A DNA stretch of 32,000 nt from an archaeon. Lineage in GTDB: Archaea; Iainarchaeota; Iainarchaeia; Iainarchaeales; CSSED10-239. The notes below the pieces were generated by a model, which saw only the letters and a program-made list of their open reading frames with translations, did no database searches and was not told the origin of the DNA. A program made the position numbers and the translations under genes. The stretch is from contig JBAYPN010000002.1 of the NCBI GenBank assembly GCA_041677685.1, positions 1 through 32,000 on the forward strand. The letters are read 5' to 3'. Shown piece by piece: positions 1 through 32,000 of the stretch. Numbering within the stretch: position 1 is the stretch's first letter; the number at the start of each line of letters is the position of its first letter.

Positions 1-8379: not shown

Positions 8380-10119
8380 ATGGACTTTAATAATATTTGT
8401 TTATATTTTAATAAATTAGAAAACACAAACAGTCGCTTAGAAATTGCACAAATTCTTTCTAAACTTTTTCTAGAAATTGATGTGAAAGACTTGCAGGATT
8501 TGGTCTACTTTTGTAAAGGAGAGATTGGTCCCTCCTATAAAGGAACAGAGCTAAACATTGGACTCTCAACTGTTTTATCTTTAGTCTCACGATATCTTGG
8601 ACAAAACCTTTCCACCATTAAAAAACAATTCCAGAAATTTGGAGATGTTGGTCTAGTCATTTACAACACAGAGCTTAACAAAAAACAAAGCACACTTTTT
8701 AAAAAAGAACTAAGCTTTAGAGACGTCTACTCAACTTTAGAAAAGATCTCCGCAATTGAAGGAAAGGGAGCTATTGAAAAAAAATTAAAATTATTTGAAT
8801 CAATTTTATTTAATTTAGATAAAATCTCTGCAAAGTATCTTGTAAGGTTTCCAATCTCTTTTAGGTTGGGCTTTTCAGACTCAACAATTATTGATGCTCT
8901 TTCTTTTCTAGAACCTTCTAGAGATCAAAAGGAAGTTAGAAAAATTCTTTCTGACAAATATGATCTAATCTCTGATCTTGGATTGATTGCTAAGATCTTT
9001 ATAGAAGAGGGAATTGATAAAGTAGATAAATTAAACATAAAACCATTCATTCCATTTAAGCCAGCATTATGTGAAAGAGCTAAAAGCTTTTCAGAAATTA
9101 TAGAAAGAGTTGGAAAAGATAATAAACTGTTTATTGTTGATTCAAAGATTGATGGGTTTAGACAACAGATTCATAAATTTAAAAATACTGTTAAAATATT
9201 TTCAAGAAATGAAGAAGACATAACCTCTATGTTTCCTGATGTTGTCTTAGAGATTAAAAAAATAGAGTATGATTTTATAATTGATTGTGAGGCAATTGCA
9301 TATGATCTTGAAAACAAAAAATATCACAATTTTCAAATAACTATGCAAAGAAAAAGAAAATATAATATTTTAGAAAAATCAAAAAAACTACCACTTCATT
9401 TAAAAGTCTTTGATATCCTTTATTTTGATGGTAAATATTTAACTGACCTTGGAAATTATGAACGAAGAAAAATTTTAGAAAAATATTTTGATATTAGTGA
9501 AATTATAAAACCAACAGAAATTATAATTACAAATTCTTTAAAAGAACTTGAGGATTTTTTTAATTCAAGAATAGAGCTTGGGTTTGAAGGAATTATTGTA
9601 AAGGACATTGACTCTAGCTATAGAGCTGGTTCTCGTGGTTTTAATTGGATTAAGTTTAAAAAATCATATTTGTCAAACTCTTTAGACACTATTGATGCTG
9701 TTATAGTGGGGGCATTTTATGGGCAGGGAAGAAGGTCAGATGGCATTGGAGCCTTATTGATGGCTGTTTTTGATAAAGAGACTAACAACTATTACACAAT
9801 TGCAAAGTTAGGTACTGGGTTAACAGATGAAGTGTTATTGGAACTGAAAAATCTTTTAGATACTTCAAAGCTAGAAAAGAGACCTAGTTACCTTGTAACA
9901 AACATTGATGCTGATGTTTATGTTTTGCCAAAAATTGTAGTTGAGATTAATTTTGATGAGATCACAAGAAGCACAGTCCATACTGTTTGTTATGATCAAG
10001 ATCTTAATCAAGGTTTGGCTTTAAGATTTCCAAGATTTGTAAGATTAAGGGATGACAAAAATGATAGGCAGACAACAACTCAGGAAGAAATTCAAAGGCT
10101 TTATGAGCTTCAGGGTTAA
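8380..10119 (+). CDS. lig: ATP-dependent DNA ligase (Lig1 family)
   Basis: 579 aa. Adenylation motif I is KIDGFRQQIH (Lys codon at 9145), followed by EGIIVKD, WIKFK and a C-terminal OB-fold region (LRFPRFVRLRDDK). Confidence 0.92.
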   Translation: MDFNNICLYFNKLENTNSRLEIAQILSKLFLEIDVKDLQDLVYFCKGEIGPSYKGTELNIGLSTVLSLVSRYLGQNLSTIKKQFQKFGDVGLVIYNTELNKKQSTLFKKELSFRDVYSTLEKISAIEGKGAIEKKLKLFESILFNLDKISAKYLVRFPISFRLGFSDSTIIDALSFLEPSRDQKEVRKILSDKYDLISDLGLIAKIFIEEGIDKVDKLNIKPFIPFKPALCERAKSFSEIIERVGKDNKLFIVDSKIDGFRQQIHKFKNTVKIFSRNEEDITSMFPDVVLEIKKIEYDFIIDCEAIAYDLENKKYHNFQITMQRKRKYNILEKSKKLPLHLKVFDILYFDGKYLTDLGNYERRKILEKYFDISEIIKPTEIIITNSLKELEDFFNSRIELGFEGIIVKDIDSSYRAGSRGFNWIKFKKSYLSNSLDTIDAVIVGAFYGQGRRSDGIGALLMAVFDKETNNYYTIAKLGTGLTDEVLLELKNLLDTSKLEKRPSYLVTNIDADVYVLPKIVVEINFDEITRSTVHTVCYDQDLNQGLALRFPRFVRLRDDKNDRQTTTQEEIQRLYELQG

Positions 10120-10120
10120 C

Positions 10121-10143
10121 TTTTTTTAATTTCTAATTTTTTT
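10121..10143 (+). terminator. Oligo-T tracts after DNA ligase (candidate archaeal terminator)
   Basis: T7 at 10121-10127 and T7 at 10137-10143, immediately after the TAA stop at 10117-10119, in a convergent intergenic region. Confidence 0.4.
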
Positions 10144-10266
10144 AAAAAAGAGAAAGAGAGAAGGAAAAATATTTGCCTTTCATTTCCAAATTTCAATTTT
10201 ATTTTTTCTTCAATTTTTCTTAAGTTTTCAATTTCTTTTCAAACTTTTTAGTTTTAAAAGAAATCA

Positions 10267-10977
10267 TTAATATTGCTTTATAGCACTCCACATAACCTCA
10301 TCTTTAGGATTAACTTCAATTCCATTTGATGTTATTGAGCAAGGATGAACTGCTAGAGAGTGTTTTGTACCTCTTAATTTTCTAATAAAAATAGATCTGT
10401 GTGGAGGTATAAAGTACATAGCAAAAATTCCATCAACAACAAACTCCTCAACACCATAAGCACTAAAGTCCCTTGGTCCTCCTGCAGTCTCAGAAGTTAG
10501 CATTGTTGTACAATCTAAATCCTTTAGATAATCAGAAAATCTAAACAACAGGTTTCTTAATTTTCCTTGATCACTTAACCACGCAGCAAAGGCAGTTGTT
10601 GAGTCAACTGTTAATCTCACAGCACTAATGTCTTTAACCATTGAAGTAATAATGTCAAGTTCTTTATCAATTTGTGGTTCTACAGGTTTTCTTGGATCAA
10701 TGTGCATTCTATAGATCTTCATAAGATTTTTTTGTTCTAAAGACTTAATGTCCCAACCAAAGTTCTCCATGTTCCACACAATATTTTTGAGATTATCTTC
10801 AACAGTTACAAACAAACCAGGGTCACTAAACTTTCTTGCACCTTCATAAATGTATGTTGTTGCAAATAATGTTTTTCCTGATCCTGAACCACCTGGAACT
10901 AAGACTGTTGCACCTTTTGGGATTCCTCCCTGTATTAACTCATCAAAGCCAATTACACCTGTTGGTATTCTCTGCAT
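10267..10977 (-). CDS. KaiC-like / RecA-superfamily single-domain ATPase
   Basis: 236 aa. The N-terminus RIPTGVIGFDELIQGGIPKGATVLVPGGSGSGKTLFATTYIYEG carries the Walker A motif, and a Walker B-like RLTVDS follows. This is typical of the archaeal KaiC/RadA-like ATPase family (COG0467-type). It is the only minus-strand gene in the window. Confidence 0.8.
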   Translation of the reverse strand: MQRIPTGVIGFDELIQGGIPKGATVLVPGGSGSGKTLFATTYIYEGARKFSDPGLFVTVEDNLKNIVWNMENFGWDIKSLEQKNLMKIYRMHIDPRKPVEPQIDKELDIITSMVKDISAVRLTVDSTTAFAAWLSDQGKLRNLLFRFSDYLKDLDCTTMLTSETAGGPRDFSAYGVEEFVVDGIFAMYFIPPHRSIFIRKLRGTKHSLAVHPCSITSNGIEVNPKDEVMWSAIKQY

Positions 10978-11368
10978 ATTTGATCACAAATTTCTCCTTT
11001 TAATTATTAATTTTAATTTTAAATTACTTAATTAAAATATACTTCGTTATCTTTAAATAACTTCCTTTTTTTAAATTAATTTGTAGTCTGTTTACTTCTT
11101 TTTTAAGATTGCCAAAAATCAATTTTTTCCTTAAAAAAACATCTCTATTTATAAAGTTTTTGCAACCATATTACTTTATGCTCTTATTATCATCTCTCTA
11201 TCTATTATTCTCAAGAATTTTTGAAAAAAATATATTTTCTAATTATAACTTAACTTTAACTCCTATTTATGAGAGCAGCTTTTCAATTTTAACATAAATA
11301 ATAATTAATAGAAATTAATAATTAAAAATTAATGTAAATTAAAATAAATAAAATTTAAGGTGTTTACT

Positions 11369-11686
11369 TTGGCTGAAAAAGAAAAAACTGAAACTATTAA
11401 AATTAAAAAAGCAACTTTAAAAAAGAAGAGTGTTAGAAAGGTTAGAAGACAGAGAAGAGTTAAAGATGAGATTGTTCATAACTTTATACCAGAACATATC
11501 TTGTTAACAAAAGAAGAAGTTGAGATTTTAGAAAAGAAAGAAATCTCTACAGACAAATTACCACTTATTTTTATAGCTGATCCTGCAATTAGACATTTAG
11601 AGCTAAATGAGGGCGATGTTATTAAGATTATTAGAAAGAACAATATTATTGGAGATGTAGAATATTATAGAAGAGTTGTTAAATAG
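11369..11686 (+). CDS. rpoH: DNA-directed RNA polymerase subunit H (Rpo5) with a basic N-terminal extension
   Basis: The core HNFIPEHILLTKEEVEILEKKEISTDKLPLIFIADPAIRHLELNEGDVIKIIRK...YYRRVV matches archaeal RpoH. There is no in-frame ATG. The ORF-track GTG at 11360 sits inside the SD-like AAGGTG (11357-11362). TTG at 11369 lies 6 nt downstream and is preferred. Confidence 0.85.
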   Translation: MAEKEKTETIKIKKATLKKKSVRKVRRQRRVKDEIVHNFIPEHILLTKEEVEILEKKEISTDKLPLIFIADPAIRHLELNEGDVIKIIRKNNIIGDVEYYRRVVK

Positions 11687-11702
11687 TATTTTATTTTTAG
11701 AA

Positions 11703-11787
11703 ATTACAAATAAATAATAATTACAAATAAATAATAATTACAAATAAATAATAATTACAAATTAATAAAAATTACAAATAATAGAAA
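11703..11787. repeat. Intergenic minisatellite, 17-bp unit x 5 (ATTACAAATAAATAATA), between rpoH and rpoB2
   Basis: ATTAC recurs with C at 11707, 11724, 11741, 11758 and 11775, an exact 17-nt period. The first three units are identical and the last two are diverged (ATTACAAATTAATAAAA, ATTACAAATAATAGAAA). Confidence 0.88.
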
Positions 11788-11870
11788 TTATAAAGAATTA
11801 AAATTAATAAAAATTGCAAAGAATATAAAAATTAAAAAATTAAATAAAATTAAAAAAAATGTGACTTTAG

Positions 11871-13328
11871 ATGGATAAATGGGAAATAGTAGAATCATAT
11901 TATAAACAAGCTGGACCAATATATCAAAGATTAAAATCCTTTGATCAATTTATTGAAGAAAAGGTTACAGAGATTGTTGAGGAAAGCGGAGTTGTTGAAT
12001 GTAATAATAATGTAAAAATTAAACTATCAAATGTAGAGATTACAAGACCAGAAATTGTAGAAGCAGACAGAAGTGCGAGAGTAAGACTAACACCAATGGA
12101 AGCAAGGCAAAGAAACATGACTTATGCTGGGTCCATTTATTTAGATATTGCACTTTATAGAAAAGATGTGCTGATTGATGAAAAAAGAACATATGTTGGA
12201 GAAATTCCAATTCTTGTAAAATCAAAATATTGTAATCTTTATGGGGTTAATGAACAAGACCTAATTGACTTTGGAGAAGATCCAATGGACTTAGGTGGAT
12301 ACTTTGTAATCAATGGTTCTGAGAAAGCATTAATTACTCAAGAAGTTTTAGCCTTAGATAAAATCTTGTTAACAGAAAGTGACGGACTTGTAAAAGCACA
12401 AGTAATCTCTGTAAAGGGAGCTTTTAAAGGAAAAGTTAAAATTGAAAGAAACATAGAAGGACTTTTATATATCTCATTTCCTTCATCTCCTAGAAAGTTA
12501 GCATTAATTGATCTGTTAAATGCCTTAGGTGTTGTTAAGCCTAAAGAAATTTTAGATCTTTTTAGTGACGATAGATTGATTAGAAATGAAATCTTATTAA
12601 ATTTAGATAAAATTGAATGTGTTTCTGAACAAGATGCTTTAGACAAGATTGGAAAAGCTGTTGCTCCTTCCCAAACCCAAGCTTATAGACTTAGAAGAGC
12701 ACAAGAAGTTATTGATTCATTTTTACTTCCACATATTGGTCAGAATAAAAAGGATAGATCTGCAAAAGCCTATTACCTAATAACTATGGCAACAAAGATT
12801 ATTGAAAAGGCATACAACCTAAGACCAGATGCAGACAAAGACCATTATTCTAACAAAAGATTAGAGATGACTGGAAAGTTAATGGAGAATCTATTTAGAT
12901 ATGCATTTAAACATTTTGTAAATGATTTAAAATTCCAAATTGATAGAACAATTTCAAGACATAGAAAATTAAATATTACAACTGTGATTAGACCTGAAGC
13001 AATTTCAGAAAGAATAAGATTTGCTGTAAGCACAGGGACTTGGGTTGGCTCAATTACAGGGGTTTGTGCTTTTATGGACAGAATCAATTATGTTGCACCA
13101 TTAACAAATATGAGAAAAATAAAATCAACTTTAGATTCACAAAGAGAACTTTATGAAGCAAGAGATGTTCATGGAACCCACTGGGGTAGACTTTGTCCAA
13201 TTGAGACCCCTGATGGACCTAACTGTGGTTTGTCTAAAAATCTATCTTTGATGGCAAGGGTAACAACAGATGTTAATTATGTAAACATTCTAAAGGACAT
13301 TGATATTGAAGAAATTAAAATTAAATGA
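11871..13328 (+). CDS. rpoB2: DNA-directed RNA polymerase subunit B'' (Rpo2 N-terminal half)
   Basis: 485 aa. The N-terminus VESYYKQAGPIYQRLKSFDQFIEE and the segments GYFVINGSEKALITQE and DHYSNKRLEMTGKL are typical of the N-terminal half of the second-largest RNAP subunit. It ends with TGA. Confidence 0.93.
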   Translation: MDKWEIVESYYKQAGPIYQRLKSFDQFIEEKVTEIVEESGVVECNNNVKIKLSNVEITRPEIVEADRSARVRLTPMEARQRNMTYAGSIYLDIALYRKDVLIDEKRTYVGEIPILVKSKYCNLYGVNEQDLIDFGEDPMDLGGYFVINGSEKALITQEVLALDKILLTESDGLVKAQVISVKGAFKGKVKIERNIEGLLYISFPSSPRKLALIDLLNALGVVKPKEILDLFSDDRLIRNEILLNLDKIECVSEQDALDKIGKAVAPSQTQAYRLRRAQEVIDSFLLPHIGQNKKDRSAKAYYLITMATKIIEKAYNLRPDADKDHYSNKRLEMTGKLMENLFRYAFKHFVNDLKFQIDRTISRHRKLNITTVIRPEAISERIRFAVSTGTWVGSITGVCAFMDRINYVAPLTNMRKIKSTLDSQRELYEARDVHGTHWGRLCPIETPDGPNCGLSKNLSLMARVTTDVNYVNILKDIDIEEIKIK

Positions 13329-13389
13329 TTTTTAGAATTTAAATTTTTAATCTTTAATTTGAATAAAATTAGAAATTTAAAAACAGGCA

Positions 13390-13497
13390 ATTTAAGATAG
13401 AAAATAATTTAAGATAGAAAATAATTTAAGATAAAAAATAATTTAAGATAGAAAATAATTTAAGATAAAAAATAATTTAAGATAAAAAATAATTTAA
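13390..13497. repeat. Intergenic minisatellite, 17-bp unit x ~6.4 (ATTTAAGATAGAAAATA, with a G/A variant), between the two rpoB halves
   Basis: Units start at 13390, 13407, 13424, 13441, 13458 and 13475, with a partial unit at 13492. Units 3, 5 and 6 carry A instead of G at position 11 of the unit. The array is bracketed by AAAAACAG on both sides. Confidence 0.9.
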
Positions 13498-13526
13498 AAA
13501 ACAGAAAATTAAAAGATGTGAAAAAA

Positions 13527-15344
13527 ATGGGTATTAACAAATGTAAAATTTATATAAATGGAAGTTTGGTTGGTTTTCATAATAACCCTCTAAAGTTGAA
13601 AAATGATCTAATTAATAAAAGAAGGACTGGAGCTATTGATGATGAGATTAACATCTCCTATGACCAACCAACTAATGAATTATATATAAACACAGATAGT
13701 GGAAGATTACAAAGACCTGTAATCATTTTAGAAAATGGAAAATCAAAAATAACTAAAGAAGTTTTAGAGGATCTAAAAAATAATAAATTATCCTGGCAAG
13801 ACCTAATCTCAAAAGGTATGATTGAGTATCTTGATGCTGAAGAGGAAGAAAATACTTTAGTTGCCCTTGATGAAAGTGAGATTACCCCACAACACACACA
13901 CTTAGAGATTTCAGGAACTGCAATTTTTAGTGTAATAACATCCATGATCCCTTTTGCTCAACATAACATGGCTGGAAAAGCAATCTTTGGTGCAAAGATC
14001 TTTAAACAAGCTGTTGGTCTTCCTGCTGTTAATTATAGAAATAGATTTGATACAGAAATGCATTTATTATATTACCCACAAAAACCACTAGTGACTACAA
14101 GAACAGAAAAATTATTAAAAATTGATAAAAGACCAATGATCCAAAATGCAGTTGTTGCAATCATGCCCTATAAAGGCTTTAACATGACTGATGCCTTGAT
14201 CTTGAACAAAGGAGCAGTTGAGAGAGGACTGTCTAGATCCTTTTATTTTAGATCCTATTCTGCTCAAGAAAATAGATATCCTTCAGGTCAAGCAGACGAA
14301 TTTACAATTCCTACAGAGACCACTTTAGGGTTTAGAGGGGAAGAAGCATATGCTAATTTAGGACTTGATGGAATTTCAAATTTAGAAGTAAATATTCCTA
14401 AGGGTGGAGTAATTATTGGTTTAACTTCTCCTCCTAGATTTGTTGAAGAAATATCTGAATTTGGAGTTGTTTCTGAAGACAGAAGAGAATCCTCAATTAC
14501 TTCTAGAAAGCATCTAGAAGGGCATGTTGACAGAGTTATGTTTTCTCAAACAATTGGAGGAATTAGACTTTGTAAAGTTAAGGTTAGAACTGAATTGATT
14601 CCACAAGTTGGAGATAAATTTTCCTCACATCACGGGCAAAAAGGTGTTGTTGGGGCTGTGGTTGATGAGGCTGACATGCCTTTTAGTGAGAATGGAATGA
14701 AACCTGACTTTATTTTAAACCCACACTCAATTCCTTCAAGAATGACAATTGGGCACATGTTTGAAACAATTGCTGCAAAGGCAGGAGCATTGTCAGGAAC
14801 AGAGATTGATGGTACTCCTTTCTATTCTGACAAAGAATCAATTTTTAAGATGTTAAAAGATTATGGTTTTAGAGAAGATGGAAAGGAAACCTTTTATGAT
14901 GGAGTTACTGGTGAAAAAATAGAGATGCCAATCTTTGTAGGTCCAATTTCTTTTAAAAGACTATACCACGTTGTTACTAACAAGATACAAGCAAGAGACA
15001 CAGGTTCTGTCCAATTACTAACAAGACAACCAACTGAAGGTAAAGAGAAAGGTGGAGGTCTAAGATTTGGTGAGATGGAAAGTGATGCTTTGGTAGGACA
15101 TGGAGCTGCAATGTTACTTCATGAAAAACTAATGGATTCAGCAGATGAACTAGAAGTATATGTTTGTTCTGATTGTGGGATCTTAGCTGTTGATGATAAA
15201 ATTAGAAATAGAAAATATTGCCCTATATGCTCTGGTGGTAACATTGAAAAAGTAATTATTAGTTATGGTTTCAAACTACTATTAGATGAACTAAAAGCTT
15301 TAGGTGTTTATCCAAAGTTAAAAATTGGAGACAAAATAGATTAA
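13527..15344 (+). CDS. rpoB1: DNA-directed RNA polymerase subunit B' (Rpo2 C-terminal half)
   Basis: About 605 aa. Recognisable segments are SGRLQRPVIILENGK, GDKFSSHHGQKGVVG, GGLRFGEMESDAL and the C-terminal Zn ribbon CSDCG...CPICSG. GTG at 13518 is an alternative start. Confidence 0.93.
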   Translation: MGINKCKIYINGSLVGFHNNPLKLKNDLINKRRTGAIDDEINISYDQPTNELYINTDSGRLQRPVIILENGKSKITKEVLEDLKNNKLSWQDLISKGMIEYLDAEEEENTLVALDESEITPQHTHLEISGTAIFSVITSMIPFAQHNMAGKAIFGAKIFKQAVGLPAVNYRNRFDTEMHLLYYPQKPLVTTRTEKLLKIDKRPMIQNAVVAIMPYKGFNMTDALILNKGAVERGLSRSFYFRSYSAQENRYPSGQADEFTIPTETTLGFRGEEAYANLGLDGISNLEVNIPKGGVIIGLTSPPRFVEEISEFGVVSEDRRESSITSRKHLEGHVDRVMFSQTIGGIRLCKVKVRTELIPQVGDKFSSHHGQKGVVGAVVDEADMPFSENGMKPDFILNPHSIPSRMTIGHMFETIAAKAGALSGTEIDGTPFYSDKESIFKMLKDYGFREDGKETFYDGVTGEKIEMPIFVGPISFKRLYHVVTNKIQARDTGSVQLLTRQPTEGKEKGGGLRFGEMESDALVGHGAAMLLHEKLMDSADELEVYVCSDCGILAVDDKIRNRKYCPICSGGNIEKVIISYGFKLLLDELKALGVYPKLKIGDKID

Positions 15345-15371
15345 ATATAAAGATTAAGAGAAAGATTATTT

Positions 15372-17957
15372 ATGGGAACTAAAAAAATTAAGTCTATTGA
15401 ATTTGGATTATTAAGTCCTGAACAAGTTAGGAAGATGTCAGCTGTAGAGATCACAAGGTCAGACACTTATGATAAAGATGGATATCCAATTGAGAGAGGA
15501 GTAATGGATCTTCACTTAGGAGTTATTTCTCCTGGGCTTAGATGTAAGACCTGTGGGCATAACATGAAAGATTGTCCGGGACACTTTGGACATATTGAGC
15601 TTGTAAGACCAGTTATGCACCCAAAATTTTCAGACAAAATATTTTCTATTTTACAAAATACTTGTAGAAATTGTGGTAGAATTTTACTTGAAAATGATTA
15701 TATTGATCCAATGCTTAGAGAAACAACAGACCATGAAAAAATTACAAAAGAAGTTACCTCTGTAACAAAGACTCTTAAAAAATGCCCACATTGTCAAGCT
15801 GAAATTCCAAAATTATTATTAGATAAGCCAACTAACTTCTTTTTAGATGGAGAAAGACTTTATCCTTCTGAGATTATTGATTGGTTATTAAAGATTCCTG
15901 ATAAAGATTTATTTTTGTTTGGGTATTCTGATAAACTAAGACCTCAATGGTTTGTAATCACAGTTTTACCAGTGCCTCCAGTTTCAATTAGGCCATCCTT
16001 GTCTTTGGAGAATGTTATTACAGCAGAGAGTGACTTAACTCATATGCTACTTAATATTGTAAGAATTAATGGAAGACTGCAAGAAAATATTAATGCAGGG
16101 GCTCCTCAGATAATTGTTGAAGACCTTTGGGATCTTTTACAATTTAATATAACAACTTACTTTGATAATAACACTGCTGGTGTGCCTCCTGCCAAACATA
16201 GGTCAGGAAGAGCATTAAATACTCTTGCTCAAAGATTAAAGGGAAAGAAAGGAAGATTTAGATATAACTTGATTGGAAAGAGAGTAAATTCTGCATCTAG
16301 ATCCACAATTACCCCATCAACAAATATTGGAATTGATGAAGTGGGTGTGCCTGAAGAAGTTGCAGATATTTTAACAGTTCCTGAAAAAGTAACATCTTGG
16401 AATCTGTCAAGAGTTAAAGACTATATCACTTCTGGAAAAGTAAATTATATTATAACAAAGAGTGGGCGTAGAAAGTTAGTAACTGAAGAAAACAAACAGG
16501 ACATCTTGGACACCTTGGAAGAAGGCTCCACCATTAAAAGAAAGATGATGGATGGAGATGTTATTATCTTTAATAGACAACCAACACTTCATAGAGTCTC
16601 AATTATGGGGCATAAGGTAAAGATACTTCCAGGAAAGACATTTAGACTAAACCCAATAAGTTGTCCACCTTACAATGCTGACTTTGATGGTGACGAAATG
16701 CAGATTCATGTTCCACAGAGTGAAGCTGCTCTTGCTGAAATTAAAAATCTAATGATGGCAAATCAACATATATTGTCTATGAGAGATGGAAAGCCATTAA
16801 TTGTTCCTGGAGAAGACCTTATCTCAGGTGGTTATCTTTTAACAAAGAACAGCACAGAGTTTACAAAAAAAGAAGCAATGGACCTATTATATTCAATTGG
16901 AATTACCCAACTTCCAACAGCTGATAGAGGAAGAGGAATGTATTCTGGAAAATTAATATTTAGTCAAATTCTTCCTAAGGATCTAAATCTAGAATATGAA
17001 AACAAGATGTATTCTGTTGTTAGACAAGTAAAAGGAAAGGTAACTAAAAAAGATGTTGAAAAATATGATTGTTATTTTAAGGTTGAAAAAGGAAATCTTG
17101 TTTCAGGAGTTATTGATGAAAGAATTAATAAACCTAAAAATCTAATTGACGTCTTGGTTAGACACTATTCTAAAGAATATATTGTTGAATTTTATTATAA
17201 GTTAGCAAAATTAGTATTTTATGCAGTTTCAAAGAAAGGATTAACAATTGCCCTAGATGAATACAGGACTCCTGATCTTTTACAAGTAGAAATTGATGAA
17301 AAATATAAAAAACTAATTTCAACAACTAATGGAGTTATTAGAAAATTTGAGAATAAAACTTTGCCTTTAATCTCAGGAAAGACATTAGAAGAAACATTTG
17401 AGCTAGAGATGATTAAGGCAGCAAGTGAAACTAAAGATGAGATTTCTAAAAAGGTTTTAGAAATTAAATTTAATGAGATGTTTGATGAAACAAAAATCTC
17501 TAACAACAACACAACTATGCTTTCTAGTGTTGGAGGTTCTCGTGGAAGAGTAACAAACCTTGTTAACATTGTTGGGTTTTGGGGGCTTGTAACAGTTAGG
17601 ACAGGAAGACCAAAAGCAGGGTTCTCTGATAGATTTTTAAGTTCTAATGTTGTTGGCACAAAGGCCTTAGTTGATTATGGGTTTATTAAGAATAATTTCT
17701 TTAATGGAATGACACCTAAAGAATACTTTATTCACTCAATTGGTGGTAGACAAGGTGAGATTGACACTGGTGTTGCTACAAAGGTATCTGGTTATCTGTA
17801 TAGAAGATTATCAAATGCTTTAAAGGACCTTGTTGTTGCTGATGACCTTTCAGTAAAGACAGCTGATGGTTTGATTGTAGAGTTTGTTTATGGTGATGAT
17901 GGGTTATCCCCTGAAAAGGCTTATCTTGGAAAGAATATTAATTTCTTCCACGAATAG
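15372..17957 (+). CDS. rpoA1: DNA-directed RNA polymerase subunit A' (Rpo1 N-terminal part)
   Basis: 861 aa. The Zn-binding N-terminus is CKTCGHNMKDCPGHFGHIEL, and the catalytic motif is YNADFDGDEMQIHVPQS (about 16671-16720). Confidence 0.95.
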   Translation: MGTKKIKSIEFGLLSPEQVRKMSAVEITRSDTYDKDGYPIERGVMDLHLGVISPGLRCKTCGHNMKDCPGHFGHIELVRPVMHPKFSDKIFSILQNTCRNCGRILLENDYIDPMLRETTDHEKITKEVTSVTKTLKKCPHCQAEIPKLLLDKPTNFFLDGERLYPSEIIDWLLKIPDKDLFLFGYSDKLRPQWFVITVLPVPPVSIRPSLSLENVITAESDLTHMLLNIVRINGRLQENINAGAPQIIVEDLWDLLQFNITTYFDNNTAGVPPAKHRSGRALNTLAQRLKGKKGRFRYNLIGKRVNSASRSTITPSTNIGIDEVGVPEEVADILTVPEKVTSWNLSRVKDYITSGKVNYIITKSGRRKLVTEENKQDILDTLEEGSTIKRKMMDGDVIIFNRQPTLHRVSIMGHKVKILPGKTFRLNPISCPPYNADFDGDEMQIHVPQSEAALAEIKNLMMANQHILSMRDGKPLIVPGEDLISGGYLLTKNSTEFTKKEAMDLLYSIGITQLPTADRGRGMYSGKLIFSQILPKDLNLEYENKMYSVVRQVKGKVTKKDVEKYDCYFKVEKGNLVSGVIDERINKPKNLIDVLVRHYSKEYIVEFYYKLAKLVFYAVSKKGLTIALDEYRTPDLLQVEIDEKYKKLISTTNGVIRKFENKTLPLISGKTLEETFELEMIKAASETKDEISKKVLEIKFNEMFDETKISNNNTTMLSSVGGSRGRVTNLVNIVGFWGLVTVRTGRPKAGFSDRFLSSNVVGTKALVDYGFIKNNFFNGMTPKEYFIHSIGGRQGEIDTGVATKVSGYLYRRLSNALKDLVVADDLSVKTADGLIVEFVYGDDGLSPEKAYLGKNINFFHE

Positions 17958-18103
17958 CTTTCTTTTAAAAGAAAATCTTTAGATTATGAAAAGAAGAAAT
18001 TACAATTGAAGAAAAAAAATTAAAATTGAAGACTGTAAAAATGAAAAAAGTATAAACTAGTAAATATAACTGAAATTGAAATTTGAAGAAAAAAAATTAA
18101 TAA

Positions 18104-19276
18104 ATGTGTGAAAAATATATGAGAGAATTACCTGAATTAATTTTAAAAAGAGTAAAAGATTATGCAAAGTCTAAAAGCTTTAGTGATGCAAAAACTAAAA
18201 AGTTAGTAGAAGTTGTTCTAAATAGATACAATGAAGGACTTGTGACTCCTGGAGATGCAATTGGGTTAATTTCTGCTCAATCAATTGGAGAGCCTGGAAC
18301 TCAGTTGACCTTAAGAACAAAGCACTATGCTGGATCTTTGGAAGTTTCTGTTGGGCAAGGAATCCAAAGGGTTATTGAGATTGTTGATGGTAGACTTACT
18401 GCAAAATACCCAATTATGAAAATTTATTTGAAAAAGAATGTGTTTACAAGTGAAAAAAAATTATTAAAGTTTGCAAACAATTTAATTGATGTTAAGGTAG
18501 GAAATGTTGGACACTTTGAAGAGGACTTTACAACTAGAGTTGTTTCTTTTATACCAAATGAAAAAGTATTAGAAGAACTTGATGCTGATAAGGAAGAAAT
18601 TATGACATTAATCTATGATAAGATAGATGATCTTTATACTTCTAAAAGATTTACACCAAACAAAAATGGAATTAATTTTAGTTTTGATGAAAGCACACCT
18701 TTATATAATATTAGAAAAGGTCTTTTAAAATGGGAAAAGATACCGTTGTTTGGAATAAAACATATTGAAAAGGTTGTTGTGGTTGAAGAGAAAGGAGAAA
18801 AGATAATTGTTACTAGAGGAACAAATCTTTCAGAGATTTTAAAGTTAGAGGAAATTGATAGCCTTAGAACATACACAAACGACATAATTGAAATTAATAA
18901 AATTTTTGGAATTGAGGCCGCAAGGTCAGCAATAATTAGTGAGCTTTCAGAAACCTTTACTTCTAATGGAATTGATATTAATAAAAGACATATATTTATT
19001 TTAGCAGACCTAATGTGCTTTACAGGAAAAGTAAAAGGAATTGTTAGAACAGGAATTACTGGACAGAAAAATTCACCTTTTGCAAGAGCTTCATTTGAAG
19101 AAACAGTTAAGCATATATTAAATGCTGCATTTGATAATGAGGTAGAGCCTTTAACTGGGATTACAGAAAATTTAATTGTTGGTCAACCAATATCTGCAGG
19201 AACAGGTAAAGTAAAATTAACATTAGATCCTAAAAATTTAAAGAAAATGATAAAAAAACAAGAGGCATCAAATTAA
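18104..19276 (+). CDS. rpoA2: DNA-directed RNA polymerase subunit A'' (Rpo1 C-terminal part)
   Basis: 390 aa. The trigger-loop region is GDAIGLISAQSIGEPGTQLTLRTKHYAG, with a C-terminal SPFARASFEET. ATG at 18119 is an alternative start. Confidence 0.93.
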   Translation: MCEKYMRELPELILKRVKDYAKSKSFSDAKTKKLVEVVLNRYNEGLVTPGDAIGLISAQSIGEPGTQLTLRTKHYAGSLEVSVGQGIQRVIEIVDGRLTAKYPIMKIYLKKNVFTSEKKLLKFANNLIDVKVGNVGHFEEDFTTRVVSFIPNEKVLEELDADKEEIMTLIYDKIDDLYTSKRFTPNKNGINFSFDESTPLYNIRKGLLKWEKIPLFGIKHIEKVVVVEEKGEKIIVTRGTNLSEILKLEEIDSLRTYTNDIIEINKIFGIEAARSAIISELSETFTSNGIDINKRHIFILADLMCFTGKVKGIVRTGITGQKNSPFARASFEETVKHILNAAFDNEVEPLTGITENLIVGQPISAGTGKVKLTLDPKNLKKMIKKQEASN

Positions 19277-19294
19277 AGTAGATAAGCTTATTCA

Positions 19295-19306
19295 TTTATA
19301 AATGTT
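19295..19306 (+). promoter_or_regulatory. Candidate TATA box/promoter motif TTTATAAATGTT upstream of rpl30e
   Basis: The identical 12-mer occurs at 27385-27396 and 29978-29989, with the near-identical TTTATAAATGTA at 6765-6776. At three of the four sites the motif ends about 45-50 nt upstream of a start codon. Confidence 0.5.
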
Positions 19307-19354
19307 GTTAGGCTTATATATATTTATGCAATTAAAAAAAATTAAGTGAGATTT

Positions 19355-19852
19355 ATGGATTGGAGTAAATTTAATACACAACTAAGAAATACAGTTGATA
19401 CAGGGAAAATAATTATAGGAACAAAGGAAACATTTAAGGAATGCTTGATTGGAGATCCTAAGTTTTTAGTAGTTAGTAGTACAATTAGGTTGATTGATAA
19501 AAAGCAATTTGAGCATTATGCAAAGTTACTAAATATTAGAATAGTTCAATATCCAGAGAATGGATTTGAGTTAGGATCTGTGTGCGGAAAGCCATTTAAT
19601 ATTTCTGTTCTTGCAATCAAGGATTTTGGACAATCTTCTTTATTAGATGTTTTAGATTCTAAAGATGAAGTTGTTTCTAAAGTTAGTTCTAAAATTAAAG
19701 TTAAAGCTGAGAAAAAAGCAAAAAAAGAAAATATTGAAAAAGAAAAAGCAAAAGTTAAGAAACTAAAAGAAATTAGACAAAAAGAAGAAGAAGAAAAGCC
19801 GATAATGGAAGATGAAGCTTTAAAGGGTATTTTAAAAATTAAGAAAAAATGA
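19355..19852 (+). CDS. rpl30e: Ribosomal protein L30e (eL30) with a ~65-aa Lys/Glu-rich C-terminal extension
   Basis: The core TGKIIIGTKETFKECL...FLVVSS...YAKLLNIRIVQY...ELGSVCGKPFNISVLAI matches archaeal L30e. The tail from about 19655 (KVKAEKKAKKENIEKEKAKVKKLKEIRQKEEEE...) is extra. ATG at 19355 is preferred over GTG at 19346. Confidence 0.85.
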   Translation: MDWSKFNTQLRNTVDTGKIIIGTKETFKECLIGDPKFLVVSSTIRLIDKKQFEHYAKLLNIRIVQYPENGFELGSVCGKPFNISVLAIKDFGQSSLLDVLDSKDEVVSKVSSKIKVKAEKKAKKENIEKEKAKVKKLKEIRQKEEEEKPIMEDEALKGILKIKKK

Positions 19853-19982
19853 TTTGTTTTCTTAATTTTTTAAAGTCTACATTTTTTCTAAAGTTTTTTC
19901 TAAAGTTTATAATATAGGAGTTTTTAAAAATCGTTATTGGAAAATAATAAAAAATAAAATTTAAAAAATTAGGTGTATGATT

Positions 19983-20408
19983 ATGGCAAATGGAGAATTT
20001 TCTGCAAGGAAAAATATTAAAGATAGAATCAAATGGAATCGTAAAGATCCAAGACATAAAAGAAAAGTAAAGATTGATGCTAAGAAAGGACTGCTTAAAG
20101 GTGCTCCTCAAGCAAAAGGAATTGTTCTTGAAAAAAAAGGAATTACTGCTAGACAGCCAAATTCAGGAATAAGAAAGTGTGTAAGAGTTAAGCTTATTAA
20201 GAATGGTAGAGAATTAACAGCTTTAGCACCAAAAGATAAAGCAATTAAATTTATAGAAATACACGACCAAGTAACTATTGAAGGTAGTGGTGGAAGAAAA
20301 GGTGGCCCTGTTGGGGACCTTTGGGGTGTAAAGTACAGAGTTGTAAAGGTTAATGGACAATCTCTAGAAATGTTAAGAACAGGTAGAAAGGAGAAATCTA
20401 AAAGATAG
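19983..20408 (+). CDS. rps12: Ribosomal protein S12 (uS12)
   Basis: [47 protein letters not shown] is characteristic of uS12. AGGTG lies at 19971-19975. ATG at 19977 is only 1 nt from this SD, and ATG at 19983 is 7 nt away and is preferred. Confidence 0.92.
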
Positions 20409-20445
20409 GTTTTTTTTTTTAAATTATGAAATTAAGGTGTATGTT

Positions 20446-21045
20446 ATGTTAGTGTTTGGAAAATGGTCTACAAATGATGTTTTTTGTAAAGATGTAGGAA
20501 TCTCAAAGTATGTTAGTTTTAAGGAAAGGGAACTTCCAAGTTCTTTTGGAATTTCAAAAAGTACTTTAGTTGAAAAGGCTAAGGTTGATGTGGTTGAAAG
20601 ACTAACCAACAAGCTTATGAGATCTGGACAAGGTAAGAAAAAATTGTCAGGAAAGTTTATTAGAGGAAAAAATGCTTGTGGGAAAAAAGATTTGATGTTT
20701 AAGACTGTTGATGAAGCCTTTGATCAAGTCTATAAGATTACTAAAGAAAACCCAGTTCAGGTTTTAATAAAAGCAATTGAATTTTCTGCTCCTAGAGAAG
20801 ATATTGTTAAGCTTCAGAGAGGAGGAATCAATTATAATCAAGCAGTTGATGTTGCTCCTATAAAGAGACTTGATGAGGCTTTAAAGAATCTTGCTCTTGC
20901 AGTTTTTAAAGCAACCTTTAAATCAAGAAAGGATATGGCAAGTGCATTAGCTGAAGAGCTAATTGCTGCATCTAAAAATGATCAAAAGAGTTATGCTGTT
21001 AAGAGAAGGGATGAAATTGAAAGAATTGCTCAAGGTTCTAGATAG
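20446..21045 (+). CDS. rps7: Ribosomal protein S7 (uS7)
   Basis: LVFGKWSTNDV...VERLTNKLMRSG...AIEFSAPREDI...AVKRRDEIERIA is typical of archaeal uS7. The ORF-track GTG at 20437 lies inside the SD AAGGTG (20434-20439). ATG at 20446 is 6 nt downstream. Confidence 0.92.
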   Translation: MLVFGKWSTNDVFCKDVGISKYVSFKERELPSSFGISKSTLVEKAKVDVVERLTNKLMRSGQGKKKLSGKFIRGKNACGKKDLMFKTVDEAFDQVYKITKENPVQVLIKAIEFSAPREDIVKLQRGGINYNQAVDVAPIKRLDEALKNLALAVFKATFKSRKDMASALAEELIAASKNDQKSYAVKRRDEIERIAQGSR

Positions 21046-21057
21046 ATCTTAGAATCC

Positions 21058-21085
21058 TTTTTTCTTTTATTTTTCTTATTTTTAA
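21058..21085 (+). terminator. T-rich tracts after rps7 (candidate terminator)
   Basis: CCTTTTTTCTTTTATTTTTCTTATTTTT lies directly after the TAG stop. A ~240-nt AT-rich spacer follows, containing TTTATAAATAT at 21196-21206. Confidence 0.4.
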
Positions 21086-21287
21086 TTCTGTTTATTTTCT
21101 AATAAAAGATTTTTGTTTATATTTTAAATTTTTATTGTGTGTAAAGCATATTTTTAATTTTATATTCTTTTTATTTTTTTTATAATTTTTTCTTTTTATA
21201 AATATAAAATTCAATTTCACATATATTTTTAAAGTATATGTTGTTGAGTATTAATAATTAAAATAAAACTTGATAAGAGGAAACAAT

Positions 21288-21740
21288 ATGCCAATACTTA
21301 AAAAATTATTACAGAAAAAAAAAATAAAAAGATTAAGAAAATTACATGAGTATAAGGAAATAAAAGATGATGTTGATTTTGTGTCTAAAAAAATATTACA
21401 TCTTTTGATAGATTGTGAAGCTTTAATATCCTCAACTTATTTTTTTGAAAGAAAGGAGGATATCAAAAAGGAGTTAATAAATTTAGATAGTAAAAAAGAA
21501 CCTTCTTTTAAAAAGAAGATTCTACATATTAATCAAAAATCAATTGATCTGATTAATAACTTTGAGATTATTTATAATATGTTTTTTGACCTAAAACAGA
21601 AGTTAGAAAACACCCCTAAAAAACAATACTCAGGTGAAGAAATTAAAAAAATTAATTTACAATATACACAACTAGAATCAAAGATTGATCTGATTAAAAG
21701 ATTTAGAAAAATATCAAACATTGTTTTTAAAGAGGATTGA
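21288..21740 (+). CDS. Hypothetical Lys-rich protein
   Basis: GAGG at 21277-21280 lies 7 nt upstream of ATG 21288. The protein is 150 aa with no recognisable motif. It ends with TGA, which is followed immediately, in the same frame, by ATG of the next ORF. Confidence 0.5.
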   Translation: MPILKKLLQKKKIKRLRKLHEYKEIKDDVDFVSKKILHLLIDCEALISSTYFFERKEDIKKELINLDSKKEPSFKKKILHINQKSIDLINNFEIIYNMFFDLKQKLENTPKKQYSGEEIKKINLQYTQLESKIDLIKRFRKISNIVFKED

Positions 21741-22313
21741 ATGCTTATGAAGCCAAGTTTTAAGAATAAAACAAATATTAAAAAGGTACTTAAAGAAAAG
21801 AAAATAAAAAAAAATAAAATAAATAAAGAGTTTGCTTTTAAAAGGATTTCTGAAAATAAAGCTGAGTGGGTTAATAAAGATCTATCTTTAAAAGCTAAAA
21901 CACATAAGTTTATAGAAAAGATAACAAAATTTACAAATAGTAAAAACTTTGAAAAACTTAAAAAAGAATATCCTTTGGCAAGTAAATTTTTTGAACATTT
22001 GTTTAAAACTAGTAATAGACTTGGTAGCAATATCTTTTTTATGTGGTCACCAGGAGATTTACAAGTAGCACTTTTTGTCTTGCCAATCAAATTTAAAAAA
22101 ACACAAATCATTTTAGAGGGGTTTCAGAAAAAAGGAATTTCTTTAGATTCTATTTTGAAAAATGAGGCTGCAATAAAAATTATTTTTGAAAAATCTTTTT
22201 TTATAGATAATGAGATTGACATGACGATTTATAACGATATAATAAACAAGGTAGAAACTGTATTAAAAAATGAAAAAGAAACTGATAAGCAAAAAATAAT
22301 AGTCAAAAAATAA
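21741..22313 (+). CDS. Hypothetical protein
   Basis: 190-aa ORF that starts directly after the upstream TGA in the same reading frame. The N-terminus is Lys-rich and no motif is recognised. Confidence 0.5.
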   Translation: MLMKPSFKNKTNIKKVLKEKKIKKNKINKEFAFKRISENKAEWVNKDLSLKAKTHKFIEKITKFTNSKNFEKLKKEYPLASKFFEHLFKTSNRLGSNIFFMWSPGDLQVALFVLPIKFKKTQIILEGFQKKGISLDSILKNEAAIKIIFEKSFFIDNEIDMTIYNDIINKVETVLKNEKETDKQKIIVKK

Positions 22314-22328
22314 AATTAAAAAAAAATT

Positions 22329-22964
22329 ATGAAAAAAAAGAACCAAGATGATTGGGATAAAGTTTACTCTTCTAAAAAAAACTTAAAAAAATTACCTTGG
22401 TTAAGAACAGTTATCCCTGAATGGTTTTTAAAAATTGTTAATAATCCTAGATGGGTAGAGCCATGTCTGGCCTTAGACTTAGGTTGTGGTAATGGTTACT
22501 ATGCTTACTTCCTTTCAAATAAAGGCTTTAAGGTTACAGGAGTTGATGTTTCTAAAAAGATAATTGCTGTTGCTAAAAAGACATACACAAATAATAATTT
22601 AGAATTTAAAGAATTAGATGTTTTTTCTTCACATTTACTTACAAACAATTATGATTTTACTTATGATATTGGATTGTTTCATAATATCTTACCTGAGAGA
22701 AGAAAAGAGTATGTAGATGTCATAGCTTCCAAATTAAACAAAAAAGGGAAATTTTTACTTTTCTGTTTTGATAAAAGAGAAAAGACCTTTAATAACAAAC
22801 CAATTTACCTAAATACACTTTATGACATGTACTCCTATCCTCTATCAAAAGAAGAAATAATAAAAACATTTTCTTCAAAATTTAAAATAGAAAAAATAAT
22901 TGAACATAGGTATGGAACAAACAACTACAAGAGAAGATTTATTTGTTTGATGTCTAAAAAATAA
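22329..22964 (+). CDS. Class I SAM-dependent methyltransferase (small-molecule or RNA type; substrate unknown)
   Basis: 211 aa. Motif I is ALDLGCGNGYYAYFLSNKGFKVTGVDVS, the acidic post-I and motif II region is ELDVF, and motif III is DIGLFHNI. No DPPY/NPPY-type DNA methyltransferase motif is present. Confidence 0.75.
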   Translation: MKKKNQDDWDKVYSSKKNLKKLPWLRTVIPEWFLKIVNNPRWVEPCLALDLGCGNGYYAYFLSNKGFKVTGVDVSKKIIAVAKKTYTNNNLEFKELDVFSSHLLTNNYDFTYDIGLFHNILPERRKEYVDVIASKLNKKGKFLLFCFDKREKTFNNKPIYLNTLYDMYSYPLSKEEIIKTFSSKFKIEKIIEHRYGTNNYKRRFICLMSKK

Positions 22965-23095
22965 TTTTTAATAGTAATTAAACTTATAACCATAATTGCC
23001 TAAACCTTTTCTTTAATGGGAATCTATTTAAATGTAATTACACATAATATACATAGTAGTTATAAAAAGAGAATATAAACATTTGGTGATTATTT

Positions 23096-23449
23096 ATGAT
23101 AAATATTACAACTTCAATTTTTCCATATAGACTAGACACACGTCTAAAAGATTCTTTAGAATTAAGCTTAAAGGTAAAAAATGCAGACACAGACATAAAA
23201 TTAATAAGCATAGATGTGATTCTAGATCCTAATATAGCACTTGAAAAAAGCGGTGTTAAAAAAGCAGTTTCTTTGAGGGTTGGAGATTTAGGTGGAGGCA
23301 AAAGCATTTTAAAGAAATTTGAGATTTATCCATTCCAAGGAATCAAGCCAGGAACCTATAATGTTTTAGTAAGAGTTAATGAACATTATGTAAACTATGA
23401 GCAATTGAAGAGTAAGACAGAAAAATTAATTCCAATCAAAGCAATTTAA
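23096..23449 (+). CDS. Small hypothetical protein, possibly an Ig-like/CARDB-like beta-sandwich
   Basis: 117 aa with alternating beta-strand-like pattern (LELSLKVKNADTDIKLISIDVIL ... LRVGDLGGGKSILKKFEIYP ... KPGTYNVLVRVN), reminiscent of CARDB-type domains. No signal peptide. The assignment is tentative. Confidence 0.45.
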   Translation: MINITTSIFPYRLDTRLKDSLELSLKVKNADTDIKLISIDVILDPNIALEKSGVKKAVSLRVGDLGGGKSILKKFEIYPFQGIKPGTYNVLVRVNEHYVNYEQLKSKTEKLIPIKAI

Positions 23450-23765
23450 TTCCCTTTTTCTTTTTTATTATTTTATAGTTCTGTTTTTAAAATTAAGCTT
23501 CTACAATATTACTATTGTGGATTACAAAACTATTGATGAAGTGTATACGAAATAAGATTCTATTTTAAAAGATAATTAATTTAATTATTTTATAGAACTG
23601 ATGTTGTTAGATAAATAAAATTTTTAATAGATAAACACCATTGTAAAAAAGATCAGACATTTAGATTAAGCTAAAAATTAAATAAGTTTTTTCAAGATCT
23701 AGAAAAATAAAATATAATAAAAATATTTAGGTTCTCTAAATTAAGATATAGATAGGGAGAATTTG

Positions 23766-26700
23766 ATGATTGATAATAGATTTTTAATAATTTTTGTAAT
23801 CTTGGTAGTTTTTTTCACATTTAATATTAATTCATATGAAATTGTAGATTCTAAGACAGTCTTCTATGATCAAGAGATTAATTTAAACCTTCTAGATTTA
23901 AATGAAAATTCAGATCACTTAAAAGTGATCTTGTCAGTTATTAATTTTGATGATGACAAGGTTTATTTTGAAAAAGAACTAAGTTCTTCTAAACAAGATT
24001 TAGATAATTTCACATTCTCTAAATTGTACAATCCTAGATTGTTGTTTAAGTATGATTTTTATGATCAAAATTCACAATTGTTATTTCAAAAGATCTACCA
24101 AATAGATCTAATAGAAAACCCAAAAGACTTTAAAATATTTATTTGCAATTCTGAAAAGCAAAAAGATTGTGTGCCCTCTAGCAGACTAAGCTATAAAGAT
24201 TCAATTTATGTTTTTTCTTCAAATTCTTCTATAGTAGATTACAATGTTTCTGTTTTTGATCTAGAAGGTAACTTACAAAAAGAATATAGTCTAGTGTCCC
24301 TTCCATTAAAATTAGATTTTGATTATCTAGGAATCTACAAAATTAAAGTTGAAGCAAATAATATTTCTAAGACACAATTTTTAGAAATAACTAACCAAAA
24401 AGAAAATCCAGAATATTTTTTAGATATTTCAAACAAAGATGGTGTGGAGTCTTTAGAACCAATGGCTAATAATGCTTTAAAAAATAAAAATAATCTTTTT
24501 CTGTTCCTAAAAATCATTTTAATAATCATCTTACTAGTTTTAATCTATTCTTTCTTATTTAAGATAAAAGAAAAAGAAAATAGAAGGGAAAAGAGAAAAA
24601 ATAAAAAACTATTAGTTATCTTAATTATAATTTTGTTCATTTCATTTTCATTTATTACCCCCCTTCACTCTTATGAAATTGAGTATAATGATTTAGAGAT
24701 ATCCTATCAAGATCTACAAACTAAATTTGAATATCCAAAAGAAATAAGTTTACTTGTTTACCCTGGCATCTCAAGTCAGAAGAAAATAATTCCAATTGTT
24801 GATTTTGATCAGATCTATTCAGGAGAACTTAACCTAAATGAGAGTTATGAAATTGAAGATAAAAATTTTAAAAACTCTACTTTAGATTTAGACATTAGCT
24901 TAATAGATGTTTATTTGATTGCAGATAAAAAAATCCAACAACAATTGAAATTAGATAATTTAAAAACCTATCAAGAATGTTATAATGTTATTAACTTTTA
25001 TAATAACAACCCAATCCAGTCAAGAGCAGATCTTGTTAATAGAACCTTTTTTGGATTAATAAATGATAATCATTTTTCAGAAGGGTGTGTTTCTGATTTA
25101 GTAAACTCCAATATCCTGGTGCCTAAAAAGCTATTAGTAGAAATTAATTATTCTGATAGTTCTTTTGATTATAATAAAAACAAAACTTTTGATCTTAAGT
25201 GTAATATTTCTCATATCTTTTGGAATGCAGAATCTAAAAAAATAAAACTTAATTTAATTTACACTGATAAGCTAGACTTGCAAATGAAGGTAACTAACAA
25301 TTTAAAAGATATAATTTTCAATCTAGAAAATAATGGTGTTAACATCTCTTCTAAGGGCCAATTCCCAAAAGAAACAGATACCATCAATTACCTAAAAAAT
25401 GATATTTTAAGTTTACAAAATTTAAGTTTATCTAATGATTTTAATTTTTTTGAATTTGAAATAATTAATGGGGATATAGTTAAGTTTAGTGATTTTTACT
25501 CAAGAGCAGTAAATATTGAAAACAGGGGTGTTAATTATAATTTAAGGTCAATATCTAAAATGATTGAAACTGACAATAAGAATAATTTCTTAATTGATTA
25601 TTATTTAATAAATGGAAACCTATCTAAATCTAAAAGCACATATTTTAGTAGAAACAGATCAAAATTAAGAGTAAAGTCTGCAAAAGAAAATATAACATTT
25701 TATAATAATGATGATGGGTTATATGTGAAAGATGATTTTGGGTATGAAAAAATATATCCAGACAATTATAATTTAAATATTTATTACTATTATAAAGTCT
25801 ACCCAGACTATATTGACTTTTATGTAATTAATTATGATGTAGAAAATATAATCATTTACAACGATGTTTTCTCATATACTTTCTTTAATTCTTTGTTAAC
25901 TTTAGATTCTGATCTTAACATAACTAATATTAGTTCTAATGAGTTTGGTAGAAGTATAACTATTGATAATAAATATACTTTTAATTCAGAGCTTTTCATT
26001 CCAAATTTAGATTCTTATTATTTAATTGATGAGGATTATGTTCTAAAAGAAAAAAGCAATTTGCAAAGTTTTTATGACCAAGATCAAAATCTGCTCTTTG
26101 AATCAATTTTAAATAAGCAGTATAGTTTCTTTAAAGAAGATTTTGAAGAATTAAAAAGAAAAATTATTATATCTACTGATGTATCTAATGCTTATGATTT
26201 TGATAGAAAACAAACTAATCTTTTTATAGCTTACTATCTTTCTAAAATTGAAGACTCTTTTGATTCTCCATCTAAAGTACATGACTTTTTTTGTAAACAA
26301 GATAGTTATGAAAAATATAGTGGTTATTTTAAAAATGCAAACTTTTCGTATTTTAAATATAATTTCTTAGACTCAATTGATGTTTATGGAAACAATCCTT
26401 TTATTATTGAAAAAGATTTTAATAAGGTAGATTATGAAAGATTTTGCCAATATCTGATCAACAAACCTAATCAAGAAACAATTGATTTTACTACAGCCAT
26501 ATTTTTAGGAGCTGACTATTTACAACAAGAGAAAGTAAGTGTTAAATTTTTAGATTCAGTTTTAGTTAATAGTTCTTACAGTCATATTTTTACAAAAAAA
26601 GAATTATATTTGTTTGTGTCTAATTATTTATTATTCAATAATATTTTACAGGATGAAAATCTTAGTTATGCTTATGAGCTAAAAAAAATCTATAACAATA

Positions 26701-27323
26701 GCTTTTTAGATTTTAAGATCCCAAACTACAATTATGAAAAAAAAACTATTAAAGAGATTATAGAATCTAAATATCTTAACAATTCTAAATATGTTGGAAA
26801 CTGTGCACAACTTTCAGTTGACTCTTTAAATTATCTTTTTAACTATAAGGATAAATATAATGTTGCTGATGCTTGGTATCTTGTAGGTAATAATAATATT
26901 AGTGTCTGGAGAAAAGATGCTGACAGGCCATTAAACATCTCACATTTGATCCCTGGAGTAGTTCTTGGAATCCATACTAGTGGAAACAATTATTATGAAT
27001 ATAAAAATTTTATTAAACCAAATAACTATGATCTACCAAACTTTTATTTAAATCAAGGATATTATTCTTATTCTGGGCACAAAATAAAAGTACCTTACAC
27101 ACATGTTGTTTCTTATCTTGGAGATGTTGGAGATGATAGAGGTGTGGTTTTAAATGCAGGTAGTTCAAATATTTATTCTTTATTAATATCAGATTATGTG
27201 CCTAGGGGTAAAGATGAAGGAAATTGGATTGTAAGAACTATTGTTGAGGTTTTAGTTCCAAGTAACTATTACTCAGAAGAAGAAATTAAAAATTTGAAGA
27301 CTTATTTGACATCTTTTGATTAG
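23766..27323 (+). CDS. Large (1185 aa) secreted/membrane protein with an internal TM hairpin and a C-terminal Cys/His peptidase-like region
   Basis: GGGAG at 23755-23759 lies 6 nt upstream of ATG 23766. There is an N-terminal hydrophobic signal or anchor, then two TM segments (about 24495-24560 and 24609-24665) flanking the basic loop KIKEKENRREKRKNKK. The rest is long, N/Y/D-rich and apparently extracellular. Near the C-terminus are GNCAQLSVDSL (Cys codon 26802), PGVVLGIH and YTHVVSYLGD. Confidence 0.7.
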   Translation: MIDNRFLIIFVILVVFFTFNINSYEIVDSKTVFYDQEINLNLLDLNENSDHLKVILSVINFDDDKVYFEKELSSSKQDLDNFTFSKLYNPRLLFKYDFYDQNSQLLFQKIYQIDLIENPKDFKIFICNSEKQKDCVPSSRLSYKDSIYVFSSNSSIVDYNVSVFDLEGNLQKEYSLVSLPLKLDFDYLGIYKIKVEANNISKTQFLEITNQKENPEYFLDISNKDGVESLEPMANNALKNKNNLFLFLKIILIIILLVLIYSFLFKIKEKENRREKRKNKKLLVILIIILFISFSFITPLHSYEIEYNDLEISYQDLQTKFEYPKEISLLVYPGISSQKKIIPIVDFDQIYSGELNLNESYEIEDKNFKNSTLDLDISLIDVYLIADKKIQQQLKLDNLKTYQECYNVINFYNNNPIQSRADLVNRTFFGLINDNHFSEGCVSDLVNSNILVPKKLLVEINYSDSSFDYNKNKTFDLKCNISHIFWNAESKKIKLNLIYTDKLDLQMKVTNNLKDIIFNLENNGVNISSKGQFPKETDTINYLKNDILSLQNLSLSNDFNFFEFEIINGDIVKFSDFYSRAVNIENRGVNYNLRSISKMIETDNKNNFLIDYYLINGNLSKSKSTYFSRNRSKLRVKSAKENITFYNNDDGLYVKDDFGYEKIYPDNYNLNIYYYYKVYPDYIDFYVINYDVENIIIYNDVFSYTFFNSLLTLDSDLNITNISSNEFGRSITIDNKYTFNSELFIPNLDSYYLIDEDYVLKEKSNLQSFYDQDQNLLFESILNKQYSFFKEDFEELKRKIIISTDVSNAYDFDRKQTNLFIAYYLSKIEDSFDSPSKVHDFFCKQDSYEKYSGYFKNANFSYFKYNFLDSIDVYGNNPFIIEKDFNKVDYERFCQYLINKPNQETIDFTTAIFLGADYLQQEKVSVKFLDSVLVNSSYSHIFTKKELYLFVSNYLLFNNILQDENLSYAYELKKIYNNSFLDFKIPNYNYEKKTIKEIIESKYLNNSKYVGNCAQLSVDSLNYLFNYKDKYNVADAWYLVGNNNISVWRKDADRPLNISHLIPGVVLGIHTSGNNYYEYKNFIKPNNYDLPNFYLNQGYYSYSGHKIKVPYTHVVSYLGDVGDDRGVVLNAGSSNIYSLLISDYVPRGKDEGNWIVRTIVEVLVPSNYYSEEEIKNLKTYLTSFD

Positions 27324-27384
27324 ATTTTTGGAATGTGTTTTTTTATTAAAGGTATTTACTTTTAAGATCTATATTTTAGGTTTA

Positions 27385-27396
27385 TTTATAAATGTT
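27385..27396 (+). promoter_or_regulatory. Candidate TATA box/promoter motif TTTATAAATGTT upstream of 27439 gene
   Basis: Identical 12-mer to those at 19295 and 29978. It ends 42 nt upstream of ATG 27439, and AGGT at 27428-27431 is SD-like. Confidence 0.5.
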
Positions 27397-27438
27397 TCGA
27401 GTTATAATTTTTAGTGTTTATGTTTATAGGTAATTGTT

Positions 27439-29742
27439 ATGATGGATCCAGATTTAGTAAATTATATTTTTGAAGAAATAAAAAAAGGAAAATCAAAAGA
27501 AGAACTTTTCACTTTCTTAACTGTTGAGCAATCATTAAAGATTGAAAGAGAATATTTTGAACAAGCATATTTAGTTGCAAATAAAAAGATTTCTTTACTA
27601 AATAATATTAGAAACTCACAAAGTAATGATAGCCCTTCTCAAACAACTCCTCAAGAAGTACCCTCTCAAGGGACATTTTCTTCTAACAATTCTATAAATT
27701 TAGGTCATGGTAATGATGATTCTAGTAATATTACTTCTCAAAATAGTTCTGTAAACAACAATAGAGAGGATGTTGAAAAAAATTACTTCTCAATTGAAAA
27801 TTATAAAAAACCAGCAACGGTTGCTAAAGATTATAGTAAATATAGTTTGGGTAATGATCAGAATCAAAATCAAAATCAAAATAAAAATACCAATCAGAAT
27901 AACTATTCAAACAATAACCAGAATAACCATAATACAGGTAATCAAAACACTACCCAAAATAAAAAGTTAGAACCTAAAAAATCAAAGAAAGGCTTTAAGA
28001 TTTTTTTAGCAATTTTTATAATATTACTTTTGTTAGTTGTTATTTACTTGTTTATTTTACCAAAAGTTGGAATTGATCTTAACCTAGAGTCATTATTTAA
28101 AAAGTCTTCTCAAGAAATTGATAACTCAAGTATGGATAGAGATCTAGTAGCTGTTGTTTCTGCAACACCAAAACCTGGGAATTATTCTGAGAAGATTGAT
28201 GTTTCTTTTTCAACAGATTTAAATGATGCTGTCATATATTATAGTTTAGATGAAAAAGACATAATTACTAATGGGTTATTGTATACTGCTCCAATTTCAA
28301 TTGATAAAAACACAGTTGTTAATGTTGTTGCTTCTAAGGATGGTAGCTTGTCAGAGACTTTTTATTTTAATTATTTGTTTGTTGTAGATAGCAATAATGT
28401 TTCTAATGATAATAATGTTGTAGAAACCTGCTCTGATGGAATTAAAAATCAAGACGAAACAGGTGTTGATTGTGGGGGGGTTTGTCAACCTTGTCCTGAT
28501 CAAGATCAAAATCTTCCTTCTGTAGAAACTTGTTCTGATGGAATTAAAAATCAAGACGAAACAGGTGTTGATTGTGGAGGAGTTTGTCAACCTTGTTTAC
28601 CAGCTGGTGGCTCAGGTGGTGGCTCAGGTGGTGGCTCAGGTGGTGGCTCAAATCCTCCAGTAAACCCTCCAGTAGATGTTACCTTTTGTGACTCAGATAT
28701 AGTTAATTACTCTAAAACTATAAACGGACCTTCTAAAGATTTATTAAAAACTGCAGATAATAAATTATTAGTTATTGGTAATAGTGTAAATAATAATAAT
28801 AGTTACATAACTAAATTAAATTCTGACTATACTTTAGTTTGGGATCATAATTACCCAGCATCTAACATAGTATTTAATTCTATAACAGAAACAACTAATG
28901 GTTATTTGGTAACTGGTAGCTTAGATAACAAGATTGCTCTTTTTAAAATAAGTTTGGATGGAGATTTAGATTGGAACAAGAGCTATAATTATTCAAATTC
29001 AGTTGCACATTTTATAACTAAGACAGGGACAAGTTACATAGTTGGAGGTAGTTATTCTAATGTTGATTCTTTTGACTTCTTATTAATCAAAGTTAATGAA
29101 GATGGTCAACAAATTTCACAGTTTACAAAATCTGTATTTAATAATGATTATTATTATAAGGCAGTAACAGATAACTCATATATTTACCTTTTAGGGAAAT
29201 CAAATTTAAATAATAATAATTATGATTATATTTCTAAAAATAAGATTTCTGACCTTTCAGAAGTTTGGTCAAATATAATTCAGTCGTCTGTAAGTTCTAA
29301 TCAAGCAATATATTTAGACACAGAAAACCTATTTATTTCAAATTTACAAGATACATTTGTTGGAGTTGATGAAAATGTAGTTTTAGATGTTAAAGAAAAG
29401 TTAGCTATTGTTAATGTAAATAAAGCTGATGGTAATATAGATAACATTTATTATTTCAAATTTTCAAATTGTAACGATTGTCAACCAATTGGAAGAAATA
29501 TTTTTAAAAAAGAAAACTCATACTTAATTTTTGGGATTTTAAATAATTTTAGTAAAGGGGTTACTTTTGAAGTTGACAGCACTTTTGAAAACTCTTTATT
29601 TGAGGAGCAGTATACAGAGTTGTCAAGTAATTTAGATGATATCTTTGTAGATGTTATATATAATGATAATAAGTATACTACTCTAAATAACACATCTAGT
29701 TGTTTGGTGGATAATTCTTTAGTATTAATTGATTTGGAATGA
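27439..29742 (+). CDS. Type II membrane-anchored mosaic surface protein (767 aa)
   Basis: Domain order by eye:
1. An N-terminal ~50-aa domain paralogous to the 33..677 product.
2. An S/N/Q-rich linker including NQNQNQNKNTNQN.
3. A TM helix (FKIFLAIFIILLLLVVIYLFILP).
4. A chitobiase/hexosaminidase-C-terminal-like segment (PGNYSEKIDVSFS...AVIYYSLDEKD...YTAPISIDKNTVVNVVA).
5. Two copies of ETCSDGIKNQDETGVDCGGVCQPC.
6. A (GGGS)n linker.
7. A ~350-aa C-terminal region with propeller-like repeats (GYLVTGSLDNKIALFKISLDGDLDW; SYIVGGSYSN..FLLIKVNEDGQ). Confidence 0.75.
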   Translation: MMDPDLVNYIFEEIKKGKSKEELFTFLTVEQSLKIEREYFEQAYLVANKKISLLNNIRNSQSNDSPSQTTPQEVPSQGTFSSNNSINLGHGNDDSSNITSQNSSVNNNREDVEKNYFSIENYKKPATVAKDYSKYSLGNDQNQNQNQNKNTNQNNYSNNNQNNHNTGNQNTTQNKKLEPKKSKKGFKIFLAIFIILLLLVVIYLFILPKVGIDLNLESLFKKSSQEIDNSSMDRDLVAVVSATPKPGNYSEKIDVSFSTDLNDAVIYYSLDEKDIITNGLLYTAPISIDKNTVVNVVASKDGSLSETFYFNYLFVVDSNNVSNDNNVVETCSDGIKNQDETGVDCGGVCQPCPDQDQNLPSVETCSDGIKNQDETGVDCGGVCQPCLPAGGSGGGSGGGSGGGSNPPVNPPVDVTFCDSDIVNYSKTINGPSKDLLKTADNKLLVIGNSVNNNNSYITKLNSDYTLVWDHNYPASNIVFNSITETTNGYLVTGSLDNKIALFKISLDGDLDWNKSYNYSNSVAHFITKTGTSYIVGGSYSNVDSFDFLLIKVNEDGQQISQFTKSVFNNDYYYKAVTDNSYIYLLGKSNLNNNNYDYISKNKISDLSEVWSNIIQSSVSSNQAIYLDTENLFISNLQDTFVGVDENVVLDVKEKLAIVNVNKADGNIDNIYYFKFSNCNDCQPIGRNIFKKENSYLIFGILNNFSKGVTFEVDSTFENSLFEEQYTELSSNLDDIFVDVIYNDNKYTTLNNTSSCLVDNSLVLIDLE
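28420..28596 (+). repeat. In-frame 102-bp tandem duplication encoding the Cys motif module
   Basis: Copy 1 (28420-28494) and copy 2 (28522-28596) differ at only 4 of 75 positions. All four are synonymous third-position transitions (ACC/ACT, TGC/TGT and GGG/GGA twice). Confidence 0.9.
28606..28650 (+). repeat. 12-bp coding microsatellite (GGTGGTGGCTCA) encoding GGSGGGSGGGSGGGS
   Basis: ggtggctca is followed by three copies of ggtggtggctca. This is a locally GC-rich island in AT-rich sequence. Confidence 0.9.
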
Positions 29743-29930
29743 TATTTAGAGTTACTTTACCAAACTGTTGTTTAGAAGTACTTAATTTAAAACTAATTTA
29801 AATTTAAAATATAAAAACTTAGGTCAATTAAAAAGTAAACTATTGCTGAAAACTTTGTAGATGAATGGTAAGCAATTACTTGTAATTAATAAAAGTTATT
29901 TAAAAAGCAGATTAACAATTGATAGGGGGC

Positions 29931-29989
29931 ACCTTTACCTTTGGTCATTAATTACCTTTAGTCATTTTTAAGATACCTTTATAAATGTT
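29931..29989 (+). promoter_or_regulatory. Direct repeats ACCTTT(R)GTCATT abutting a TATA box (candidate operator plus promoter)
   Basis: ACCTTT occurs at 29931, 29937, 29954 and 29975. ACCTTTGGTCATT (29937-29949) and ACCTTTAGTCATT (29954-29966) are 17 nt apart. The last ACCTTT runs into TTTATAAATGTT (29978-29989), about 48 nt upstream of the TTG start at 30037. Confidence 0.45.
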
Positions 29990-30036
29990 ATGTTTTATAA
30001 TATAATTATTTTTATAAAATTTAGAGGTGTATTATT

Positions 30037-32000
30037 TTGGCAAAGAAAGAAAGTAAAATAAAAAATACAAAAACAAATTTAAAAACAAATACAAAAAACA
30101 AATTAACAAGAAATGGAAACATTTATTTTATAATAATTATAGTTTTATTAATAGCATTAATTTTTATAACAGGATTTAGGACTGAAGGTTTTTTAACAAA
30201 AGTACTTTCGTTAGATAGTTCTTCTAGAAATGTTAAAAGTGCGAGTTGTGTTTATGCTGACTTAACTAACTTAAAATCATCTGATTCTTTAGTGTTAGGT
30301 TGTGAGTATGATAAATCTATAGGTTATTTTTGTGATGAGGATTTAAAATTAAAATCAAAAACTTATACTCTTAAAAGAGATACTTGTAAAACTTTAAATA
30401 CATGTTTTGATGGCATTAAAAATCAAAATGAAACTCAAATAGATTGTGGAGGAGTTTGTGCTCCTTGTAACTCAGGTTCAGGTTCTAGTTGTGAAGATGA
30501 TTCTGATTGTGATGATGGTAATCCATGTACAAGTGAATATTGTAGTCAAGCAGGAGAATGTGTGGTTTCTGTATCCTTAAATGGTTCAAGTTGTGGAGAT
30601 GATCAGGTTTGTGATTCAGGAGTTTGTTATGGTTTAGATGCTTTTGATTGTAGTCAATATCCAAGTTGTCAAGGTAATGATTGTTACTATATTCATGCAT
30701 TAAGTGATATGCCAGTTTGTGCAGATTTAGATGCTGGATCTGGTTGGGAATTTACCCATACAGATATTGGGCAACAGTTAATATTGCCTTGGGCAGGTAC
30801 CTCTAATGTCCCACAAACACAAATTATTGTAAATGGAGAGGATTTAGAAGATGGAGACTTAGTTGGTGTTTTCCATTTTGATGAAGAGTTGCAGATGGAT
30901 GTTTGTGAAGGCTTTATTGCTTGGGATGCTGTAAATGTACCTTATAATCTTATTTTAGTAAGCGCTTTTACTCCTATATTACCTTTATGGGGAGGAATGG
31001 TTCCTGGTGAAGAACTAATTTGGAAAGTTTATAAAAAATCAACAGACACAGAGTATGTAATGACACCTACCTTTTATAATGCTGATGAGCTAGCAGATGG
31101 TGGAATGAGTATAATTGATTTCTCTCAAAATAATTATTTTGCTCCTGATGAACTTACAGTTTTAAAGAAATTAGAAAATATACAAAATTGTAGTAGTAAC
31201 TATGATTGTTCAGATGGAGATCTATGTACTCAAGATATTTGTACAAATGGAGTTTGTTCAAATCCAATTGTAAACAATGGGTCAAGTTGTGGTGGAGGTA
31301 ACATCTGTTTTAATGGTAACTGTATAGAGCCAGAATGTACTTCTGCATCTAATTGTGAAACACAACTTTGTTATAATACAACATGTACTGATTATGTATG
31401 TAAAAACACAATGTATCCTGACAACACACTTTGTGGAACTAATATGATTTGTCAAGCAGGAAATTGTGTAGCTGAACCAGAATGTTCTGTAGCTTCAGAT
31501 TGTCCTGATGATCTAAACCCTTGTACTTATAATGTTTGTTCTTCAGGGGAATGTTCATATCAAAATGTAAGTAATGGAACAAGTTGTGGGAATAATATGG
31601 TTTGTCAAGCAGGGAATTGTGTAGCTGAACCTGAATGTGCTTCTAATGATGATTGTGAGGCTGGAGAGATTTGTTCATCAGGAATTTGTGTAGCTGAACC
31701 TGCAAATTATTGTATGACAAATGCACAATGTGATGATGGTTTAGATTGGACAACTAACTATTGTGGAGCTGATCACACCTGTGTGAATGTAGATAACATA
31801 GGATATAGTTATAGTAAACTTAAAAATCCAAATGGTAGTATAGAAGAATATAGTTGTCAAGTAAAAGAAGATTGTCCAACAAACACAATAGACCCTTGTC
31901 ATAAACTAAATGCTAATGCTTGTTCAGGAACATCCAAATGTGCTTATTCACAACAACCACCTGAACCTAATCCATTTTATAATGGAGACAAAATATGTAG
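30037..32000 (+). CDS. Membrane-anchored cysteine-rich repeat surface protein, 3'-partial (runs off the window)
   Basis: This ORF is not in the supplied ORF track. I translated it by hand. An in-frame TAG lies at 30022, GAGGTG at 30024-30029 and TTG at 30037. From there the frame is open for 654 codons to the window end, and the last complete codon ends at 31998. The N-terminus is Lys-rich (AKKESKIKNTKTNLK) and is followed by a TM helix (IYFIIIIVLLIALIFITGF). Next comes CFDGIKNQNETQIDCGGVCAPC (30403-30468). After that there are at least 5 Cys-rich modules of type C..D.DC.D.NPCT...C..G.C.....NG.SCG....C..G.C. Confidence 0.8.
   Translation, partial: MAKKESKIKNTKTNLKTNTKNKLTRNGNIYFIIIIVLLIALIFITGFRTEGFLTKVLSLDSSSRNVKSASCVYADLTNLKSSDSLVLGCEYDKSIGYFCDEDLKLKSKTYTLKRDTCKTLNTCFDGIKNQNETQIDCGGVCAPCNSGSGSSCEDDSDCDDGNPCTSEYCSQAGECVVSVSLNGSSCGDDQVCDSGVCYGLDAFDCSQYPSCQGNDCYYIHALSDMPVCADLDAGSGWEFTHTDIGQQLILPWAGTSNVPQTQIIVNGEDLEDGDLVGVFHFDEELQMDVCEGFIAWDAVNVPYNLILVSAFTPILPLWGGMVPGEELIWKVYKKSTDTEYVMTPTFYNADELADGGMSIIDFSQNNYFAPDELTVLKKLENIQNCSSNYDCSDGDLCTQDICTNGVCSNPIVNNGSSCGGGNICFNGNCIEPECTSASNCETQLCYNTTCTDYVCKNTMYPDNTLCGTNMICQAGNCVAEPECSVASDCPDDLNPCTYNVCSSGECSYQNVSNGTSCGNNMVCQAGNCVAEPECASNDDCEAGEICSSGICVAEPANYCMTNAQCDDGLDWTTNYCGADHTCVNVDNIGYSYSKLKNPNGSIEEYSCQVKEDCPTNTIDPCHKLNANACSGTSKCAYSQQPPEPNPFYNGDKIC

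What the first reader, a model, noticed from the sequence alone, without database searches (positions are those of the whole stretch)
30037..32000. Hidden ORF of more than 654 codons: TTG-initiated, membrane-anchored cysteine-rich repeat protein absent from the ORF track
Seen in sequence: the frame beginning at TTG 30037 has no stop to the end of the window, and GAGGTG lies 7 nt upstream. The only listed ORF here (30485..30700, minus strand, His/Asn-rich) is its antisense shadow.

The product has a short Lys-rich cytoplasmic tail, one TM helix, then dozens of Cys arranged in repeated ~50-aa modules. One example is SVASDCPDDLNPCTYNVCSSGECSYQNVSNGTSCGNNMVCQAGNCVAEPEC. Two modules share a near-identical DNA stretch 153 nt apart (31444-31485 vs 31597-31638). 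A Cys-poor insert of about 150 aa (about 30740-31190) interrupts the array.

From memory, the DC.D.N.CT.D.C..G.C pattern resembles Dictyostelium-type or myxobacterial cysteine-rich repeats. Such disulfide-rich ectodomains are unusual for archaea.

Inference: this is a candidate adhesin or host-contact protein of an episymbiotic archaeon.
Basis: partly seen in the sequence, partly recalled or inferred. Interest (0 to 1): 0.7.

Follow-up and report, generated by a model that had tools for sequence, protein, structure and literature searches.

The report
Cysteine-rich membrane-anchored archaeal surface protein
The open frame is a real 992-residue gene of a small DPANN-type archaeon, already annotated elsewhere as hypothetical, that most likely puts a disulfide-stapled stalk carrying two uncharacterised beta-sandwich domains on the cell surface; it is probably a binding or adhesion protein and is moderately interesting.

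Summary
The frame from TTG 30037 is open to the window end (0 stops against 28-94 in the other frames; chance about 5e-28). GAGGTG lies 7 nt upstream, and there is a Lys-rich tail, one TM helix, repeated Cys modules and a Cys-poor insert.

"Hidden" is an artefact. The ORF lister omits ORFs that run off the window, and public MAGs annotate the gene as a 992-aa hypothetical protein of "Candidatus ainarchaeum sp." (15 members in its 90% cluster).

Architecture: N-in signal anchor; a conserved N-domain ending in a widespread 24-aa 'DCGG' 4-Cys unit; five canonical 8-Cys modules of about 45 aa plus degenerate ones; and two copies of a roughly 110-aa beta-sandwich domain. One copy is the insert and one is a diverged C-terminal copy (hhalign 97%). 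The Cys modules are Dicty_CTDC-like: two orthologs pass Pfam's cutoff, this protein does not. The beta-sandwich has no Pfam or NCBIfam model and no fold match, and is otherwise seen in giant Bacteroidota T9SS surface proteins.

The gene sits in a conserved three-gene surface cluster, with a DsbA-like oxidoreductase nearby.

Strain variation avoids every Cys and the stalk, and concentrates in the beta-sandwich and linker regions.

The adhesin role is inferred, not shown. "Unusual for archaea" and "episymbiont" are unsupported.

The parts
30026..30031 (+). Shine-Dalgarno-like GAGGTG, 7 nt before the start codon
   Evidence: Read directly. It matches 6 nt of the GGAGGTGATC consensus. Other genes in the window carry GTGA, GGTGAT or AGGTG at 1-8 nt. 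The same AGAGGTG-N7-TTG context occurs in the L085 paralog.
30037..32000 (+). CDS, 5' two-thirds (aa 1-654 of 992). The gene continues 1,015 nt beyond the window, for 2,979 nt in total including the stop.
   Evidence: Open frame. The full-length 992-aa product P0001 is 100% identical over the window part. It is encoded at L003 10001-12979 and at L004. NCBI annotates it as a hypothetical protein.
30037..30120 (+). Lys-rich cytoplasmic tail, aa 1-28 (9 K/R, 1 D/E)
   Evidence: A Lys-rich tail is also present in orthologs P0002 and P0003. The N-in topology follows from the positive-inside rule and is an inference.
30121..30177 (+). Single TM helix or signal anchor, aa ~29-47
   Evidence: Kyte-Doolittle 19-aa windows reach 3.13. 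The AF2 model shows a helix at aa 28-47. Whether the segment is cleaved was not tested.
30184..30477 (+). Conserved membrane-proximal N-domain, aa 50-147 (8 Cys), shared with P0002 and P0003
   Evidence: Alignment A1. There are 0 variable columns among 10 strain variants. No Pfam model matches.
30403..30468 (+). 'DCGG' 4-Cys mini-module, CFDGIKNQNETQIDCGGVCAPC (aa 123-144)
   Evidence: The motif was found in 80 loci of archaeal and bacterial MAGs, often in tandem with a 24-aa period. No Pfam or NCBIfam hit.
30490..30627 (+). 8-Cys module 1 (aa 152-197), Dicty_CTDC-like
   Evidence: Pattern C-x5-C-x5-C-x4-C-x4/5-C-x10-C-x5-C-x4-C. It scores 39.8 bits against an HMM built only from P0002/P0003 modules. 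The best Pfam Dicty_CTDC stretch is aa 157-176.
30628..30732 (+). 4-Cys linker (aa 198-232), first part of the insert unique to this protein and the most strain-variable segment
   Evidence: Absent from P0002 and P0003. 37% of its columns vary among strain variants.
30742..31125 (+). Beta-sandwich domain copy 1 (aa 236-363), the 'Cys-poor insert', with a tail running to aa 384 (31188)
   Evidence: Exhaustive phmmer found 104 other representative proteins at E <= 1e-3, with up to 8 copies per protein. A profile built from those proteins scores 82 bits here. The AF2 model has pLDDT 81 and pTM 0.78 and is all-beta. There is no PDB or BFVD fold match at E < 0.001 and no Pfam or NCBIfam model.
31189..31323 (+). 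8-Cys module 2 (aa 385-429)
   Evidence: 26.4 bits with the HMM that excludes P0001.
31336..31467 (+). 8-Cys module 3 (aa 434-477)
   Evidence: 12.6 bits with the HMM that excludes P0001.
31483..31620 (+).
   Evidence: 48.9 bits with the HMM that excludes P0001.
31636..31782 (+). Two truncated or half modules (aa 534-582)
   Evidence: Weak partial HMM matches at aa 534-554 and 559-584.
31783..31998 (+). Start of a degenerate Cys-containing region (aa 583-734 in the full protein); strain-variable
   Evidence: Cys spacing is irregular. 10.5% of its columns vary.
31426..31488 (+). DNA-level duplicate, copy A (copy B at 31579-31641, 153 nt away, 87% identical over 63 nt)
   Evidence: Several public contigs break inside the gene near this point.
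30485..30700 (-). Antisense 71-codon ORF, a shadow of the Cys-rich frame and not a gene
   Evidence: Its translation is a His/Asn/Leu-rich low-complexity peptide. The plus-strand frame is conserved across orthologs and strains.
27439..29742 (+). Upstream neighbour, 767 aa: single-pass membrane protein with CHB_HEX_C_1, two DCGG modules and a C-terminal region of about 380 aa with no family; part of the conserved cluster
   Evidence: A 51%-identical homolog lies next to ortholog P0002 in L085.
23763..27323 (+). 1186-aa protein with an N-terminal hydrophobic segment and no family match; part of the conserved cluster
   Evidence: A 44%-identical full-length homolog lies next to P0002 in L085.

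Best explanation
This is a genuine, TTG-initiated gene for a 992-residue type II (N-in, C-out) single-pass membrane protein of a low-GC DPANN-type archaeon. NCBI MAG records label the organism 'Candidatus ainarchaeum sp.', which probably means Iainarchaeota.

Proposed mechanism:
1. The Lys-rich tail stays in the cytoplasm and the single helix anchors the protein.
2. The rest is exported and oxidised, probably by the membrane-anchored DsbA-like CSFC oxidoreductase encoded about 7 kb downstream.
3. About ten small disulfide-knotted units form a rigid, protease-resistant stalk. They comprise one 'DCGG' 4-Cys unit, five canonical Dicty_CTDC-like 8-Cys modules and several degenerate ones.
4. The stalk displays two copies of an uncharacterised beta-sandwich domain of about 110 aa. 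One sits mid-stalk (the 'insert') and one, diverged, sits at the distal C-terminus.
5. These sandwiches are the likely ligand-binding heads. The protein would therefore act as a surface binding, adhesion or recognition molecule, together with the two co-conserved neighbouring surface proteins.

Shown: gene reality, start codon, domain anatomy, homologies, conserved cluster, pattern of variation. Inferred: topology, disulfide formation, stalk-and-head mechanics, binding function, and the partner (a host cell, another cell or a polymer).
For: - Gene reality: the frame is open and chance is excluded. The full-length product is recovered from independent assemblies, with 15 members in its 90% cluster, and NCBI annotates it at 992 aa.
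- Start codon: it is forced by the upstream TAG. The SD plus TTG plus Ala-Lys-Lys context is conserved in the L085 paralog.
- Topology: the tail has 9 K/R against 1 D/E, there is a single strongly hydrophobic 19-aa segment, and there is no C-terminal hydrophobic segment.
- Stalk modules: five canonical 8-Cys modules are detected with an HMM that excludes this protein (106 bits in total). Orthologs pass Pfam Dicty_CTDC, and one also passes DUF7107.
- Beta-sandwich insert: it is homologous to repeats in 104 other representative proteins (best E = 5e-32). The sampled carriers have T9SS sorting tails, SprB repeats or Ig/PKD domains, and named ones are Bacteroidota or Bacteroidales.
- C-terminal domain: it is conserved in all three orthologs and is a diverged copy of the same domain (HMM 23 bits; hhalign probability 97.2%, E = 2.9e-11 over 104 columns).
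- Fold: the AF2 model of the insert is a confident all-beta fold (pLDDT 81).
- Strain variation: among 10 variants no Cys is lost. The N-domain and canonical modules vary in 0-0.5% of columns, against 8.6-37% in the linker, both beta-sandwich domains and the degenerate region. This fits a constrained stalk and diversifying heads.
- Oxidation and export: a DsbA-like enzyme (Thioredoxin_4 115 bits, DSBA 69 bits, CSFC motif, N-terminal TM) and an MMPL/SecDF-like pair lie downstream.
- Conserved cluster: the neighbours of 1186 and 767 aa are co-located with the ortholog in a second organism.
- Analogy: in M. xanthus TraA and Dictyostelium PsiA/DicA1, Cys-rich repeats accompany a PA14 recognition domain on secreted or surface proteins (PMC3325183).
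Against: - No ligand, expression or localisation data exist.
- The beta-sandwich has no characterised relative in Pfam, NCBIfam, PDB sequences or folds, or BFVD, so 'binding head' rests on architecture alone.
- The full-length AF2 model is unusable (pLDDT 35), so stalk rigidity and disulfide pairing are not modelled.
- The window protein falls below the curated thresholds of every Cys-repeat family tested.
- The hydrophobic segment could be a cleaved signal peptide, not an anchor. This was not tested.
- Sequon density is no higher than in shuffled sequence (14 against 13.4), so it gives no extra support for a glycosylated ectodomain.
- The variation pattern comes from only 10 closely related sequences and could reflect recombination and not selection.
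- An episymbiotic lifestyle was not established for this organism.
Confidence: 0.6

Rival explanations
1. The protein captures substrate and does not contact cells. The beta-sandwich domains would act as carbohydrate-binding-module-like units that hold extracellular polysaccharide at the cell surface. They would work with the neighbouring 767-aa protein, whose CHB_HEX_C_1 domain is typical of glycosidase accessory regions.
For: - The neighbour carries CHB_HEX_C_1 and Fn3_assoc and is co-conserved with the gene.
- The bacterial carriers of the beta-sandwich are T9SS cargo. From general knowledge, T9SS cargo in Bacteroidota includes many polysaccharide-binding or -degrading proteins.
- The fold is a small beta-sandwich, as CBMs are.
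Against: - No CBM or glycoside-hydrolase family is detected in any of the three cluster proteins.
- There is no fold match to a CBM in the PDB.
- CHB_HEX_C_1 is only an Ig-like accessory domain.
Confidence: 0.2
2. The protein is a structural envelope component, such as an S-layer-associated spacer or scaffold. The Cys-rich modules would only provide a rigid pillar, and the beta-sandwich domains would mediate lateral packing and not ligand binding.
For: - The protein is membrane-anchored with an elongated, repeat-built ectodomain.
- The stalk is strongly conserved.
- It clusters with other surface proteins and a CARDB/DUF11 protein.
Against: - Variation is concentrated in the non-stalk domains, which is more typical of interaction surfaces.
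- Module number and the presence of the insert differ between orthologs (656, 766 and 992 aa), which is unexpected for a lattice component.
- No S-layer family and no PGF-CTERM-like C-terminal segment was found.
Confidence: 0.15
3. The plus-strand frame is not expressed or is a pseudogene or assembly artefact, and the minus-strand 71-codon ORF is the real feature.
For: - The minus-strand ORF was the only ORF listed in this stretch.
- Several public contigs break inside the gene.
Against: - The chance of the open frame is about 5e-28 in the window and about 4e-42 for the full 992 codons.
- The full-length gene appears in independent assemblies.
- Orthologs are 35-45% identical with all module Cys conserved.
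- No Cys is lost among strains.
- The minus-strand product is low-complexity.
Confidence: 0.01

Closest known systems
Pfam PF00526 Dicty_CTDC repeat proteins (for example Dictyostelium PsiA and DicA1) and the overlapping Pfam PF23416 DUF7107
   Same: - They share the 'DC.D.NPCT.D.C..G.C' core and tandem small disulfide-rich modules in secreted or surface proteins.
- Orthologs P0002 and P0003 pass the Dicty_CTDC cutoff (66.5 and 54.6 bits), and P0002 passes DUF7107 (41.1 bits).
   Different: - The window protein itself scores below both cutoffs (18.5 against 27, and 16.4 against 24.6).
- The repeating unit here is a 45-aa, 8-Cys module, about twice the length of the 24-aa Pfam model.
- The host is an archaeon.
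- There is no PA14 domain, and the protein has an N-terminal signal anchor.
Myxococcus xanthus TraA (PA14 + TIGR04201 Cys-rich repeats + MYXO-CTERM), a cell-surface recognition receptor and adhesin (PMC3325183)
   Same: - The design principle is the same: a Cys-rich repeat region on a surface protein combined with a non-repeat domain that is polymorphic between strains.
- There is a weak TIGR04201 match (16.5 bits).
   Different: - The TIGR04201 score is below its cutoff of 25.
- There is no PA14 domain and no MYXO-CTERM.
- Anchoring is by an N-terminal TM helix.
- The head domain is an unrelated, uncharacterised beta-sandwich.
- No evidence exists for membrane exchange.
Giant Bacteroidota T9SS-secreted surface proteins (with Por_Secre_tail, and in some cases SprB repeats or Ig/PKD domains) that carry tandem copies of the same ~110-aa beta-sandwich
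   Same: The beta-sandwich domain is clearly homologous (E down to 5e-32; 82 bits with a profile that excludes the query).
   Different: - Those proteins are bacterial and are secreted through the T9SS using a C-terminal sorting domain. They carry 2-8 tandem copies and no Cys-rich stalk.
- The archaeal protein has two copies separated by Cys modules and no Por_Secre_tail.
- The domain has no curated model or known function in either setting.
Secreted proteins of Woesearchaeota, Altiarchaeota, Methanosarcinales, Patescibacteria, Bacteroidota and Myxococcota that carry the 'DCGG' mini-module
   Same: They share the 22-24-aa C.DG..N..E...DCGG.C..C unit. It is also present twice in the adjacent 767-aa protein.
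   Different: Those proteins otherwise have unrelated architectures. None of the 80 species-representative loci has the canonical 8-Cys modules or the same N- and C-terminal domains.

Membership tests
Pfam PF00526 Dicty_CTDC | Whole-protein HMM score at or above the gathering cutoff (27 bits) | tested here: not met
   The window fragment scores 19.1 bits and the full-length P0001 scores 18.5 bits. Orthologs P0002 (66.5) and P0003 (54.6) do pass, so the lineage-specific family is Dicty_CTDC-related, but this member is too diverged for the curated model.
Pfam PF00526 Dicty_CTDC | Repeated Cys-spacing and the 'DC.D.NPCT.D.C..G.C' core motif | tested here: met
   There are five modules with C-x5-C-x4-6-C-x4-C-x4-6-C-x9-12-C-x5-C-x4-C. 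An HMM built from P0002/P0003 modules alone scores P0001 at 106 bits in total, with 12.6-48.9 bits per module.
Pfam PF23416 DUF7107 | HMM score at or above the cutoff (24.6 bits) | tested here: not met
   16.4-17.0 bits. P0002 scores 41.1 bits and P0003 scores 9.9 bits.
NCBIfam TIGR04201 Myxo_Cys_RPT / TraA-like receptors | Repeat HMM at or above 25 bits; PA14 head domain; MYXO-CTERM sorting tag | tested here: not met
   TIGR04201 scores 16.5 bits. There is no PA14 hit at E <= 10. There is no C-terminal hydrophobic tag, and the protein ends ...NCTPVYHID.
   No such family is listed at E <= 10 for P0001, P0002 or P0003. HMMER's filters drop most matches above E of about 0.1, so only clear membership is excluded.
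Uncurated ~110-aa beta-sandwich repeat of Bacteroidota T9SS cargo (no accession) | Significant sequence homology across the whole domain, with the signature W..x.T..(N)H...GD.[IV]G[VA]F...C.G...W...G...GEE..WK[IV][WY]...EY | tested here: met
   phmmer finds 104 other representatives at E <= 1e-3 and 21 at E <= 1e-10. A profile without the query scores 82 bits over aa 236-363. The C-terminal domain gives hhalign probability 97.2%.
Uncurated ~110-aa beta-sandwich repeat of Bacteroidota T9SS cargo (no accession) | T9SS C-terminal sorting domain (Por_Secre_tail) on the carrier protein | tested here: not met
   There is no PF18962 or TIGR04183 hit in P0001. This is expected for an archaeon: the domain is shared but the secretion route is not.
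Archaeal PGF-CTERM / archaeosortase-anchored surface (S-layer) glycoproteins | C-terminal PGF motif plus TM helix plus basic tail | tested here: not met
   There is no hydrophobic segment after aa ~323, no matching Pfam or NCBIfam hit, and the anchor is N-terminal.
Type II (signal-anchor) membrane proteins | Positively charged N-terminal tail, a single long hydrophobic segment that is not cleaved, and a C-terminal ectodomain | tested here: inconclusive
   The charge bias and a 19-aa hydrophobic core are present and conserved in the orthologs. Whether the segment is cleaved cannot be decided with these tools.

The most novel reading that the evidence does not exclude
The three co-conserved genes (1186 aa, 767 aa and this 992-aa protein) could encode a lineage-specific attachment apparatus of Iainarchaeota-like DPANN archaea. 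In this reading, a disulfide-knotted stalk presents a previously undescribed beta-sandwich adhesion domain shared across domains of life with Bacteroidota T9SS adhesins, and the strain-variable heads determine partner specificity. That would define a new domain family and give a testable handle on how these small archaea recognise other cells.
Probability: 0.15. Interest if true: 0.6.

Novelty: new variant of a known kind. Interest (0 to 1): 0.35.

Why it matters
How DPANN archaea attach to and recognise partners is largely unknown, and few candidate surface molecules have been dissected. This protein offers several concrete leads:
- a well-delimited candidate, with anchor, stalk modules and two putative binding heads;
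- a conserved three-gene context;
- a nearby DsbA-like enzyme, which argues that extracellular disulfide chemistry is used by this archaeon.

It also exposes two widespread sequence modules with no curated family. One is the 24-aa DCGG unit. The other is a beta-sandwich of about 110 aa that is abundant in giant Bacteroidota surface proteins. Both are worth a database entry and a structure.

On the other hand, modular Cys-rich surface proteins are a familiar theme, the gene is already annotated as hypothetical, and no function is demonstrated. The finding is a useful annotation and not a surprise.

Tried and rejected
1. AF2 on the full-length protein with a 3-sequence alignment gave mean pLDDT 35. 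The model is unusable and was not sent to fold search.
2. A word-indexed homolog search with the C-terminal domain found nothing, not even the protein itself. I treated this as an index limitation. The domain's relationship was established instead by a local HMM and hhalign.
3. BLASTP of the insert against the C-terminal domain was not significant (E = 0.7). Only profile methods reveal the relationship.
4. The PDB sequence search with the protein and with the domain profile gave nothing significant. The 4k4k 'putative cell adhesion protein' hit at E = 0.044 is not significant and was not used.
5. Foldseek against the PDB and BFVD gave no hit at E < 0.001. The best were transthyretin- or Asf1-like sandwiches with TM of about 0.35-0.45. 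I rejected any specific fold assignment beyond 'beta-sandwich'.
6. N-glycosylation sequon enrichment was tested and is not different from shuffled sequence.
7. Recent horizontal transfer of the insert was considered. Codon usage (GC3 0.19 for the insert, 0.12 for the gene, 0.16-0.21 for neighbours) gives no sign of recent acquisition. Ancient transfer cannot be judged.
8. Literature searches for DPANN or Woesearchaeota Cys-rich surface proteins found nothing specific. PMC7379824 concerns a different, eukaryotic Cys repeat.
9. The genome-contig scan found no full-length ortholog among GTDB species representatives. It found only the DCGG motif, because the scan patterns were drawn from that motif.
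10. An archaeal TATA-box reading of the upstream region was considered and dropped. TATA-like strings are everywhere in DNA that is 72% A+T.
Full report
**1. Observation**

The frame that begins at TTG 30037 is open to the end of the window: 654 codons. The other five frames of the same 1,964 nt contain 28-94 stops. With the window's composition (39% A, 33% T) the chance of 654 stop-free codons is about 5e-28.

An in-frame TAG sits at 30022. TTG 30037 is the only ATG/GTG/TTG before GTG 30292, which lies beyond the hydrophobic helix, so the start is essentially forced. GAGGTG occupies 30026-30031, 7 nt upstream. Several other genes in the window carry partial anti-SD complements (GTGA, GGTGAT, AGGTG) at 1-8 nt.

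The remaining details also check out:
- The N-terminus has 9 K/R against 1 D/E in 28 residues, followed by one strongly hydrophobic 19-residue segment.
- There are 59 Cys within the window part.
- Modules start every 49-51 residues (aa 385, 434, 483, 534).
- The minus-strand ORF 30485-30700 encodes a His/Asn/Leu-rich low-complexity peptide.

**2. Not a hidden gene**

The ORF is missing from the ORF list only because that tool omits ORFs that run off the source. Looking up the complete upstream neighbour recovered the source contigs: JGI 3300014206 Ga0172377_10000707, and NCBI MAG GCA_023230325.1.

A homolog search returned a 992-aa protein (P0001) that is 100% identical over the whole query. 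It is encoded in full on an 88-kb ENA contig and on a Logan contig.

Exact look-up shows 15 members in its 90%-identity cluster. Several are NCBI entries annotated 'hypothetical protein [Candidatus ainarchaeum sp.]' or '[archaeon]', at 991-993 aa. Gene callers used the same start.

Several assemblies break inside the gene, giving partials of 506, 507, 527, 566 and 855 aa. The 507-aa break falls next to the 153-nt-spaced duplicate.

**3. Organism**

The window carries rpoH, a split rpoB (B''/B'), rpoA'/A'', L30e-S12-S7, archaeal-type ProRS and AlaRS, an ATP-dependent DNA ligase and a KaiC-like ATPase, at about 28% GC. It is an archaeon.

The NCBI label probably corresponds to Iainarchaeota, a DPANN phylum (kingdom Nanobdellati). 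The exact spelling in the label is not in the taxonomy copy. An episymbiotic lifestyle was not tested.

**4. Anatomy of the protein**

The full protein has 87 Cys in 992 aa (8.8%). The neighbouring proteins range from 0 to about 2% Cys.

Alignment with the only two proteins that share both termini (P0002, 656 aa; P0003, 766 aa; 45% and 35% identity) defines the following parts:

a. A Lys-rich tail and a TM helix.

b. A conserved membrane-proximal domain (aa 50-147) ending in CFDGIKNQNETQIDCGGVCAPC.

c. A variable number of 8-Cys modules with the pattern C-x5-C-x5-C-x4-C-x4/5-C-x10-C-x5-C-x4-C. Canonical copies start at aa 152, 385, 434, 483 and 735. Half or degenerate copies lie at aa 534-582, 583-734 and 785-837.

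d. An insertion at aa 198-384 that the two orthologs lack.

e. A conserved C-terminal domain (aa ~838-992).

**5. The Cys modules**

The window protein gets only sub-threshold hits from Pfam and NCBIfam: Dicty_CTDC 18.5-19.1 bits (cutoff 27), DUF7107 16.4-17 (cutoff 24.6) and TIGR04201 Myxo_Cys_RPT 16.5 (cutoff 25).

The orthologs do pass. P0002 scores Dicty_CTDC 66.5 and DUF7107 41.1, and P0003 scores Dicty_CTDC 54.6. An HMM built from P0002/P0003 modules alone scores the window protein at 106 bits, with each canonical module detected.

This member is too diverged to be filed by the curated models. No DUF4215 or EGF hit appears.

**6. The DCGG unit**

A scan of one genome per species with patterns from this motif found 80 loci. 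They come from Woesearchaeota, Altiarchaeota, Methanosarcinales, Nanoarchaeota, Iainarchaeum, Myxococcota, Bacteroidota and Patescibacteria. In these loci the unit often occurs in tandem with a 24-residue period, in proteins that mostly have an N-terminal hydrophobic segment and 2-16% Cys.

The adjacent 767-aa protein has two copies. No curated model covers the unit.

This also shows that Cys-rich exported proteins are not rare in uncultured archaea. That weakens the claim that such ectodomains are unusual for archaea.

**7. The insert and the C-terminal domain are the same uncharacterised beta-sandwich**

An exhaustive phmmer search with aa 199-390 against 1.84 billion representatives found 104 other proteins at E <= 1e-3 (best 5e-32). 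Many are very large, up to 4,991 aa, and carry 2-8 copies of the matching stretch of about 110 aa.

Sampled carriers have T9SS sorting tails (Por_Secre_tail), SprB repeats or Ig/PKD domains. Pfam and NCBIfam report nothing over the matching stretch. Named carriers are Bacteroidales or Bacteroidota hypothetical proteins. A profile search returned 10 further short proteins, 8 of them with T9SS tails or the overlapping FlgD_ig domain.

A profile built from those proteins, without the query, hits the window protein at aa 236-363 (82 bits). It also hits aa 882-931 in the C-terminal domain (23 bits), with '...CAG...VAFGDDPSTPEKDGF...' in register. hhalign of the three orthologs' C-terminal domain against the family alignment gives probability 97.2%, E = 2.9e-11 over 104 columns. 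Plain BLASTP between the two domains was not significant.

AF2 with a 39-sequence alignment gives a confident all-beta model: pLDDT 81, pTM 0.78, seven strands. Foldseek finds no match at E < 0.001 in the PDB or BFVD; the best are generic sandwiches with TM of about 0.35-0.45. A PDB sequence-profile search finds nothing significant.

**8. Context**

Immediately upstream lie two further exported or membrane proteins:
- A 1186-aa protein with no family.
- A 767-aa protein with a TM near aa 186-206, CHB_HEX_C_1, two DCGG units, a Gly/Ser linker and a C-terminal region of about 380 aa with no family.

On a 7-kb, 21% GC contig from a different metagenome, ortholog P0002 is flanked by a 51%-identical homolog of the 767-aa protein and a 44%-identical full-length homolog of the 1186-aa protein. 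Beyond these begins a second paralog of the Cys-rich protein.

That paralog starts TTG GCG AAA AAA, 7 nt after AGAGGTG, with an in-frame stop 21 nt upstream. This is the same initiation context as in the window, and it gives comparative support for the TTG start.

Downstream on the longer contig are an MMPL/SecDF-like pair, a CARDB/DUF11 protein and, about 7 kb away, a membrane-anchored DsbA-family protein with a CSFC motif.

**9. Variation**

Ten full-length strain variants (95-100% identical) differ at 72 alignment columns, distributed as follows:

| Region | Variable columns |
|---|---|
| N-domain (aa 50-151) | 0% |
| Module 1 (aa 152-197) | 0% |
| Modules at aa 385-582 | 0.5% |
| 4-Cys linker (aa 198-232) | 37% |
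| Insert beta-sandwich (aa 233-384) | 8.6% |
| Degenerate region (aa 583-734) | 10.5% |
| Modules at aa 735-837 | 6.8% |
| C-terminal domain (aa 838-992) | 12.9% |

No Cys is ever lost. The sample is small, but the pattern is what a constrained stalk with diversifying interaction domains would give.

**10. Interpretation**

Well supported: this is a real gene for a single-pass, N-anchored, disulfide-rich modular surface protein.

Inferred: the Cys modules form a rigid stalk that is oxidised by the DsbA-like enzyme. The two beta-sandwich domains are binding heads. The protein acts in adhesion or recognition together with its two co-conserved neighbours.

The nearest functional analogies are TraA of M. 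xanthus and the Dictyostelium PsiA/DicA1 proteins, in which Cys-rich repeats accompany a recognition domain on surface or secreted proteins (PMC3325183). This protein fails the membership tests for those families: no PA14, no MYXO-CTERM, and sub-threshold repeats.

Two rivals cannot be excluded: polysaccharide capture at the surface, and a purely structural envelope role. The idea that the antisense ORF is the real feature is effectively refuted.

**11. Verdict**

'Hidden ORF' is an artefact, 'unusual for archaea' is not borne out, and the adhesin-of-an-episymbiont reading remains an inference.

The new information is the domain dissection. The insert and the C-terminal domain are two copies of an uncurated beta-sandwich that is otherwise seen in Bacteroidota T9SS cargo. 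There is a widespread uncurated DCGG unit, a conserved three-gene surface cluster, and variation concentrated in the heads.

I rate this a new variant of a known kind (modular Cys-rich surface proteins), with interest of about 0.35.

Noticed in passing
window 30403-30468; window ~28429-28596 (767-aa neighbour, aa 331-352 and 365-386); loci L005-L084: A 22-24-aa 4-Cys unit, C.DG[IV].N..E...DCGG.C..C, has no Pfam or NCBIfam model. It occurs, often in tandem, in exported proteins of many archaeal (Woesearchaeota, Altiarchaeota, Methanosarcinales, Nanoarchaeota, Iainarchaeum) and bacterial (Myxococcota, Bacteroidota, Patescibacteria) MAGs.
   Followed up: partly
window 23763-27323 and 27439-29742; L085 3-1133 and 3186-6695: The two upstream genes (1186 aa with no family; 767 aa with CHB_HEX_C_1 and two DCGG units) are co-located with the Cys-rich protein's ortholog in a second, 21% GC organism, in a different order. 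That contig also has a second paralog of the Cys-rich protein. This is a conserved surface-protein gene cluster.
   Followed up: partly
L003 19815-20516 (minus strand), about 7 kb downstream of the gene, outside the window: A membrane-anchored DsbA-family oxidoreductase (Thioredoxin_4 115 bits, DSBA 69 bits) with a CSFC active-site motif. It implies extracytoplasmic disulfide formation in this archaeon.
   Followed up: partly
L003 13127-15555, immediately downstream of the gene, outside the window: A pair of 6-TM MMPL/SecD-SecF-like genes directly follows the Cys-rich gene, followed by a CARDB/DUF11 exported protein.
   Followed up: no
window 31426-31488 / 31579-31641; cluster members P0132, P0135-P0138: Several public assemblies end inside this gene, giving partial products of 506, 507, 527, 566 and 855 aa. 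In GCA_023230325.1 the two halves lie on two different large contigs. The 507-aa break is next to the 153-nt-spaced near-duplicate, so the internal repeats probably fragment assemblies.
   Followed up: partly
P0017-P0120 (representative proteins, not in the window): The beta-sandwich domain of about 110 aa is abundant in giant Bacteroidota-type proteins (up to 4,991 aa, with up to 8 copies) that carry T9SS sorting tails or SprB repeats. It has a nearly invariant single Cys in a 'C[GA]G' motif and lacks any curated family or solved structure.
   Followed up: partly
window 5903-5979 and 5932-6738: tRNA-Pro(TGG) overlaps the 5' end of the listed 268-codon GTG ORF, so the real start of that ORF, if it is a gene, must lie downstream. 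The trimmed product has no significant family.
   Followed up: partly
window 11360-11686, 11871-13328, 13518-15344: rpoH (Rpb5_C, 66.8 bits) precedes a split rpoB. About 190 nt separates the listed B'' and B' ORFs. The listed GTG start of B' may not be the true one.
   Followed up: no
window 10267-10977 (minus strand): A KaiC/RadA-like ATPase (PF06745, 199 bits) is the only substantial minus-strand gene in an otherwise uniformly plus-strand window. Local GC skew reverses there.
   Followed up: no
window 834-1769 and 4680-5849: A histidine-specific SAM methyltransferase-like gene (Methyltransf_33, EgtD-type family; 110 bits) and a two-domain PLD-like (cardiolipin-synthase-type) gene sit among the translation and transcription genes.
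   Followed up: no
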